The notes below the pieces were generated by a model. That model did no database searches. It worked only from the letters and a program-made list of their open reading frames with translations, and was not told the DNA's origin. This document shows, piece after piece, positions 1-64,000 of a stretch of 64,000 bases of DNA. Source of the DNA: an uncultured Chloroflexia bacterium (GTDB lineage: Bacteria > Chloroflexota > Limnocylindria > Limnocylindrales > CSP1-4). The position numbers and the translations under genes are program-made. Position 1 is the first letter of the stretch; each line of letters opens with the position of its first letter. The stretch lies in NCBI GenBank assembly GCA_963828165.1, contig CAWHDR010000001.1:1056001-1120000 (forward strand). The letters run 5' to 3'.

Positions 1-299
1 TCACGCTCGAACGGCATCAGCGGTACGCCGAAATCCATGACGGCGGTCGGGTTCGCCGCAACGGCGCGGACCCAGGCCTCGTCCTCGCGCAGGCCGAATT
101 CCCGGCGCAGCGCGATGGCCCCGGCGACCTCCGCCGGGCTGAGGACGACGGGACCTTCCATCGACGGCGCGGCCGGCGCGGCCGGCGCGGCCGGCGCCGC
201 CGGCTGGGCCGGTTCGGGGGACGGCGCCGCTTGTTCGACGCAGGCCGACACGATTGCGGCGACGAAAAGGATGCCCAGGAGCGAACGCTTGGTTAGCAC
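1..299 (-). CDS. Putative lipoprotein (3' end runs off the window), PAA-repeat linker
   Basis: Manual translation from GTG 299: MLTKRSLLGILFVAAIVSAC-VEQAAPSPEPAQPAAPAAPAAP...LRREFGLREDEAWVRAVAANP; signal peptide with lipobox Cys. Confidence 0.6.
   Translation of the reverse strand, partial: MLTKRSLLGILFVAAIVSACVEQAAPSPEPAQPAAPAAPAAPAAPSMEGPVVLSPAEVAGAIALRREFGLREDEAWVRAVAANPTAVMDFGVPLMPFER
166..201. repeat. 9-bp tandem repeat (GGCGCGGCC x~4) encoding a Pro-Ala-Ala linker
   Basis: Seen directly. Confidence 0.7.
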
Positions 300-342
300 G
301 CGAGATAGACGAACGGGCCGGCGGCCGTGCGATGCCGCTCGG

Positions 343-684
343 TCAGCTCGTCGCGGTTTCGGTCTGTGGCGCGTCCTTGATCACGATCCCAGGCAGGCGA
401 TACTGGGCCGGCAGGATCGCGGCTTCCTGCTCCGAGTACCCGGGTCCGGCCAAGGACCCGTCGGCCTCGAAGAAGTCTGCGTATCGCTCGCGGTTGTTCG
501 CGGCGAACGTGAACGCGGCGGCGACGCCCACGGTCCGCAGCTCGGGGTGGTCGGTCAGGATTCGGGTCAGGTCGTAGCCGTTCGATCGCAGCTCGAGGAG
601 CTGACGCACGGTCAGCCGTGAGCCGTAGCAAAACGGCTCGCCGTTCATCACGAGCGGGTCCTGCTGGACCCACTTGATGGTCAC
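343..684 (-). CDS. DUF433 domain protein
   Basis: DPLVMNGEPFCYGSRLTVRQLLEL...GYDLTRILTDHPEL motif; GTG start inferred. Confidence 0.75.
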   Translation of the reverse strand: MTIKWVQQDPLVMNGEPFCYGSRLTVRQLLELRSNGYDLTRILTDHPELRTVGVAAAFTFAANNRERYADFFEADGSLAGPGYSEQEAAILPAQYRLPGIVIKDAPQTETATS

Positions 685-688
685 GCGC

Positions 689-1171
689 TCAGCCGCCCTT
701 GTAGATGAACTGCAGGAACGCGTTGCGCTTGCGCGCGTCGCCCGCCAGGCGTCGATGCCACTTGAACTGGGCGATCGCTTCGTCGATGGGCACGTCCGCC
801 GCGGCGGCCATGCCGGGGGCCACGGCACCACCGATGGCCGCGCGGAGGCCCTCGCACAGGCTGATCAGGTCGTCGAGCGGGACACGCTTGCGGCGATACA
901 TCGGCGAGGTCCAGTCGGCGTACTCGCGGGCGGCGGACGGGTCGTTTGCCGCGACCGACGCAGCGATCCGCTCGGCGAGGAGCTCGGCGTCCCGGAGGCG
1001 CTGTCGGAGCCCGATCTCGTCGTAGCGCTCGCGCAGCGTGGGATCGCGCTCGATCGCGACCGCCAGGGCTCGGGCGGCCAGCTGCGGGGCGCCCTCCCGG
1101 ATCCGTCGGGCGACGTCCGCCCACGCGGTATCCGCGTCGCGCGGAGCAAGGCCGAGGCTTGGGTGGCTCAC
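689..1171 (-). CDS. Hypothetical protein, probable globin/phycobiliprotein-like helical fold
   Basis: RLRDAELLAERIAASVAANDPS...YADW..MYRRKRVP pattern. Confidence 0.55.
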   Translation of the reverse strand: MSHPSLGLAPRDADTAWADVARRIREGAPQLAARALAVAIERDPTLRERYDEIGLRQRLRDAELLAERIAASVAANDPSAAREYADWTSPMYRRKRVPLDDLISLCEGLRAAIGGAVAPGMAAAADVPIDEAIAQFKWHRRLAGDARKRNAFLQFIYKGG

Positions 1172-1245
1172 GATCGGGAGTCTAGCGCCCGGCCGGAAGC
1201 GGCGCCACGGGCTGTGCATCGGTTCTGTGGCCCATTGAGGCTAGG

Positions 1246-1788
1246 ATGCGTTCCGTGACCGACCCGCCGCGACCGCCCGGACCCGAAGGACCGCCCAAGG
1301 TCGCGGGTGAACGACGTTTGCCACGTGCGCCCTCCGAGCGCTACGGCACGTCGCAGGCGCCCCGATCCCCAGCCGCCGCTGATAGGCCTCCGGGCTGGTC
1401 GCCTGAAACGCCGACGGGCCATTCGGCAACGCGGGGAGTTGCCTTCGGGGCCATCGTCGCGCTCGTTGGCGCCGCGCTGATCGTCGTCTTCGGTGGGGCG
1501 CTCGCGGTCTCCGCCGGGTTGCTGGTCGTGGCCTCCGGTGTCGGATACGCCGTCGGGCTGGCAACGGTGATCGGGGCCGATGGCACGCTGTCGACGGGCA
1601 CGCGGGCTTGGATCGCTGCCGCCCTGGCGGCCCTCGGCGTCCTGCTCGGTCAGATCGGGCTGTGGCTGTTCGCCAGGGCGGAAGGCGGCGTCCTGGCCCC
1701 GATCGACTACCTGGGCCAGACCTTCGGTCCGCTCGTGCCGGTGGAGGTGCTCCTGGGCGCGGCCGTCGCCTGGTGGCGCGCCCGGTGA
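1246..1788 (+). CDS. Membrane protein (about 4 TM helices)
   Basis: Hydrophobic segments; stop overlaps next start (GTGA). Confidence 0.65.
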   Translation: MRSVTDPPRPPGPEGPPKVAGERRLPRAPSERYGTSQAPRSPAAADRPPGWSPETPTGHSATRGVAFGAIVALVGAALIVVFGGALAVSAGLLVVASGVGYAVGLATVIGADGTLSTGTRAWIAAALAALGVLLGQIGLWLFARAEGGVLAPIDYLGQTFGPLVPVEVLLGAAVAWWRAR

Positions 1789-2300
1789 CGTCGAGTGAGG
1801 ACCGTGCGGACCCCGGCGATCTGACCTTCCGGCGTCCGACCGAGGCGGACCATCGGCGCGTCGTCGACGTCATCGATCACTGGTGGGGGGAGCGACGGAT
1901 GCGCCACCTCTTGCCGCGACTGTGGCTCGAGCACTTCAGCGGCACGTCCTGGCTCGTCGAACACGGGGATGGCCGGCTTGCCGGGTTCGTGGTCGCCTTC
2001 GTGAGCCAGGACCATCCGGAGACGGGCTATGTCCACATGATCGCCGCGGAACCGAACCGTCGGCGCCGCGGGTTGGGCCGTGCCCTATACGAACGCACCT
2101 TCGCCGATCTCTCTGCGCGCGGCGTCCGCCGTGTGCAGGCCGTGACGTGGCCGGGCAATCGGACGTCGATCGCGTTCCACCGGGCGCTCGGCTTTCGCGT
2201 GGACGACGGACCCGACACGCAGCGGCTGTACGGCACGCCCGCGCACGCCGACCACGATGGCCCGGACGAGGATCGCGTGGTGTTCACCCGCGACCTCTAG
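1785..2300 (+). CDS. GNAT N-acetyltransferase
   Basis: GYVHMIAAEPNRRRRGLGRALY; NRTSIAFHRALGF. Confidence 0.85.
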   Translation: MTSSEDRADPGDLTFRRPTEADHRRVVDVIDHWWGERRMRHLLPRLWLEHFSGTSWLVEHGDGRLAGFVVAFVSQDHPETGYVHMIAAEPNRRRRGLGRALYERTFADLSARGVRRVQAVTWPGNRTSIAFHRALGFRVDDGPDTQRLYGTPAHADHDGPDEDRVVFTRDL

Positions 2301-2427
2301 GGCCCTCGATGCCAGGCCCGCGGAACCAGGCGACCGATCGAGCCGGGAACCGATCCTGTCCACGTGGTGTAGATGGTTCGATCCGGACGAGCTGCTGCCT
2401 CGTCCCCCTGCCTGGAGGAACCCGACG

Positions 2428-3174
2428 ATGATCCGCCGACTCGCCGCCACCCTTGCCGCGCTCGCGCTGCTGCTCGCCCTGGCCGGTCCTGCCCTCGCCG
2501 GCGGCTCGGCGGAAATCGTAGTCGACGCACAGACGGTCGAACCGCCCGTCGAGGGCAAGCCGCTCGTGGTCGGCTTCCGCGTCATGCAGCACGGTGAGAC
2601 CCCCGCGCCGTGGGAGACCGCGACCGTGCATTTCATCAACACCTCGACCGGCAAGACCTTGGACGTCGTCGCGACCAACGACCGCCCGGATGGCCACTTC
2701 ACGGCCACCGCCACGCTGCCCGAGGCGGGCTACTGGAGCTGGCAGGTCACGCTCCAGGACCTCGTGAGCGAACACACGCCGGTGAGCTTCGCGGTGTCCA
2801 CCGCCGGGGGCGAGGTCCCGCCTTATGACCCCGCCACGACCGCCACGGCGATCGCGCAGGCCAAGAAGGACGTGAGTGCGGAGCTGAGCACGCAGTTCCA
2901 GGGCGAGATCCAGCGGCTTGACGGCCTGCTCCTCGCGCAGCAAACCCGAAGCGACCGCCTGCTCGCCCAGACGAACGAGATCATCGCCGAGCGCGACGAG
3001 TTCGCGACTCGTCTCGCCGAGGCCGAGGGAGCCGGTGGGCTGCCGATCCTCGCCATCCTCACGCTGGCGGGGCTCGCCGGCGCGACGGCCGGGTTCGCGA
3101 TGTCGTGGCTCGCCGGCCGGCCGAGCCCGAAGGTCGTGGTCAGCCCAGCTCCGCGAGGAGCCGACCCGGCGTGA
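2428..3174 (+). CDS. Secreted, membrane-anchored protein (YtkA/FixH-like Ig domain, coiled coil, C-terminal TM)
   Basis: GGAGG RBS, signal peptide, GHFTATATLPEAGYWSWQV. Confidence 0.65.
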   Translation: MIRRLAATLAALALLLALAGPALAGGSAEIVVDAQTVEPPVEGKPLVVGFRVMQHGETPAPWETATVHFINTSTGKTLDVVATNDRPDGHFTATATLPEAGYWSWQVTLQDLVSEHTPVSFAVSTAGGEVPPYDPATTATAIAQAKKDVSAELSTQFQGEIQRLDGLLLAQQTRSDRLLAQTNEIIAERDEFATRLAEAEGAGGLPILAILTLAGLAGATAGFAMSWLAGRPSPKVVVSPAPRGADPA

Positions 3175-4423
3175 TCTGCTCGTGGAGGAGGCGGCCGAAC
3201 CGCGCGATCCGCTCCGGCGCCGGGGCCGCCTCCACCCATCGACGAACCAGCGCTTCGCCCTCGTTGTAGACGAAGACATACGTCCGCCAGAGGGGATGCT
3301 CGATGAACTCGAGCAGCTTGGTGGCTACCTTCGGCGTGTACCCGCCGACGTCCTGCAGATAGGCCAGGACCTCGTCGTGGGATGCGCCGTCGGCGTGCCG
3401 CATCAGGGCGGCGTTGCCACGGCTTGCGGCCAGTCGATGTCGCGGTCCTTCCAGAGCGACGGCTCGCTCCGCAGTCTCCTGCGCTTCCCGGGGATCGGCC
3501 GAGACCGCCAGCCCGGCCCGCTCGAACAGCTCCAGCAGGAGGCCCGCTCGCTCGTCGTGGGGAGCGGCGAATGAGGGCCCGAGATCGGCGAGGCCCTCAC
3601 TGATCGGGCATTCGGGTGTGTTGATCAACAGCATCGAGCTCTCCAGCCGGCCCTGACCATCCACGAGGTCGGCCTCCTTCCAGACATGCTCGAAATGGTG
3701 GCCCGGGTAGGTCTCGTGGGCGATCAGCGTGATGAAATCCGGGGCGCGGACCGGCAGGTCGGTGTTGACGTCGACCCGCGAGCGCCGCCCGCCGTCGTAC
3801 CAGTTGTAGCCGGACCACGGCTGACCGGTGACGGTCGAGACGCGCAGGTCCTCGCCGTCGGGGAGGCCGAAGTCGCGTCGGGCGCGGTCGCGGAACCGCG
3901 CCACGAGCCAGTCGATGACGTCGGGCAGCCGATCGACCGGGATCTCCAGGGTCCGGTCCCACGCCGCCAGACGTTCGTGCCGCGGCCCCTCCCCCGGGAG
4001 CAACGCATCCACCGCCGCGAGCGCCTCCCGAAAGCCATCGTCGTCGTGACGCGGCGGCTCGAAGCCGAGACACAGCGCGACATGGTCGGCGTACGGCAGC
4101 GGCTCGCCATCGAGCGCCTGCGCGTGCGCCGCGAGCGCCCGGACCTGCGCGATGAGCCAATCGCGACGCTCGGGCTCCGCGACCTCCGTCCCGATCCGTG
4201 CCGTCAGCCCGGCGGCGTCCTCGCGAAGCCGCGTAGCGGCTCGGAACTGCTCCGTGTCGACGCGGGCCTTGAGCTCGGCCGGCCCGTAGTAGCCATCGAC
4301 GAGCCCCGGGATGCGCTGGCCCAGCCGCAACCCGAGCAGGAGGTAGTCCTCGGCGATCGGATCCGGCGCCGGCACCTGCCGAGTGCCACCGACCGCGGCG
4401 ACGGGGGTCCCGGGGACGCTCAC
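3140..4423 (-). CDS. DUF885-like putative metallopeptidase
   Basis: IAHETYPGHH and ISEGLA motifs. Confidence 0.75.
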   Translation of the reverse strand: MSVPGTPVAAVGGTRQVPAPDPIAEDYLLLGLRLGQRIPGLVDGYYGPAELKARVDTEQFRAATRLREDAAGLTARIGTEVAEPERRDWLIAQVRALAAHAQALDGEPLPYADHVALCLGFEPPRHDDDGFREALAAVDALLPGEGPRHERLAAWDRTLEIPVDRLPDVIDWLVARFRDRARRDFGLPDGEDLRVSTVTGQPWSGYNWYDGGRRSRVDVNTDLPVRAPDFITLIAHETYPGHHFEHVWKEADLVDGQGRLESSMLLINTPECPISEGLADLGPSFAAPHDERAGLLLELFERAGLAVSADPREAQETAERAVALEGPRHRLAASRGNAALMRHADGASHDEVLAYLQDVGGYTPKVATKLLEFIEHPLWRTYVFVYNEGEALVRRWVEAAPAPERIARFGRLLHEQITPGRLLAELG

Positions 4424-4950
4424 CGCTCCATCCGGTCCGGGCGTGGAGCACGCCGCTCCCCGTGGTCTCGATGCGTCTCGGCACGGCGGCGCGCCTCGGC
4501 GAGGCGGTCGGCGAGGGTCGGGTCGGCCGGGAGGCCGCTGCGATCGGGAGCGCGGTCCGGTGCTCGGTCGGGGCTGGACTCCTTGGACGGTACGGCCGAC
4601 GCGGCTTCCCCCTGGCCCAGCCCGCCTCCGGTCTCGCCCACGAATGGCATGTGCTGCCGATCGACGGCGTCCAGGCTCATCCGCAGGGCCGCCGTCTTCT
4701 GCGTCGCGACCTCGCGGACGTAGGCGGTTTCCTCGTCGGTATCCATGGGCCGACCGCGAACGATGCCCTTGGGCTTGCCGACCATCAGCCACGCCAGGTG
4801 GTAGCGGTCCATGCTGCCCCACGCTCGCGACAGCAGATCGTCCGACAGCTGGAGCCAGGTCTGGAGCGCGCCCATCGACGGCGCGGCGACGAGCCGGTCA
4901 CCTTCCGCGATCAGCTGGCGCGTCCGGTCGATGAGCTCGTCGCGGGTCAC
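4420..4950 (-). CDS. Hypothetical protein
   Basis: Coding-like ORF coupled to flanking genes. Confidence 0.6.
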   Translation of the reverse strand: MTRDELIDRTRQLIAEGDRLVAAPSMGALQTWLQLSDDLLSRAWGSMDRYHLAWLMVGKPKGIVRGRPMDTDEETAYVREVATQKTAALRMSLDAVDRQHMPFVGETGGGLGQGEAASAVPSKESSPDRAPDRAPDRSGLPADPTLADRLAEARRRAETHRDHGERRAPRPDRMER

Positions 4951-4954
4951 GTTG

Positions 4955-5873
4955 TCACGCCGGGCCGTCGCCATGGATCATGGCCTCGCGGGCCGTGCGG
5001 GCGCGCAGCGTCCATGGCCCCGGCAGGCCATCCCCGATCGGTGCCCCCTCGAACGACGTGACCGGCAGGATCCCGGCCACGCTCGACGACAGGAAGGCCT
5101 CGCGGGCAGCCGCGAGATCGGCCCGGGTGAGCGCGCCCTCGAACGGGCGCAGCCCGACCCTCGCACCCCAGTCCAGCAGCCAGGATCGGGTGGTGCCCGG
5201 CAGGATCGCGCAATCGAGCGACGGCGTGGCGAGCTCCAGCGCCTCGCCACCGGCAGCGCGCACCAGGAAGATGTTGGCCGACGTCCCCTCGGACAGGCGG
5301 TCGTCCACGGTCAGGAAGAGGGCATCGTCCGCACCCGCGCGGCGCGCCTCGAGTCGCGCGTAGACGTACTCGGCGCGGGATGTCGTCTTGAGCGTCGCGA
5401 GTGGGTTCTGGGGGTCCCGTCGGACCGCCGAGGCGACGAGGTGCAGGCCGCGCCCCAGGTGGGCATCCGGCACCTGGGCGACGGGCCAGGCCTGGATGAC
5501 GATGGTCGCTGGGACGCTCTCGTCGGGTGGGAGCACGCCCCGCGACCGGATAGGCCCCCCGCGAGACCGTGATCCGGATCGACGCGTCAGCGTCCGGCCG
5601 ATCCAGGCCATCCGCGGCAAGCAGGGTCCCGATCCCGTCTGCGACGACGGCATCGAGATCCGGGGGCAGATCGATATCGAGCCCTTCCGCAGATCGATGG
5701 AGGCGGGCGAGATGCTCGGGCAGCTCGGTCGACCGCCCGCCGGTGGCTCGGAGCGTCTCGAAGATCCCGTCGCCGAGCTGGAAACCGCGATCGAACGCCG
5801 ACAGGTGACGCGCCGTCGCCGGCAGGAGCTCACCGTCGACCCAGACATGCGCTCGGTCGCGAGCGTCGCTCAA
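4955..5873 (-). CDS. pabC: Class IV aminotransferase / aminodeoxychorismate lyase (frameshift near 5550)
   Basis: DRGFQLGDGIFETLR, LKTTSR, EGTSANIF, ILPGTTR, EAFLSSS spread over two frames; adjacent to pabB. Confidence 0.75.
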
Positions 5874-7378
5874 TCGACCTCCTCGCCGCCGATCGCGCCG
5901 AGCGGCCCGCGCGCCTTGTCCACGGTCTCGTCCCACTCGGCGGCCGGATCGCTGCCCCACGTGATGCCACCACCGACATGGAGCGTCAGCCGCCGACCGT
6001 CCGCGACGAACGTTCGGATGAGGATGCTCGTCTGCATCGCCCCGTCCGGCCCGATCCAGCCGAGCGCTCCCGTGTACGGCCCGCGCCGCACCGGCTCGAG
6101 GCCCTCGAGGATCTCCATGGCGCGGATCTTCGGGGCCCCGGTGATCGAGCCGCCCGGAAAGCTCGCCGCCAGCAGGTCGAACGCGTCACGGCCGGAGGCC
6201 AGACGGCCGGTCACCGTCGAGACGAGGTGCTGCACGGCAGCGGTGCGCTCCAGGCGGCACAGCCGCGGGACCCGGACGGTGCCGGGCTCGCACACGCGTC
6301 CCAGGTCGTTTCGCAGGACGTCGACGATCATCACGTTCTCGGCACGGTCCTTCGCGCTGGAGAGCAGCTCGCACGCCAGCCGGCGGTCTTCTGCGCGGTC
6401 GCGACCCCGGGGCCGCGTGCCCTTGATCGGGATCCGATGGCGACCAGGCCGTGCGAGTCGACCGAGAGGAACGGCTCCGGCGAGGCCGACAGGAGGGCCC
6501 GTGGCCGGCCGGTCTCCTGCGACGGCCCGAGATCAAGGTAGGCGGAGAACAGCGACGGATCGCCGGTGCGCAGGCGGCGGTACTCGCCCCAGGGGTCGCC
6601 CGAATACGGCGTCTCCAGCCGGCGTGTCAGGTTGGCCTGGTAGAGGTCGCCGAGCGCGATGTGGTCACGGATCCGCTCCACGCCGGCCTCGTACTGCGCG
6701 CGCGACAGGGACGATCGGAAGCGGAGGCCCTCGCCAGCGCGTGGGTCCGCATCGACGGCGGCGCTGGCGGTCGCGTTGGACGTCGCGGCCGTCGATGCGG
6801 CCGTCATGGCGGACAGCCACGCCGCGGACCTCTGCCCAGTCGGACTCGTCAGCCGTGCGTGGACGTCATCCAGACGCCGGGCGAGCCGTCGACCGTCGCC
6901 GTCCAGGGCACGACCGCCCAGCCACGCGTGGCCGGTCCGTCGATCCCAGGCGACCACCCAATCGTGCAGAGCCAGGCGGAGCGGCGGCAGACCCTGGTCG
7001 TCCTCCGCGACGGAGGGCAGGCGCTCCAGCACGTGACCAAGGTCGTACCCGAGGAAGCCCGACGAGCCCGCCCAGGAACCGGGGGGCATCGGCCGGGACG
7101 ACGGGCGTCGGGTCCAGCCGCGCCAGGAGGCGTCGAGCCACGGCGAACGGGTCCGGCCCGGCAGCGGGCGCTTCGAGCACGGCCACTGGATCTGCGGTCA
7201 TGTAGGTCCAGCGAGCGTTCCGGCCGGGCCGGGCGCTCTCGAGCAGGGCCAGGCCGGGCAGGTCGCGGAAGGCCTCGGCAGCGTCGATGGATCGCGTGTT
7301 CGCGATCCGCTCGGGCAGGCGACGCAACCGGAGCGGGGCCGTGGGCGAACCGGAAAGGTTGGGGCCGACGGGGATCAC
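5870..7378 (-). CDS. pabB: Aminodeoxychorismate synthase component I (frameshifted)
   Basis: GFLGYDLG, GDLYQANL, SASPEPFL, ENVMIVDVLRNDLGRV, FPGGSITGAPKIRAMEI over several frames. Confidence 0.85.
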
Positions 7379-7459
7379 CCGCGGATGATACGGCGGGTCG
7401 AAGCCATCAACGGTCGGAACGTCGACAGCAGAGGGGCGCAGGTTCGCTACAGTCCGCTC

Positions 7460-8580
7460 ATGCGAGCACGAGACCTGGGGATCCGGATCGGGCTGGGGAG
7501 GCCTGGCCCAAACAACGCCATCACCGACGTCGCGGGGGTGACCGTCGGCCATACGACGCTGATCCGCGGCGACGGACCGCTGGTCGTGGGCCAAGGGCCC
7601 GTGCGGACCGGCGTCACCGTCGTCTGCCCACGGGGCACGGCCCGGGCGCGAGCCGGTGTTCGCGGGCTGCGCACCGGCTCAACGGCAACGGCGAGCTGAC
7701 CGGGCTCGAGTGGGTCCGCGAATCGGGCATGCTGACGACGCCGATCGCGATCACGAACACGCATAGCGTCGGGGTCGTGCGAGACGCCCTCGTTGCGGCA
7801 TCGATCGACGGTGACGACGCATCGTGGTCGCTGCCGGTCGTCGGCGAGACGTTCGACGGGCTGCTCAACGACATGAACGGCTTCCACGTGCGGGCGGAGC
7901 ATCTGCACGCGGCGCTGGCTGCCGCCGCGGGCGGCGCGGTCGAGGAAGGCGCGGTCGGTGGCGGCACCGGGATGGTCTGCCACGAGTTCAAGGGCGGGAT
8001 CGGGACGGCATCGCGTGTGATCGACGAAGCCGCCGGCGGCTTCACGGTCGGTGTCCTCGTCCAGGCGAACTACGGCAAGCGCGACTGGCTGCGGATCGAT
8101 GGCGTGCGCGTCGGCGAGGCGATCCCGACCACGGAGGTGCCGAGCCCATATGACCAGGTCGGGCGACCGCGCTCCGCGCCGCCGCCGGGCTCCGGCTCGA
8201 TCATCGTCGTCGTCGCGACCGACGCACCGCTCCTGCCCCACCAGTGTGAGCGGCTGGCCCAGCGAGCCGGGCTCGGGATCGCCCGTGTCGGCGGCACCGG
8301 CGGGCACACGAGCGGCGACCTGTTCATCGCCTTCGCCACCGGCAATCGATTGCCGTCCACCGTGGACGATGAGCATCCGTCGGGCTACGGCACGTACGAC
8401 GTCCGGGCCGTCGGCGACATCGTGATCGATCGGCTGTTCGACGCGACGATCGAGGCGACCGAGGAGGCGATCGTCAACGCGCTCGTCGCCGCCACGACGG
8501 TCGTGGGGCGCGACGGCAACACGGCCCACGCCCTCCCACACGATCGATTGCGCGAGGTCATGACCGCGAACGGCCGATGA
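7460..8580 (+). CDS. P1/S58 family peptidase (DmpA-like), frameshift near 7650
   Basis: NAITDVAGVTVGH, NGNGELTG, GGGTGM, GSIIVVVATDAP, SGDLFIAFAT. Confidence 0.85.
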
Positions 8581-8975
8581 GTGTCCGGCCCGGTCGGACG
8601 GGCGATATCCGGGCCATGGCCGCCATCCTCGCAGCGAACGAAAAGCCGATCGACTGGCCGGACCGACCGGAGCTGGGTTGGCCGTATCTGGACCACCTTG
8701 TCGCGCGGACTCGAACGAACGTCGCGCAGGTCGATGGCGAGCTCGTCGTGGCGGTGGTCGCGGTCGGCTGGGCCCGGCGCGAGCGCAAACGGCGGACGGA
8801 CGGTGGCTGGACGACGCGTCGCTGGCCCCGGATGGCGCCCGTGCCAGGACCGCATCCGGTCGTCGCACCCCTGCTGGAGCGAGGGGCTCGGATCCGCGGG
8901 CGAGACCAGTACGGTGCGACCGATCCTTCGCTCGCGGACCCAGTCCGCCTGTTCCCGAACCAGGGCTTCCTGTAG
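8577..8975 (+). CDS. Hypothetical protein, possibly an internally deleted GNAT-like gene
   Basis: Coupled to dmpA stop (ATGA); starts SVRPGRTGDIRAMAAI. Confidence 0.4.
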   Translation: MSVRPGRTGDIRAMAAILAANEKPIDWPDRPELGWPYLDHLVARTRTNVAQVDGELVVAVVAVGWARRERKRRTDGGWTTRRWPRMAPVPGPHPVVAPLLERGARIRGRDQYGATDPSLADPVRLFPNQGFL

Positions 8976-9007
8976 GTGTCGATCGACGAGATCGACGGAC
9001 GCGCCGC

Positions 9008-9871
9008 CTACTCCGCAGCCACCGCGACCGGCTTCTCGATCGGCACGCCGATGAGGCTGCCGTACTCGGTCCACGAGCCGTCGTAGTTGCGGACCCGCTC
9101 GTAGCCGAGCAGCTCGTGCAGCACGAACCAGCTGTGCGACGACCGCTCGCCGATGCGGCAGTAGGCGATGACGTCCTTGTCCGGGGTGATGCCCTTGCTC
9201 TCGTACAGTGTTCGGAGTTCCTCGGCGTCCTTGAACGTGCCGTCCTCCTTGACGGTCTGGGCCCACGGGATCGACGCCGCGCCCGGGATGCGACCGGGAC
9301 GCTGGGCGGTCTCGCTCATGCCGGGCGGCGCGATGATCTCGCCGTTGAACTCGGCCGGCGAACGGACGTCGACGAGCGCGAGCTCGGCGTCGCCGAGACG
9401 CGGCAGGATGTCGTCGCGGTAGGCGCGCAGCGAGAAGTCGGCCTCGGGCAGCTCGTAGCCCGTCGCGTCGTAGGACGGGACGTCCGTCGACAGCGGCAGG
9501 CCGTTGTCCAGCCAGAACTTGCGCCCGCCGTTGAGGATGCGGACGTCGTCGTGGCCGTACAGCTTGAGCTGCCAGTACGCCCACGCGGCGAACCAGTTGT
9601 TGTTGTCGCCGTAGAGGACGATCGTGGTGTCGGGGCCGATGCCGGACTCTGACAGCAGCTTGCTGAAGTCCTCGCGCGACGCGATGTCGCGGCGGATGCC
9701 GTCCGCCAGCTGGCTGGTCCAGTTCCAGGCGACGGCGCCGGGGATGTGGCTCTGCTCGTAGGCCGTCGTGTCGACATCGACCTCGACGAATCGGACGCTC
9801 GGGTCGTTCGCATGCGCCTGTGCCCAGTCGGCGTCGACGAGGGCGTTCTCGGTGGCGTAGTCGGTGGTCAT
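9008..9871 (-). CDS. Thiosulfate sulfurtransferase (two-domain rhodanese)
   Basis: HIPGAV, YCRIGERSSH active site, YDGSWTEY. Confidence 0.92.
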   Translation of the reverse strand: MTTDYATENALVDADWAQAHANDPSVRFVEVDVDTTAYEQSHIPGAVAWNWTSQLADGIRRDIASREDFSKLLSESGIGPDTTIVLYGDNNNWFAAWAYWQLKLYGHDDVRILNGGRKFWLDNGLPLSTDVPSYDATGYELPEADFSLRAYRDDILPRLGDAELALVDVRSPAEFNGEIIAPPGMSETAQRPGRIPGAASIPWAQTVKEDGTFKDAEELRTLYESKGITPDKDVIAYCRIGERSSHSWFVLHELLGYERVRNYDGSWTEYGSLIGVPIEKPVAVAAE

Positions 9872-9934
9872 CCTGGGATCCCTTCCTGTGCAGGTGGAGT
9901 TGTGCGTCGCAGCGGCTGGGTCGCGGCTTCTGAG

Positions 9935-10386
9935 TCAGTCGCCCGACGGTCGGTCGCGTCGGCTGAACTCGGCAAGCCGCTCGGTACAGTCGGCCGCGAC
10001 CCGCTGCGCCTGGCGCACGATCCAAGGATCGACCCGGCTCGAGTCCTCGATGGTCAGGATCGGTCCGCTCGGTCCGTCCTCGACGACGATGCCGGAGCTG
10101 TTGCGGTAATCGGCCATCCAGTTCGCCTGGAGCTGGAGGGCGACGCGGCGACGACCGGAACGGGGAACAGCCAGTCGAGATAGCTGGCGTTCAGCCGATC
10201 GGCGAGGTCGGCCAGCCGGAGCGGTCGTCCGCGCTCGACGCGCGCGAGGAGATCGATGACCCGGATGGCCGTGAACGGATCGCCGGTCTCGCCGACGTTC
10301 GGCGGATCGATCGCCGGGTCGGGCAGGCCGGGTGGGGCCGGGCGCAGGGGACCGAGGCCGATGGTGACGGAAGGCGCGTCGGTCAC
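9935..10386 (-). CDS. Hypothetical protein, possibly winged-helix (frameshift near 10145)
   Basis: Two consecutive ORF pieces join: ...LRLADLADRLNASYLDWLF / QLQANWMADYRNSSGI... Confidence 0.5.
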
Positions 10387-10619
10387 GAGCGATGGAACTC
10401 CGAGTCGATCAGTAGGGGTTGCCGAGTCTAGCAAAGGCGGCATGAACGGGCCACGCCCGCGTCGCTGGGCTGCCCGCTGACAGCCAACGAACCTTCACCT
10501 ACCGCCCACCCTGCCCGCAACCGTTCTGGGGCATCCTTCCCGATGCCGGACAGTCGTCCGGTGCCGCCGCGCGGCTGCGCGCGGTCGACCGTCGCTACCG
10601 CACGAGCAAGATGCCACCG

Positions 10620-12010
10620 ATGGACAACGACCGGACCCCGACCGAACCGACCACCGACCACGAGCCGCCGAACGTGACCTCCCTCACGCCCGGTCCCTCC
10701 CAGGCTCCGACGTCAACGGCGGCCGGCCAGGGAGGCCGAGCGGTGCTCATCGGCGCGATCGTCGGGCTCGCGTTGGTCGTGACGTTCAGCGCCGGGATCG
10801 GGGTCGGTCGGTTGGTGACGCCTCTGGGCGCCGCCACGGGCACGACCTCGAACCCTGCGTCCGGACCCGCCGCGTCGGCGCCGACCGAGTTCGGCCTGAT
10901 CAAGGAGGCGTGGGACACGATCCATCAGCAGTACGTCGCGAGGGACGAGCTCGACGACAAGGAGCTCATCTACGGCGCCATCGAGGGGTTGACCGAGGCG
11001 GTCGGGGACACCGGCCACACCGACTTCATGACGCCCGAGGAACGAGAGGAGCGCAACGACGCGCTGTCCGGGCTCGTACGTCGGGATCGGTGTCCGGATC
11101 GACGAGACCGATGAGGGCCTGCCGCGGGTCACCTCGGTCTTCCAGGGCAGCCCGGCCGAGGCGGCCGGGCTCAAGCCGGACGACGTGATCGTGGAGGTCG
11201 ACGGCAAGACGACCGTCGAGCACTCGATCGACGAGGTCGCGGGATGGGTTCGGGGAGAGGCCGGCACGACCGTCGAGCTGACGGTCCGGCGGTCCGGCGG
11301 TCCGGACCAGACCGTGTCCATCGTCCGGGCTGACGTGCCGATCGAGCCCGTGACCTGGGCGCTCGTCCCGGGCTCCAGGACCGCGCTCATCCGCCTCGAG
11401 CAGTTCTCGGTCGGCGCGGCCGACGACATGGTCAAGGCGCTCGAGGACGCCCGGGCGGCAGGTGCCGACCGGATCGTCCTGGACCTCCGCGGCAATCCGG
11501 GCGGCTACGTCAACGAGGCCGTCGGGGTCGCCAGCCAGTTCCTGTCGAGCGGCCTCGTGTACATCGAGCGCAACGCGGCAGGCGATCGCGAGGAGCACGC
11601 GGTCGCCCCGGACGGGGTCGCGACGGACCTGCCGGTCGTGGTCGTCGTCGATGGCGACCACCGCCAGCTCCTCGGAGATCGTGTCGGGCGCCCTGCAGGA
11701 TGCTGGGCGCGCGAAGATCGTCGGCGAGACGACGTTCGGGACCGGCACCGTGCTTGGCGAGTACACGCTCTCGGACGGCTCGGCGCTGCGGATCGGGACC
11801 GTCGAGTGGCTGACCCCCGACGGCCGCCGGATCTGGCACGAGGGCATCGCGCCGGACGTGCCGGTCACGTTGCCTGATGGCGTCGTGCCGCTCACCCCGG
11901 ACGACGTGCGGAATCTCAGTCCCGCCCAGATCGACGGGACACAGGACGCCCAGCTGGCGAAGGCGCTGGAGGCCGTCACGACCGAGTCCGTCGCGGGCGA
12001 CGCGCCCTGA
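10620..12010 (+). CDS. ctpA: S41 carboxyl-terminal processing protease with PDZ domain (two frameshifts)
   Basis: GSPAEAAGLKP, LDLRGNPGG, TASSSEIVSGALQD, GETTFGTG. Confidence 0.85.
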
Positions 12011-12023
12011 CCCGACCAGGGCG

Positions 12024-13295
12024 TCACGCGGCACCCGGCTCGACCGATGCGCCCTCGGCGATCGTGCCCGGCACCGGCTCACCCGACGGCGGACGACGGA
12101 TCGCCATCGCCGCGAACCCGGCGAGGATCGCGATCCAGCCCGCCGCCACGAACGCCGGGGCGTAGTCGCCGACGCTCTCGCGAACGATGCCCGCGACCCA
12201 GGCCGCGATGGCGGCACCGAGCATATGCGCGGCGAAGACCCAGCCGTACACGATCCCGACGTTGTGCCGGCCGAATCGATCGGCCACGAGGGCGACGGTC
12301 GGTGGCACGGTAGCGATGTAGTCGAGCCCGAAGAGGACCGCGAACGCCGCGATCGACACGGTGTCGTGGATGAACGGCAGGAACAGCAGGCTCACGCCGC
12401 GGAAGCCGTAGTAGACGAGCAGCAGGCGGCGCGGATCGATCCGATCGGTCAGCCAGCCGCTGGCGATCGTGCCGATGAAGTTGAAGAGGCCCATCACCGC
12501 CAGCGCACCGGAGGCGGCCACGGCCGTGAACCCGTGGTCGACCGCATGTGGGATGAAGTGCTGGCCGACCAGGCCGTTCGACGTGGCGCCGCAGATGAAG
12601 AACGTGCCGGCGAGGAACCAGAAGTCGGACGTCCGGACGGCGCGACGCATCACGCCGGGATCGCCACGGCGGGTCGGGGCGATCGCCCCCTCGGTCACAC
12701 CCAGCGGTCGCGCCCCGACGTCCGCGGGATCCTCGCGGACCCACAGGAGGACTGGCACGATCAGCAGGAGTGCCAGCACGCCGAGGACCACGGCCCCCGG
12801 CCGCCAGCCCGCGGTCACCGCCAGCGCGGTCAGCAACGGGAAGAAGATCAGCTGCCCGGTGCTCGTGCTCGCGCCCAGGATCCCGGTGACGAGGCCGCGG
12901 TGCTTGACGAACCAGCGTGTGGCGACCGTGGGGCCAAGGACGCTGGCCACCAGCCCGGTGCCGAGACCCGAGAGCAGCCCGAACAGCAGGGTCAACTGCC
13001 AGATCTCGCGGACCAGGCTGGTCGCGATGAGCGCGATGCCGGTCACGATCAGGCTGATCAGCACCACGGAGCGGACCCCGACTCGGGCCATGAGCCATCC
13101 GCTCAAGGGGCCCGACAGTCCGAAGACGACGAGACCGGCCGCCGCGGCGAATGACACCGATGCCGTGGACCAGCCGGGCTCCTCGGTCATCGTCAGGAGG
13201 AATGCCCCGGGCGCCGAACGCACCCCGGCCGTGACCAGCACGACCACGGCCGTGACGGCGACCACGACCCAGCCGTAGAAGAACGCCCGTCGCAT
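12024..13295 (-). CDS. MFS transporter
   Basis: About 12 TM helices; RWFVKHRGLVTG, GWLTDRIDPR. Confidence 0.9.
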   Translation of the reverse strand: MRRAFFYGWVVVAVTAVVVLVTAGVRSAPGAFLLTMTEEPGWSTASVSFAAAAGLVVFGLSGPLSGWLMARVGVRSVVLISLIVTGIALIATSLVREIWQLTLLFGLLSGLGTGLVASVLGPTVATRWFVKHRGLVTGILGASTSTGQLIFFPLLTALAVTAGWRPGAVVLGVLALLLIVPVLLWVREDPADVGARPLGVTEGAIAPTRRGDPGVMRRAVRTSDFWFLAGTFFICGATSNGLVGQHFIPHAVDHGFTAVAASGALAVMGLFNFIGTIASGWLTDRIDPRRLLLVYYGFRGVSLLFLPFIHDTVSIAAFAVLFGLDYIATVPPTVALVADRFGRHNVGIVYGWVFAAHMLGAAIAAWVAGIVRESVGDYAPAFVAAGWIAILAGFAAMAIRRPPSGEPVPGTIAEGASVEPGAA

Positions 13296-13523
13296 CAGCG
13301 GATGCTACCGGTCAGCCTGTTCCGAGCGGTGCCCGCCATTCACCACCGCTGAACATCTGCGCATCCCAGGCTCCACTTCGGAGCCGCCCGTGCCTGTCCA
13401 AGGGAGTTTGTTCGCTACTGGTGAATGGATCGTCATGATGGCGACGTACCCTGGGCGGTCAGCGACCTTGGGCCTGCATTCGTTCACCCTCGGTGAATCT
13501 GGCCGAGGCGTTCCGTAGCCCGG

Positions 13524-15113
13524 TTAGAGGAGCTCCCCGTGGGCAGCCGCGGTGGGTTCGCCCTCGCGTGGGCGTGGCTCTTCGCCGGGGCCGTACTCGG
13601 TCGCCGCGGCGTTCGCCTCGCCCCCCGGATCCGCGATCTCGCCGGCCTCGATCACGCGCAGCGGCGCCCCGGCCTGGCCCTCGAGTGCGCCGACGCCGAA
13701 CGGCACCCATTTCGAGGGGTCCTGGAGGCGGTGGGCCTCGGTGTTGCCGCGCTGGTGGACCTCATCGAATCCCTTTGGCTCGATCCACATGCGCTCACCC
13801 TCGAGCAGTCCCAGGACGCCCGACTGGCCGGGCTCCGGGCGCTCGTGCTGGCAGTACGCGCAGGCCGCCGAATCGTGCTTTCGATAGTTCTCCGGCTCTT
13901 CGTACGTCGTGATGTAGCCCTCGTAGTTGCGCAGCACCACCTTGTGATCCGAGTACGAGATCAGGTAGTTGGGCATGACCGGGATCTTGCCGCCGCCGCC
14001 GGGCGCATCGATCACGTAGGTCGGCACGGCGTAGCCCGATGTATGGCCGCGCAGGCCTTCCATGATCTCGAGCCCCTTGCCGACGGGCGTCCGGAAGTGC
14101 CCGGAGCCTTCGACGAGGTCGCATTGGTACAGGTAGTACGGCCGGATCCGGTTGGCGACGAGCTTGTGGACGAGCGAGCGCTGGATGTGGACGCAGTCGT
14201 TGACGCCGGCCAGCAGCACGCTCTGGTTGCCCACGGGCAGCCCGGCCCTGGTCAGCTTGTCGACCGCGCGCGAGACCTCCGGGGTGATCTCGTTCGGGTG
14301 GTTGAAGTGCAGGTTGATCCAGAGTGGGTGGTACTTCTCCAGGACCTCACACAGCTCGTCGTCGATGCGCTGTGGCAGGAACACCGGCACCCGCGACCCG
14401 ATCCGGATGATCTCGATGTGCGGGATCTCGCGCAGGCCGCGCAGGATCTTCTCGAACAGCTTCGGCGCGAGGGTCAGGCCGTCGCCGCCCGAGATCAGGA
14501 CGTCGCGAACCTGCGGGGTGCGGCGAAGGTATTCGAGCTGCGCCTCGTGATCACGGCTGTTGAAGTTCTGGGTGGGGTCGCCCACGATCCGCGACCGGGT
14601 GCAGTACCGGCAGTACGAGGCGCACTGCGTCGTCACGAGCATCAACACCCGGTCTGGATACCGGTGGACGAGCCCGGGCACCGGCGAGTGGCGGTCCTCG
14701 GCGAGCGAGTCCTCCATCATCGCGGTGAAGGCCTCGTGCTCCGAGCCGATCGGGATGACCTGGCGCCGGATCGGGTCGTCGGGGTCGTCCGGGTCGATGA
14801 GCGAGATGAAATACGGCGTGATGTCGACGCGGAACTTGTCCGGCGCCGAGAGGCCCTCGCGCTCTTCCTCGGTGAGGTTGAGGATCTGCCCGACCTCCTC
14901 GAGGTCGTTGACGCGGTGCGAAAGCTGCCAGCGCCAGTCGTTCCACTGCGCGTCGGGCACGTCCTCGTAGATCGGGGCGCGCCGGCTGACGGCGGGGCGG
15001 CCGTCCGGACCCAGCACCCGCGCAGGGTCGGACAGGTTCACGAACGGCGCCTCCGCCGCGGCGCGGGCCGTTGCCTGGTGCGCGACGGCGGTCTTGATCT
15101 CCTGGGCGTCCAC
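13524..15113 (-). CDS. kamA: Lysine 2,3-aminomutase (radical SAM)
   Basis: HRYPDRV, CASYCRYCTR, PYYLYQCD, GHTSGYAVPTYVIDAPGGGGKIP. Confidence 0.93.
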   Translation of the reverse strand: MDAQEIKTAVAHQATARAAAEAPFVNLSDPARVLGPDGRPAVSRRAPIYEDVPDAQWNDWRWQLSHRVNDLEEVGQILNLTEEEREGLSAPDKFRVDITPYFISLIDPDDPDDPIRRQVIPIGSEHEAFTAMMEDSLAEDRHSPVPGLVHRYPDRVLMLVTTQCASYCRYCTRSRIVGDPTQNFNSRDHEAQLEYLRRTPQVRDVLISGGDGLTLAPKLFEKILRGLREIPHIEIIRIGSRVPVFLPQRIDDELCEVLEKYHPLWINLHFNHPNEITPEVSRAVDKLTRAGLPVGNQSVLLAGVNDCVHIQRSLVHKLVANRIRPYYLYQCDLVEGSGHFRTPVGKGLEIMEGLRGHTSGYAVPTYVIDAPGGGGKIPVMPNYLISYSDHKVVLRNYEGYITTYEEPENYRKHDSAACAYCQHERPEPGQSGVLGLLEGERMWIEPKGFDEVHQRGNTEAHRLQDPSKWVPFGVGALEGQAGAPLRVIEAGEIADPGGEANAAATEYGPGEEPRPREGEPTAAAHGELL

Positions 15114-15232
15114 GCGGGCGACCTCCGGGTTCGGTCTCGGCTACGACGGTTCTGGATGCATAGAAAGTATGCAGCCTGCAAGTCGACGGATGATAGCCGA
15201 GGACCGTTGGACGGGTCCAGAGGCCGGATGTC

Positions 15233-16195
15233 CTACTCGAATCGGTGTTCAAGCACCTCGCCCGTTCGAGCGTCGAGCGTCACCATGCCCAAGAATCCCG
15301 CCGGGCTTTCGCGGAAGAGGCCGATCGCCCACGTGCCGGCGTCCGGGTCCAACGTGTGTGTCGAATTGATCCAGGTCCCCTCGGGGGCTCGATGCAACCA
15401 AGCGGAGAACCGTTGGTCCGCAAGCGTGGCGTCGATGGCCTCGGCGGGCGTCAGGAACTCGAACGGCGTTCCGCCGGCGATCCAACTGTCGAGGCTGACC
15501 TCCACGGGGTCGCTTTCGTGATCGATGACGCGCGGGAACGAGGCGGTGATCCGGACCGGGCCGTTCGGTGCTGGGAGGTCGCCGAGGCCGCCATCCCACC
15601 GAGCTCGGTGGACGAGGCGCTCACCAGCGGCCAGGTCATGCATCAGGCCAAGATCCGCGCAGCCGACATCGCGGCCGATGTGGTCGGCGGGCGTGAAGCC
15701 GATGAGCAGATATGCCTGACCGGCGTGCCCCACGGGTTCAAGGGCAAACGACTTGAACCGTTCGGCCAGTCCGGCTTGATCGGCACCGCCCAACCAACCA
15801 CCGCCCAGGACACCGAGGACGGTGGCGACGTTGGCACAGCCGTCGGTCATCCAATCGACGGGGACGTCAGTCGTGTTGCGGACCGTCACCGTTACCCATG
15901 TCGGCGTACCGGCTTCGAGTGGATTCCGGTCGAGCACCAGATGGATTTCGATTCCATCGACGTTGGCGGTGGCCTCCGCGGTGAGTACGGGGGGTGTGGG
16001 GACGGCCGACGAAGTGGCAACGGGCGAAAGAGACGGAGATGCCCGGGGCGTCGGATCAAGCCCCGTTGCCGCAGTGGCCAGCGACTGACCAGGACCGGCA
16101 AGCCAGCTCGCGGACGGTCCAGGGCCCGCGCAGCCCGCGAGGAGCGCGATCGCGCTCGATAGGGCGAGTGCCCGCAGCGGGCTGCGAACCGTCAT
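15233..16195 (-). CDS. Putative lipoprotein
   Basis: LLAGC lipobox; Ig-like middle; DARTGEVL PepSY-like end. Confidence 0.6.
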   Translation of the reverse strand: MTVRSPLRALALSSAIALLAGCAGPGPSASWLAGPGQSLATAATGLDPTPRASPSLSPVATSSAVPTPPVLTAEATANVDGIEIHLVLDRNPLEAGTPTWVTVTVRNTTDVPVDWMTDGCANVATVLGVLGGGWLGGADQAGLAERFKSFALEPVGHAGQAYLLIGFTPADHIGRDVGCADLGLMHDLAAGERLVHRARWDGGLGDLPAPNGPVRITASFPRVIDHESDPVEVSLDSWIAGGTPFEFLTPAEAIDATLADQRFSAWLHRAPEGTWINSTHTLDPDAGTWAIGLFRESPAGFLGMVTLDARTGEVLEHRFE

Positions 16196-16312
16196 GGGCC
16201 GTCCTCCGTCCAGTCAGAGGACGGCCGACAGGATCGGCAGGTGACGGGCGACGCCGGGAATCGAATGACCCCGGCGGTGACCGGGGCCTTCAAGGTGTCG
16301 GCATCGGAGCGG

Positions 16313-16633
16313 CTACTCCCCGATCACCGCCCAGAGGAAGCCCATCATGATGAAGAACCCGCTGAACATCATGATCAGCCCGAGCGCACCGTACGGGGTG
16401 CTGGCGCCGCTGTGCGGAACGAGCTGCAGCCCGATCCCGAAGACCACGGCCCAGGCGATGAACAGGAACGTGAAGAGGAACTTCGCGTTCGGGTTCGTGA
16501 TCCTGCGGACCCACCCGGCGCCGCCCTCGGACGAGAGCGCGGCCTTGAGCATGATCCCGATCATCGCGGTGACGACGACGACACTGATGCCGAACGGGAT
16601 GGGCTGCTGGAAGGCGACGAGGAACAGCTGCAT
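16313..16633 (-). CDS. Small membrane protein (3 TM)
   Basis: Hydrophobic ORF; leaderless-type -10 TAGCAT upstream. Confidence 0.65.
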   Translation of the reverse strand: MQLFLVAFQQPIPFGISVVVVTAMIGIMLKAALSSEGGAGWVRRITNPNAKFLFTFLFIAWAVVFGIGLQLVPHSGASTPYGALGLIMMFSGFFIMMGFLWAVIGE

Positions 16634-16704
16634 CGTCCCGGATGCTAGCAGATGACCGGCCGCCCACGACGGCCGCCCCGGCCCGTCACGACTACGATGG
16701 CGAC

Positions 16705-18984
16705 GTGACCCCTTTCGATCGCCTCGGCCGTTTCGTCGTGCGTCGCGCGCGCCTGGTCATCGGGGCGTGGGCCGTGCTGATCGCGGTGGCGTTGCCGCTC
16801 GCCCCACAGGCGCCGGGCGCGCTCAGCGCGGGTGGCTTCATCAGCGACGACCTCGAGTCGGCCCGAGCGAAGTCCATCCTCGAAGCCGAGCTCGGGACGC
16901 CGCCGTCGGCGCTCGTCGTCGTCTTCTCGAGCCCGGATCTCGAGGCGGGCACCCCGCCCTTCGAGCTGGCCGCGGCGGCGGCCATGCGCGACATCCCCGA
17001 CGCGCAGCACGTGGCAGGTGTCGTCTCCCACCTGCTCCAGCCGCGCCAGGTGTCGGCCGATCGCCACACCGCCTACGACATCGTCCTGCTCGACCTCCCA
17101 CCGGACGACTCCCCGAAGGCCCTGCCGATCCTGCGCTCGACCCTGCGCGAAGCGCCGAACCTGACCGTCGAACTCGCGGGGGGCCCGGCCTTCTACGGCG
17201 ATGTCCAGACGGTCAGCGAGCAGGACCTCCAACGCAGCGAGCTCATCTCGCTGCCGCTGGCGGCGCTCGCGCTCCTGCTGGTCTTCGGGTCCCTCGTGGC
17301 GGCTGGCGTCCCGCTCGTGGTCGGCGGGGCGAGCGTCCTCGTGGCACTGGCCGGTGTCTTCCTGATCGCGTCGGTGATGCCGATGAGCATCTTCGTGCTC
17401 AACCTCGCCACCCTCCTGGGTCTGGGTCTCGGTGTGGACTACTCCCTGCTCATGACCAGCCGCTACCGTGAGGAGCTGGCCAGACACCCCGCGGCGACCG
17501 AAGCGGACGTCGCGGACGCCGTCCGCATCACCGTCGCGACCGCCGGCCGCGCGGTGTTCTTCAGCGGATTGACCGTCCTGCTGGGGCTGCTCGGCCTCGT
17601 GCTCTTCGATTTCATGATCCTGCGCAGCGTCGGGATCGCCGGGGCGCTCGTCGTCGCGCTGGCGGTCGTCGCGGCGCTCACGCTGCTGCCGGCGGTCCTC
17701 ACGGTGATCGGCCCGCGGCTCGATCGGTTCGCGGTTCGACGCGTCTCGACGTCGCCCGAAGGTGATGGCTCGTGGGCCCGTCTCGCCCGCTGGGTCATGC
17801 GCCGGCCGATCGCGGTCCTCATCCCGACGCTGGCCGTCCTGCTCCTGCTGGGCGCCCCGTTCCTGCACGTCCGGTTCAACGCCCCGGACGCCAGCATCCT
17901 GCCGCCGGGCGTTCCGTCACGCGCCGCGTTCGATCGCCTCCAGAAGGAGTTCGGGGAAGGCGCCTTCGCGCCGATCACTGTCGCGATCCGGACCGACGGC
18001 GACGCGACGCGTCCCGATAACGTCGCCCGGCTGTACGAGTATTCGCGCCGGATCGCGGATGACTTCCGCGTCCGCCGGATCGACAGCCTCGTCGACGTCG
18101 AGCCCCGGCTGACGCTCGAGCAGTACCAGCTGCTCTACAGCGACCCGAATGGCCCGCGCGATCGGTTCATCGCCACCGTCCTGGCTGCATCGACCCGGGG
18201 CGACCTGACCGCGTTCACCCTCACCACGCCGTATGGCCCCAACCGCGCCGAAGGGCGGGCGCTCGTCGCCGACCTGCGCGACCCGAACAGCGCGATCGCG
18301 CCACCTCCGGGCTTCACGATCCTTGTCGGCGGAGGCGCCGCGGATGTGGCGGACGTCGTCGACGGCGTCGCCGCGGACTTCCCCCGGACCGCCCTGTTCA
18401 TCATCGTCACGACGTACCTCGTGCTGTTCGCCTTGCTGCGCTCGGTCGTGCTGCCGGCCAAGGCGCTGGTGATGAACACGCTCTCGATCACCGCGAGCTT
18501 CGGCGCGCTCGTCTGGATCTTCCAGGACGGGAACCTGTCGGCGCTCCTCGGCTTCGCGCCGCTCGGGTTCGTGGAGACCACCCAGCCCGTGATCCTGTTC
18601 TGCGTCCTGTTCGGGCTCTCGATGGACTACGAGGTCTTCCTGCTCACTCGCATGAAGGAGGTGTGGGACGCGACCGGCGACAACACGGAGGCGGTCGCGC
18701 GCGGCCTGGAGCGGAGCGGCCGGATCGTCACCTCGGCGGCGCTCATCGTGGTGGTGGTGGCGGCGTCCTTCGTGTTCGCCGACATCGTGCTGATCAAGGC
18801 GCTGGGACTGGGCGTCGCGATCGCGGTGGCCCTGGACGCGACCGTGGTGCGCGCCTTGCTGGTGCCGTCGACGATGCGGTTGCTGGGGAGATGGAACTGG
18901 TGGATGCCGGCATGGCTGGAACGGCTCGTCGGTGGGCGGCTGCCCACGTCGGAGGCCGACGCCGACGCGGCGGCCGTTCGATGA
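16705..18984 (+). CDS. MMPL (RND superfamily) transporter
   Basis: GLGVDYSLLMTSRYREE, FGLSMDYEVFLLTR, DATVVRALLVP. Confidence 0.93.
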   Translation: MTPFDRLGRFVVRRARLVIGAWAVLIAVALPLAPQAPGALSAGGFISDDLESARAKSILEAELGTPPSALVVVFSSPDLEAGTPPFELAAAAAMRDIPDAQHVAGVVSHLLQPRQVSADRHTAYDIVLLDLPPDDSPKALPILRSTLREAPNLTVELAGGPAFYGDVQTVSEQDLQRSELISLPLAALALLLVFGSLVAAGVPLVVGGASVLVALAGVFLIASVMPMSIFVLNLATLLGLGLGVDYSLLMTSRYREELARHPAATEADVADAVRITVATAGRAVFFSGLTVLLGLLGLVLFDFMILRSVGIAGALVVALAVVAALTLLPAVLTVIGPRLDRFAVRRVSTSPEGDGSWARLARWVMRRPIAVLIPTLAVLLLLGAPFLHVRFNAPDASILPPGVPSRAAFDRLQKEFGEGAFAPITVAIRTDGDATRPDNVARLYEYSRRIADDFRVRRIDSLVDVEPRLTLEQYQLLYSDPNGPRDRFIATVLAASTRGDLTAFTLTTPYGPNRAEGRALVADLRDPNSAIAPPPGFTILVGGGAADVADVVDGVAADFPRTALFIIVTTYLVLFALLRSVVLPAKALVMNTLSITASFGALVWIFQDGNLSALLGFAPLGFVETTQPVILFCVLFGLSMDYEVFLLTRMKEVWDATGDNTEAVARGLERSGRIVTSAALIVVVVAASFVFADIVLIKALGLGVAIAVALDATVVRALLVPSTMRLLGRWNWWMPAWLERLVGGRLPTSEADADAAAVR

Positions 18985-20211
18985 AACGCCGGATGGGTCG
19001 ACGCGCTGGTGCCGCGCTGGCGACCCTGTTGGTAGTCGGCGCCTTGACGGGCGGCTGCACCCCCGGCCGACCGATCCTGGCCAACCCGACGGCGCCCCTC
19101 CCCTCATTGGCACCGGCGACGGACGCGCCCGTCCGCGCGGCCGATCCGGTCCCGGTGGTCCTCCCACGCGACGACGGCCCGCACGACCGCCTGTCCGAGT
19201 GGTGGTACTACACGGGCCACCTCGACGCGACGGCCCCGGATGCCACGAAGCGCAAGCTCGGGTTCGAATACGTCATCTTCCGGGCCGAGCGCGGCGGCTT
19301 CCCGACGGCCTGGGCCTCGCACCTGGCCATCACCGACGAGACGGGCGATCGGTTCCTGTACGGCCAGCGGCTCGAGGTCGGTGAGGGTGTCGATCGCTCG
19401 CCGCGTACGACCGATGGAACCCCGACTGGCTTCGACCTGTCCCTCTCCGGCCTCGATCCCACCGATCCGACGACCTTCGACCAGCCGGCTTGGACGATGA
19501 ACGGCTCCGGCGGCACCGACCGGCTCAGCGCGACGCTGGCCCCCCACGAAGCTGCCGCGGCCGGGAGCGCAGGCGGTCTGGCGCTCGAGCTGGAACTCGA
19601 GGCGACCAAGCCAGCGGCATTGCACGACCGCGACGGCTGGATCGACTTCGGTCCGGCCGGCAGCTCGTACTACTACTCCCGGACCGCGATGGACGCCAGC
19701 GGCTCGGTCACGATCGACGGTCGGGAGCTGACGGTGAGCGGCGAGGCCTGGTTCGACCACCAGTGGGGCGACTTCATCAGCGTCGGCGGTGGTGGCTGGG
19801 ACTGGTTCGCGGTCAACCTCGACGACGGCACAGACCTGACCATGTCGCTCGTTCGCGACACCGACGGTTCATATCCGCTGGTCTACGGGACGGTGGTCGA
19901 AGCGGACGGCCGCACCCGCCACCTCGGACGTGACGACTTCCACGTCGAGGTCACCGAGCGCTGGACGAGCCCGGAGACCGGCGCCGACTACCCGGCCGGC
20001 TGGACGCTCACGATCCCAAGCGCCGAGCGATCTGCGCATCGACCTCAGCCCGACCGTCGCGGCACAGGAGCTCGACACGCGTCGGACCACCGGCGTGGTG
20101 TATTGGGAGGGTTCACAGGTCGTCCGCGGCACGCGCTCGGGGGCGCCGATCGGCGGCGAGGCGTACGTGGAGCTGACCGGCTACGCACCGAGCGGGCCGG
20201 CGGGACCGTAG
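18981..20211 (+). CDS. AttH/CrtC-like lipocalin-fold lipoprotein (frameshift near 20025)
   Basis: EWWYYTGHL, SYYYSRT, AWFDHQWG, GWDWF, YWEG. Confidence 0.85.
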
Positions 20212-20267
20212 CGAGTCTGCGGGGCCGCAGCGGGCCGGCGGGGTGTGGCGACTCGCGCTGCCAGGGG

Positions 20268-21066
20268 CTACGGTGCGGTCAGCGGTGGCAGGGTGACGTC
20301 GGCGGAGGCCGCCAGGGTGCGCGAGGCGGCGTCGATGGCGTCGAGACCACCGACGACCCGAAGCATCTTCTCCGCAGCCGCCACGTACGCGCGGCTGCTC
20401 GACAGTGACGATGAGAGCCCCTCATCGGCGATCTTGGCGATGGCCGCGTAGAACGCGACGAAGTCCGCCGAGACGGACTCGGCCCGATCCCATCCGCCGA
20501 CGGTCGGGGCGAGACGCTGACCGACCGTCGCGGTCGAGGCCATCGCACGGAGGATGGGCGCGATCTCGGAGCTCGAAGGCTTCGTGGTCGCGAGCGCATC
20601 AGAAAGACGGCCGGCGTCGGTGACGACGCGCTGGTTGATGAGGGTCGTCTGGCGTAGGGCCGACAGGGCGCTGCTGGGGATGCCCGGGTCGACCGCGGGC
20701 GGCGGAGGTGCGACCACGACCGGCGCCTGGCTCGGCGTGACGGCAGGCGGGGCCGGCTGGATGACGGCCTGGGCGGGCTGCGCCGTCGAGCATGGTCATG
20801 AGCGCGACGAGTCCGGCCCCAAGGGCGAACCCGCCAAGACCGCCCGCGCCGACGAAGACCACCGCGCGAGAAGCCTTCACGCCCGCGATGAGCCGCGTCG
20901 CACACCCCGGGCAGCGACGCGCTCCCGAATCGAGCGGCCTGGAACAGGCCGGGCACGCGACGATGTTCGCGTCCAACTCCCCGATCGGCAGCGACGGTGC
21001 CATTGGCGTGCCGCGGCCGCGACGGCCGATCCGTCCGACTTTGTGGCTTCCGATGTCGAGCGTCAT
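20268..21066 (-). CDS. Hypothetical membrane protein with N-terminal zinc ribbon (frameshift near 20770)
   Basis: CPACSRP...CPGC, a TM segment, then a helical domain in a second frame. Confidence 0.55.
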
Positions 21067-21206
21067 GGGTCTCCCCCCGTGACCTGGCAGCGGGCCGGCC
21101 CCGTGGTGATGAGTTTGGGCCGCTCGCGGGCGATCACCTAGCGGACGAAGGTCCGGTGGTCGAGGGGTACTGCGACCGCCCAGAGCCACGGGTGGACAGG
21201 TCGTAT

Positions 21207-21221
21207 TGATACTGAGTATCA
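21207..21221. promoter_or_regulatory. Fur/Zur-type 7-1-7 operator overlapping the -10 of fur
   Basis: Perfect palindrome TGATACT-G-AGTATCA. Confidence 0.75.
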
Positions 21222-21228
21222 TCACGGC

Positions 21229-21666
21229 GTGGAAACGACCGCCTCTCCCATCGATGCGGCCCTCGGCCAGGCCGGCTATCGCGCAACCGGCGCTCGCCGG
21301 GCCGTCGTCGACCTGATCACCCGACGCGACGGCCACTTCACGGCCGCCGACCTCGTCGACGATGCCCGGAGCCGCGGTCTCCGCATCGGTCGAGCCACCA
21401 TCTTCCGGACGCTGGATGTCCTCGCGGAGCTGCGTGCAGTCGAGCGTCTCGACCTGCCCAGCGGCGACCACGCCTACGTGGCGTGCGAGCCCGCGCACCA
21501 CCACCACGTGGTCTGTTCCCGCTGCGGTCGCAGCAGCGACGCCGACGACGCCGGCTTGCGCGCCGTCGTCCGCGACATCGAGCGGCAGACCGGCTATCGC
21601 ATCGACGAACACCGGCTCGAACTGTTCGGCCAGTGCCCCGATTGTCGTGCTGGAGGATCCGCCTGA
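21229..21666 (+). CDS. Fur family regulator (likely Zur-type)
   Basis: RATIFRTL, HHHHVVCSRCG, CPDC; coupled to a ZIP transporter. Confidence 0.9.
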   Translation: METTASPIDAALGQAGYRATGARRAVVDLITRRDGHFTAADLVDDARSRGLRIGRATIFRTLDVLAELRAVERLDLPSGDHAYVACEPAHHHHVVCSRCGRSSDADDAGLRAVVRDIERQTGYRIDEHRLELFGQCPDCRAGGSA

Positions 21667-22418
21667 TGCCCCTCGCGCTGGTCGTGTCCTTTGGCGCCTT
21701 CGCGTCCGCCCTGGTGGGCGGCTGGCTGGCGATGCGCGCGGTGCGCTATGTCGGACTGATCATCGCGATCGGTGCCGGGATCCGGATCGGCGCGGCGTTC
21801 TTCGACTTGATCCCCGAATCCGTGGAGCACCTCGGGTCCATCGACCTGGCGATGCTCGTGACCACGATCGGGTTCCTGGCCTTCTACGCCCTCGACAAGG
21901 TCACGGCACTGCACGTGGGGCATGAGACCGCGTCGGAGCTCGACCACGAGGCGACCACCCACCAGCACATCGGCATCCTGGGAGCCAGCGGGATGGCGAT
22001 CCACAGCTTCCTCGATGGCGTCGCCCTCGCGGCGGCGCTGTCCGTGGGTGGCGCGCTGGGCACGATCATCGCGGTGGTCGTCATCGTCCACCGCTTCAGC
22101 GACGGCATCGGGGTCGTCAGCTTCATCCTGGCGAGCCGGATGCCCTCGAGCACCGCCTATCGTTGGGTGCTGCTCGTGGCCGCCGCGCCCGTCCTGGGCG
22201 TGCTCGTGGGCAGCGTCCTGACGATCTCCGACGAGATGCTCGGCGCGATCCTGGGGTTCTTCGCCGGCTTCTTCCTGTACGTCGGTGCGGCGGAGCTCCT
22301 GCCCGAGGCGCATCGGCGCGACAGCTCGCGGGTCGTGGTCGCCGCGACCCTGGGCGGTGCGCTCGCGATCTACCTGTTCTCGGTCTGGGTCGGGGCCATC
22401 GGCGTCGGCGTCGCCTGA
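21666..22418 (+). CDS. ZIP family metal transporter
   Basis: HSFLDG, VHRFSDG, ELLPEAH. Confidence 0.85.
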   Translation: MPLALVVSFGAFASALVGGWLAMRAVRYVGLIIAIGAGIRIGAAFFDLIPESVEHLGSIDLAMLVTTIGFLAFYALDKVTALHVGHETASELDHEATTHQHIGILGASGMAIHSFLDGVALAAALSVGGALGTIIAVVVIVHRFSDGIGVVSFILASRMPSSTAYRWVLLVAAAPVLGVLVGSVLTISDEMLGAILGFFAGFFLYVGAAELLPEAHRRDSSRVVVAATLGGALAIYLFSVWVGAIGVGVA

Positions 22419-22423
22419 CCGCC

Positions 22424-23338
22424 TCAGCCGGCCAGCGCCGCCTCGAGCTCACGAGCGGTCGGCATCCCCTCGCGCGCGCCCGGGCGCGTGACCGCCAGGG
22501 AAGCGGCGACGACCGCGCGGCGCGCCGCCTCGGTCACCGGCAGGCCGGCCGCCAGCCCGGCGGCGACGGAGCCGTTGAGCGTGTCCCCGGCACCGACCGT
22601 ATCGACGACGACCACGTCCGCCGCCGGGATCATGGTGGATCCCTCCTGACCGACGAGCACGGCCCCGCGACCCCCGAGGGTGATCAGGACGTGGCCACCG
22701 CCCGCGATCGCATTGAGGAGATGGCCGCCGAGGATTTCGGGGTCGTCCCCGTGCCCCGCGAGCTGGGCAGCTTCCCGTTCGTTGGGCGTGAGGATGTCAG
22801 TGAGCGCCAGCGTTTCGGCACCCACGCCGGTGGCCGGCGCGGGGTTGAAGACCGTGATCGCCCCGGCCGCCTTTGCGTACCGCAGCGCCTCGTTCGCGCT
22901 CGCCGTTGGGATCTCGTGCCCCACCAGGACGACGTCGCCGGCACCCGGACCCAGTCGTTCGAGCGAATCGCGGACATGCCCGGGCTCGAGGGCGCCGTTG
23001 GCGCCGCCCGCGACGGCGATGCAGTTCTCGCCCCGGGTGTCGACGAGGATCAGCGCGACGCCGGTCGCTTGGTCCGGGAGGGTCCGAAGCTCGGTCACGT
23101 CCACGCGCTCGGCCTCGAGGGCCGCCCGCGCCGCCATCCCATGATCGTCAGCGCCGACCGCCCCGACGAACGACGTCGATGCACCGAGCCGCGCCGCCGC
23201 TACGGCCTGATTGCCGCCCTTGCCCCCGTGATGCTGGGCGAACCGACCGCCGGTCACCGTCTCCCCGGGTGAGGGCAGGTGGTCGACCGTCGCGACGAGG
23301 TCCACGTTGACCGAGCCCACGACGATCACGCGGCTCAT
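22424..23338 (-). CDS. rbsK: Ribokinase (PfkB family)
   Basis: GGKGGNQAVAAARLG, PNEREA, DTVGAGD. Confidence 0.88.
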   Translation of the reverse strand: MSRVIVVGSVNVDLVATVDHLPSPGETVTGGRFAQHHGGKGGNQAVAAARLGASTSFVGAVGADDHGMAARAALEAERVDVTELRTLPDQATGVALILVDTRGENCIAVAGGANGALEPGHVRDSLERLGPGAGDVVLVGHEIPTASANEALRYAKAAGAITVFNPAPATGVGAETLALTDILTPNEREAAQLAGHGDDPEILGGHLLNAIAGGGHVLITLGGRGAVLVGQEGSTMIPAADVVVVDTVGAGDTLNGSVAAGLAAGLPVTEAARRAVVAASLAVTRPGAREGMPTARELEAALAG

Positions 23339-23345
23339 GCCGACC

Positions 23346-24167
23346 TCACGAGCCGGTGATGTACTCGCCGCCGTCCACGCTGATGATGTCGCCGTTGATG
23401 AACTCGGTGCCGTCGCCGGACAGCGCCAGGATCGCGTTCGCGACGTCCTGCGGCGTCGTCATCCGGCCGGTCGGATTCCGCTTCATCGTGATGTCGATCA
23501 TCGTCTGCGACTCGGGGATCTTGAGGAGCGCCGGGGTCACCGTCACGCCCGCGCGGATGCAGTTCGCCGTCGCGCCCGTGTTGTTACGAGCCAGCTCCAT
23601 GGCCAGCTGGCGGATGTGCGACTCCAGCGCCGCCTTGGCAGACGACACGACGCCGTACGAGGGCACCACCCGGGTCGAGCCCTCCGAGGTCATCGCGTAG
23701 ATCTTGGAGCCCTGTCCGAGGAAGCCGCCCCGCCACAGGTCCTGGACCCAGTAGACGAGGCTGTTGGCCATGACGTCCTGGGTCATCTCCATCTTCTTCC
23801 GATCCACGCCGCCCTTGGGGTCGTCGGTCAGGAAGGGCACGAGCGAGCCGAAGGCCAACGAGTGCATGACGATCCGCACGTACGGCTCGCGGCCCTCCGC
23901 CCGGGATCGGTCGAACCGCTCGCGCAGGGTCGCCAGGGCCGCCGCGCGCTTCTCGTCATCGGCGGCGTTCATGTTGATGAACAGCGCCTCCGACCCCGCA
24001 GCTTCGATGGCGCCCTTGACCTCGTCGACGTGGGCGAGCGCCGCGCGGAAATCGAGATGGATCCCGGCGATCTTGTAGCCGGCCTTCGCGAGCGTGATCG
24101 AGGTCGCCTCGCCCATGCCGGATGAGGCGCCAAGGATCAGCGCCCAGCGTTCGCGATCGTCGGTCAT
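23346..24167 (-). CDS. SDR oxidoreductase, enoyl-ACP reductase (FabI/FabL)-like
   Basis: GASSGMG, YGVVSSAKAALE (Y-x6-K). Confidence 0.8.
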   Translation of the reverse strand: MTDDRERWALILGASSGMGEATSITLAKAGYKIAGIHLDFRAALAHVDEVKGAIEAAGSEALFINMNAADDEKRAAALATLRERFDRSRAEGREPYVRIVMHSLAFGSLVPFLTDDPKGGVDRKKMEMTQDVMANSLVYWVQDLWRGGFLGQGSKIYAMTSEGSTRVVPSYGVVSSAKAALESHIRQLAMELARNNTGATANCIRAGVTVTPALLKIPESQTMIDITMKRNPTGRMTTPQDVANAILALSGDGTEFINGDIISVDGGEYITGS

Positions 24168-24306
24168 GGTCGGGTGGGCCCTCCTGTCGTGGGTGCGGTG
24201 AGCGGTTCGCACCGTCGAGCGCGCCGAGTCTAGCAGCGAGCGACCGGCCGACCTCCTGCGGTCGCGTGCAGTCCTGCACGTGCGCTTCGAGGACCCTTGA
24301 CCGCCC

Positions 24307-25545
24307 CTAGACGACGCCCAGCGCGCGCAGGCGCGCGACCTCGTCGCCGCCGATGCCCAGCTCTGCGAGGACCTCGACGGTGTGCTCGCCGAGGAGCGGC
24401 GGGGGCGTCCGGACGGCACCCGGGGTCGCCCCGAACTCGATGGGGATGCCGGCCTGGCGCAGCACGCCGAGGGCAGGGTGCTCGACCTCGACGAGCATGG
24501 ATCGGGCGGTCGCCTCGGGCGACTCGAACGCCGTGAGGACGTCGGTGATCGGGCCGCACGGGATGTCGGCGGCGGTCAGGGCCGCGAGCCACGCGTCGGT
24601 TGGTCGTGCCGCGAGACGATCGGCGATCAGCGGCCGCAACGTGGCGCGGGCCGTGACTCGATCGCCGTTCGTCGCGAAGCGCGGATCGTCGGCGAGCTCC
24701 GGCGCTCCGATGGCGGCGCAGAAGCGCGGCCACTGGCGTTCGGACCCCACTGCGACCACGATCTCTCCGTCACTGGTGGCGAAGGTCTCGTACGGGACGA
24801 TGTTCGGATGGGCGTTGCCCCGGCGGCCGGGCGTCGACCCGGTGACGAAGGCGTTCTGCGCCTGGTTGACCAGCACGGCCAGGGTGGATGCCAGCAGGGA
24901 GACGTCGACGCGCTGGCCGCGCACCGGGCCATCGGAGCGGCGAGCCACGAGCCCGGCGAGGATCCCCACGGTGGCGAACAACCCCGCGACGATGTCGCTG
25001 ATCGCGACCCCGACCTTGGTCGGGTGGCCGCCATCGACGTCCGCGTCCCCGGTGATGGACATCAGCCCTCCGACCGCCTGGATCACGAAGTCGTATCCCG
25101 GGCGTTCCGCGGCCGGGCCGTCGGGCCCGTAGCCGCTGATGGCGAGGTGGACGAGGTCCGGGTTGAGCTCGCGCAGGGTCTCCTCGTCGAATCCGAGCCT
25201 CGCCAGCGATCCCGGTCGGAGGTTTTCCACGAGGACATCAGCTTCCGCGAGCAGGCGGCGCAGGATGTCGGCCCCGGCTTCATGGCGGACATCCAGTCGC
25301 ACCGATCGCTTGTTGCGGTTGACCGCGAGGTAGTAGGCAGCGGTCCGCGTTCCGGCTCCCTCGTCCCCGACCCAGGGCGGTCCCCAGCCGCGCGTCGCGT
25401 CACCCTCGGGCGGCTCCACCTTCACCACGTCCGCCCCAAGGTCGGCCAGGAGCATCGTCGCGTACGGCCCGGCGAGCACCGTCGAGAGGTCGATGACGCG
25501 CAGCCCGGCGAGCGGGCCTGCGGGGAGTGACGACGCATGGGGCAT
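24307..25545 (-). CDS. CaiB/BaiF family III CoA-transferase
   Basis: LAGPYATMLLADLGADVVKVE, NRNKRS, ENLRPG, PGYD. Confidence 0.92.
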   Translation of the reverse strand: MPHASSLPAGPLAGLRVIDLSTVLAGPYATMLLADLGADVVKVEPPEGDATRGWGPPWVGDEGAGTRTAAYYLAVNRNKRSVRLDVRHEAGADILRRLLAEADVLVENLRPGSLARLGFDEETLRELNPDLVHLAISGYGPDGPAAERPGYDFVIQAVGGLMSITGDADVDGGHPTKVGVAISDIVAGLFATVGILAGLVARRSDGPVRGQRVDVSLLASTLAVLVNQAQNAFVTGSTPGRRGNAHPNIVPYETFATSDGEIVVAVGSERQWPRFCAAIGAPELADDPRFATNGDRVTARATLRPLIADRLAARPTDAWLAALTAADIPCGPITDVLTAFESPEATARSMLVEVEHPALGVLRQAGIPIEFGATPGAVRTPPPLLGEHTVEVLAELGIGGDEVARLRALGVV

Positions 25546-25602
25546 GGCGCCGATGGTAGCGCCGGGTCGGGATCGTCTGGTGCCCGCGGACTTCGCGAGG
25601 AC

Positions 25603-26244
25603 TCAGCCGGCTTGGCCCTCGGCGAGTGGCCCCTCGCAGCTCCGGCCGAACGGATCGCGGATTTCGATCACACCATCCCGGGCCGGCGTGATCCAGTCGA
25701 TGTGGTCACGGTTGACGACGATCGCGCCGACGTGATGCCGGTGATGGGTGGCGCCGTCGTCGTACTCGATCCAGGCGTCGGTGAGGGGCACCATCGGCTC
25801 GCGGCTACGGATGGAGACCAGGGGCGGCGATCCGGGCAGCGCATGGAGGTAGCCGCGGACCTGATACGGGCCGAGTTGCATCGCCAGTGGATGCTGCAAC
25901 GTCCGGCGGCGACGACCCGCTTCGCCACGTGGACCTGCCGCGTGCACGAACAGGATCTCTTCGCGGCGGACCTGGACCTCCTTCGCCTCGAGGGCACCAG
26001 CGTCCCGGAGCCGCTGGACCATCACGTCCACGAGCTGGACCTCGTCGTGCTGGTTGAGCAGGTCGGTCATCCGATCGGCGGACAGCCGCACGCGGCCCGA
26101 GAGCACGCAGTCCTCGGCGTAGGCAACGAAGTCGACCATCGGATGCCGCAAGCGAGCAGCGTCCAGGGAGGCGACGGGATCGGCCTGATCCGATCCAGGT
26201 CGCTGGAACGCGAAGAGCAGTCGTCGGCCGGCGTCGTGGATCAT
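25603..26244 (-). CDS. Hypothetical protein (paralog of 52937-53683)
   Basis: Shares YAEDC..GRVRLSADRMTDLLN..HPLAMQLGPYQVRGYLHALPG..PMVPLTDAWI. Confidence 0.7.
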   Translation of the reverse strand: MIHDAGRRLLFAFQRPGSDQADPVASLDAARLRHPMVDFVAYAEDCVLSGRVRLSADRMTDLLNQHDEVQLVDVMVQRLRDAGALEAKEVQVRREEILFVHAAGPRGEAGRRRRTLQHPLAMQLGPYQVRGYLHALPGSPPLVSIRSREPMVPLTDAWIEYDDGATHHRHHVGAIVVNRDHIDWITPARDGVIEIRDPFGRSCEGPLAEGQAG

Positions 26245-26417
26245 GTTGCCATGGTGGGTCCGCCGAGCTGCGGAGCGGGTCACCCGGAGGTCCTGTTCCC
26301 CGGCTGGCGTTGTGGCGTCGCACCGTTGCCTGCGCGCAAGTCCTGCCCGGGCATGGCCCGAATGGGTGTGCATCCTGTCGACACGACCGCCTGCGCGGAT
26401 AGCGCTAGCATCGCGCC

Positions 26418-27380
26418 ATGACCGACCGAGCCGCCGCCGCACCCCACATCCCGACCCTGATGACGGTCCATGCCCATCCCGACGACGAGACGATCGGGAC
26501 CGGCGGGACGATGGCCAAGGCCGTGGCGGAAGGCAAGCGCGTGGTCCTCGTGACGTGCACTCGCGGCGAGATGGGCGAGATCGTCGTCCCCGACCTCGAC
26601 ACGCCGGACAACCATCGCCGTCTGGGAGAGTTGCGCGCCGTCGAGCTGGAACGCGCGATGGCCCACCTCGCCGTCACCGAGTGGGAGAACCTCGGCTACC
26701 ACGACTCCGACATGATGGGGCGACCCGGGAACCACGATCCGCGATCGTTCTGGCAGGCCGATCTCGACGAGGCCGCACGTCGTCTGGTCTGGTTCATCCG
26801 TCGCTACCAGCCAGATGTCGTAACGACCTACAACGACTTCGGCGGGTACGGTCACCCCGACCATATCCGGACGCACGACGTCGCGGTCCGGGCGTTCCCT
26901 CGAGCCGGTGACGCGGCGTGGTACGCGGAACAGCTCGCTCCCGAGCATGGCGGCACGGGCCCGGCCACCGAGGACGGCGGCCTCGCTCCGTGGACGCCGG
27001 CGAAGCTGTACGAGCAGGCGATCCCGGAGTCCACGCGCACTGCGATGCGCGAGCGCCTCGAGGCGCTCGGCAAGCCGAGCTTCTGGGCACCGCCCGAGGA
27101 CGCGACCCCGGAGCAGCTCGCCGAGTTCGAGGCCTACATGGCGAAGATGCTCGTGCCCGATGCATCGATCACGACGTGGGTCGACATCTCGGGCGATCCG
27201 CTCGAGCGCAAGTGGGCCGCGATCCAGGAGCACGTGACCCAGATCGCGGCCGACTCGTCATTCATGCTCTTCGGCCTCGACGGCTGGCGTGAGGCCTGGG
27301 CCAAGGAGGCCTTCATCCTGCGGGAGTCGAGCGTCGAGACCGAGCGGCCCGAGAACGACCTGTTCGCCGGCCTCGCCTGA
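26418..27380 (+). CDS. PIG-L family deacetylase (Mca/MshB-like)
   Basis: VHAHPDDE, TRGEMGE, DSDMMG, GGYGHPDH. Confidence 0.9.
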   Translation: MTDRAAAAPHIPTLMTVHAHPDDETIGTGGTMAKAVAEGKRVVLVTCTRGEMGEIVVPDLDTPDNHRRLGELRAVELERAMAHLAVTEWENLGYHDSDMMGRPGNHDPRSFWQADLDEAARRLVWFIRRYQPDVVTTYNDFGGYGHPDHIRTHDVAVRAFPRAGDAAWYAEQLAPEHGGTGPATEDGGLAPWTPAKLYEQAIPESTRTAMRERLEALGKPSFWAPPEDATPEQLAEFEAYMAKMLVPDASITTWVDISGDPLERKWAAIQEHVTQIAADSSFMLFGLDGWREAWAKEAFILRESSVETERPENDLFAGLA

Positions 27381-27423
27381 GGGTCCCGGCGGGACCGGCG
27401 GTTCCGGGCGGGTACGCGTCAAC

Positions 27424-29079
27424 CTACCAGGGCAGGATCCCCTTCGACGCGTCGTAGATCTGGCCCATCACCACGCGGCCGTCACCGGCAGGATCGAGGA
27501 AGTTTGGCTGGGCCTTGTCCAGGATGATGTGCGGCCGCATCCGGGCCTGCACGAGGTCCTTGCCGTGGAAGGTGAGCTCGAGGGTGATGCCCTCCATGGT
27601 CGGCTCGGACCACGTCTGGTCGAAGATGAAGTTGCCGAGCGCATACCAGATGGGCTTGCCGTCGTGGATCTCCATGGCAGCGGCGTAATGCGCGTGGTTG
27701 CCGATGATCATGTCGGCACCGGCATCGATGATGTCGCGGGCCAGCTTCTGCTGTGCCGAGAACGGCGTGCGCCGGTACTCCGTGCCCCAGTGCGGGAAGA
27801 CGATGACGATGTCGGCGCCGCCCTTGCGCGCTCGCTTGATGTCGTTTCGCGCCCGGCTCAGCGTGAGCCTCGAACTGCCGGCGTCGTCTTCGCCCGCGGA
27901 GTAGTACGAGGCGATCGCGTCGTACCCGAGCACCGCGACCTTCACGCCACCCGCCTCCAGGATCGCGGGCTTGCGCGCCGCCGCGGAATCCTTGCCCGCG
28001 CCCGAGTAGGCCAGGCCACGTTCCTCGAGGTTGTCGATCGTCTGCAGGATCCCGGCGTCGCCGGCATCGCCGATGTGATTGTTGGCGAGCGACACGTAGT
28101 CGATGCCGGCGTTCACGAGGCCGTCGATGATCCCGGGGTCCGCCGAGAAGACCGTCCCGCTCGTATGCCAGCGGACGCGGTTCGGTGCCGGGTTCTCAAA
28201 GTTGGCGATGGCGATGTCCGCGCCCTTGATCAGCTCTCGCATGGCCCCCCGGTTGCCGGTCCGCCTGGTGACGGGCTGCTCCCAACCGAACCCGGAGCAA
28301 CAGGTGTGGCCGGTGATCTCGGCCGTCCCACCGTCGAACGGGAAGTCGACGCCCTTGCCCTTGATCCGGACGGTCTGGTACACGCCGCGGTCCAGGAGGA
28401 TGTCGCCGCCGGCGAACATCGTCCACGTCCGGGCGGGATCGAAGGTCGCATCGGCGGCAGCGGCCGGGAGCTGGGCATGCAGCCGCCACTCCCCCGCGGC
28501 GGTGACGCGGTCCCCGCCGAACAGCGATCGGCCACCCCAGGCTAGCGCCCGGACGGCCGGCGTCACGGCGTCGGCGCGCAGGAAAGCCAGGCGCTTGCGG
28601 TGCTTCGCGAGGTTCTTGGTGAGCGCGGCCGCGTCGGGGACGAGGACCAGGTGGTCGGCGTCGGCCGGGCGGCTCGCGTCGACCGCCGTGAGGATCGCGT
28701 CCGCTTCCCCTTCGACGAGGACCAGCGCCTCGTAGCGGGAGCTCGCGCCGGCAAGAACGGCAGCCACCTCGGCGCGCGTGGTGTTGGTCGGGATGGCACG
28801 GAATTGCGTGACCGGCACGACAGCGACATCCGCCAGCGGGGCCGTCGTGGCCGGTGTTGTGGCGGGTGTCGGGTCGGGCGTCGCGGCCGGATCCGCGGAC
28901 GGTGGCGCCTCGGTGCTCGCGGCGGGCGTGCCGCTCACACCGGCCGACGGGCTCGGTCCGGCGGCGATCCCGGACGGTCCCGGACTCCCCCCGCCGAACC
29001 CCAGCATCCCCCCGCTCATCGGCACGGCGATCGCCAGCGCGAGCAGACCCAGGACCACGAGCAGGGGAAGCCGTTTCAT
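27424..29079 (-). CDS. CapA/PgsA metallophosphatase-family secreted protein
   Basis: GGDILL, ANFE, LANNHIGD, HWGTEY, GNHAH, YALGNFIF. Confidence 0.88.
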   Translation of the reverse strand: MKRLPLLVVLGLLALAIAVPMSGGMLGFGGGSPGPSGIAAGPSPSAGVSGTPAASTEAPPSADPAATPDPTPATTPATTAPLADVAVVPVTQFRAIPTNTTRAEVAAVLAGASSRYEALVLVEGEADAILTAVDASRPADADHLVLVPDAAALTKNLAKHRKRLAFLRADAVTPAVRALAWGGRSLFGGDRVTAAGEWRLHAQLPAAAADATFDPARTWTMFAGGDILLDRGVYQTVRIKGKGVDFPFDGGTAEITGHTCCSGFGWEQPVTRRTGNRGAMRELIKGADIAIANFENPAPNRVRWHTSGTVFSADPGIIDGLVNAGIDYVSLANNHIGDAGDAGILQTIDNLEERGLAYSGAGKDSAAARKPAILEAGGVKVAVLGYDAIASYYSAGEDDAGSSRLTLSRARNDIKRARKGGADIVIVFPHWGTEYRRTPFSAQQKLARDIIDAGADMIIGNHAHYAAAMEIHDGKPIWYALGNFIFDQTWSEPTMEGITLELTFHGKDLVQARMRPHIILDKAQPNFLDPAGDGRVVMGQIYDASKGILPW

Positions 29080-29153
29080 CGCGGCCGAATCGTAGCAGCG
29101 GCGACTCCCGCTACCCGGTGGCGCCTTCACGCGGCTATCCGGCGGGCAGAAGA

Positions 29154-29183
29154 ACGCCCCGTCCGGGCGGGCGGACGGGGCGT
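29154..29183 (-). terminator. Probable terminator after tRNA-Asp
   Basis: 12-bp stem ACGCCCCGTCCG/CGGACGGGGCGT followed by TCTTCT on the minus strand. Confidence 0.6.
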
Positions 29184-29199
29184 AGGGAAATGCGGGAGA

Positions 29200-29276
29200 T
29201 GGCGGACCCGACCGGATTCGAACCGGCGATCTCCAGCGTGACAGGCTGGCATGTTGGGCCGCTACACCACGGGTCC
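29200..29276 (-). tRNA. tRNA-Asp(GTC)
   Basis: GGACCCGTGGTGTAGCGG...CTGTCAC...GGTTCGAATCC...GGGTCCGCCA cloverleaf with encoded CCA. Confidence 0.96.
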
Positions 29277-29346
29277 AGTTGCGGCGAGGCCGGACTATAG
29301 CAGAGGCGACCGGCCTTGTCCGACCTCCCGCCTATACTCCCCGACG

Positions 29347-30492
29347 ATGCCGGATCGACCCATCGACCTCCGAAGTGACACGGTCTCGCGGCCCACCGAC
29401 GCCATGCGCAAGGCGATGGCCGAGGCCGAGGTCGGCGACGACGTCTTCGGCGACGACCCGACCGTCACGGCCCTTGAAGAACGCGCCGCGGAGCTCCTTG
29501 GCAAGGAAGCCGGGCTGTTCGTCGCGAGCGGCACGATGGGCAATCTCACGGCGATGATGGCGCATCTCGGCCGCGGCCAGGAGGTGATCGCCGGAGCGCA
29601 GCATCACCTCGTGATCGACGAGGCCGCCGGGCACGCGGTCATCGTCGGGGCGAGCGCTCGAAGCCTCCAGGACCGGCCCGACGGCACGCTCGACCCGGCG
29701 GCCATCGACGCCGCGTTCCGTGACCCGACCGACCCACACGAGCCCCTGTCCGGCCTCATCACGCTCGAGAACACCCATGCCCACTCGATGGCGCAGCCGC
29801 TGACGCCCGCATACACCCGCGAGGTCGCCGCGATCGCGCGCCGCCACGGCGTCCCGCTGCATATCGATGGCGCCCGTTTCTGGAACTCGGTCGTGGCCCA
29901 GCGCCCGGCCGGCGTGACGGCACGGGACCTCGCCGATCCTGCGGACACGGTGACCTTCTGCTTGTCGAAGGGGCTCGGCTGCCCGGTCGGGTCCGTTCTG
30001 GTCGGCACGACCGAGGTCATCGGTCGCGCGCGTCGAGCGCGGAAACTCGTCGGCGGCGGGATGCGCCAGGTCGGCGTGCTGGCGGCAGCCGGCCTCGTCG
30101 CGTTGGCCGATGGCCCCGCCGGCATGATCGACCGGCTTGCGGAGGATCACGCCAACGCCCGTCGACTTGCCGAGGCCCTGTCGGACATGGACGGCATCGC
30201 GAGTCCGGGTGGCACGGCTCAGCCGGCGACCGGTCCCCTGGATCCCGGTCGCGCGGCGACGAACTTCGTCCTGTTCAAGGTCGACCGTGATCGCGCGGCG
30301 TTCCTCGACGCGCTCCGTGCGCGGAACGTCCTGATGGTGGAATATGCCGACGGTCAGGTCCGAGCGGTCACCCATCACGACATCTCGACCGACGACATCG
30401 AGACGGTCATCCAAGCGACCCGCGACGCCCTGACCGAGACCGAGTCGACGACGACGGCGTCGCCACACCGACCGACGGTCGCAACGGCCTGA
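29347..30492 (+). CDS. ltaE: Low-specificity threonine aldolase
   Basis: IDLRSDT, SGTMGN, LENTH, HIDGAR, CLSKGLG, GGGMRQ. Confidence 0.9.
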   Translation: MPDRPIDLRSDTVSRPTDAMRKAMAEAEVGDDVFGDDPTVTALEERAAELLGKEAGLFVASGTMGNLTAMMAHLGRGQEVIAGAQHHLVIDEAAGHAVIVGASARSLQDRPDGTLDPAAIDAAFRDPTDPHEPLSGLITLENTHAHSMAQPLTPAYTREVAAIARRHGVPLHIDGARFWNSVVAQRPAGVTARDLADPADTVTFCLSKGLGCPVGSVLVGTTEVIGRARRARKLVGGGMRQVGVLAAAGLVALADGPAGMIDRLAEDHANARRLAEALSDMDGIASPGGTAQPATGPLDPGRAATNFVLFKVDRDRAAFLDALRARNVLMVEYADGQVRAVTHHDISTDDIETVIQATRDALTETESTTTASPHRPTVATA

Positions 30493-30548
30493 TCCGCGCG
30501 CCGGCCATTCCCGCCGGCCACTCCCGCCGCACCTCCCAGGAGCCTTCC

Positions 30549-32231
30549 TTGACCGAAACCACCCTCGCGCCCAAGCTGCCGCGCCCTGCCCATGCGCCCG
30601 ACCGCGGACCGCGCGACGACACGTTCTACGATCTCGTCGAGGCGCGTCTGCGCCGGCTGGTCCGTGACAACCCGATCCTGGGAACCGCCATCGGCCTCCA
30701 CGCGCTCGACGACGAGCTCGGCGACGGCGGACGGGAGGCGGTTCTGGCCGAGCTCGAGGCCGACCGGCGCCACCTGGCGAAGATCGAGGGACTCGATCCC
30801 GCCGACCTGTCGGCGACCGCCCGCTTCGAGCGCGACCTGGAGATGCACAACGTTCGCCGGTCCATCTTCGACGCCGATGTGCTGCGCATCTGGGAGCGTC
30901 GTTCGTTGGCCCTGGACACGATCGGCGACGGGCTGTTTCTCCTGTTCGCCCGCGATCATGCCCCCCTCGCCGAGCGACTGACGGCCATCGCCGGGCGCCT
31001 GGAGGCCATCCCCGGGTACCTCGATCAGTCGCATTCCCGCGCGGTCGGGCCGCAGGTCCGGACGTGGCAGCAGGTCGAGATCGAAACCGCCGCCGAGATC
31101 CCCACCTTCCTCGATGAGATCGTCGCGGCCGCGGACGGAACCGTCGATGGGCCGGAGCGCCGCCGCCTGCGGCGGGCCGCGGACGCCGCCAAGATCGCCG
31201 TCGAGCTCTACGCGAGCTGGCTCGAGGGAACGCTCGCGGACGGGACCGACGACTGGCCGATCGGGCGCGAGCGGCACGACGCGCTCGTTGCCCACCGCGC
31301 CTTCGATGGCCTCGACGCGGACGAGATCCTGGAGCTCGGCTGGCAGAAGCTGGCGGAAGCGAAGGCGGCCCGGATCGCCGCCGCGCACGAGGTCGATCCG
31401 GACGCATCTGAAGCCGAGGTCGTCGATCGGGTCAAGTCGGACCAGCCCGCCGATTTCACGGCCGCGCTGACCGCGTACGAGACGTCGATGCATCGAGCGC
31501 GCGCCCACCTGATCGAGCGCGACCTGGTCACCGTGCCGGCCGACGAGCGGATCGACGTCATCGAAACGCCCGAGTACCTGCGCAACGTCATCCCGTTCGC
31601 CGCCTACTTCGAGCCCGCGACGTTCGACCCGGATCCGAAGGGCATCTACATCGTCACCCCGTCGGTGGGCGGCGACGCGAACGCGATGCGGGAGCACAAC
31701 TACGCCTCGATCAGCAACACCAGCATCCACGAGGCGTATCCCGGCCACCACCTGCAACTCGACACCGCCCGCCGGCACCCGTCGCTGACGCGCCTCCTGG
31801 CGGACGCACCCGAGTTCGTGGAGGGCTGGGGGATGTACTCGGAGCTGATGATGCGCGAGCACGGCTTCGACGACGACCCCCACTTCCGGGTCGTGATGCA
31901 TACCGACGCGATCTGGCGGGCGTGCCGGATCATCCTGGACGTCCGGATGCACCGGGGCGAGGTCACGCTCGACGAGGCGGTCGACTTCATCGTCGGACAC
32001 ACGAGCTTCGAGCGAGCGAACGCCGCCGCCGAGGCGCGCTGGTACACGTATCGCCCGACGTATCCACTGTCGTACCTGCTCGGTCGCACGTTGCTGCTCA
32101 AGCTCCGGACCGACGAGGAGGCCCGCCTCGGCGACGCGTTCTCGCTGAAGGGCTTCCACGACACGCTGCTGCGGAACGGCTCGCTGCCGATCAGCTTCCA
32201 CCGACGGCTGCTGGCCGGCGAAGGCGTCTAG
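30549..32231 (+). CDS. DUF885 domain protein
   Basis: IHEAYPGHHLQ, FVEGWGMYSE, RIILDVRMH, SYLLG. Confidence 0.88.
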   Translation: MTETTLAPKLPRPAHAPDRGPRDDTFYDLVEARLRRLVRDNPILGTAIGLHALDDELGDGGREAVLAELEADRRHLAKIEGLDPADLSATARFERDLEMHNVRRSIFDADVLRIWERRSLALDTIGDGLFLLFARDHAPLAERLTAIAGRLEAIPGYLDQSHSRAVGPQVRTWQQVEIETAAEIPTFLDEIVAAADGTVDGPERRRLRRAADAAKIAVELYASWLEGTLADGTDDWPIGRERHDALVAHRAFDGLDADEILELGWQKLAEAKAARIAAAHEVDPDASEAEVVDRVKSDQPADFTAALTAYETSMHRARAHLIERDLVTVPADERIDVIETPEYLRNVIPFAAYFEPATFDPDPKGIYIVTPSVGGDANAMREHNYASISNTSIHEAYPGHHLQLDTARRHPSLTRLLADAPEFVEGWGMYSELMMREHGFDDDPHFRVVMHTDAIWRACRIILDVRMHRGEVTLDEAVDFIVGHTSFERANAAAEARWYTYRPTYPLSYLLGRTLLLKLRTDEEARLGDAFSLKGFHDTLLRNGSLPISFHRRLLAGEGV

Positions 32232-32236
32232 CACCC

Positions 32237-32938
32237 GTGCTCGTCATCCCCTCGATCGACCTCGAGAACGGCCGCTCACGCGTGGTCTACTGGCCGGGCG
32301 CTTCCGAGGGGACCGGTGCGCCGACGGATCGGCCGGAACGGATCGTCGAGCGGCTCGTCGCGGAGGGTGCTCGCCTCATCCACCTGATCGATTTCGAGGG
32401 TGCGCGAGCCGGCAAGCCGGTCAGCCTGGAAGCGGTCGGCGCCGTCGCGTCGAAGAGCGCCGTGCCCCTGCAGCTCGCGGGCGGCCTCGATTCCGCCGAG
32501 GCGATCCAGCTCGCGTTCGCGGCCGGCGCGACCCGGGTCGTGCTGACCACGGCCATCGCCGACCGTCCCGACGAGCTCCGGGCGTGCCTCGCGATCGCCG
32601 GTGGCTGGCTCGCCGTGGGCCTGGATCCTCGGCCGGAACGGCTGGCCGCCTTTCCCTGGCGACGGTCGCCCGCCCCGACGATCGCGGAGCTCGTCGAGGA
32701 GCTCATCGGCGCGGGGGTCGGGCGCCTGGTGCTCGCTCATGGCGGGACGGCTCCGGACCTCGAGCGGGTGGGTTCGCTCGTTCGGTCGTACGATGCCGAG
32801 ATCCTGGTAGCCGGTGGGGTGCGCGACCTCGACGCCATCCGCCGACTGCGCGACACCGGTGCCGCCGGCGTCATCCTCGGTGAGGCGATCCTCTCCGGGG
32901 CCATCGACCTTCCCGCAGCCCTGGAGGCCGCCGCATGA
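32237..32938 (+). CDS. Divergent HisA/HisF-like TIM-barrel protein
   Basis: VIPSIDL, HLIDFEGA, QLAGG, VAGGVRDLD, GVILGEA. Confidence 0.75.
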   Translation: MLVIPSIDLENGRSRVVYWPGASEGTGAPTDRPERIVERLVAEGARLIHLIDFEGARAGKPVSLEAVGAVASKSAVPLQLAGGLDSAEAIQLAFAAGATRVVLTTAIADRPDELRACLAIAGGWLAVGLDPRPERLAAFPWRRSPAPTIAELVEELIGAGVGRLVLAHGGTAPDLERVGSLVRSYDAEILVAGGVRDLDAIRRLRDTGAAGVILGEAILSGAIDLPAALEAAA

Positions 32939-33627
32939 TCCCTCGCTCCATCCGCGCCATGGCCGCACTCGCCACGCTGGCCGCTGTCGTGGCCTGCACC
33001 GCTGCGCCGGGCGCGTCGCCCTCCGCCGCGCCGCCCTCGCAGGGCCCGCCGTCGCAAGCCGCGCCATCGTCCGCCGCGCCGTCAGGCTCGTCGGCTGCCG
33101 GCTCCTGCCCATCGTCCGAGCCGGCAGCACTGCCCGCGGGCGAGACTCGGACGGTGACGATCGAGACGTCCCAGGGTTCCTTCACGATGGCCCTGCAGGC
33201 GGACCTATCGCCGATCGCCGTCGGCAATTTCGTGGCGCTGGCCGAGTGCGGCTTCTACGACGGCGTCGTCTTCCATCGGCTGGTGCCGGGTTTCGTGATC
33301 CAGGGTGGTGACCCTGACGGCACTGGGACGGGAGGCCCCGGCTACACCATCACGGACGAACCCGTGACCACGGAGTACCAGCGTGGCACCGTCGCCATGG
33401 CTCGCACAGCGCAGCCGAACTCCGTTGGCTCGCAGTTCTTCGTGGTCCTCGACGATGCAGCCCGGGGATCGTTGGCACGGGCCAACACCTACCAGATCAT
33501 CGGCGAAGTGACGGCCGGAATGGATGTGGTCGACACGATCGCCGCCATGCCGAACAGTGGCGACCAGACCGGCAACCAAGCCCTTGAACCAGTGGCGATG
33601 ACCAAGGTCACCGTCAGCCAACCCTGA
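32935..33627 (+). CDS. Cyclophilin-type PPIase, lipoprotein
   Basis: Lipobox VVAC; FYDGVVFHRLVPGFVIQGGDP, GSQFF. Confidence 0.9.
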   Translation: MIPRSIRAMAALATLAAVVACTAAPGASPSAAPPSQGPPSQAAPSSAAPSGSSAAGSCPSSEPAALPAGETRTVTIETSQGSFTMALQADLSPIAVGNFVALAECGFYDGVVFHRLVPGFVIQGGDPDGTGTGGPGYTITDEPVTTEYQRGTVAMARTAQPNSVGSQFFVVLDDAARGSLARANTYQIIGEVTAGMDVVDTIAAMPNSGDQTGNQALEPVAMTKVTVSQP

Positions 33628-33644
33628 TCCGCCATCGAAGGAGC

Positions 33645-34154
33645 ATGCCCATGACCCGAGCCACGATCGCCACGGAGATCGGCGACATCGAGATCGAGCT
33701 CTACGACGAGAGCGCCCCCAAAGCAGCCAAGAACTTCATCGACCTCGCGAAGAAGGGCTTCTACGACGACGTCATCTTCCACCGCGTCATCCCGGGCTTC
33801 GTCATCCAGGGCGGCGATGGCCAGTACGGCAAGAAATCGTCGCTCGAGCGCGGTCGGGTCGGAACCGGCGGACCCGGGTACAAGTTCGAGGACGAGCCGG
33901 TCACCGGTGAATACCAGCGCGGGTCGCTCGCGATGGCGAATGCCGGTCCCAACACGAACGGCAGTCAGTTCTTCATCTGTACAGCCGACCTGGCCGGGAA
34001 GCTGCCGAAGAACTACACGCTGTTCGGGCAGGTGACCCGTGGGCTTGACATCGTGGACAAGATCGTCTCGGCGCCGCGCGACGGCAAGGACCTCCCGAAC
34101 GACCCCGTCGCGATGACGAAGGTGACGGTGCATGAGGAGGCGGCGAGCCAGTAG
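33645..34154 (+). CDS. Cytoplasmic cyclophilin-type PPIase
   Basis: FHRVIPGFVIQGGD, MANAGPNTNGSQFF. Confidence 0.93.
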   Translation: MPMTRATIATEIGDIEIELYDESAPKAAKNFIDLAKKGFYDDVIFHRVIPGFVIQGGDGQYGKKSSLERGRVGTGGPGYKFEDEPVTGEYQRGSLAMANAGPNTNGSQFFICTADLAGKLPKNYTLFGQVTRGLDIVDKIVSAPRDGKDLPNDPVAMTKVTVHEEAASQ

Positions 34155-34211
34155 CCGGAACGAACTGACGAAAGATTAAGGAATTTACACAGTTCTCCTT
34201 GCCAAAAAGCC

Positions 34212-34240
34212 TTGGAAAACGGCCCCTCGCAAGGTAGGAT
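34212..34240 (+). promoter_or_regulatory. Sigma70-type promoter with AT-rich upstream region
   Basis: TTGGAA-N17-TAGGAT. Confidence 0.6.
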
Positions 34241-34246
34241 ATGGAG

Positions 34247-34417
34247 GCTGTTAAGGCAGCGCTGCCCCAGCGTCAAGGTCATGGGTAGGTAGGGTCAGGG
34301 TAGTCGGTGCAGCCGACGTGATAGATGCCTTTGGCGCGTGGCAGAAGCGTCCGCCTCGGCGGACTCCTTCACCGGGACAGCATCGAAGCGGCTCCTTCGG
34401 GAGCCGCTTCGTCGTTT
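34247..34417 (+). ncRNA. Candidate structured non-coding RNA (~170 nt)
   Basis: Own promoter, nested pairing, no credible ORF, ends in a UUCG hairpin. Confidence 0.55.
34384..34417 (+). terminator. Intrinsic terminator
   Basis: CGAAGCGGCTCC-TTCG-GGAGCCGCTTCG-TCGTTT. Confidence 0.75.
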
Positions 34418-34519
34418 GTCCGGCGCCATTCGGAAGGGACGATCGGGCCCCAGGGATCGAGCGCCAGGCGGGCCCACCCCACTATCAGGATCGTGGGTCG
34501 ATCTCGCGCATGTAATCAT

Positions 34520-34579
34520 GCTACTTGACAGTAGCCGGTTCTCGGTACAGGATATGTGCTACGGAGTGGTAGCACATAT
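34520..34579 (+). promoter_or_regulatory. Promoter (TTGACA) with two GCTAC-N6-GTAGC palindromes
   Basis: GCTAC-TTGACA-GTAGC (34520-34535); ATATGTGCTAC-GGAGTG-GTAGCACATAT (34552-34579). Confidence 0.7.
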
Positions 34580-34606
34580 TCCGCTCCGGTACGAAGGAGC
34601 ACCGAG

Positions 34607-35029
34607 ATGGCTGCCATCACACGCGGCAACACCCAGGTCCACCCCCTCACCATCGCCCTCAGGGCCGGCGTCGTCGGTCTCACATTTGCCACCGCCGCGA
34701 TCCACGCGTCGCTCGGCGGCATGCTGTTCCTGGCCAACGCAGCGGGCTACACGATCCTTGCCATCGCGATGGTCATTCCCGGTGCCGTCGGAAAGTGGCG
34801 ATGGCTGATCCGCCTCGTCTTGATCGGCTTCGCCGCCGCCACGATCGGCGGCTGGGTCGCCTTCGGCCCTCGCTTCGGGCTCGCGTATCTCGACAAGGCG
34901 ATCGAGGTCGCGCTCATCGGCGTCCTCCTGATCGAACAGTGGCAGTCCGACGGTGGCCCGCGCGGCGTGCTCCGTAAGGTCCGCGGCCTGGTGCGCAGCA
35001 CGGGGACCTTCGCGAGCAACGCCAGGTAG
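34607..35029 (+). CDS. Membrane protein (about 4 TM)
   Basis: AAGGAG RBS; TAAIH, LFLANAAGY, DKAIE. Confidence 0.75.
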   Translation: MAAITRGNTQVHPLTIALRAGVVGLTFATAAIHASLGGMLFLANAAGYTILAIAMVIPGAVGKWRWLIRLVLIGFAAATIGGWVAFGPRFGLAYLDKAIEVALIGVLLIEQWQSDGGPRGVLRKVRGLVRSTGTFASNAR

Positions 35030-35072
35030 CAGTCCCCGACCGTCCTACGGCGAAGCGAACGAGCTGGCCGCC

Positions 35073-38000
35073 TCAGGCCAGCTCGTCGGCGGGCTCGACG
35101 AGACCCAACCGGTACGCGAGGGCCGCCGCCTCGCCACGCCCCGCCACTCCGAGCTTGCCAAGGATGTTCGACACGTGGACGCCGGCGGTGTTCTCGCTGA
35201 TGAACAGCTCGTCGGCGATCTGGCGGTTCGTACGACCGAGCGCGACGAGGCCGAGGACCTCGCGCTCGCGCGGCGTCAGTCCAAGGCCCGCCGCTTCGTC
35301 CTTCGGGGCGGGCGCTTGCTCCTGCTCGGATTCGAGCGTGAGCCTCGCCCGCGCCGCGAGCGCCGCCACTTCGCGTCCGAGCAAGGCGGCCCCGAGCTCC
35401 GCAGCGATGTCGCGCGCAGCCCGTAACGCCGCGGTGGCCAGAGCCCGATCCCCACGACCCGCCAGGCGGGACTCGGCCTCGCGCCAGCGAGCGTACGCCG
35501 CGGGATAGGGCCGTCCCAGCCGGTCCCACGCCTCGACAGCTGCCAGCCAGGCACCCGGGTCCGGGTGGCGATGCAGGCGCGTCGCCTCCGCCTCACACAG
35601 CAGCAGGAGGGCCGCGGAATACGCTTCAACAGCCGGACGCGTCGCGAGGATGTCGGCATGCCGGCGCCGGATGCCGGCAAGGAGGCCCTCGCCGGCCGCA
35701 ACGAGCTCGCGCACCCGATCGGGCGACCGGCGCGCTCTGGCCAGCTCTGCGGCATCGGCGTTGGCCCGCAGGCCGAGGGCGTACACCTCTCCGATCCGCA
35801 CCTCGGCGTTGTAGTCGATCTGCACGATGGTCGCGGCGACCTGGGTGGCGGCCTCTTCCGGCCGGCCCTGCCACAGCGCCAACTCGGCGAGGCTGGCATG
35901 CACCGGCGCAACGAACTGGATGTCGACGGCTCGGTCTGCGCGCGCCGCGAGTGGCCGCAACAGGTCGGCCGCCACCTCGATGTTGCCGCGAGCCAGCGCC
36001 AGACGGGCCAAAAGCTCCTGCACGAGGATCTCGTTGACCCCGAACGGCCCGAAGCCCTCGGCCCGCCGAACCGCCCGCTCGGCCTCGTCCCAGCGACCCA
36101 GGCGGTAGAGATAGTCCGCCTTGTTGGCGAGCATGTGCGTGCCGAAGAAGCGCATCAGACCCAGCCGTTCCGACGTCGCGATGCCCACCTCGGCCACCGC
36201 GATGGCCTCGTCGAGCCGTCCGGCCCCTTCCAGGACCCACACTCGGTTCGCATACGCCCGGCCGATGTCATCGCCGATGCCCAGGTCCTCCGCGATCGCC
36301 AGGGCGGCGCGGAGGTCCTCGAGCGCCGCGTCGATCTCGCCAGCGACAGCCCGGTCGGCACCCCTCGTGTTGAGGGCGTGGCCCTCGATGTCCCGCGCGC
36401 CGATCGATCGAGCGAGCACGAGCGCTTCCTCGGCCAGCGGGCGGGACTCCTCGAACCGGCCGCCCAGCATCAGGATCTGGGCAAGCCCGGCGATCGCACG
36501 CGCCCGCGCCTCGGACGGCGGTGCAGCGGCGATCAGGCCCATGGCGGTCCGGTACGCCTGTTGCGCGAGCTCGCCCTGACCGGCGATCCAGGCGTACCGC
36601 CCGAGTCGCTCGTTCAGCAAGCCGGCACGGAGGCGGTCGTCCGCCTCATCGGCGAGACGGATCGCGGCCTGCGCGTGCGCCACCGCGCGTGCCGGTTCGT
36701 GGAAGCGGGCGACCCCCGCCAGGGTCGCGAGGAGGTCGATGCGGTCGCGGCCCACCCTGGTTTCGGGGTCCGGTACCTGATCCCAGAGGTCGATCGCCCG
36801 CTCGTACTGGTCGACCGCCTCCGGATACGCGTACCTGGTCTCGGCCGCAGCCCCCGCGGCGACCGCCAATTCGAGCGCGCGAGGCAGATCATGGGCCGCG
36901 TACCAGTGGTAGGCGCGCTCCGCCGCATGCGAGGCGTCGCCCCCGGACCGAGCCTCGAGTGTCCGTGCGAACGCCGAATGCAGACGCGTTCGCTCCCCCG
37001 GCAGCAGGTCGTCGTAGATCGCTTCCTGGAGCAGTGCGTGCCGGAATGCGTAGCGCTCGGTTCCGGTGGTCGGGTCCGCGACGAGGACCTGGCGACCCAC
37101 GCACTCGCGGAGCGCCTCGTAGAGCGCTGCTTCGTCCATCGATGCCGCGACGGCCAGGAGGGCCGGGTCGACGCGGTGTCCGGCGGCCGAGGCGATCCGC
37201 AGGAGCTCCTGGGTCGGCTCGGCGAGGTCGGCGATCCGCGCGAGGAGCACGTCGCGAAGCGTCTGGGGCAGCTCGGTCCGGCCGTCGTCGCCGGCGGCGA
37301 CCAGCAGCTCTTCCGCGAAGAACGCGTTGCCGCCCGAGCGAGCGTGGATCGACTCGATGAGCGAGGCGTCGAGATCGTGGCCCGCGATCGCACGCAGCTG
37401 GTCCGCAGACTCCCGGTGATCGAAGGGCTTGAGGTCGAGCCGGTCGACGCGGCCGGATCGTTCCAGCTCGGCGATGAAGGGCAGGAGGGGATGGCGTCGG
37501 TGGAGCTCGTCCGAGCGGTAGGTGAAGAGGAGCATCACCGCGGTGTCGCGGAGATTGCGAACCAGGAACCCGAGCAGGTCGCGGGTCGAGCGGTCGGACC
37601 AGTGCAGGTCCTCGACGATGAAGACCACAGGGGTCGCTGTCGCGAGGCGTTCCAGCACCCCGAGCAAGATCTCGAAGAGCCGGCCCTGGGCGTGGTCCAG
37701 GCTGAGCGCGGATGCGGGTGCCTCGGACACGGGGCCGAGATCCGGGATGAGCCGCGCGAGCTCCGAGCGCCCGGGACCGATCACCGTCTCCAGCTGATCG
37801 GGTCCGGCGTGTCGCGCCAAGCCGCGCAGGGCTTCGACCACGGGTGCGTAGGGCATCGCTCCGTCGCCGAGGTCGATGCAGCCGCCCGAGAGGACGATCG
37901 CGCCCTCGGTCTCCGCCAGCTCGGTGAACGCGGCGAGCAGCCTCGTCTTGCCGACGCCGGCCTCCCCGGCCACGACCATCGCGCTGCCCCGCCCTTCCCG

Positions 38001-38081
38001 CGCGACGCGGATGGCGTCCCGAAGCCGCCCAAGCTCCGTCGAGCGACCGATGAGCACTGGGCTCGAGACGCGGACCGACAT
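35073..38081 (-). CDS. LuxR-family regulator with AAA ATPase and TPR region (MalT/LAL-like)
   Basis: GEAGVGKTRL, VEDLHWSD, GGNAFF, LTPREREVL..GRTNRQIA..HVSNILGKL. Confidence 0.93.
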   Translation of the reverse strand: MSVRVSSPVLIGRSTELGRLRDAIRVAREGRGSAMVVAGEAGVGKTRLLAAFTELAETEGAIVLSGGCIDLGDGAMPYAPVVEALRGLARHAGPDQLETVIGPGRSELARLIPDLGPVSEAPASALSLDHAQGRLFEILLGVLERLATATPVVFIVEDLHWSDRSTRDLLGFLVRNLRDTAVMLLFTYRSDELHRRHPLLPFIAELERSGRVDRLDLKPFDHRESADQLRAIAGHDLDASLIESIHARSGGNAFFAEELLVAAGDDGRTELPQTLRDVLLARIADLAEPTQELLRIASAAGHRVDPALLAVAASMDEAALYEALRECVGRQVLVADPTTGTERYAFRHALLQEAIYDDLLPGERTRLHSAFARTLEARSGGDASHAAERAYHWYAAHDLPRALELAVAAGAAAETRYAYPEAVDQYERAIDLWDQVPDPETRVGRDRIDLLATLAGVARFHEPARAVAHAQAAIRLADEADDRLRAGLLNERLGRYAWIAGQGELAQQAYRTAMGLIAAAPPSEARARAIAGLAQILMLGGRFEESRPLAEEALVLARSIGARDIEGHALNTRGADRAVAGEIDAALEDLRAALAIAEDLGIGDDIGRAYANRVWVLEGAGRLDEAIAVAEVGIATSERLGLMRFFGTHMLANKADYLYRLGRWDEAERAVRRAEGFGPFGVNEILVQELLARLALARGNIEVAADLLRPLAARADRAVDIQFVAPVHASLAELALWQGRPEEAATQVAATIVQIDYNAEVRIGEVYALGLRANADAAELARARRSPDRVRELVAAGEGLLAGIRRRHADILATRPAVEAYSAALLLLCEAEATRLHRHPDPGAWLAAVEAWDRLGRPYPAAYARWREAESRLAGRGDRALATAALRAARDIAAELGAALLGREVAALAARARLTLESEQEQAPAPKDEAAGLGLTPREREVLGLVALGRTNRQIADELFISENTAGVHVSNILGKLGVAGRGEAAALAYRLGLVEPADELA

Positions 38082-38152
38082 GCCTTCGATTATCGGGCCA
38101 GGGATCCATTCGCCTCGAGGAAGTCGTTGCGGTTCCTCGTCTGTTACGGCGG

Positions 38153-38332
38153 TCACGCGGCTGCGCCCACGCGCTTGAGCCGCCTGACGACGGCGAGGGT
38201 GAGCCTGGCGCGCCACGGTCGGGCGGGCTGTCGCTCGACGGCGGTGGTCTTCATCAGCCGGCCGCCGTCGGCTTCATGCCGCAGTTCCTGCAACCGCTCC
38301 GTTCCCAACAGTTCCATCGCGTAACCGGTCAT
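38153..38332 (-). CDS. Small protein (59 aa), absent from the ORF track
   Basis: GGGAGG RBS; MTGYAMELLGTERLQELRHEADGGRLMKTTAVERQPARPWRARLTLAVVRRLKRVGAAA. Confidence 0.55.
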   Translation of the reverse strand: MTGYAMELLGTERLQELRHEADGGRLMKTTAVERQPARPWRARLTLAVVRRLKRVGAAA

Positions 38333-38543
38333 CCCCTGCCTCCCGTCCGCACCGATCCTGCCTGGCTACCAGGAATGCTCGGGCTAAAGGGGTGGGCAGC
38401 ACATCACGATGGCTCGTTATTTCGGGGTGGTGCTCCCGTGGTTTCATCCGTGATCACGGGATGGGACGCTCAACGTACGCGACGGTTGATACAGTGCTGG
38501 ACACTCGACGAAACACGTAGACCCAGCCAGGAGGGGAACGGGG

Positions 38544-39200
38544 ATGCGAAGGTCACGGACCCTGCCAAGAGCCATCGTTGTCGGCGGACTCGCGCTCGCG
38601 TTTGCCGGCTGCGGCAGTTCCGTCGGTTCTGGAGGACCCTCAGCAACCGCGGCATCCCCAGCTCCCGCCGCGGTCGTCCTCTGGCCCGCGCCACCGGATC
38701 CGCTCGAACGGACCGTCGCCGCCGGATTGGAGCCCGATACACGGGAACACATGACCAATCACGTCCACGCGCACGTGGATATCTTCCTCGATGGCAAGCC
38801 GGTCACGATCCCGGCCGGTATCGGGATCGACATCGGCAATCCAGACGTGCGCACGTTCGAGGAGGCTGATGGTTCGGTTTCCTATGGCGGCATCGAGCGG
38901 TGCGCCCAGCCATGCATCTCGCCCCTCCATACGCACTACGCATCGGGGATCGTCCATACCGAGTCGGAGACTCCGGAGCCGAACACGCTCGGCCAGTTCT
39001 TCACCGAATGGGGCGTCGCCCTCACCGACTCCTGCGTCGGGGAATACTGCAGTCCCAAACCCATCGCCTTCTACGTCGACGGTGAGCCCTATACCGAGGA
39101 TCCCACGGTCATCGAGCTGAGCGACCAGAGGGAGATCGCGATCGTGATCGGCACACCGCCCGCCGAGATCCCGAAGACCGCCGACTTCTCGAAGGAGTAG
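38544..39200 (+). CDS. Lipoprotein with putative His metal-binding motifs
   Basis: FAGC lipobox; HVHAH, PLHTH..SGIVH.E, TLGQFFTEWG. Confidence 0.75.
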   Translation: MRRSRTLPRAIVVGGLALAFAGCGSSVGSGGPSATAASPAPAAVVLWPAPPDPLERTVAAGLEPDTREHMTNHVHAHVDIFLDGKPVTIPAGIGIDIGNPDVRTFEEADGSVSYGGIERCAQPCISPLHTHYASGIVHTESETPEPNTLGQFFTEWGVALTDSCVGEYCSPKPIAFYVDGEPYTEDPTVIELSDQREIAIVIGTPPAEIPKTADFSKE

Positions 39201-39273
39201 CGGCTGCGCGGAAGCGTCCAGGCTCGGCGCACGCCCTCGTCTCGGCCGACGACGTCGGCGGGCGCGCCTCGCC

Positions 39274-39624
39274 TTACATGGACCGGTAGGGAGTGAAGAG
39301 AGCCGGCACGTCGCTGCCAGCCAACTTCGCCCTGAGCTCGGCGCTCGGTTCACCGAGCAGTTCGCCGTGAACCACGGAGACCGTGGCCAGGACCGCATCG
39401 AAGAGGTGGCCGAGATTCGCGGCGTGGTGGATCGCCGCCTCGGAGTCCCGGAACCGCTCGATGAACATGCACTCGGACTGATCGCCATTGAGGTAGAGGT
39501 CGTATCCGAGCGTGCCAGGCTCCGTCGCCCGCACGATCTCCGTGGCCTGATCGGACAAGCGCAGGTACTCCTCGCGCTTGCCCTCGTGAAACTTGAATCG
39601 TGCGATCCCAAGAAGCTCACTCAT
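39274..39624 (-). CDS. ABM (putative quinol monooxygenase) family protein
   Basis: GGAGG RBS; EPGTLGYDLY, ERFRDSEAAIHH. Confidence 0.8.
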   Translation of the reverse strand: MSELLGIARFKFHEGKREEYLRLSDQATEIVRATEPGTLGYDLYLNGDQSECMFIERFRDSEAAIHHAANLGHLFDAVLATVSVVHGELLGEPSAELRAKLAGSDVPALFTPYRSM

Positions 39625-39715
39625 GGCTTGGTCCTCCAACCGTTGACGACGCGATAGACCTTCGAACTGAAGGCCGAAGGTCTGGCAACGTTCAGCGGGT
39701 ATCATCGCGGTCCGC

Positions 39716-39791
39716 GCGCCTGTAGCTCAGTGGATAGAGCGTCGGCCTCCGGAGCCGAAGGTCGCAGGTTCGAATCCTGTCGGGCGCGCCA
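39716..39791 (+). tRNA. tRNA-Arg(CCG)
   Basis: GCGCCTGTAGCTCAGTGGATAGAGC..CTCCGGA..GGTTCGAATCC..CGGGCGCGCCA. Confidence 0.96.
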
Positions 39792-39910
39792 TTACAACCT
39801 GGGGTAGGGCGATGGCCAGCCCACGGTCGTACGCGGCAGTCGTGAGGCGAGCGCTGACGAACCTCGGGCCCGCGACGAGGATCCGCTCGTAGACAGCGTG
39901 CACCAAGTCA
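39727..39910 (-). pseudogene. Probable recombinase C-terminal remnant reading through attL
   Basis: DLVHAVYERILVAGPRFVSARLTTAAYDRGLAIALPQVVMARPTG-FEPATFGSGGRRSIH*; family assignment from recollection only. Confidence 0.5.
39776..39796 (+). repeat. attL core (tRNA-Arg 3' end)
   Basis: CCTGTCGGGCGCGCCATTACA, identical at 48414-48434. Confidence 0.9.
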
Positions 39911-39966
39911 ATACCGCAGCGATAGCCGTCCTGGCAGCCGTCAGGGCGGCTCTCTTGTCTCGGTCG

Positions 39967-40245
39967 TCAGAAGTCGCGATACCGCCAGTGGACTTCGCCG
40001 CGCTCCGGAGCTAGACGTGAAAGCCGTACCAGCCACACGAGTCCCAGGACGATCCCGGCCCCACCGATGTACGGCAGGAGCGCCACCCACCCCCATCCCG
40101 CGTAGAACATCGGCTCACCTATGGTCCCGGGCTTAGCGACCAAGACGATTGCCAAGACCACGGGCGCCAGGAAGCCAATAGTGAGTTCTAGGCGGATCGC
40201 GGCCCCCGCGCGGTCCAGGCGTCGCTGGCGTTCCTCGTATTCCAT
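39967..40245 (-). CDS. Small membrane protein (2 TM)
   Basis: Hydrophobic ORF ending HWRYRDF. Confidence 0.55.
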   Translation of the reverse strand: MEYEERQRRLDRAGAAIRLELTIGFLAPVVLAIVLVAKPGTIGEPMFYAGWGWVALLPYIGGAGIVLGLVWLVRLSRLAPERGEVHWRYRDF

Positions 40246-40426
40246 GCCGGCACCGTACGCCCCGCGGTCAAGGAGGCCGACCCTGAGTCGTTCGACGTCG
40301 AGGCGTAGGCCGCGTCACCGGGCGCGGCACTGCAACGCCCAATTGACGACAAGCGGTGGTCCACGACTTTCGCTGCGCCGGCAGAGATTCCCAAACTGTG
40401 GGCACCGTAAGCGAGGGGTCGTCGGG

Positions 40427-40930
40427 ATGGCCTATTGGGATTCCCAGCCAAATCGCACCAGGCTCATCGTCGCCGCGATTCTGCTCGGCCTCGGCCTGGG
40501 CGGGTTCTTCGATGGCATCGTCCTACATCAGATTCTGCAATGGCACCACATGGTGAGCACACCGACCCCGCCGAATACGCTGGAGAACTTGGAGCTGAAC
40601 ACGCTGGGGGACGGGATTTTCCATGCCGCGACGTGGCTCCTGACCCTCACCGGCGTTCTTGTCCTGACGACCTCGAACGGCGCACGCCACCAGGAAGAGG
40701 GGGGCCGCACGCTAAGTGGCGGGATGCTCGTGGGTTGGGGATCGTTCAACGTGGTCGAAGGACTGGTCGACCATCACCTCTTGGGGCTCCATCATGTTCG
40801 CCCGGGTCCCGACGAGCTCGTCTATGACGTTGGCTTCCTGATCTGGGGCGGCATCATGCTTCTGGTCGGCGTCGCACTCATCCGCCGGGCTCGTCAGTCA
40901 GCGCCGGCTGGTCCAGCATCCCGGAACTGA
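40427..40930 (+). CDS. DUF2243 membrane protein
   Basis: GFFDGIVLHQILQWHHM, DGIFHA, EGLVDHHLLGLHHVR. Confidence 0.88.
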   Translation: MAYWDSQPNRTRLIVAAILLGLGLGGFFDGIVLHQILQWHHMVSTPTPPNTLENLELNTLGDGIFHAATWLLTLTGVLVLTTSNGARHQEEGGRTLSGGMLVGWGSFNVVEGLVDHHLLGLHHVRPGPDELVYDVGFLIWGGIMLLVGVALIRRARQSAPAGPASRN

Positions 40931-41239
40931 CCCCCGAGAAGAGCTCGACCGCGCACAGCGGACTAGGGGGAGTGCCTTATCGACGGGCCCCCTCACGGAG
41001 GGCACTTACCCAGCCCCCCGGCTACGCAGGGGGAAGGACGATCCAGTTAGGGGCAACTCGTGGATTGGCCAGTCTGACTGGCGCGACCGGGGCAGACGCC
41101 GCGTGGCCACTCAACGAAAGCGCCCTTGATCACACGTCACGGGTTGAGCTCGGGCCAGTCCAGGCGCGCCGTTCCTCCCATGAATGGACGCTATTCAGTC
41201 ATCGTGTGAGCCACCTTTCGAGTGGCTCGTTAGCGCGGT

Positions 41240-44200
41240 CATGGACCGGCCGTAATCACCCTGACCTCGTCCATTCCATTGCCGACTTGGAATTGGATGG
41301 TCATGGATTCTCCATCCGCGTGGATCGTGATCAATTCATCGTTTGCGTTGCCAGCCGGGAGGAAGAAATCCGCGCCTCGCGCTGGCCAAGCGTGGGGTAG
41401 GCGGTGCCGGACGCGCCGAGGAAGTCCGAGGCGTCCAGGCTCGCGTCTGATGTGACTACGGCGAGGATCCGCTCTCCGAAATCGACGGTACCCCGGTAGT
41501 ACTTGAAGTCGCCGGTCTCGAAGCAGCAGTACTCGCCCGGCCGGTCCGCGTGCAAGATGTACGAGCGGATCGCGTTTGCGGGCGCAAGAGTGCCGCCAGG
41601 GGGCGGCGACCGCGGGTGGATGTCATGTCCGCTCCTAGAGTCGGCGGGACTAGCACGTCGACCGTCAGCGGGGCGACGTTCGGACATCCTGTGCACGTTG
41701 CTCGAATATCAGCGCAACGTCATCGGCGACACTCTCCCCGCTATCAGAGCACGTCTTGTAGGACGCCGCCTGGCCAGCCTTCAACACACACGTCTCGGTG
41801 TCGAACGCGTTCAGCTTGAGAGACGGTGGCGGATCGATGTGCTCGAGGTTGATGGACGCAGACACGTCCACTTCGGCGTCGGCGGTTGCGACGATCCGCA
41901 CCTGGTCGGTGCCTCCACCCACCTGGAGCGCAGCGCCAGGGTCTGGGCATCCAGCCAGGCGACGGCATCCTTGGGGTTGATGTAAGCGTTTCCGGGCTGC
42001 TTCTTTAGATTGACCTCAGTTCCGCGGAAGGCCTGGTCGGGAAGGAGCGTCCCGGACGGCCCTAGGACATCGCTGGCGCGCAGAGTGTCGTCACGCACGA
42101 TGACGCCGAGGATGCTTCTGGGCAAGCTTCACTAGGACATCGCGGACAAGATACTGGCGTCTGCTGGCGTGTATGCCTGATCGCGTGAACGAGGAAGCTT
42201 CGCAGGCCTGCCCTGCAAGATCATCGCGGCGACAACGCTGGGTCGCTGTTAGCGCAGGCGAATAGGTGCCTGGGATTCGATGTCGACTTCAGGTCTCGCA
42301 CAAGATTGTGCTGTCCGGCCTGCTCGCTGAGGAGCGCAGCGTTTCGCGTCGTCCTATCCGGCGTGTGTCGGCCGGTCTGCTCGAGCGAGCACGCTTCATC
42401 GATGCTGTAGATCGCGTTACACGAAATGACGAACAGCGATGGCACTTGATTGCCGGCGCGGTAGACTGCCTGACCTCAACGATGTGTTCCCAGCCGGGAT
42501 CCGGCCAGAGAGGCGCTCAGGGTGACGGGGTCTTGCAGGGCAAGGGGCACCAGTCCCCGCCATCGATCCTGTAGTCGCCGCCGGCCACGCCGGAGAGCGC
42601 GTCAAACACGGCGGCTTCGAGGGCCCAACCTCCGAGGTCGACAGAGCGATGGCAGGCTGATCGCGGTTCAGCGGCGGGGTCATGTCAATGCTTATGTAGT
42701 CGACGCGGTGGCACAGTTGCCGCGGGTCGCAGCTCGCCTGACTCTCGTACTCCCGTTCGCGCCTCTGTCGCGGCGATGTGTCTGCGGGTCTGTCGGCGCG
42801 CCAGAGCTCGGGTCGGCATCCGTAACCTGCCAGTCGATGGTGACGGCGCGCGGTACCAGCCTGCGGGATTTTCCGCGCGGTCTCGAACGGGACCACGACG
42901 GGAGCTGCGTATCGGTAGCGCGGTCGCGGACATACAGCTGATAGATGCGGAGGGCGCTCGACCGGCACTTGATGTGAAGGACGCGTAACGGCGTCGTCAC
43001 TGAGGTCGACGCTTGATGACTGATCAGGCTGCTGCGCTCGGTCGCCGCTCCATCGCTGATCACCTCTCGCAGTCGGTGGGACGCAGGCCAAAGAGGAACG
43101 TATTCGTTCCTCCAGGTGCGGCGACCAGATCGGGTGTTGGCGGGGAAGACGACATACCGCGTCCGGCGTCACTCGCGAGTAATACTATGGCGTTCGACTG
43201 CGTGCGTCGGGCCTGGCATCGATCCGGACGGTGGTATCGGCATCGCGGTCTCGGAGAAAGATGTCGCGCGCGCGTTGGTGTCATTGCTAACAAGAGGCGC
43301 GAACGTTTCGACGACAACGAGGCTCCGTCGTCGTGACACGCCCGTGGCACCGTACGAGGATCGGAGAAGGTGTCGGCCGCTGACGTTGCCGGTTGCGACG
43401 CTCACGCGATCAGTGATACCGCCAGCCACGTCGCGCAGGAAAACGTCGCGTTGCGTTGGTATCTACGTCAACGACATCATCCGCCTCGCTGATGAAGCCA
43501 ACAAAGTTTCCGTTGGCGCTCGCGAAACGCAACCACACGTCCCCGCTAGGGAGCTGCCCGTCGTTGGTCAGACCTACGGCTTCGATCGTGTGCTCGCGAG
43601 GTCCATGCGGAAGACGCCGTAATACGGACTCGCCGCTTGCCCGTCGAAGAGGTCATCGCGACCGGAGTCGAAGATGAGGTACCGCGCATCGTCACTGAGG
43701 ATCGCTGTGCTCGGTTCGACATCGATGAAGCGGGTCGTACCGGCCGTTCGATCTCTGAGGTACAGGTTGTACCGGAACGCCGGGACCGGCTCGTCGACGA
43801 GGTTTGAGGCAACAGACGAGAAGGCAACGAAGCGGCCGTCGGCGGAAATGTCCTGCAGGAACGAAAGACCGTCCGCCGGGCCTCCCGTCTTCGAGACGCT
43901 CACGAGCTCGACGACTCCAGTGGCCACATGCTTGATGAAGACGTCGTCTTGGCCATTCGTATCAGCATCGTCGGCAAGCAGATTGGATGCCGACGAAGTG
44001 AAAGTGATAAGGGACCCGCCATCCGCCAGGCGACCGCCGATGGTGTGCCCGTTGCCGGCCGTGCCATCCTCCGCGCGGCTAGCCATGACCGTAGTGCCAT
44101 CCGCCGCGAGGACTAGCTGACCCGAACCCGTGAGCGGCGAGGCGCTCCACGCGAGGGGAACCGTTACGAGCAGCGTCGCAAGGAGCACGCGTGCCCGTAC

Positions 44201-44266
44201 GAGCCCGTGCCCACGGATGCCCCAATGTCCGGCAATCTCATCGGAGGACGCAGAGTCAGGACGCAT
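41240..44266 (-). pseudogene. Large secreted protein, multiply frameshifted: TolB/PD40 beta-propeller plus two tandem C-terminal beta domains
   Basis: DTNGQDDVFIK, ISADGRFVAFSSVASNLV, LYLRDR; repeated ILGVIVRDDTLRASDVLG / ILAVVTSDASLDASDFLG. Confidence 0.6.
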
Positions 44267-44528
44267 GCATAGCCCTCGCTATCCGCGGACGGAGTGTCTG
44301 ATCAAGGGCAATCCAGGGACGCGGGACTGCAAGCCTAAATGCAGGGTCCCAACCCGTCGTCATCCAAATGCACCAGACCACAACGGCCTCACGTCGAGGG
44401 GCCACGCGCCGGATGCCCCAAGGTTACGGACAACCGGCTCCGGAGCGTCGCGGCGAACTGGACCGTCGCCGAAAATGGAGAGAGCTGCCGAGGCACCATC
44501 CGCTCATGGTGTGCTGTTGCGTCGGCAC

Positions 44529-45368
44529 CTAGTCCGCGTGCCCGGGAACGTCCTCCACGACGACGACGAAGTCGCCATACCGGTCACGGAGCGTTGAAGC
44601 GATGGCGTCCGTGAGGCCCTGGACGCCGACCTCGACCGTGTTCTTGAGGGTGTCTGGGCCGGTCGAGACAACGTCGATCCCCTCGGCCTCGAGGTCATCC
44701 CACTCGTGAGTGATCCGGTCCGTTAGCGCGGTGAGCTCCGCCCAGGAGCGCTTGGTCCAGACGTACCGCACCTCCACTCCGTCGCGCTCGAGGCAGCGCG
44801 CCAGGCGTAGGGTCTCGGTTCTACCCTCGACGATCGACAGGACGTGCCGCTGGCTCCCGGGCGGGTCCTTCCATATCCCGCCGAAGAGGTCCGGACGGCC
44901 AACCGAAGACCAAAAGGCGATGGGTGCGGCGCTATCGATGTAGAGGCCGTAGGTCCGCAACGCGTCCACCTCCGCGGGCCGCAGTGCGATCCCGATGAGC
45001 TCGATGTCCGATCGCGGATCGGCGATCGCCGCGTCGATGGCCGCGTCGGTCTTCCCGAACTCCGGATACGACAAGTCCACGCCGTTGCGGATATTGGTCG
45101 CCGCGATGCGGTCGAGGCGTTGCAGGTGGTCACATTCCTGGTCGGACGGTCGCGGCGGGGCTTCGAGGGCTTCCCCGACGGATGGCATCGGCGTGTCCGT
45201 CGGGTCGGCCTTCGCGGTGGCTCGAACGATCGCGGGGCTGGCCGACGGGTTCGTTTGGTTGCTAGACCCGGCGCGGGAGACATTGGTCGGGTCCCCGCCA
45301 GCCGGCCGGGAACAGGCTATCGCCGCGAACGCGATAGCCACGACCAGGATCAGCAGAACCGCTCGCAC
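44529..45368 (-). CDS. Lipoprotein resembling a stand-alone alpha-lytic protease pro-region
   Basis: AIAC lipobox; FGGIW.D, RSWAELTALTDRI, DTLKNTVEVGV..LRDRYG. Confidence 0.6.
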   Translation of the reverse strand: MRAVLLILVVAIAFAAIACSRPAGGDPTNVSRAGSSNQTNPSASPAIVRATAKADPTDTPMPSVGEALEAPPRPSDQECDHLQRLDRIAATNIRNGVDLSYPEFGKTDAAIDAAIADPRSDIELIGIALRPAEVDALRTYGLYIDSAAPIAFWSSVGRPDLFGGIWKDPPGSQRHVLSIVEGRTETLRLARCLERDGVEVRYVWTKRSWAELTALTDRITHEWDDLEAEGIDVVSTGPDTLKNTVEVGVQGLTDAIASTLRDRYGDFVVVVEDVPGHAD

Positions 45369-45768
45369 AACCACTTCGGACTCCGGGGGGTGGGACGGTA
45401 CGCATCGCATCGTTGTGACTCCGCTCAGGACGAAGCCCAAGCCGCAGGCCCTGCCGGCCGTCGACATCGCTCCCTTGAAGCCAAGCGTCCTGGGCTCCGA
45501 ACGCACGCGACGGCACTAGTTGCAGGAGCGACCGATCGTACGACCGTCACCCCAAGGTCGCATTGTGTCAATTCGCCCGTCGGACACACCGCGGTTTCAA
45601 TGCCACGGTAGACACGATTGACTCATGGTGTGGTGGGCGACGGAGCCGCCAATGGCCCTGCGCGCACCCAGGCGGCCGCGATCGTTTGCGCCCCTCGACC
45701 GTCGCCGAGTTCTTGTGTATGCCTTCGATTTCGCGGGCTCGACGAGACCGCAGAAGGCGAAGCCGCGC

Positions 45769-47245
45769 CTACCGGGAGGGCCAGACGGGCTGCCAGGCGA
45801 ACGCGCCGGGCGGCGCCTCGGTCTCGAGCACGAACGCGCCGTCGGCGATGCGACGTCGGTCGTGGCCGTCGCGGTTCACAACCCACACCCCCTGATCGCT
45901 AGATTGGAGGTCCACGACATAGCCGACCGCCCGGCTGTTCGGTGCCCAGCCTGACGGGAAGAACTCGGGCAGATCTCGGACCAACACATGCCTCTCCCCG
46001 TCGGCGACATCCACGACTGAGAGCGTCGAGCCGCTGAAGAGCCAGGCGGACCGGTCGGGAGCGAGGTCTGTTCGGAAGGCCGAGATCTCGTCGGGCGTGA
46101 CGCCCATGGGTCCGATGTCGCGGTCTGTCCCGGCGTCGACCGGGCGACCGATGAAGCGCTCCGCGGGCGCGTCGGCGATGAGGATCGTTTCGTCGTCGAC
46201 GAAGCCGAACGGGGAGTCATCGAAGTCCGCCGCCCACTCACCGTTGGCGAGGGGCACCGGATGGAGCTGGGCGTCGTCAAGAGAGCCCGCCACGATTCCC
46301 GCGGCGCGGGGCATCGTTCCGTGTCGCGGCCACGATGCGTCCGCCCGAATCGGACCACGTGACAGCACTCAGGTGACAGACGCAGCCGGACGCGATCGGC
46401 CGGGCGGGGCCACCGGTCCGCGAGACGATCCAGATGTTGGTTGCCTCGGGCACGTGCGTATTGAGGCGCTCGGGAACGGCGAGCATCGATCCGTCGGGAG
46501 ACCAACTCGGGCGTCCAGGAAGGAAGGAGTCGTCGTGGGACAGCAGCGGTCCCGCGAGGCCAGCTTCTGACCAGACGTAGAGTTCCCTGACCTCGCCGGG
46601 CTCAGTGCCTACGACGACAAAGGCGAGCGCGCGTCCATCGGGCGACCAGACCAGCGGCCCGCGGAATGGGATCCAGTCGCGGGGACCCTCGGGCGTGGCG
46701 GAGCGCTGCGGGCTCGCGTAGTCCGCGAATCGGGCGAGGGAGCAGATGGCGCCGCTCTCGGGGTCGATGAGGAAGAGCTCCGGAACTTCGCCGCTTCCCC
46801 AGATGGCGATCCAGCCGCTCTCGGCCGTACTCGGAGACGCTGGGGCTGGGCCGGCCGTCCACGTCGTCGTGGTTCGCGCGGCGGCCGCCTGCGCGTCGGT
46901 GCAGGAGAACGTGCTTGACATGACATCGGGCGCGGGCGCCATCGACGGCCCAAATCGGGGCGGGAGGGAAGGCGGGTCCGCCTGTCGCTGGTTCCAGGAG
47001 CCGACGAGCAACCCGCCGGCGAAGACCGCAGCTCCGAGCAGGGCGGCCACAACGGCCACGCGAAGGATCATCCGTGTGTCCCTGAACTTCGGACGACGCC
47101 AGACGACCGTGGGTCGCTGGGTTGGCTGGCTTCCCAACGCGGCCGCACGCCGTACGATCGCCATAGAGTCGACCGGCCGGCGAGGCCCGGCGTAGTCATC
47201 GAGCGCGACCGTGAGTCGCCGCTCGAATCTGCTCAGCTCACTCAT
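45769..47245 (-). CDS. Putative anti-sigma factor: TM plus TolB-like propeller (frameshift near 46370)
   Basis: Overlaps sigma stop; FERRL..AL..YA N-terminus, WSPDG repeats, FAWQP end. Confidence 0.65.
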
Positions 47246-47786
47246 CGCCGAGCTCCTTCTCAAGTCGATGGAGCAGCCGCGCCAGACGGGCGCGGGTGCC
47301 TGAAGGTGTTAGTCCGGTCGCGTACGCAAGCTCCGTCGCATCGAAGCCAGCGACGTAGCGCATCGCCAGCAGCGCACGGTCCTCTGGCCGGAGGCGGGCA
47401 ACGGCGTTTCGGAGATCGATCGCGAGGATCGCGCTCGTCGCACTGTCCTCGGCGGCCACGTCGTGGAGCTGATCGACGGTGATCTCGACCAGCGCGCGGC
47501 GAGAGCGCGACCGAACGATCTGGCGAGCTTCGTTCACGGCAATCGACACGAGCCAGGCCCGCAGACGAGCAGGGTCGCGGACTGACCCCAGTTTCAACCA
47601 GGCCTTCGACCAGGCCGCGTCGACGGCCTCGTCCGCGATCGCCTGGTTCCCGACGACCACGACGCAGACGCGGCGCATGTCTTCGTGATGCGCACCGACG
47701 ATCGACGCAAACGCTCTCTCGTCGCCGGCCACTGCCGACGCCAGCAGGCGCTCAATCTCACCGGTCGGGCTGGCCACCGCTGTCAT
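47238..47786 (-). CDS. ECF RNA polymerase sigma factor
   Basis: GDERAF, RAWLVSIAVNEAR, LRPEDRALLAMRY..G. Confidence 0.88.
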   Translation of the reverse strand: MTAVASPTGEIERLLASAVAGDERAFASIVGAHHEDMRRVCVVVVGNQAIADEAVDAAWSKAWLKLGSVRDPARLRAWLVSIAVNEARQIVRSRSRRALVEITVDQLHDVAAEDSATSAILAIDLRNAVARLRPEDRALLAMRYVAGFDATELAYATGLTPSGTRARLARLLHRLEKELGDE

Positions 47787-48289
47787 ATCTCATGGATGCC
47801 GCCCGGCGGGCAACTGATTCGGTGACGCGAGATGACGTGGACGAAAGGATCCACAGCCTGTCCAGCCTTATCCAGCGGAATCGGGACGTCGTCGGCCGAT
47901 CGTCGGATCACTGGCCCCGCGCCATTGTCCCGCGAGGCGGCCGAGCCGGAGCCCGTCGAGGAGCCGATCCAGAAGCGCGCCATGCGTGGACCCAAGCCCA
48001 TCACGCCGGCGGCCGGCTCGCAGGGCGACGCCGGATAGAACCACCCCCGCCAATCGATCTTCAGGCCCTGGGCGCCAGCCCGGGGCCCTTCTCCGTTCGG
48101 TCGCGTCGTTGGCCACGGTCGGGCTCATCGCGCGACGTGAGCCAACGTGGGCGCCCACGGGCCAGCCTCGTCGGATCCCCGATCAGCGACCGGGATAATT
48201 CGCGAAACTCGGCCGCGTGCACACAGTCGGGAGGCGCGGTCAGCGGGAAGGTGCGTCTCCACATGGGCTACCCCGCCCCGGTCGGTCGA

Positions 48290-48430
48290 CGCACCCTTCG
48301 TCGAGTTGCACGAGCGGCACAGCACGGCGGTGTTGCCGATGTCGAACGGCGCCGCGACCCACTCGCCGCGGCCCTCGATCGGGATCTCGTAGGTTGCTAA
48401 CGCGCGCCCAACACCTGTCGGGCGCGCCAT
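48290..48430 (-). pseudogene. attR-side recombinase tail fused to an HNH endonuclease C-terminal fragment
   Basis: MARPTG-VGRALATYEIPIEGRGEWVAA then PFDIGNTAVLCRSCNSTKG. Confidence 0.55.
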
Positions 48431-48434
48431 TACA
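48414..48434 (+). repeat. attR core
   Basis: Identical to 39776-39796. Confidence 0.9.
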
Positions 48435-48669
48435 GATGTTCTATTTCGACGCTAGTCCCCTCCGCCTGCGTCGATGAGTCGGCCCTCGACGAGGGGGCCT
48501 CTTCGGATCCCACGCATCGACTACGAGCGGTCACGTGCGCGAGCCGAGGGCTTCCCGGCCGACCCTGGTTGCTGTCCAGTCGCGTTCGCGCGACCCTAAG
48601 CGCGCGGACTGGAACGGTCCTAGGAGCCGGGCGCGGATCGCGTGACCGGTATGCCGAAGGAGGTGCCCA

Positions 48670-49605
48670 ATGCCTACGATGAGAGCCGTTCGAGCTCACA
48701 CTCCAGGTGGTGCTGAACAGCTGCGACTGGACCAGGCCCCGAGGCCGGAACCGCGCGTCGGTGAAGCGCTGATTCGCGTTCAAGCGGCAGGGACCACACC
48801 TGCGGAGCTGGGGTGGGACGAAACGTGGGTCGACGGCAATGGTCACGACCGCACACCCACGATCCCGTCACACGAGTTCTCGGGCGTCGTCGAGGGCGTG
48901 GGGCACGGGGTGACGCACGTCACGGTCGGCGAGGAAGTCTATGGGATGGTCCCATTCGACCGCGACGGTGCCGCTGCCGAGTACGTCGCAGTCCGAGCTC
49001 GCGATCTGGCCCCCAAGCCAGCCAGCCTCGACCACGTGCACGCAGCGGCGCTGCCGATGTCCGCCTTGACAGCGTGGCAGGCCTTCACTGAACAGGCGCA
49101 TGTCAAGCCCGGTGACCATGTCCTGGTCCACGGGGGAGCCGGTGGCATCGGCGTGTTCGCCGTACAGATCGCCAAGGTCCTCGGAGCCAGGGTGTCGGCG
49201 ACGGCCTCCGCTGGAGACATCGACTACGTCCGCTCGCTCGGGGCTGACGTCGTCGTCGACTACAAGGCGGCACCATTCGAGCAGGTCGTCCGCGACGTCG
49301 ATGTCGTGCTCGACCACATCGGAGGCAAGATTGCCGAGGCGTCGATCACCGTCCTCAAGGACGGCGGCAGTCTGATCAGCCTGGCCGCTCCACCGGAGGT
49401 CGCCCTTCCAGAAGGGCGCGGTCTCAGCGCGCGATTCTTCATCGTCGAGCCTGATCGAGCCGAGCTCACGGGGCTCGCGCGGCTCGTGGACGACGGCAAG
49501 CTGCGAGTGGAGGTGGCGGAGGTGTTTCCGCTCGAAGCCGCTGCGGAGGCATACGGGTACGGTCACCGTCGGGGCAAGGTCGTCCTGCAGCCTACGCAGG
49601 CGTAG
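48670..49605 (+). CDS. NADP-dependent oxidoreductase (MDR / quinone reductase-like)
   Basis: SHEFSGVV, LTAWQA, HGGAGGIG, GKVVL. Confidence 0.9.
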   Translation: MPTMRAVRAHTPGGAEQLRLDQAPRPEPRVGEALIRVQAAGTTPAELGWDETWVDGNGHDRTPTIPSHEFSGVVEGVGHGVTHVTVGEEVYGMVPFDRDGAAAEYVAVRARDLAPKPASLDHVHAAALPMSALTAWQAFTEQAHVKPGDHVLVHGGAGGIGVFAVQIAKVLGARVSATASAGDIDYVRSLGADVVVDYKAAPFEQVVRDVDVVLDHIGGKIAEASITVLKDGGSLISLAAPPEVALPEGRGLSARFFIVEPDRAELTGLARLVDDGKLRVEVAEVFPLEAAAEAYGYGHRRGKVVLQPTQA

Positions 49606-49848
49606 GTCGGTGGCCCATCTGCCTCCGGCCCGCTCGCTGCCTGGCGTGACGTCGACCCGCACAGCGCTTCGGGCAACGTTCCGCTGGCCTCGGCCGGACG
49701 GACACCCCTTCCCCAGCCAGGGTTTTCGGCGGCCTGAAAGTTGCGGGTAAGCAATCACATTGTCGCCCGTGCTACAAGCTCCAAGCACCCGGGATTGACC
49801 ACTAACTGGCGATAATGGGATCGCCTAACCCTTCGTGCCGTGCGTCGG

Positions 49849-50763
49849 TCACGCCATCGAGTGTGCGGGACTTGGCTCGATGGCCGAGAGGCCGGTGCGG
49901 CGCAGGATGACCGCAATCGCGATCAGGACGACCACGACTCCGGCCCACTGGCTGGGCTGAAGGCGATCGCCCAGGAACAGGAAGCCGCCGGCGACGCCGA
50001 AAACGGGGATCAGGTAGAAGGACACGGCGGCGGTCGAGGCCGGGACGGTGCGCAGCGCAGACAGGTAGAGCCAGTACGCCAGCCCGTAGTAGAGGACGCC
50101 CGAGCCGATGGCGCTGGCCCAGCCAGCGAGGCTGACACTGTCGGGTCGGACGGCGCCGCCAAGCACCCAGGCCGAGGCGACCAGGACGAAGGCGAATCCG
50201 AGCGCGTATGCCTGCTGGGCGACCACAACCTGGGCGGTCGAGTCCGAGGACGAGATCCAGCGTCGAGTGACAACCGTGTAGATGGCGCAGCAGGCGACGC
50301 CCGCCACGGTAAGGGCCACCCCGAGCGGGGTCCCAGTGCTGCCCGGCTGGTAGATGACCAGCAGCATGCCGCCGACGGCGACAAGCGACAGCAGGACCAG
50401 CGACGGGCCGATCCGCTCATGGAGGAACCAGGCCGCCAGGAACAGGATCAGCAACGGCTCCAGCGCCCAGAGCATCACCGACAGGCTGGCCGTGATGTGG
50501 ACGAGGCCGAGCAGGCTGAGCGCGTACGCCAGGCCGGGGTTGAGGACGCCGAGGCGGCCGAGAAGCGGCGCGGCGGACGGATGGCGGAGCGGGAGGCGTC
50601 GCCATCGCATCATGGTGGCCAGGACGAGGAGGCTCGATCCGAGCTGGATCGGGAGGAGGGTCAGCGGCGGGATCTCGGCGATGGCGCGTTTGCTGACGAC
50701 GGTCCCGAGACCCCAGCAGGCGGCGGCCAGAATCAGGGCGAGGACGGTTCTCCGGGAGGACAT
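49849..50763 (-). CDS. EamA/DMT family transporter
   Basis: CWGLGTVVSK, about 10 TM, LIPVFG. Confidence 0.88.
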   Translation of the reverse strand: MSSRRTVLALILAAACWGLGTVVSKRAIAEIPPLTLLPIQLGSSLLVLATMMRWRRLPLRHPSAAPLLGRLGVLNPGLAYALSLLGLVHITASLSVMLWALEPLLILFLAAWFLHERIGPSLVLLSLVAVGGMLLVIYQPGSTGTPLGVALTVAGVACCAIYTVVTRRWISSSDSTAQVVVAQQAYALGFAFVLVASAWVLGGAVRPDSVSLAGWASAIGSGVLYYGLAYWLYLSALRTVPASTAAVSFYLIPVFGVAGGFLFLGDRLQPSQWAGVVVVLIAIAVILRRTGLSAIEPSPAHSMA

Positions 50764-51033
50764 GAGCGGACTCCGTGCGTGGGCGGATGGAAGGCCGGCA
50801 AGGTGGTTGCCGATCTGCCGTCGTCGTCGCAACAGGAGTAGCCGGGCACCCGACGACGCCGTCGAGGTCCTACGACTCTTCTGGGAGCCATTCGCCTGAC
50901 ACTCTCCCCGATTCGGACGACATCAGACACTGCTGAGTTCGAAGTTCGGCTGGCAGGCCCGATACCCGTCGCCTGACTCTGGATCAGAAGATCTAGATGC
51001 GACCATCCCGTCGCTCGAGGCAGGACTACACCA

Positions 51034-51069
51034 TCTACTCATAGTGTCGCTCTACTCATAGTGTCGCTC
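51034..51069. repeat. 17-bp tandem duplication
   Basis: TCTACTCATAGTGTCGC x2 plus TC. Confidence 0.8.
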
Positions 51070-51072
51070 GAC

Positions 51073-51702
51073 CTACCGTGGTGCCAGGATCGCACTGTGG
51101 TGTTCGTGTGCAAGACGGCGCAGCGCTTGGAAGATCGCGCCAAACACGATGGAGCCAATAACCATCCGCTCGACCGCGATGGACGGCGGCTCCGACGTCG
51201 GGATCGCGCTGACCTCCCACGCCGCCATCCGGTCGGCGGCGTCCGCGTAGGGACCAAACACTTCGGCGCCGTAGTCGCCGCCGAGGCGGCGAAGGCTAGC
51301 CAGAGCGTCGGCGAGCTCTTCGCGCGCAGCTGCGTCGGGTCGAACGTGCCAGCCGATTCCCTCGACGAACCGGTCGACTTCGGTCCGGGCCTGTCGCGTC
51401 TCGTCCGTCAACTCGGCCGAGGTGCGGGCTGACTCAAGAGCTCGCTGCGCGACCCCGAAGAGATCATGCCGAGAGAGATCCGGGTCCTCGATCGCCGCGA
51501 TCACACGTCGGATCCGCTCGATCTCGAGCCCGCCGACCTCACGAAGCGTCCGAATGAGGCGTAGGCGGCGTACGTGCGCGTCGCCGTACTCCGCCTGGTT
51601 CGCGGCGGTCGGCCTTCCGGCGGGCAGCAGGCCTTCGCGGAGGTAGTACTTCAACGTCGCCAGCGGCAGCCCGCTGGCTCGGCTGAGGTCAGAGATCCTC
51701 AC
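51073..51702 (-). CDS. MerR family regulator
   Basis: GAGGTG RBS, MRISDLSRASG..TLKYYLREGLL. Confidence 0.88.
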   Translation of the reverse strand: MRISDLSRASGLPLATLKYYLREGLLPAGRPTAANQAEYGDAHVRRLRLIRTLREVGGLEIERIRRVIAAIEDPDLSRHDLFGVAQRALESARTSAELTDETRQARTEVDRFVEGIGWHVRPDAAAREELADALASLRRLGGDYGAEVFGPYADAADRMAAWEVSAIPTSEPPSIAVERMVIGSIVFGAIFQALRRLAHEHHSAILAPR

Positions 51703-51737
51703 AGCCACCTCGTCATTCGTCCGTATCGGGTCTGACT

Positions 51738-51778
51738 GGATAGTAGCACTATCCGCGATATGGATAGCGCCGCTATCC
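51738..51778. promoter_or_regulatory. Twin palindromic operators GGATAG-N5-CTATCC
   Basis: 51738-51754 and 51762-51778, between divergent merR and DUF2269 genes. Confidence 0.75.
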
Positions 51779-51799
51779 GATCGTAAAGGAGTCTCCAAG

Positions 51800-52372
51800 A
51801 TGGCTGAGCTGACGCTCAATCTCCGAGCGAGCCGCGAATTCGTTGGCTGGCCGCTCGCAATCGTGTATCCCGCGATCGTGATCGCCTCGCTCCCGATCTG
51901 GCCGTTCGGCTGGAATCTCGCTCTTCACATCCTCGGCGCGGCGTTGCTCATCGGGAACGCGCTCGTGATGGCGGTATGGCTCACGGTGGCGGGCTTCTCG
52001 CAAAGTGATCCTGCCAAGCGGCGTGCCGCTCGAGTCGTCAACCTCGGGGATGCTTGGTTCACCGTTCCGGGCGTGATCCTGCTGCTGTTGAACGGGTTGG
52101 CGATGGTCGGCGCCCGATACGGCGGCCTGGACGTCTTCACCACGACCGGCTGGATCACCGCCGGCGTCGTGCTCCTGACCCTGACCGGGATCATCTGGGC
52201 CTTCCGGCTCGTGCCCGCCCAGCTGGCTCTGTATCGGCTTGCGGCCGCGGATGGGCCACTTGATGTGGAAGCCTTCCGGGGCGTCCTAAGCCGCTGGTAC
52301 TTGTGGGGCGTCATCGCGACAGCCCTGCCACTGCTCGCCGTCTTCGTCATGACGACGAAGCCCACCCTCTGA
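51800..52372 (+). CDS. DUF2269-like membrane protein
   Basis: LHILGAALLIG, DAWFTVPG, W..WG.IAT..VMTTKP. Confidence 0.8.
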   Translation: MAELTLNLRASREFVGWPLAIVYPAIVIASLPIWPFGWNLALHILGAALLIGNALVMAVWLTVAGFSQSDPAKRRAARVVNLGDAWFTVPGVILLLLNGLAMVGARYGGLDVFTTTGWITAGVVLLTLTGIIWAFRLVPAQLALYRLAAADGPLDVEAFRGVLSRWYLWGVIATALPLLAVFVMTTKPTL

Positions 52373-52489
52373 TCAACCGAAAGGAATTCGGCCGGTTGTC
52401 CTTCTGTTTGTGGTCCTCGTCGCGCACGGTCCGCGTAGTTCTAGCGGCCGCTCGCTCAGAAGTGGGCTGGAACGTCGACTCGTTCGACC

Positions 52490-52735
52490 TCAGGGCTGAT
52501 CGTCCCGCTTGCGCATGAGCTGCAGGACCCCGTCGGCGTCTTCACACACTGGACAGCGCAATCTCGGCGGCGGGCCACCACCAGACCACACCGCGAGTGC
52601 CCTTGGTGTGCGGAAGGTCGCCCCGCAGGCTGTTGCCGTACGACGGAGATGTCGCGCCACAAAGCCAGGGGTTCCTCGAAGGTGCCAACGATTGGTCCAC
52701 TCCCCATGGTGGATCCACTCGCGCGCGCTCGTCAT
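52490..52735 (-). CDS. Small putative Zn-binding protein
   Basis: RWH..TACG..RCPVC. Confidence 0.4.
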   Translation of the reverse strand: MTSAREWIHHGEWTNRWHLRGTPGFVARHLRRTATACGATFRTPRALAVWSGGGPPPRLRCPVCEDADGVLQLMRKRDDQP

Positions 52736-52936
52736 GCGCGGAGCCTATCGACGGTGGCCTTCCGCTCACCACCCGCATGCCTGGCTTGCGTCTTGCAGGC
52801 GCGTCACGTTTCAGAATGCCACTCGCGAGGCACACCACTGCGGAAAACGAAATCCGAACATGGGCTAGCCCGATTGGCTGCTTATCGCCCTGCTGGTCGC
52901 GCGGTACGGTCGGGCCGACCCCCTTGGAGTAGTTGA

Positions 52937-53683
52937 GTGTCTGATCCTGTGTCCGAGAGGATCCTGCCCGAACCCGTCACGCAGCCTTCGCCCCGTCGTC
53001 AAGGCGGGCGAGGCGTTACCGCCCGCCTCGGACGACGCCTCCGGCTGGTGCTCCGACAATCGAGCGAGATGCCGGCCGCGGACGAGCCGCCCGTCTCGAG
53101 CGCCTTGCCTCCCGAGGTCGAGTTCATCGGCTATGCCGAGGACTGCCTGTTCCGAGGTCACGTCCGAATGGCGGCTGATCGCCTGACGGACCTGCTCAAC
53201 GACCACGACGAGTACGAGCTCGTCGACGTGCTCGTGGAGGATCTCGCCGGCGACCGGACCGTCCAGCTCAGGGACATCGTCATCGCCAGAGACGAGCTGC
53301 TTCTGGTCCATGTCGTGGGGCCTCGCGGCGATCGAGGTCGACGTGTCCGGACGAGACAGCATCCACTGGCGATGCAAGTCGGGCCGTATCAGGTCCGTGG
53401 CTATATCCACGCACTGCCAGGGACCGACGCCGTATCCAGCTTCCGCCATCGCAAGCCGATGGTCCCGCTCACCGAGGCGTGGATCGACTACCTGCAGGGC
53501 AACGCCCAGCAGCGCCGTCAGGTCGCGACGGTCGTCGTGAACCGCCACCAGGTGGACTGGGTGGTCGAAGCGCAGGAAGCCGAGGTCGAGATGCCAGACC
53601 TGTTCCTCCAGCCCGACCAGGGACCGTTGTTCAAGGACTTCACGGGCTACGTCCTGCGAGGTCAGGCCCAGCGCGACCGCTAG
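52937..53683 (+). CDS. Hypothetical protein (paralog of 25603-26244)
   Basis: Motifs shared with the paralog. Confidence 0.7.
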   Translation: MSDPVSERILPEPVTQPSPRRQGGRGVTARLGRRLRLVLRQSSEMPAADEPPVSSALPPEVEFIGYAEDCLFRGHVRMAADRLTDLLNDHDEYELVDVLVEDLAGDRTVQLRDIVIARDELLLVHVVGPRGDRGRRVRTRQHPLAMQVGPYQVRGYIHALPGTDAVSSFRHRKPMVPLTEAWIDYLQGNAQQRRQVATVVVNRHQVDWVVEAQEAEVEMPDLFLQPDQGPLFKDFTGYVLRGQAQRDR

Positions 53684-53859
53684 CAGCATTGGTCGGACGC
53701 CCGGAGGGCGGGAAAGCCTCCTCGGGCGTCTCGGCGACCAGACGAGTCCCACGCCTTGGTCCGTCTCGGCAATCAGGCAACGTCAGGCGATCGGTCGCGA
53801 TCTCAGCCATCAGCCTGCGCGGATCAGACCCATCGCGCCGCATCGCGTAGCGTTACCTA

Positions 53860-54312
53860 ATGAGCCGCGAGACCGAGGATCTCAACCGGCGCTTACTGCG
53901 CGCTCGCGATGCGATGGACCGTTCATACGCCGAGCCGCTGGACGTCCGCGCGGTCGCGTCGGTCGCCCACATCTCGCCGGCGCACTTCATCCGCAGCTTC
54001 CGCGCGGTGTTCGGCGAGACCCCGCATCGCTACCTGCAGCGCCGGCGGGTGGAGCGCGCCATGTTCCTGCTGCGCGAGAGCGATCGGACTGTCACGGACA
54101 TCTGCTTCGACGTCGCCTTCACCAGCTTGGGAACATTCAGCAGGACCTTCCGCAAGATCGTGGGCGAGACGCCGTCCGGCTATCGCCGAGGCCATGGCCC
54201 GATCGTCGCTCCCCATTGTGTACAGCTCGCCGCGATGCGACCGCGGGTGGCGGTTGGCGAAACCATGCGATCGAGCAGTTTTGGAGAAGCGGCTCCTGCG
54301 ATCCAGCCGTAG
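53860..54312 (+). CDS. Short AraC family regulator (DNA-binding domain only)
   Basis: HFIRSFRAVFGETPHRYL, FTSLGTFSRTF. Confidence 0.9.
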   Translation: MSRETEDLNRRLLRARDAMDRSYAEPLDVRAVASVAHISPAHFIRSFRAVFGETPHRYLQRRRVERAMFLLRESDRTVTDICFDVAFTSLGTFSRTFRKIVGETPSGYRRGHGPIVAPHCVQLAAMRPRVAVGETMRSSSFGEAAPAIQP

Positions 54313-54315
54313 GGT
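54270..54315 (+). promoter_or_regulatory. Conserved promoter motif, copy 1 (upstream of VOC gene)
   Basis: ATCGAGCAGTTTTGGAGAAGC-N19-TAGGGT. Confidence 0.65.
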
Positions 54316-54353
54316 GAACGACGTCCACATCGAGACCAGGGAGAACAAGCGAG

Positions 54354-54785
54354 ATGATCACCAGGCTCAACGTCGCCTCCATCTACGTCCTGGACAAGGA
54401 GGAGGCCCTCGACTTCTACGTCAACAAGCTTGGCCTCGAAAAGGGTAACGACGTGCGCCAGGGCGACTATCGCTGGCTGACGATCCGGGTCCCGGGCGAG
54501 CCAGGCACCGAAGTCTCGCTGGAGCAGCCCGGCCCGCCGCTGCATGACGAAGCCACGGCAGCGCAGATCCGGGAGCTCATCACCAAGGGTGCCCTGGGCG
54601 GCCTCGTGTTCATCACCGACGACGCTCGCGGCCTTTACGAGATGCTCCGCGAGCGCGGTGTCACCGATTTCACGCAGGAGCCCACCGATCATTTCTACGG
54701 CACGGACATGGGGATTCGGGATCCGTTCGGCAACCCGATCCGGATCCTCCAGCAGGGCAAGGCCGCCCAGAAGGCGACAGCCTGA
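54354..54785 (+). CDS. VOC/glyoxalase family protein
   Basis: ALDFYVNKLG, RWLTI, RDPFGN. Confidence 0.9.
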   Translation: MITRLNVASIYVLDKEEALDFYVNKLGLEKGNDVRQGDYRWLTIRVPGEPGTEVSLEQPGPPLHDEATAAQIRELITKGALGGLVFITDDARGLYEMLRERGVTDFTQEPTDHFYGTDMGIRDPFGNPIRILQQGKAAQKATA

Positions 54786-54814
54786 GGCGCGACCGGACGA
54801 AGGAGGACGTGAAG

Positions 54815-55297
54815 ATGCCGAGCAAGCCGGCAACGAAGAGCGAGCACGGGACTCGCGACGATGATCGAGTCTTCTCCGAGGCGGAACGTGCCGCGGTCGC
54901 CGCGACCGCCCGTGAGCGAAAGGCCACCTCCGCCCGCAACCCGGCCGAGGCACGCGCCGAGGGCCTCAAGGACCTTCGCGACAGCCTGGCCAAGATGCCC
55001 GCGGACGACCGGGCGATGGGGGAGCGGATCCACGAGGTCGTCTCCGACGCCGCCCCGGCGCTCGTCCCGAAGACGTACTACGGCATGCCGGCGTACGCCA
55101 GGGAGGGCAAGGACGGCAAGGTCATCGCCTTCTTCAAGCCCAAGTCGAAGTTCAAGGTCCGCTACTCGACGGTCGGCTTCCAGCCTGACGCGACCCTTGA
55201 CGACGGCGACATGTGGGCGACCGAGTTCGCGGTGATCAAGCTCACACCAAACGTGGAGTCGCGGATCGCCGAGCTCGTCAAGAAGGCCGCCGGCTGA
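54815..55297 (+). CDS. DUF1801 (YdhG-like) protein
   Basis: YYGMPAYA..GKV..FF..KFKVRYSTVGF. Confidence 0.85.
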   Translation: MPSKPATKSEHGTRDDDRVFSEAERAAVAATARERKATSARNPAEARAEGLKDLRDSLAKMPADDRAMGERIHEVVSDAAPALVPKTYYGMPAYAREGKDGKVIAFFKPKSKFKVRYSTVGFQPDATLDDGDMWATEFAVIKLTPNVESRIAELVKKAAG

Positions 55298-55433
55298 GGG
55301 CTGGCTCGCGGACTGACGCGCCATCGATGGCCGGGGCGCCCGCGAGAACATGCTTCCGGGGTGTCATCGTCGACATCCCGACGTGCTTCGACCGGGTTTC
55401 GAAGCCGTCGTGGTCGGAGGGTATCCTCGGTCG

Positions 55434-57035
55434 ATGACCTCGCTCCGGGCGCTCCTCGATACCGCGCTCGCGCGTCTGGGCGCCATCGGGGCCGACAGCC
55501 GGGACGACGAGGAGACGCGCGGCCGGAAATCACTCCTCGTGCTCGTGTCGGTGCTGATCCTCCCGGTCTCGCTGCTGTGGGGTGGTCTCTATCTCGCGCT
55601 TGGAGCGCAATCCGGTGTGCTCGCGTTCATCTACTTCGCCATCTCGCTCGGAGCGATCGCGCTCTTCGCTCGCACGAGAGACTTCGCGCTGTTCCTGCAC
55701 ATCGAGTTCCTCGACATCCTGCTCGCGCCGAACCTGTCGATGATCCCGCTCGGCGGGTTCATCACGTCCACCGGCGTCGGCGTGTGGGGCATCCTGGCCC
55801 CGATGGGCGCGCTCGTATTCGTGGGTGTGCGAGCTGGCATCCACTGGTACGTGGCGTTCCTGGCGGTCTTCCTCGGCTGCGGCATCGCGGGCGAGATCCT
55901 GGGCACCATTTCCCCGCTGCCGATGTGGTTCACGACGGTGATGCTGGCGCTCAACATCGCGGTCGGCGGGACGATGGTGTTCACGCTCCTCGCGCTGTTC
56001 GCCCAACAGCGACAGGAGGCCCTGACGGCCCTGCAGGTCGCCCAGGACCAGGCCGAGAACCTGCTCCTCAACGTGCTGCCGCGCCCGATCGCCGAGAAGC
56101 TGAAGGCCGAGCCCCAGACCATCGCGGACAGTTTCACCTCGGCGTCGATCCTCTTCGCCGACGTGGTCGACTTCACCCGGCGCTCCGAGCAGCTGTCACC
56201 GGCCGAAGTCGTCGGCATCCTCGACCATCTCTTCAGTCATTTCGACATGCTGGCCGATCGATACGACGTGGAGAAGATCAAGACCATCGGCGATGCCTAC
56301 ATGGTCGCCGCGGGAGTCCCGTCACCGCGCCCGGATCATGCCCGCGCGCTGGCGCTGATGGCGCTCGATATGGTCGATGCCATGCGCACGAGCGACGAGG
56401 TGGGACACCTCGGCCTGGAACTGCGGGTGGGCATCAATTCCGGCCCCGTGGTGGCGGGCGTCATCGGCCGCAAGCGATTTCTGTACGACCTGTGGGGCGA
56501 CGCCGTCAACACCGCCAGCCGGATGGAATCGTCGGGGACCGCCGGACGGATCCAGATCACCCGCGCGACCTACGACCTGATCGAGGATGAGTTCGTGTGC
56601 GAGCCGAGAGGGACGATCTCGGTCAAGGGCAAGGGTGAGATGGAGACCTGGTACCTGATCGAGCGACGAACGACAACCGCTGCCGGTGTTGCAGGCGCAG
56701 AGGTGGCAGCGCTCGGAGGCGACCCGCTAGCGACGCGATCGCGATGCCGCTGCGACGCTTCGACGGCCCGGAGGCCCCGGGACGGATTATCGTTCCGGGA
56801 TGCCGCGCGATCCGAACATCCCCGACGCGTTCGACGTGTTCACGCTGGTTCTTCTGCGCCGTCCCGACGACGCCCCGGAGATGCCGGAGGCCGAGCTCGA
56901 CGCCCTGCAGTCCCGGCACCTGGCCTACCGAGCGAAGCTGCGCCAGGACGGCGTGCTGGTGGCCAACGGCCCGCTCGGGGAGCAGTCGGATCCATCGTTC
57001 CGCGGCCTCTCGATCTTCTCGTGCGACCTCGATGA
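55434..57035 (+). CDS. Membrane adenylate/guanylate cyclase, class III (true stop probably near 56730; likely frameshift)
   Basis: ILFADVVDFT, KIKTIGDAYM, YDLWGDAVNTASRME, VKGKG. Confidence 0.88.
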   Translation: MTSLRALLDTALARLGAIGADSRDDEETRGRKSLLVLVSVLILPVSLLWGGLYLALGAQSGVLAFIYFAISLGAIALFARTRDFALFLHIEFLDILLAPNLSMIPLGGFITSTGVGVWGILAPMGALVFVGVRAGIHWYVAFLAVFLGCGIAGEILGTISPLPMWFTTVMLALNIAVGGTMVFTLLALFAQQRQEALTALQVAQDQAENLLLNVLPRPIAEKLKAEPQTIADSFTSASILFADVVDFTRRSEQLSPAEVVGILDHLFSHFDMLADRYDVEKIKTIGDAYMVAAGVPSPRPDHARALALMALDMVDAMRTSDEVGHLGLELRVGINSGPVVAGVIGRKRFLYDLWGDAVNTASRMESSGTAGRIQITRATYDLIEDEFVCEPRGTISVKGKGEMETWYLIERRTTTAAGVAGAEVAALGGDPLATRSRCRCDASTARRPRDGLSFRDAARSEHPRRVRRVHAGSSAPSRRRPGDAGGRARRPAVPAPGLPSEAAPGRRAGGQRPARGAVGSIVPRPLDLLVRPR

Positions 57036-57183
57036 GGCCCGGCGCTTGAGCGACCTCGATCCGTCGGTCCAGGCAGGGCGCTTGACCTACGACGTGTTCG
57101 AGTGGTGGGTTGCCGCGGGGACGCTGGCGTTTCCGGGCACGACGGGGGCGGTCGGCGAGCGCCGCGCGATGCCTGACGATTGA
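56800..57183 (+). CDS. YciI family protein
   Basis: HLAY..L..NGP, DPSVQAGRL. Confidence 0.75.
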   Translation: MPRDPNIPDAFDVFTLVLLRRPDDAPEMPEAELDALQSRHLAYRAKLRQDGVLVANGPLGEQSDPSFRGLSIFSCDLDEARRLSDLDPSVQAGRLTYDVFEWWVAAGTLAFPGTTGAVGERRAMPDD

Positions 57184-57226
57184 CGCCGGCCGCTCGCGGT
57201 GATGGCCGCTGTCGATCCTCGACCGC

Positions 57227-57676
57227 TCAGCTCACCGCCTTCGTCACGAGCTCGGCGATTCGCGCCTCGTCGGCGGCGGTCAGCTTCGTCAACGCCCAGG
57301 ACGTCGGCCACATCGAGCCTTCGTCGAGGTTCGCGCCCTCGTCGAAGCCGAACGTGGCGTATCTCGACTTGAACTTATCGGCCGCCTGGAAGAAGCACAC
57401 GTTCTTGCCATCCTTGGCATAGGCGGGCATCCCGTACCAGAGCTTCGGAGCGAGCCCTGGCGCCGTGGCCCTGACGATGGTGTGGATCCGTTCAGCCATG
57501 ACGCGATCCGAATCCGGCATCTCGGCGATCTTCGCGAGCAGCGCCTTCTCAGCCTCGGCCTGGCTCGCCTCCGCCTTCAGCTCTTTGGCACGCTCTCGCA
57601 TCGCGGCCTTTTCTTCGGTCGAGAACCCCTTGGACTTGCCCGTCGTGCGCTTGTTGGCTTTCGGCGTGGCGTTCAT
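57227..57676 (-). CDS. DUF1801 (YdhG-like) protein
   Basis: [26 protein letters not shown]; paralog of 54815-55297. Confidence 0.87.
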
Positions 57677-57715
57677 CGGGGTTCTCCTTGCGAGTCTTGA
57701 TCGGGGACGACCCCG

Positions 57716-57761
57716 ATGCTAGGCAGCACACGCTGCCGTGGCTTCTCCGAAACTGCTCGAT
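57716..57761 (-). promoter_or_regulatory. Conserved promoter motif, copy 2 (upstream of second DUF1801 gene)
   Basis: ATCGAGCAGTTTCGGAGAAGC-N19-TAGCAT on the minus strand. Confidence 0.65.
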
Positions 57762-57800
57762 TGGTCTGGGCGGCGGTCGGATGTCGCGGTGCTGGGTCAC

Positions 57801-58034
57801 CTAGGACGGGTCGGGCGCCGAAGCGCCGCCCGCCAGCGTCGCGAACAGGTCCACGCCGTTGTCGTCCGGGTCGAGGACCGTCGCGTAGCGCATCCCCCAG
57901 AACGCATCGAATGGCTCGAGAGGCGGCTCGCCATCCGCACTCGCCGGAAGGTCGAAACCGAGCCGCCGGTAGAACGCCATGGACCGGGCCATGTCGGCCA
58001 CGACGAGGCCGATGAGGTCGAAACGCGCCGTCAT
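57801..58034 (-). pseudogene. VOC family gene with in-frame internal deletion
   Basis: N-terminal DMARSMAFYRRLG directly joined to C-terminal PFDAFWGMRYATVLDPDDN; only 77 aa. Confidence 0.6.
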
Positions 58035-58067
58035 GGTGTCAGCGTAGCGAAACCCACGGGCCGCTGA

Positions 58068-58511
58068 TCAGCCGGCGAGGAGCTCGACGACTCGGAAGCG
58101 CTGGAGCACGACGAGCGTGTCGTCATCGAGGACGAAGGCCGGGTCGCCGAGCGTCGCGCGCAGGTCGTCGAGGTAGCCGTTCCAGAATCGCTCGTGCGCG
58201 ACCCGGAACTCGTGCGCGTCCGCGTAGCCCTCTCCTTCGTCGATCGCATGCCGGTCGTCGACATCGGCCAGGCGGACGACGCGGCAGTCGACCGTCTCGA
58301 TCACCGCAACCGCACGTTCCTCGGAATCGAGCAACACCTCACGGGCGCCCCGGATGGGGATCGCCTCGCCCTCGGCCTCCATCTCGGCCAGCAGGCCGGC
58401 AGTCGTCGTTTTGGTACCGGCCAGCGCGAGCGCCGTTAGCTCATCACGGAGCGGACCGGGGAAGGCGAACCCCCAGGCTGGAAGCGCGGCGAGGTCGGCG
58501 CGAAGTGGCAT
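58068..58511 (-). CDS. ASCH domain protein
   Basis: LAGTKTTT, HAIDEGEG, HERFW. Confidence 0.85.
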   Translation of the reverse strand: MPLRADLAALPAWGFAFPGPLRDELTALALAGTKTTTAGLLAEMEAEGEAIPIRGAREVLLDSEERAVAVIETVDCRVVRLADVDDRHAIDEGEGYADAHEFRVAHERFWNGYLDDLRATLGDPAFVLDDDTLVVLQRFRVVELLAG

Positions 58512-58543
58512 CAAACGGATCGTAGCCGCTCCCGTGGCACCAC

Positions 58544-58574
58544 GTGCACAAAACTTGTGCACACTTTCTTTGCA
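58544..58574. promoter_or_regulatory. Overlapping palindromic operators between ASCH and ArsR-like genes
   Basis: GTGCACAAAACTTGTGCAC and TGCACACTTTCTTTGCA. Confidence 0.65.
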
Positions 58575-58591
58575 TGATAGTTTTGGTCGCG

Positions 58592-59170
58592 ATGACGACC
58601 GAATCGAACGCCTCCACGCTCCATTTGGACGCCCATGCCGTGAAGGTGCTCGCGCACCCGCTCCGATCGCGCCTGCTCGGCGCGCTGCGGCTCGGCGGCC
58701 CGGCGACCGCCACCGCCCTGGCGGAGCGCCTCGGCACGAACAGCGGGGCGACGAGCTACCACCTGCGTAAGCTCGAGTCGGTCGGACTCGTCGAGGAGAC
58801 CGGCGAGGGACGCGGCAAGGAACGCCCCTGGCGCGCCTCGACCGAGATGCACAGCTTCACCCAGCGCGACGTCGCCTACGACGCCGACGGCCAGGCGGCC
58901 GCGGACTGGCTGCGCCGGTACTACCTGCGCTCGTTCCTGGATCGCTATGAGGCCTGGCTGGACGACCACGCAGCGTGGTCGCTCGAGTGGCAGGAGGTCG
59001 CCGACGCCAGCGACTACCTGCTGCGCGTGTCGCCGCGGCGTCTCGCGGAGCTCGAAGCCGAGATGCGCACGCTCCTGGAGCGGTATCGAGACCCGGACCC
59101 CGATGACCCCGATGCCCTCCCCATCGAGATCCACCTCCACGCCTTCCCATTGGAAACGGCTCGGCGATGA
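58592..59170 (+). CDS. ArsR-like winged-helix regulator
   Basis: LAHPLRSRLL, ATSYHLRKL..GLV. Confidence 0.88.
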   Translation: MTTESNASTLHLDAHAVKVLAHPLRSRLLGALRLGGPATATALAERLGTNSGATSYHLRKLESVGLVEETGEGRGKERPWRASTEMHSFTQRDVAYDADGQAAADWLRRYYLRSFLDRYEAWLDDHAAWSLEWQEVADASDYLLRVSPRRLAELEAEMRTLLERYRDPDPDDPDALPIEIHLHAFPLETARR

Positions 59171-60462
59171 CGGCCCTCGACGCGCGCTCCGCGCGGCGGC
59201 GCTACCTGATCCTTCTGGCCCTTCGCTGGCTCCCGACGGGGCTGCTCATCCCGATCTTCGTGCTGCTGCCGCTCTCGCGCGGACTGTCGCTGACCGAGAT
59301 CGGGATCGTCTTCTCCGTCCAGGGCTTCGTCGTGCTCGCTCTCGAGCTGCCGACCGGTGGTCTGTCCGACTCACTCGGTCGTCGGCCGGTCCTCATCCTC
59401 GCGAGCTTCATCGGCCTGGCGTCGCTCGCGCTCTTCTTCCTCGCCGACTCGGTCGGGATGTTCGCGGCGGCGATGTTCCTGCAGGGCATCTACCGCGCGC
59501 TCGACAGCGGCCCGCTCGAGGCCTGGTATGTCGACGCGACGCTCGCGGCGGACCGCGAGGCGCGGATCGAGTCGGGTCTCGGGGCCGGAAGCACGGTGCT
59601 CAGTCTCGCGATCGCGACCGGGGCGCTGCTGTCGGGCGGTCTCATCGCACTCGACCCGTTCCCGACGATCGAGACGCTCGCCCTGCCTCTCCTGGTGGCC
59701 CTCGGTCTCCACGGGGTCGGCCTCGTCGCCAACGTGACGCTCATGCGGGAGGTCCGAACCGCCCGCGGCGCCCGCGCGATCGCGAGCTCCGTCGCGGCCG
59801 TGCCCGCGGTCATCCGCGACGGTCTTCGTCTCCTCCGTGCCTCGCCCGTGCTGCTGGCCTTGATCCTCGTGGAGCTCTTCTGGGGCTTCTCGATGGTCAC
59901 CTTCGAGGGCCTGTTCCCGATCCGCCTCGCCGAGGTGGTCGGTGACACCGCCCAGGCGGCCGCCTTGATGGGCCCGGTGAGCTCCGGAGCGTGGTTCGCG
60001 TCGGCGGCCGGAGCGGCGGTGATCACGGTGGTGAGCCGCCGCATCGGCGTCGCCCGGTCGGGAGCCATCCTGCGCATCCTCCAGGGGCTGACGATCGTGG
60101 GGATGGGCCTGCTCGCGGGGCCCGTCGGCGTCGTGATGGCCTACCTGGCGTGTTACATCGTCCACGGCGCCTCGAACCCGATGCACACGACCCTGCTCCA
60201 CCGGCAGGTCGATGGTCCACATCGGACGACCGTCCTGTCGATGAATTCGATGATCAGCCAGCCGGCCGGTGCCATCGGCGCGATCGTGCTCGCCGCCCTG
60301 GCCGACGGAACGTCCGTGGCGACCGCCATGGTCGTCGGCGGCATCCTGTGCGCCGTCGCGGCGCCGCTCTACATCCCGGCCTGGCGCGCCGAGAAGGCGC
60401 GCGGGACGGTCCCCGAGGAGCTCCCGCCGTCTGCGTCGGAGGTGTCAGACTCCGCCGCGTGA
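59167..60462 (+). CDS. MFS transporter
   Basis: ELPTGGLSDSLGRR, ALDSGPLEAW. Confidence 0.9.
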   Translation: MTALDARSARRRYLILLALRWLPTGLLIPIFVLLPLSRGLSLTEIGIVFSVQGFVVLALELPTGGLSDSLGRRPVLILASFIGLASLALFFLADSVGMFAAAMFLQGIYRALDSGPLEAWYVDATLAADREARIESGLGAGSTVLSLAIATGALLSGGLIALDPFPTIETLALPLLVALGLHGVGLVANVTLMREVRTARGARAIASSVAAVPAVIRDGLRLLRASPVLLALILVELFWGFSMVTFEGLFPIRLAEVVGDTAQAAALMGPVSSGAWFASAAGAAVITVVSRRIGVARSGAILRILQGLTIVGMGLLAGPVGVVMAYLACYIVHGASNPMHTTLLHRQVDGPHRTTVLSMNSMISQPAGAIGAIVLAALADGTSVATAMVVGGILCAVAAPLYIPAWRAEKARGTVPEELPPSASEVSDSAA

Positions 60463-61334
60463 CCGCCAACGGCCCGTTGAGCGTCGAGCGACACGCGACG
60501 GCAACGGACTTCCTCGACGCAGCCGGCGCCTTCCTGGTCGAGCGCGAGGCCGAGCACAACCTGATCTTCGGGATCTGCGCGACCCTGGCCGCCGACCCCG
60601 GGTACGCGAGCGAGCCCTATCTCGCCACGGTGTCGCAGGCGGGCCGCGTCGTCGGGGCCGCCGTGATGACGCCACCCTGGAACCTGGTGCTGTCGTGCAT
60701 GGACGAGCCGGATGCGCCCACCGCGCTGGCGACCGACCTGGACGCCCGCGGCATCTCGATCCCCGGCACGACGGGTCCGGTCGAGATCGCGAATCGATTC
60801 GCCGAGGGCTGGTGCCAGGCGCACGGTCTCGACCGGGGTCGCGGGATCGCCGAGCGGATCTACCGGCTGGAACGGGTCGTGCCACCCGACGGTGTCGCAG
60901 GCACGGCCCGCATCGCGAGCGAGGCCGATCGCGACCTGCTGGTCGACTGGGTCGACGCGTTCCTGCTCGAGGCGCTCGACCGAGCCGAGGCCGGGGCTGC
61001 CGCGGCGCTGGTCGATCGGTCGTTCCGGACCGGCACCCGCACCTGGTACCTGTGGGATGACGGCGAGCCGGTCTCTGTCGCGGCCGCCGGTGGCCCGACG
61101 CCGAACGGGATCCGTATCGGGCCGGTCTACACGCCACCGGATCGGCGCCGGCACGGCTATGCGAGCGCGCTCACCGCCGCGGCCAGCCAGGCAGAGCTCG
61201 ACAAGGGGCGGCGGTTCGTCTTCCTCTTCACCGACCTGGCGAACCCGACCTCGAACAAGATCTACCAGGCGATCGGCTACGAGCCCGTGATCGACGTCGA
61301 CCAGATCACGTTCGTGCCCGCCGACCGGGGTTAG
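60459..61334 (+). CDS. GNAT acetyltransferase (FR47-like C-terminal domain)
   Basis: RIGPVYTPPDRRRHGYA, LFTDLANPTSNKIYQAIG. Confidence 0.88.
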   Translation: MTANGPLSVERHATATDFLDAAGAFLVEREAEHNLIFGICATLAADPGYASEPYLATVSQAGRVVGAAVMTPPWNLVLSCMDEPDAPTALATDLDARGISIPGTTGPVEIANRFAEGWCQAHGLDRGRGIAERIYRLERVVPPDGVAGTARIASEADRDLLVDWVDAFLLEALDRAEAGAAAALVDRSFRTGTRTWYLWDDGEPVSVAAAGGPTPNGIRIGPVYTPPDRRRHGYASALTAAASQAELDKGRRFVFLFTDLANPTSNKIYQAIGYEPVIDVDQITFVPADRG

Positions 61335-62128
61335 CCCGCCTCGTCCGCGTCGGGGCTCGAGATCCCTTCCAGGCGAGCCCGCAGGAGCTCCGTGCCGGCT
61401 GCATCCGCGACCCGGCACGACCAGCCGCCGTCGTTCCCGCGCCAGGTGACGGCATCCACCGCCGCGCCGGACTCGGCCGCACGAGCGTACTCGAGGCGCG
61501 CGCGCCGCGGGATCGCCCGGACGTCTGTCAGCCCGCCGGCCGCGATGACCTGCTCGTCGAGCCAGTCGGCATAGACGGCGTTGTTGACGTGGTCCATCGG
61601 ATCGAGCTCCTGCGGCCGGACCGAGAACCGCGACGACCGGGCTGCCGGCGGAGGTTCCGCCAGCGGCACGCGCGCCAGGGCGAACGGCGCGTCCGGCGCC
61701 CCGAATACCGGTTGGAAGTCGAGCGGCACGCGCGTCGGGGCGCCACGCTCGTCGAGGAGCACCCAGTCGACGTGCGTCCACGCGACGAGCATGCTGGCGC
61801 CATCCACGAAATCGGTCCGTCGCCGCGCCCAGACCCGGCGCCAGCCGACGACCCGGGTCGTTCCGGTCAATCCGTCACCGACGCGGACCGGCGCCTCCAC
61901 GGCGACCTCTGCGGTTCGGGCCAGCCAGGTGAGACCCCGCTCGCGATACCAGTCGCGGTCGAAGCCACGGCTCGCGGAGTGAAACCAGGCCAGGTCCTGG
62001 GCGTAGCGCAGCAGGACGGACGTCCGCAGCAGGCCGTCGGGGCCCGCCTCGTCGAAACGGACCCGGAACGGCGCCGAGCAGGCGTCGGGCTCACCGGGCG
62101 CTCGGGTGGCTGGGTCCTCGGCCGTCAC
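61331..62128 (-). CDS. Acyl-ACP thioesterase (double hotdog)
   Basis: FRVRFDEAG, RYAQD, ELDPMDHVNNAVY. Confidence 0.85.
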   Translation of the reverse strand: MTAEDPATRAPGEPDACSAPFRVRFDEAGPDGLLRTSVLLRYAQDLAWFHSASRGFDRDWYRERGLTWLARTAEVAVEAPVRVGDGLTGTTRVVGWRRVWARRRTDFVDGASMLVAWTHVDWVLLDERGAPTRVPLDFQPVFGAPDAPFALARVPLAEPPPAARSSRFSVRPQELDPMDHVNNAVYADWLDEQVIAAGGLTDVRAIPRRARLEYARAAESGAAVDAVTWRGNDGGWSCRVADAAGTELLRARLEGISSPDADEAG

Positions 62129-62802
62129 GGGGCCACCGCCGCGATGCGATCGAGGGCCTCGAGCGGCACGATCGTCGTGCCGGTACGCGGCGCGTACTGA
62201 CGCTCGAGGCGCACCTCGCACGATCGCTCCGCATCGAACACCACGAGCGCCACGCGAAGTGCCTCGTCCTCGTCGGCCGCGTGACTGCGCGCGTCGTCCA
62301 GCTGGTGGAGGACGTCGTCGTTGATCCCGCGCGCCCCCCATTTGCAGTCGTAGGCCTCCGCCGCGCCTTCCCGTTCGACGGTCACGTCGTACGGATGGAC
62401 CTCCGACCGCACGCCGTCGAACAGGATCCGTCGCTCCCGCCGAACGGCCGCTTCGCCGACGCGACGCGCCAGCAGGATGGCGGTCAGCTCCTCGACGATC
62501 GCGCCGCGGAACTGGCTGCGGACCTGTTCTCCCCGCTCGGCGACCTCCAGGCTGGCGGCAAGGATGGCCTCGGAGCGCGTCCGTTCGTCGCCGGCTGGGA
62601 CGGACACGCCGAACAGCGTGGGGAACATCGCGAGCCAACCCGTGACATCGGTCGTCTCACCGTTCATCGCCGCCCGCGCCAGGACGCGCTGCGACGGGGT
62701 CGCGTCGGCGAGGAGCGTCGCCGCTCGCTTCGCGAGCGGGTCGGCCTGGATCCCCGCGTACACGATCGCGCGGCCGTCGCGCGCGGCGTCCTGGAACCTC
62801 AT
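62125..62802 (-). CDS. Hypothetical protein with a PD-(D/E)xK nuclease-like motif
   Basis: GAIVEEL...PYDV...AYDCKWG. Confidence 0.55.
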   Translation of the reverse strand: MRFQDAARDGRAIVYAGIQADPLAKRAATLLADATPSQRVLARAAMNGETTDVTGWLAMFPTLFGVSVPAGDERTRSEAILAASLEVAERGEQVRSQFRGAIVEELTAILLARRVGEAAVRRERRILFDGVRSEVHPYDVTVEREGAAEAYDCKWGARGINDDVLHQLDDARSHAADEDEALRVALVVFDAERSCEVRLERQYAPRTGTTIVPLEALDRIAAVAP

Positions 62803-63101
62803 GGCGTCTCGCCGAGGGCCAGCAGGGCGACCTGCGGGAAGGTCGACAGCCAGTCGATCGCGCGGTGCGGGTCGGTGATGCGGTCGACCTCGTCGATCAA
62901 GCGGTCGATGGCGGCGTCGACGGCGGGGTCCAGGGGTGCGCTCGTCCCCGACCCGGCTGCCAGCTCGAGGCGCTCGCGCCAGGCGGACGACAGGTCATCG
63001 ACATACGACCACTCGTCCTCGACTTCCTCGGCCCGCTCGGTCAGCCGCGCATAGGCCGCAAGGGCGCGATCGATCGCCTGGTCGACAGTCGCAGATGCCA
63101 T
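62799..63101 (-). CDS. Small helical hypothetical protein
   Basis: Coupled ORF; DPHRAIDWLSTFP. Confidence 0.6.
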   Translation of the reverse strand: MASATVDQAIDRALAAYARLTERAEEVEDEWSYVDDLSSAWRERLELAAGSGTSAPLDPAVDAAIDRLIDEVDRITDPHRAIDWLSTFPQVALLALGETP

Positions 63102-63143
63102 GTTCGAAGCGTACGACCGGTGTGGCCGTCGCGCTCCCGAGGA

Positions 63144-63437
63144 TCAGTCCTGGACGCTCGCCGCTCGATGCCGCTGGCGACCCATCACCCGACCAAGGGT
63201 CCGTGTCCTGCCGCGTCCAAGCTTGGCCTCGGCGGCGGTCGGTCGCTCGGCGCGCCGAAGCAGGGCTTCGAGCTCCCGATGGGCCCGGTCATCCCATGAT
63301 CGGGAATAGGCTGCCGTCGCCCGTTGTCGCACGAGTCGAGCCTCGCCCCGATCCCCGGCCTCCTCGAGGAGGGCCACGCGGTCGAGGATGGCGCGGTACA
63401 GCGTCGGTAGATCCTCGGCGCGAGAGTTTGGCTCCAT
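63144..63437 (-). CDS. Small hypothetical protein
   Basis: EDLPTLYRAILDRV..LE..G.R.EA..YSRSWD. Confidence 0.55.
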   Translation of the reverse strand: MEPNSRAEDLPTLYRAILDRVALLEEAGDRGEARLVRQRATAAYSRSWDDRAHRELEALLRRAERPTAAEAKLGRGRTRTLGRVMGRQRHRAASVQD

Positions 63438-63510
63438 CGTGCGAAGACGATGCCGGACGATGGTCCCAACCGAAATAGCCCAGCGGTCCCACTCAGGCGA
63501 GGCGATGGGG

Positions 63511-63813
63511 TCAGTCACCCCGATGACCGCCGGCACGGATGCCGAAGTCGCGCAGGTCCCCCGTCGCACTGCTCCACGTCGCGCTGACCCGCTCGACGAG
63601 TGCGCCGGCCGGTCCGAGCTCCATCGATTCGAGCAGCGCCTCGAGGTCGTCGCGCGGGCCTTCCGCCACGCATCGCACCGATCCGTCCAATTCGTTCGCG
63701 ACCCAGCCGCTCAACCCCAGCTCCATCCCGCGGCGCAGGACGAAGTATCGAAAGCCCACGCCCTGGACCCGGCCACGGGCCGTGGCCTCGAGGCGGACCT
63801 GATCCGAGGTCAC
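63511..63813 (-). CDS. acyP: Acylphosphatase
   Basis: GRVQGVGFR, GWVAN..DGSV..AEG. Confidence 0.93.
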   Translation of the reverse strand: MTSDQVRLEATARGRVQGVGFRYFVLRRGMELGLSGWVANELDGSVRCVAEGPRDDLEALLESMELGPAGALVERVSATWSSATGDLRDFGIRAGGHRGD

Positions 63814-64000
63814 GCGGCGGCGTCGGCCGGTCGCGGCCAGGCCAGCGCCAGGTCGTCCAGGATCAGCTCGGGCGAGACGTTCGCCACGATCAGGACCGAC
63901 GCGCGACCGAGGCGGTCGAGGAACGCATCCAGCTCGCGGGCGTCCATTCGCTGCCCGATCGCGGTCGTTTCGTCCAGCAGGCCGATGTCGCGGATGGATC
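63810..64000 (-). CDS. holB: C-terminus of a probable DNA polymerase III delta' subunit (partial)
   Basis: ...LDAFLDRLGRASVLIVANVSPELILDDLALAWP; NVxxxL pattern. Confidence 0.5.
   Translation of the reverse strand, partial: SIRDIGLLDETTAIGQRMDARELDAFLDRLGRASVLIVANVSPELILDDLALAWPRPADAAA

Follow-up and report, generated by a model that had tools for sequence, protein, structure and literature searches.

The + strand of the window (the whole stretch of DNA analysed here, 64,000 nt in length) almost certainly carries, at 34247-34417, a real, independent and novel non-coding RNA gene. The RNA is a new structured family that fits none of the catalogued ones, and it is restricted to part of the class Candidatus Limnocylindria, a group of uncultured soil and freshwater bacteria. 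Working from the letters of the locus, the initial annotation had read it as either a divergent 6S-like RNA or an unnamed stand-alone sRNA, and it is the latter description that fits, with a conserved promoter and terminator of its own, variable genes downstream, contigs that hold the RNA only and no Rfam match. As to function, our preferred reading, to which we would give a probability just short of even, is that this is a stand-alone, highly expressed and stable structured RNA that would act in trans, using an invariant loop as a macromolecule-binding platform. The gene lies in a 453-nt gap between two protein-coding genes, and the features that define its transcription unit are as follows.

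33645-34154, + strand: cyclophilin gene, the 5' border of the 453-nt gap that holds the RNA gene
34175-34189, + strand: conserved AT-rich element, about 58-72 nt 5' of the predicted RNA start
34212-34240, + strand: promoter of the sigma-70 type, with a -35 box TTGGAA at 34212-34217, a 17-nt spacer and a -10 box TAGGAT at 34235-34240
34247-34417, + strand: primary transcript, predicted at about 166-171 nt from the -10 box, the terminator and contig depth
34384-34417, + strand: intrinsic terminator, made up of a UUCG-loop hairpin of 12 bp (34384-34411) followed by a weak U-rich tail
from about 34608, + strand: open reading frame for a small membrane protein, the 3' border of the gap

The promoter that had been proposed on first reading is present, and its position is conserved in the homologues. 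It has eight of the twelve consensus letters, such that a simple promoter scan with a threshold of nine leaves TTGGAA-17-TAGGAT unlisted. Of the 191 distinct homologues, 173 (129/147 f1-type, 20/20 f2-type and 24/24 f4-type) have a sequence of the form TTGNNN-N16-18-TANNNT upstream at a constant distance. Among the family f1 loci listed, the AT-rich element at 34175-34189 directly follows the cyclophilin stop codon, and a similar one occurs in family f4 loci; it could be a putative UP-like or factor-binding site. At the other end of the gene, the predicted 12-bp UUCG hairpin is found at 34384-34411, with G-C in nine of its 12 pairs, and is the sole terminator-like site in a scan of 33600-35100. 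A hairpin of -12 kcal/mol or lower lies 3' of the RNA in 190 of the 191 homologues, followed in 112 of them by at least three T within the next 8 nt. The TTGACA that had been noted 5' of the next gene is likewise there, at 34525-34530.

The + strand folds to -83.7 kcal/mol (z = -3.13), and since the block is also conserved and covarying in relatives, this is more than chance. The z-score of the - strand is lower (-4.85) than that of the + strand, so folding energy leaves the strand undecided. The + strand is favoured because the many G-U pairs of the fold would turn into A-C mismatches on the - strand, and an RNA from the - strand was rejected given that the promoter, the U-tail and these G-U pairs fit the + strand alone. 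Protein coding was also considered and rejected: the open reading frames that overlap the region extend out of the conserved block, and the ATG in the core meets a stop after three codons here and after 19 in family f2.

Conservation within the genus runs from just past the cyclophilin stop codon to the terminator, and of 24 further genomes of the genus searched with BLASTN, 20 have the complete block, at 83-95% identity. A core of 55-69 nt is found at 82-87% identity in all 16 family f2 genomes sampled, and the RNA has thus been retained in a family whose genomes measure 1.0-1.4 Mb. We built one covariance model on the core (R1) and a second, broader one (R2). Within the order, R1 matches 141 of 151 genomes and 25 of 27 genera at 81-110 bits, with one match per genome apart from two assemblies. 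Across the class, it matches 42/44 genomes of f1, 6/6 of f2 and, in a second order of Ca. Limnocylindria (Chloroflexota), 47/50 of family f4 (38-57 bits), a tally that takes in two genomes flagged as unpublished (G249 and G231) on which alone no claim rests; it matches 0/49 genomes of f3 and 0/1 of f5. When R2 was run on a phylum sample of 151 genomes, its matches were confined to f1, f2 and f4 (12/14), and there were none in 136 genomes of other Chloroflexota families. Run with lax filters on four genomes of f3 and one of f5, R2 still found no credible match. The cyclophilin/RNA synteny is absent from the DUF885 loci of three f3 genomes; in the f5 genome, no RNA precedes the tRNA-Arg(CCG) gene, a tRNA to which f3 gave no close match. 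A scan of the genomes of 185,579 species for the exact loop motif described below returned at least 119 loci; nearly all of the 80 matches listed are titled Chloroflexi, Chloroflexota or Candidatus Limnocylindria/Limnocylindrales, and five have other labels. The same motif gave 0 matches in a scan of viral contigs, and we rejected a phage or mobile origin.

The secondary structure was modelled from alignments of the genus with family f2, of f4 with divergent f1 genera, and of 73 diverse full-length f1-type sequences aligned with MAFFT, where structure was not used in aligning (A6); a further alignment of 90 core sequences was fitted to the model (A5). In A6, 96.7% of cells are paired, compared with 33-45% when the partners are slid, and both sides have changed in 18 of 36 pairs; none of 500 shuffles reached the observed values. 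In A5, 95.6% of cells are paired and both sides have changed in 15 of 22 pairs. Covariation extends to helices P0, P1, P2, P3 and P4 and to the terminator, 10 of whose 12 pairs have changes on both sides in A6. Overall, the fold begins with a 5' hairpin (P0), continues with P1, the P2-P3 arm and P4, which meet in a three-way junction, and ends with the terminator; its elements are as follows.

34247-34260, + strand: P0, 5' hairpin (GCUG/CAGC) of variable sequence, with many compensating variants in A6
34261-34267, + strand: P1 5' strand GCUGCCC, the helix that closes the junction, paired with 34374-34381 with A34377 bulged
34270-34278, + strand: P2 5' strand, forming 9 bp with 34329-34337
34280-34282 with 34325-34327, + strand: CAU/AUG, which never varies
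34283-34302, + strand: G-rich internal-loop strand GGGUAGGU-n-GGGU-n-AGGGUA, 20 nt, the proposed functional site
34303-34317, + strand: P3 hairpin GUCGG-UGCAG-CCGAC, with covariation in A5
34318-34324, + strand: internal-loop 3' strand GUGAUAG, 7 nt, identical in 148/191 sequences and differing at one or two places in the rest
34325-34337, + strand: AUG and P2 3' strand, with covariation in A5 and A6
34338-34343, + strand: junction strand GUGGCA, which precedes P4
34344-34370, + strand: P4 hairpin, with a base GAAG/CUUC (34344-34347 with 34367-34370)
34349-34354 with 34359-34364, + strand: top of P4, GUCCGC/GCGGAC, remade with other letters in many genera
34374-34381, + strand: P1 3' strand GGGACAGC, partner of the second GCTGCCC (34261-34267)

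Much of the pairing that had been drawn from the single sequence can be recognised in this model, with some rearrangement. The GCGTCA/TGGCGC and AGG/CCT pairings together make one 9-bp helix, P2, which is strongly supported; including CAU/AUG, both sides have changed in 8 of 12 pairs in A5 and 6 of 12 in A6. The CAT/ATG pairing itself is invariant, and the alignment data are neutral on it. The GTCGG/CCGAC hairpin is P3, again strongly supported (100% of cells paired and both-side changes in four of five pairs in A5), and in family f4 it has 6 bp and a GAAA loop. The hairpin read as GTCCGCC/GGCGGAC corresponds to GTCCGC/GCGGAC at 34349-34364, within P4; three of the P4 base pairs are kept in 124-143 of 147 sequences, and family f4 is without P4 and has a longer rod instead. 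Two of the earlier pairings do not hold. The outer GCTGTT/GACAGC pairing fails because the first GCTG belongs to P0, which covaries separately, and GGGACAGC pairs with the second GCTGCCC; AAGG/CCTT is not conserved, its AAGG sitting within the variable loop of P0. P0 itself is missing from family f2, and many genera form it from quite different letters.

Among the 147 f1-type sequences, five pairs of P1 are kept in all 147 and the other two in 145-147, with the outer pair being G-C in 133, G-U in eight and A-U in six; 99.8% of P1 cells are paired in A6, and an equivalent helix with other letters is kept in 20/20 sequences of f2. The previously suggested CTGCC/GGCAG pairing is possible in f1, where it fits as well as P1 and shows no double change, but it excludes P1 and is poorly kept in f2 (10-15 of 20 sequences). 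It may be that the f1 junction switches between a P1 state and a CUGCC/GGCAG state. We saw no pairing that would compete with the terminator.

Transcription of the locus can be followed in public sequence data, where 24 runs from 21 studies contain part of the stretch and 13 of these are recorded as RNA. We mapped four RNA runs (X3, X5, X11 and X13, from four studies of soil and ice metatranscriptomes) onto 33800-34800, using Logan contigs at 85% likeness. The summed contig depth over 34242-34411 was 5,180-56,565 in X5, 139-628 in X11, 46-117 in X13 and 26-54 in X3, as against 0 at 34446-34615 in all four runs and 0-32 at 34140-34241; the depth over the RNA is thus tens to thousands of times that of its flanks, these being assembled contigs of mixed communities summed over relatives, from which strand, exact ends and true abundance are not readable. 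As to the discrete transcript of about 170 nt for which a check of RNA-seq had been advised, the contig depth is confined to 34242-34411 (strand and exact ends not being readable). The start of the RNA was placed from the -10 box and one junction contig. Two further observations are no more than weak hints. In X3, one contig joins 34412 to the 5' end of a relative, two letters before P0. In X13, contigs have adapter letters on both sides of 34260-34380, which are the outer ends of P1, and this might reflect trimming of the RNA to about 120 nt.

The most conserved portion of the RNA is predicted to be unpaired. The unpaired G-rich tract that had been remarked upon is present at 34283-34302 and forms the long side of an asymmetric internal loop (20 nt against 7 nt) within the P2-P3 arm, where two orders share it with practically no variation. 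We found the motif CAUGGGUAGGU-n(0-3)-GGGU-n-AGGGUAG without any change in 118 of 119 loci that BLAST or the models had retrieved, the exception being one letter off; some of these loci are the same place fetched twice, and related genomes are kin, so that such counts overstate independence. The further loci, at least 119 in number, that were fetched with the loop motif itself are not counted here, as the invariance of the motif would be circular. The two linkers are the places at which the strand varies. In 191 sequences, the first linker is empty in 20, one letter long in 147 (A in 88, U in 40 and C in 19) and two letters long in 24, and the second is C in 103, U in 67 and A in 21; G occurs at these variable positions in none of the 191, a set which came in part via the motif, though the motif left the linker positions free. 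There are thus four invariant G-runs (GGG, GG, GGG and GGG) with loops of UA, U plus 0-2 nt, and U-N-A, which is the sequence pattern, as a pattern alone, of an RNA G-quadruplex, with four G-runs and short loops. Fixed G-runs with variable spacers fit a compact G-dependent fold or run-by-run recognition, and do not fit a continuous antisense seed. On the strength of its letters, the arrangement here is more suggestive of a compact fold that depends on its Gs, which may be a G-quadruplex of two layers, than of a seed for linear pairing.

The invariant loop would be a specific platform to which a macromolecule binds, a protein being the likeliest partner. That the RNA works through the loop as a protein-binding site is a possibility we hold with a little less conviction than the wider reading of a macromolecule-binding platform. 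The helices would present and protect the loop, and the RNA, acting in trans and not on a neighbouring gene, would serve a ribonucleoprotein as its RNA part, its scaffold or a decoy.

Searches of known RNA families gave no name to the RNA. At gathering thresholds, Rfam 15 finds two tRNAs only in the window and tRNAs only in the loci of 16 relatives, and permissive scans of the f1, f4 and f2 copies (to E = 10) gave nothing near threshold; the cmscan comparison with Rfam that had been recommended therefore ends without a matching family. The remark that the RNA has no hallmarks of SRP RNA, tmRNA or RNase P RNA is borne out, as each of these genes sits elsewhere on contig C1: SRP RNA at 2331832-2332096 (173 bits), RNase P RNA at 2567425-2567800 (193 bits) and tmRNA at 1250558-1250933 (120 bits). 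These three identities were ruled out for the RNA, each being matched at another place in the genome. A literature search, with most subscription journals outside its scope, found no published account of the RNA. It returned nothing on noncoding RNA of Limnocylindria and, in the literature on Chloroflexi 6S RNA, nothing on this RNA; among the matches listed, papers that share the 8-mer of the loop concern aptamers, miRNAs and unrelated human or viral studies.

On the upstream side of the RNA the gene order is kept, all on one strand: DUF885 comes first, some lineages then have a HisA-like gene, most have one or two cyclophilin genes, and the RNA follows; in some genera the RNA directly follows the HisA-like gene with no cyclophilin gene between. 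The genes downstream differ by lineage and are often on the opposite strand, including genes for glucose dehydrogenase, HD hydrolase, DinB, L-PSP, GGDEF-EAL and luciferase-like proteins, and amidase, VIT1, KdpD, fumarase, ChrB and glycolipid-binding genes. A tRNA-Arg(CCG) gene lies 3' of the RNA on the same strand in all eight f2 and f4 loci examined. In the window, tRNA-Arg(CCG) is found 5.3 kb downstream of the RNA.

Several other explanations were weighed against the platform reading, and it is with the loop that most of them are concerned. A base-pairing sRNA, whose G-rich loop would be a seed for C/U-rich sites in mRNAs or other RNAs, could draw on the loop being predicted single-stranded and the most conserved part of an abundant, stand-alone RNA, and would be the mirror image of the 6C RNA of Actinobacteria, which has a C-rich loop. 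We nevertheless consider it unlikely, given that the linker length differs (0-2 nt) between lineages, so that pairing with a conserved target could not run on without interruption, and that 22 invariant letters go far beyond what a seed typically needs. Moreover, the rest of the 3.3-Mb genome contains no 12-mer that is complementary to the loop, and complementary 10-mers occur only 1-18 times on both strands combined. The loop might instead be an aptamer for a small molecule or ion in a stand-alone ligand sensor, with binding shifting the balance between P1 and CUGCC/GGCAG. An invariant unpaired core within covarying helices is what riboswitch aptamers have, and since the two mutually exclusive pairings are both conserved in f1 and fit the data there equally well, a two-state junction would suit a sensor better than a passive scaffold. 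What makes a sensor quite unlikely is the poor keeping of the alternative pairing in f2 (10-15/20), the strong terminator that is always present, the want of a match to any Rfam riboswitch family, and a position that is not the 5' UTR of a consistently associated gene. The loop could also be the active site of a catalytic RNA, such as a small ribozyme. Catalytic cores typically have unpaired nucleotides that are extremely conserved; contigs span the loop intact at high depth, there is no match to an Rfam ribozyme, and no substrate or reaction suggests itself, leaving catalysis as a highly unlikely role.

The remaining two alternatives concern the RNA as a whole. One is the divergent 6S-like RNA of the initial annotation, which would bind RNA polymerase holoenzyme by mimicry of an open promoter. 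The RNA resembles 6S in being abundant, single-copy, housekeeping-like and about 170 nt long, and SRP RNA, RNase P RNA and tmRNA are accounted for elsewhere. It also does not compete with a recognised 6S gene, since RF00013 has no match to E = 10 in 34100-34650, none at E <= 1 genome-wide and none in 151 genomes of the class, but this model matches just 4-5 of 14 control genomes, so that its class-wide silence carries little weight. The fold tells against the proposal. 6S RNAs are rods, in which a central bubble separates a long closing stem from a long terminal one, and conserve shape rather than sequence; this RNA has a three-way junction in f1 and f2, only 5 bp in the stem beyond its large loop (6 bp in f4) and a loop that is invariant in sequence. 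Furthermore, f3 and f5 are without both this RNA and a 6S match, such that the two distributions are not complementary. The 6S-like proposal is not supported, and we regard it as very unlikely. The other alternative is a cis element, either the 3' UTR of the cyclophilin operon or a leader of the downstream membrane-protein gene, for which one can cite the constant position of the RNA after the DUF885/HisA-like/cyclophilin cluster on the same strand. Against this, the RNA has its own conserved promoter, some genera have no cyclophilin gene between the HisA-like gene and the RNA, and contigs are tens to thousands of times deeper over the RNA than at the end of the cyclophilin gene. Because the downstream genes vary between lineages, often lying on the opposite strand, and the RNA has its own promoter and a terminator that comes before them, it is not a leader of the next gene, in keeping with the earlier judgement that it was unlikely to be only a leader. 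A cis role is the least probable of the explanations considered here, and we would place it close to negligible.

Returning to a platform for a macromolecular partner, one specific candidate has come from comparing gene distributions. The loop would be a small G-quadruplex-like platform, and the RNA a dedicated scaffold, regulator or decoy of a NYN nuclease with a long arginine-glycine-rich tail; RGG tails bind G-rich and quadruplex RNA. Close orthologues of this nuclease (at least 53% identity) occur in 44/44 genomes of f1, 6/6 of f2 and 46/50 of f4 (including the unpublished G249), and in 0/49 of f3 and 0/1 of f5, so that these orthologues and the RNA are found in an identical set of families. 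In genomes for which both loci are listed, the NYN gene is mostly on the contig of the RNA, 2.7 to about 100 kb away, with a distance of about 5 kb in f2 and mostly 5-15 kb in f4, in the conserved order DUF885, cyclophilin, RNA, variable genes, DNA polymerase III delta', NYN. Distant NYN homologues (29-48% identity), some with long open frames, are found in many families that lack the RNA (58 of the 151 genomes in the phylum sample), and any link is therefore limited to the close orthologue group. In addition, the few assemblies missing the RNA and those missing NYN do not coincide, and one gain or loss may by itself account for the distribution that the two share. We consider this partnership improbable, a shade more so than the ligand sensor; if true, it would represent a natural bacterial ribonucleoprotein based on a quadruplex.

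Comparison with known systems may help to place the RNA. The raiA motif RNA (Rfam RF03072), like similar orphan structured bacterial non-coding RNAs such as OLE, shares with it a stand-alone, abundant, multi-helix and lineage-limited character, highly conserved unpaired nucleotides and a function not known from sequence. Unlike these RNAs, the present one belongs to another phylum, is smaller (about 120-170 nt) and has a single G-rich internal loop as its conserved core, and cmscan to E = 10 detects no sequence or model similarity. To 6S RNA (RF00013) it is alike in size, single copy, high abundance, its own transcription unit and a large internal loop flanked by helices, and unlike in matching no model and in the junction, short distal stem and conserved loop sequence set out above. 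The protein-titrating RNAs CsrB and RsmZ are also abundant non-coding RNAs that present repeated short G-containing motifs unpaired, as do the three GGGU units here; in contrast to these, there is no GGA in hairpin loops, and the units number only three, all in one internal loop. The artificial Spinach and Mango aptamers have the same succession of four short G-runs with variable non-G linkers between two helices. Here the RNA is natural, and one run has only two Gs, which would allow at most two layers, the likeness being one of sequence pattern.

Highly conserved and abundant structured RNAs without an assigned function are rare, and earlier examples proved in time to be ribozymes, riboswitches or components of ribonucleoproteins. 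The family described here is fit for Rfam as it is, and its inclusion would improve the annotation of several hundred metagenome-assembled genomes. The RNA is retained even in the reduced genomes, of about 1 Mb, of an uncultured lineage that is globally common in soil and freshwater, in metatranscriptomes few non-ribosomal signals at its locus are more abundant, and its 20-nt loop is under near-absolute selection. Taken together, this retention in small genomes, the abundance of the RNA and the constraint on its loop suggest a basic cellular role that has not been described for the Chloroflexota.

The gene for the RNA lies in a neighbourhood whose arrangement differs between families of Ca. 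Limnocylindria, and the features that we discuss on either side of it are the following.

32935-34154: two tandem cyclophilin genes, upstream of the RNA.
34175-34189: AT-rich element, directly 3' of the cyclophilin stop codon and some 58-72 nt 5' of the RNA start.
34552-34579: perfect inverted repeat of 11 bp with a 6-nt spacer.
35073-38216, minus strand: ORF of 1047 aa, its translation judged by eye.
39716-39791, plus strand: tRNA-Arg(CCG) gene, 5.3 kb downstream of the RNA.
G000:C1:1120997-1122997 (contig C1 of the source genome; 997-2997 in locus L237), minus strand: NYN nuclease gene with a long RGG-rich tail, 997 nt past the window end.

The tRNA-Arg(CCG) gene is found 3' of the RNA and on the same strand in all eight loci from families f2 and f4 that were examined (L096, L085, L090, L093, L031, L023, L087 and L092), mostly at a distance of around 100-200 nt from the RNA core. 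Because the tRNA gene follows the RNA in these eight loci and stands 5.3 kb away in the window, the order cyclophilin, RNA, tRNA-Arg is probably ancestral, having been split later by an insertion. The 1047-aa ORF combines, as read by eye, an ATPase-like region at the N-terminus with repeats and, at the C-terminus, a LuxR-type helix-turn-helix. Closer to the RNA, the inverted repeat follows a TTGACA promoter-like site (34525-34530) and precedes the membrane-protein ORF that starts downstream; it could serve as an operator or form a 5'-UTR hairpin.

On the upstream side, the first cyclophilin carries an N-terminal extension of approximately 70 residues with a high content of Ala, Pro and Ser, and is probably exported, while the second is a plain enzyme of 169 aa; in other genera, one, two or no cyclophilin genes precede the RNA. 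The AT-rich element is kept across f1 genera and a similar one is present in f4, and it may act as a UP-like part of the promoter or as the binding site of a factor.

Among the matches listed, five motif-bearing contigs have other titles, namely Steroidobacteraceae (two), Polarisedimenticolia, Anaerolineaceae and Sulfomarinibacteraceae (L131, L133, L136, L143 and L156). Since their RNA copies are of the ordinary f1 or f4 type, mislabelling or misbinning seems likelier than transfer.

In the metatranscriptome run X3, one RNA-library contig joins window position 34412, where the terminator stem ends, to the 5' end of a relative and on to 34261, with 19 letters of the 5' hairpin P0 and the linker coming from the relative before the contig continues into the core. 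A short RNA of very high abundance could give such a join through a loop in the assembly; alternatively, the 3' end may have been ligated to the 5' end.

The 6S RNA model RF00013 had no match in the 151 genomes sampled across the whole class; 6S RNA in Limnocylindria is either too divergent for this model or absent. The RGG-tailed NYN nuclease gene belongs to the conserved neighbourhood of the RNA, where it adjoins the DNA polymerase III delta' gene, and its family-level distribution is the same as that of the RNA.

Follow-up and report, generated by a model that had tools for sequence, protein, structure and literature searches.

Among the closest described systems are the ssrA-specific genomic islands of Dehalococcoides and their recombinase DsiB (McMurdie et al., 2011; PMC3146451). 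As far as the published description allows a comparison, the locus described here and its relatives share with them the phylum Chloroflexota, a CcrB-like serine recombinase of ~500-540 aa encoded beside attL on the reverse strand, a direct repeat of ~20 bp taken from the 3' end of a small-RNA gene, and islands in tandem. The target of DsiB is the tmRNA gene ssrA, whereas the present family targets tRNA-Arg isoacceptors. A second, small serine recombinase, DsiA, and a ParB/Mom module go together with DsiB; neither a DsiA-like second recombinase nor a ParB/Mom module was seen in the elements of two annotated relatives. The overlap of dsiB with its target is reported there as divergent, unlike the excised-form tail of the present family, which is conserved and predicted to be folded. 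The authors considered, in the same account, that the enzyme is perhaps fully functional only in the circular form.

A gene lying across attP also has precedents among tyrosine recombinases. The integrase gene of Mx8 (IntP/IntX; Tojo et al., 1996, cited in PMC4383910) spans attP, although the catalytic mechanism and att architecture of a tyrosine recombinase differ from those of the large serine recombinase (LSR) described here. The SSV-type integrases (PMC4383910), which belong to archaeal viruses and are likewise tyrosine recombinases, have an ORF that runs through attP and is broken in two on insertion into a tRNA gene; what is cut off there is much of the gene and not a tail of ~26 residues. 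In mycobacteriophage BPs, attP lies within a coding sequence and integration changes the C-terminus of the protein (PMC4557955, PMC3694055). It is the repressor gene that is altered there, by an integrase of the tyrosine recombinase type, whereas here att crosses the recombinase itself. The likeness to BPs drawn in a preliminary description of this DNA holds for an attP within coding sequence, but the gene crossed is not a repressor and the analogy is looser than that with dsiB at ssrA or with Mx8 IntP/IntX. A C-terminal degradation tag reportedly plays a role in the integration-dependent immunity of BPs; in the present family, 11 of the 16 attP-form tails end in -LA, -SA, -VA or -PA, which we take as a hint only. 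With phiC31, Bxb1 and Listeria A118/LI, the present family shares domain order and fold, the Resolvase domain, and a short, imperfectly palindromic att site with a central dinucleotide; we know of no phage system of the phiC31/Bxb1/LI type in which attP has been described within the integrase coding sequence.

The two surviving ends of an element at tRNA-Arg(CCG)

The window (the whole stretch of 64,000 nucleotides analysed) contains, at 39776-48434, what is by its sequence a decayed remnant of an integrative element of which only the two ends survive. The features are as follows.

39716..39791, plus strand: tRNA-Arg(CCG), intact target gene, attB-derived (ARAGORN; Rfam RF00005, 72 bits)
39727..39774, minus strand: integrated-form tail FEPATFGSGGRRSIH and stop, antisense to the tRNA (ORF reading)
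39776..39796, plus strand: attL copy of the repeat, tRNA positions 61-76 plus TTACA (repeat search)
39797..39909, minus strand: LSR gene remnant, last ~37 codons before the core (DLVHAVYERILVAGPRFVSARLTTAAYDRGLAIALPQVV), including the P' half-site (BLASTP, DNA homology, tblastn)
39909..39969, unstranded: ~60-nt repeat beginning where recombinase homology stops (blastn against own genome)
39967-40245, minus strand: 92-aa ORF (ORF list)
40121-40930, plus strand: DUF2243 (Pfam)
Island interior, unstranded: ~2.6 kb without any family match (Pfam)
43574-44266, 44529-45506 and 45769-46368, minus strand: ORFs (ORF list)
46277-47263, minus strand: PD40-repeat protein (Pfam)
47238-47786, minus strand: ECF sigma factor (Pfam)
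48125..48352, minus strand: HNH endonuclease gene lacking its 5' part; residues 83-158 remain of a 158-aa McrA-like family (homology)
48350..48413, minus strand: P arm, coding for the start of the excised-form tail (VGRALATYEIPIEGRGEWVAA) (conserved at relatives' distal cores; BLASTP)
48402..48427, unstranded: imperfect palindrome, 12-nt arms GCGCGCCCAACA and TGTCGGGCGCGC around CC (inverted-repeat search)
48414..48434, plus strand: attR copy of the repeat, the displaced tRNA 3' end (repeat search)

The tRNA-Arg(CCG) gene is present only once in the assembly, and its final 16 nt are supplied by the element. At its 3' end, two direct copies of a 21-nt repeat (39776-39796 and 48414-48434; 100% identical, spacing 8638) bracket 8.6 kb, as the preliminary description had noted. 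Allowing up to two mismatches, the repeat pattern gave two matches in the window against 0.00 expected from 100 shuffles; throughout the 3.31-Mb assembly there are only two copies of the repeat, both at the island, and the reversed control gave none. The 16-nt core, starting at tRNA position 61, recurs 4-13 kb downstream of the same tRNA in five relatives (twice each in G017 and G109, once each in G022, G046 and G097). A search among the relatives for an empty site, with both flanks joined, found none, and we therefore infer insertion from structure rather than from synteny.

The arms of the palindrome at attR (48402-48413 and 48416-48427) are 92% complementary and are separated by two nucleotides (CC, 48414-48415). 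The distal repeats of the relatives all start at this CC, tRNA position 61. The non-palindromic dinucleotide, at 39776-39777 in attL (tRNA positions 61-62), is the probable crossover point. A short imperfect inverted repeat around such a central dinucleotide is, judged by its layout, the architecture of a serine-integrase att site.

At the left end, the minus-strand ORF 39727..39906 translates as MVHAVYERILVAGPRFVSARLTTAAYDRGLAIALPQVVMARPTGFEPATFGSGGRRSIH followed by a stop; the frame crosses attL and ends in a tail antisense to the tRNA, reading as first described. BLASTP of the attL peptide matched residues 437-473 of P0121 (29/37 identical, E 5e-18), a 496-aa ORF of a genus relative that carries the Pfam Resolvase catalytic domain. 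When P0121 was used as the tblastn query against the genome, residues 437-496 were the sole part found, and DNA homology to the sequence following the tRNA in the relatives spans 39794-39909. By these alignments the attL peptide is the last ~37 codons of an LSR of ~500 aa, in agreement with the likeness to LSR C-termini suggested earlier. Copies of the ~60-nt repeat that begins where this homology stops occur elsewhere in the genome (C5:107611-107668, 93%; C1:22481-22540, 84%), and the repeat at 39909..39969 may mark the truncation point of the LSR gene.

At the right end, attR lies in the same codon phase as the attL frame and reads MARPTGVGRALATYEIPIEGRGEWVAA..., 101 aa in all. Its residues 1-27 matched residues 480-506 of P0215, a 511-aa family member (24/27 identical, E 8e-13, BLASTP), so that the join produced by excision would be collinear with a real form of the protein; the earlier proposal that excision unites both halves and yields a different C-terminus is thereby strengthened. 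The continuation of the frame proposed at attR is recombinase tail only over these first 27 residues; from residue ~28 onwards it is HNH endonuclease. The tail-coding part is the P arm, ~62 nt left of the distal core that code for the alternative, excised-form tail (VGRALATYEIPIEGRDEW...RLA). P-arm homology was found at the distal cores of four relatives (L063, 16868-16935; L055, 14251-14315 and 16011-16077; L061; L025), with an identical stop position.

The best relative of the HNH fragment, P0001, is 89% identical over 74% of the query (E 5.9e-36). Full-length relatives have both domains, PF01844 and PF14279; in the fragment, the half bearing the DH catalytic motif is absent, leaving the HNH motif (DH...N...CxxCN) incomplete, and its Pfam match falls below the cut-off (16.4 vs 21.4 bits). 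DNA homology of 20+ relatives to the HNH piece ends at 48350-48356, and a three-way alignment revealed microhomology at the junction of P arm and HNH sequence (~48352-48362). As this alignment reads, a deletion at the microhomology joined the P arm in frame to the truncated HNH gene.

No mobility genes lie within the island interior (39967..47786), and the interior shows no similarity at the DNA level to any of the relatives collected, such similarity being confined here to the P arm and the HNH piece. Searches of the window for Resolvase, Recombinase and Phage_integrase domains gave no match, PF00239 included. The copy therefore lacks the N-terminal resolvase-type catalytic domain with its serine nucleophile, is classed as an LSR gene remnant rather than a family member, and the island cannot move by itself, as had been supposed. 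No intact family member was found in the assembly either, which makes this copy a relic.

The recombinase family and its two C-terminal tails

In the intact relatives, Pfam Resolvase (PF00239) was matched in L020 (7352..8842, 496 aa, E 8.5e-10) and L063 (3613..5115, 500 aa, E 1.6e-11); at E <= 0.001 the relatives gave no match to the Pfam Recombinase domain, PF07508. Residues R21, S23 and Q27 are invariant in family alignment A3, and Cys292, Cys294, His314 and Cys318 are conserved. Foldseek with an AlphaFold2 model of P0215 returned full-length serine integrases as the top PDB matches (E 1.2e-13 to 8.1e-8, probability 1.00), the best being 9y66, 9dxd, phiC31 (9tep), Bxb1 (9iu2) and LI (4kis). 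The TM-scores lay at a low 0.2-0.4, which is what flexible chains of several domains would be expected to give. These matches, together with the conserved Cys and His residues, point to the C-terminal recombinase domain, zinc ribbon and coiled coil of an LSR. On this homology evidence the family is one of LSRs of ~500 aa that target the 3' end of tRNA-Arg genes.

The LSR ORF ends antisense inside a tRNA-Arg gene in 53 of 80 family loci: tRNA-Arg(CCG) in 44, tRNA-Arg(TCG) in 5 and tRNA-Arg(TCT) in 4. About 10 loci carry the attP-form tail (6 found by regex and 4 by eye: L069, L077, L107, L137), 8 run off the contig and 9 are of other kinds. The att site thus lies inside the integrase coding sequence of intact relatives at tRNA-Arg, a point that the preliminary description had proposed to check. 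It had named a lack of recombinase homologues, or ORFs stopping short of the core, as evidence against its reading; the homologues exist (E 5e-18), and a single locus, L122, has its stop just before the core. Tails antisense to tRNA-Arg were counted in 89 of 120 database proteins and attP-form tails in 16; the tail FEPATFGSGGRRSIH ends 76 of the 120 proteins and the ORFs of 44 of the 80 loci. Both the family and this layout are common in Candidatus Limnocylindria (Chloroflexota).

No stop interrupts the ORF where it passes through the att core, and both halves of the arrangement are present in the window. In the excised or tandem (attP) form it ends with a conserved tail of ~26 residues (VGRALATYEIPIEGRDEWLAAARRLA), and in the integrated form with 15 residues read off the tRNA antisense strand (FEPATFGSGGRRSIH). 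Coding constraint was examined by counting pairwise differences among 9 unique P arms by codon position. Differences at positions 1/2/3 numbered 108/57/189 over codons 6-24 and, for codons 14-23, 39/31/114, an excess at third positions; the counts are not independent because the arms are related sequences. Codons 6-12 are conserved at third positions too, as expected of a DNA-binding half-site, and part of the P-arm conservation is therefore not at the protein level. The IPI.GR.EW motif is kept in representatives that are just 37-55% identical overall. In AlphaFold2 models, the attP-form tail was predicted with a strand (491-494) and a helix (500-510) at pLDDT 83-89, and residues 476-496 of the integrated form as disordered, without secondary structure, at pLDDT <50; the alignments were shallow (30 sequences), and confidence in the tail is no proof of function.

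Explanations for the locus and for the tail exchange

Very probably, the locus is a decayed LSR element at tRNA-Arg whose attP lay inside the 3' end of the LSR gene, so that integration exchanged the tail. The excised or tandem form would code for a strand-helix tail (..IPIEGRDEW..RLA); upon integration into tRNA-Arg the ORF would cross the core, and its natural tail would be replaced by meaningless tRNA-antisense codons. Later decay would have removed the LSR body, leaving ~37 codons at attL and the P arm at attR. That the 21-nt repeat instead arose by chance or by duplication of the tRNA end on the spot, in 8.6 kb of ordinary chromosome, is very improbable. The interior does look chromosomal (an ECF sigma factor, PD40-repeat proteins and DUF2243, without mobility genes), and relatives yielded no empty site; against this stand the chance expectation of 0.00 matches, family-specific att arms at both ends in the right orientation, and the recurrence of the core 4-13 kb downstream of the same tRNA in five relatives. 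Another arrangement would make the HNH endonuclease the gene split by the core, with its N-terminal half at attL and its C-terminal half at attR. The attR ORF is indeed 89% identical to the C-terminal 75 residues of the 158-aa family, and the attL peptide is, by eye, faintly similar to the N-terminal part; but at the DNA level the resemblance to HNH genes breaks off at 48352, with 62 nt still to go to the core, and those 62 nt form a separate segment at distal att sites of relatives without an adjacent HNH gene. The LSR match of the attL peptide (E 5e-18), a junction microhomology typical of deletion, and the rarity of HNH genes close to the LSR (no more than 3 kb away in just 6 of the 80 loci) leave this arrangement scarcely credible, and it was rejected.

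It is a somewhat doubtful alternative that read-through is incidental, the functional C-terminus ending before the core, both tails being dispensable and attP merely abutting the gene. For dsiB, the authors of PMC3146451 held a view close to this, doubting that the ssrA-antisense part is functional, with alignments divergent there. Integrated-form genes are intact and full length in most of the 80 loci, so the tRNA-antisense form could be fully functional and the excised-form tail not needed, and the region after the core doubles as a DNA-binding half-site, which explains some of its conservation. However, length, stop position and PIEGRDEW of the attP-form tail are preserved across relatives, and single positions show four synonymous Gly and Ala codons; the motif survives 37-55% overall identity, 40-65 nt from the crossover and beyond the 12-nt palindrome arms; and this tail is predicted to fold, whereas the tRNA-antisense tail is not. 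We consider the excised-form tail to be probably a real, folded part of the enzyme. There is perhaps an even chance that losing it on integration alters activity, direction or stability, such that the integrase of the prophage state would be functionally unlike the incoming one; attenuation or altered direction seems a little more likely than a pure effect on stability. A bolder reading, which we regard as rather unlikely, is that the LSR itself has the element's DNA state built into it, with no need of a separate state-sensing factor. Tail deletion would then toggle the enzyme between a form competent for integration and one competent for excision (or inactive or unstable), an inherent switch of directionality or commitment.

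Implications for serine integrases and annotation

Large DNA is inserted chiefly with serine integrases, enzymes that integrate unidirectionally and depend on a recombination directionality factor (RDF) for excision. The control of their direction is under active structural study; the Foldseek matches of the P0215 model include several integrase-RDF structures released in 2026. A family whose C-terminus is rewritten by integration offers a simple natural isoform pair (~511 aa vs ~496 aa), which could reveal whether direction, activity or turnover is tuned by a subdomain at the C-terminus. It is, moreover, a case of serine integrases specialised on tRNA genes, with three tRNA-Arg isoacceptors as targets; the Islander paper of 2015 described such specialisation as unknown for serine integrases. 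For annotation, recombinase ORFs that end in a tRNA gene are real junctions and not miscalls, short conserved P arms are markers of old element ends, and in-frame chimeras like the P-arm-HNH fusion should not be taken as proteins. The present copy is a dead relic; its value therefore lies in marking the family, rather than in being a system that works.

The target tRNA gene and the recombinase remnant

The preliminary description had placed an island between perfect 21-bp repeats at a tRNA-Arg gene, with the repeat core splitting a recombinase-like frame in a copy that appeared immobile. The repeat and its target gene were both recovered:

39716-39791, plus strand: tRNA-Arg(CCG) (ARAGORN; Rfam, 72 bits)
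39776-39796 and 48414-48434: perfect 21-nt direct repeat, copies 8638 nt apart (repeat search)

The repeat consists of tRNA positions 61-76 followed by TTACA. When up to two mismatches were allowed, the pattern matched twice in the window and never in 100 shuffles, and the 3.31-Mb, six-contig assembly held only these two copies. At the distal copy (attR), an imperfect 12-nt palindrome (48402-48413 and 48416-48427, 92% complementary) surrounds CC at 48414-48415, the dinucleotide that opens the repeat; all distal repeats in relatives start at the same CC, tRNA position 61. This arrangement fits a serine-integrase site with a putative central CC crossover. No empty site was found using the left flank plus tRNA (41 genomes) or the right flank (61 genomes). 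The right flank matched in 4 of the 61, its own genome included, and the flank-matching loci carried no tRNA and did not join the two flanks.

Both the minus-strand ORF (39727..39906) and the frame at attR match their original description. The stretch of ~115 nt that follows the tRNA (39794-39909) is conserved immediately behind this tRNA in many genomes across the genus; in two relatives, an intact minus-strand ORF for a large serine recombinase (LSR) has this sequence as its 3' end:

Locus L020, 7352..8842, minus strand: intact LSR ORF, 496 aa, Pfam Resolvase above cut-off
Locus L063, 3613..5115, minus strand: intact LSR ORF, 500 aa, Pfam Resolvase above cut-off

Locus L055 carries a shortened version of 338 aa. 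When a family member was modelled with AlphaFold2 (mean pLDDT 86.6), the best PDB matches of the model were full-length serine integrases, including phiC31, Bxb1, and LI (E 1.2e-13 to 8.1e-8). The remnant in the window aligned with residues 437-473 of database protein P0121 (29/37 identical, E 5e-18); this match and the Resolvase domains of the intact relatives confirm its earlier assignment as a serine recombinase C-terminus. As had also been proposed, the window copy lacks the catalytic part: no Resolvase, Recombinase, or Phage_integrase domain was detected within the window, and a tblastn search of the assembly, which is 87.7% complete, turned up no intact member of the family. The LSR homology ends at 39909, exactly where a repeat of ~60 nt with a hairpin starts (39909-39969), other copies of which lie elsewhere in the genome (C5:107611-107668, 93%; C1:22481-22540, 84%).

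A second relic of the family lies outside the window on contig C1 of the same genome, in two parts 2.3 kb apart (C1:160619-160882 and C1:163179-163253). It comprises a C-terminal remnant, with 46-48% identity to LSR residues 387-477, together with a tail resembling the P arm (72% identical); there is no tRNA on C1 between 150 and 175 kb.

The att arm and the HNH fragment at attR

The recombinase frame had been described as continuing at attR, and this holds for its first 27 residues. The window arm encodes VGRALATYEIPIEGRGEWVAA up to an HNH junction, and this peptide matches residues 480-506 of database protein P0215 (24/27 identical, E 8e-13). The remainder is an HNH fragment: over its last 75 residues, the 101-aa attR ORF shares 89% identity with the C-terminal end of a family of 158-aa HNH endonucleases, for which the search gave 437 proteins at E ≤ 0.01 (named McrA-like in their sources). 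By these alignments, the ORF is a chimera. DNA homology to the HNH genes of more than 20 relatives stops at 48350-48356, and beyond it ~62 nt (the P arm) plus the core make up a separate conserved segment, found at the distal tRNA-end repeats of relatives:

L063, 16868-16953: P arm and core
L055, 14251-14331 and 16011-16110: P arm and core
L061 and L025: P arm and core

In a three-way alignment, the join between HNH piece and arm fell within a short GC-rich microhomology (about 48352-48362). The two were therefore fused by deletion, and frame continuity past 27 residues is accidental. We also considered that the att site might have split an HNH gene; this was rejected because the HNH DNA homology ends 62 nt short of the core and the attL peptide belongs to the LSR. 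Within the window, the integrase is represented only by a dead relic, accidentally fused to an HNH fragment. The original reading described a real feature and was largely right, except at the HNH fusion behind the attR frame.

Across the genus, the HNH family is distributed patchily (30/121 genomes) and in multiple copies, and only 6 of 80 loci have an HNH gene no more than 3 kb from the LSR. Eight matches were found in genome G062 and seven in G097. The C-terminal point at which matches end takes many values (residues 114-140), which looks as though the HNH gene, too, were often truncated or variable-ended.

Two C-terminal tails of the recombinase

In public sequences, the LSR gene spans attP and occurs with two tail states, an integrated form with its tail antisense to the tRNA and an attP-form whose tail is read from the P arm. 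In the LSR frame, the arms of L063 and L055 encode (M/L)ARPTG-VGRALATYEIPIEGRDEWLAAARRLA-stop; those of L061 and L025 are near variants with an unchanged stop position.

Tail classes of LSR proteins (best 120 of 553 database relatives)
tRNA-Arg(CCG) antisense: 76
tRNA-Arg(TCT)-type antisense: 6
tRNA-Arg(TCG)-type antisense: 7
attP-form: 16
short ..ARPTVSEFTT: 4
other or truncated: 11

LSR ORF ends at 80 genome-contig loci (L066-L145; by record title nearly all Limnocylindria or Chloroflexota MAGs)
antisense in tRNA-Arg(CCG): 44
antisense in tRNA-Arg(TCG): 5
antisense in tRNA-Arg(TCT): 4
attP-form, regex-flagged: 6
attP-form, judged by eye: 4 (L069, L077, L107, L137)
runs off contig: 8
other: 9

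The check suggested earlier, whether att lies inside the integrase CDS in intact relatives, came out in favour of the original reading: the intact ORFs do not end short of the core, and a stop just before it occurs at one of the 80 loci, in the truncated copy L122. The tRNA targets seen across L066-L145 were all tRNA-Arg, in three isoacceptors; remoter LSR representatives end in the antisense of other tRNAs. At L071 (4442-5845) and L109 (4256-5662), a mini-insert of ~1.3 kb with its own core copy separates the LSR gene from the tRNA and provides a third tail, ..ARPTVSEF(R/T)T, which also ends 4 of the best 120 of 553 proteins; this insert may be a satellite using the same att site.

Among nine unique gapless arms, which are related rather than independent sequences, pairwise differences at codon positions 1/2/3 numbered 108/57/189 over codons 6-24 and 39/31/114 over motif codons 14-23, with up to four synonymous codons at single Gly and Ala positions. 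Codons 6-12 were near-invariant, third positions included, as expected of a DNA half-site. Even representatives with no more than 37-55% overall identity keep ..IPI.GR.EW.., and most of them terminate in -SA, -LA, or -TA. AlphaFold2 predicted the attP-form tail with pLDDT 83-89, forming a strand (491-494) and a helix (500-510); residues 476-496 of the integrated form, whose columns were equally conserved in the input, had pLDDT below 50 and no secondary structure. We read the attP-form tail, conserved and probably folded, as the native C-terminus.

Integration would strip part of the small C-terminal subdomain from the LSR, and the resident integrase would therefore differ from the incoming one. 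Whether it would be attenuated, or altered in direction or stability, we regard as an evenly balanced proposition. Because both half-sites of the island appear intact, its excision by a related LSR acting in trans might still be possible. Two attP-form loci are whole contigs (L073, 4341 nt; L118, 6587 nt) without a terminal direct repeat of 15-200 nt, and free circles are therefore not demonstrated by them; other attP-form loci are found on contigs of 143-480 kb and have no tRNA closer than 3 kb, consistent with tandem arrays.

The nearest published case we found is the ssrA system of Dehalococcoides. According to McMurdie et al. (2011; PMC3146451), the serine recombinase gene dsiB overlies att at the tmRNA gene in the same layout, and the authors speculated that full function of dsiB may be confined to the circle; the target there is ssrA, whereas here it is tRNA-Arg. 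The Mx8 and SSV integrases likewise extend across attP, as stated in the Islander paper (PMC4383910). In literature outside subscription journals, we found no account of a serine integrase that targets a tRNA gene and carries attP within its own coding sequence. Serine integrases with internal attP are a known kind; the variant described here is aimed at tRNA-Arg and has a conserved, probably folded tail.

The tRNA-Arg(CCG) locus and the island interior

In five relatives (G017 and G109, twice each; G022, G046, and G097), further copies of the 16-nt core are found 4-13 kb downstream of the tRNA, and by eye LSR-like sequence lies right behind the tRNA in 15 of 17 aligned tRNA-Arg(CCG) loci, window included, the two without it being L024 and L061. 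On this comparative evidence, the gene is an integration hotspot. An apparently complete 13.3-kb element occupies L063 (3613-16953), with the following genes:

LSR; 907-aa PrimPol + AAA_25 replication protein; HNH gene
Lnt-like acyltransferase; PF04439 (streptomycin adenylyltransferase family); Amidase_2; HTH proteins; cargo

A gene for a small HTH protein adjoins its P arm. None of the L063 backbone genes was detected by Pfam in the interior of the island in the window, which, HNH piece and arm aside, showed no DNA similarity to the collected relatives. No Pfam family was matched by 11 ORFs between 40.9 and 43.6 kb or by the ORF that overlies the HNH fragment on the plus strand. The ~2.6 kb at 40930-43570, where none of 10 ORFs tried had a Pfam match, has a G+C content of 0.61-0.63 compared to 0.66-0.70 nearby and may consist of degraded or novel genes.

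In five relatives, the 5' half of tRNA-Arg(CCG) (about -3 to 42, reaching the anticodon loop) has exact copies 1.3-5.7 kb upstream of the gene:

L022, 4822-4863
L023, 1305-1345
L062, 3434-3470
L026, 1751-1793, reverse strand
L027, 4705-4750 and 7197-7241, reverse strand

Their position suggests another element family integrating on the other side of the gene.
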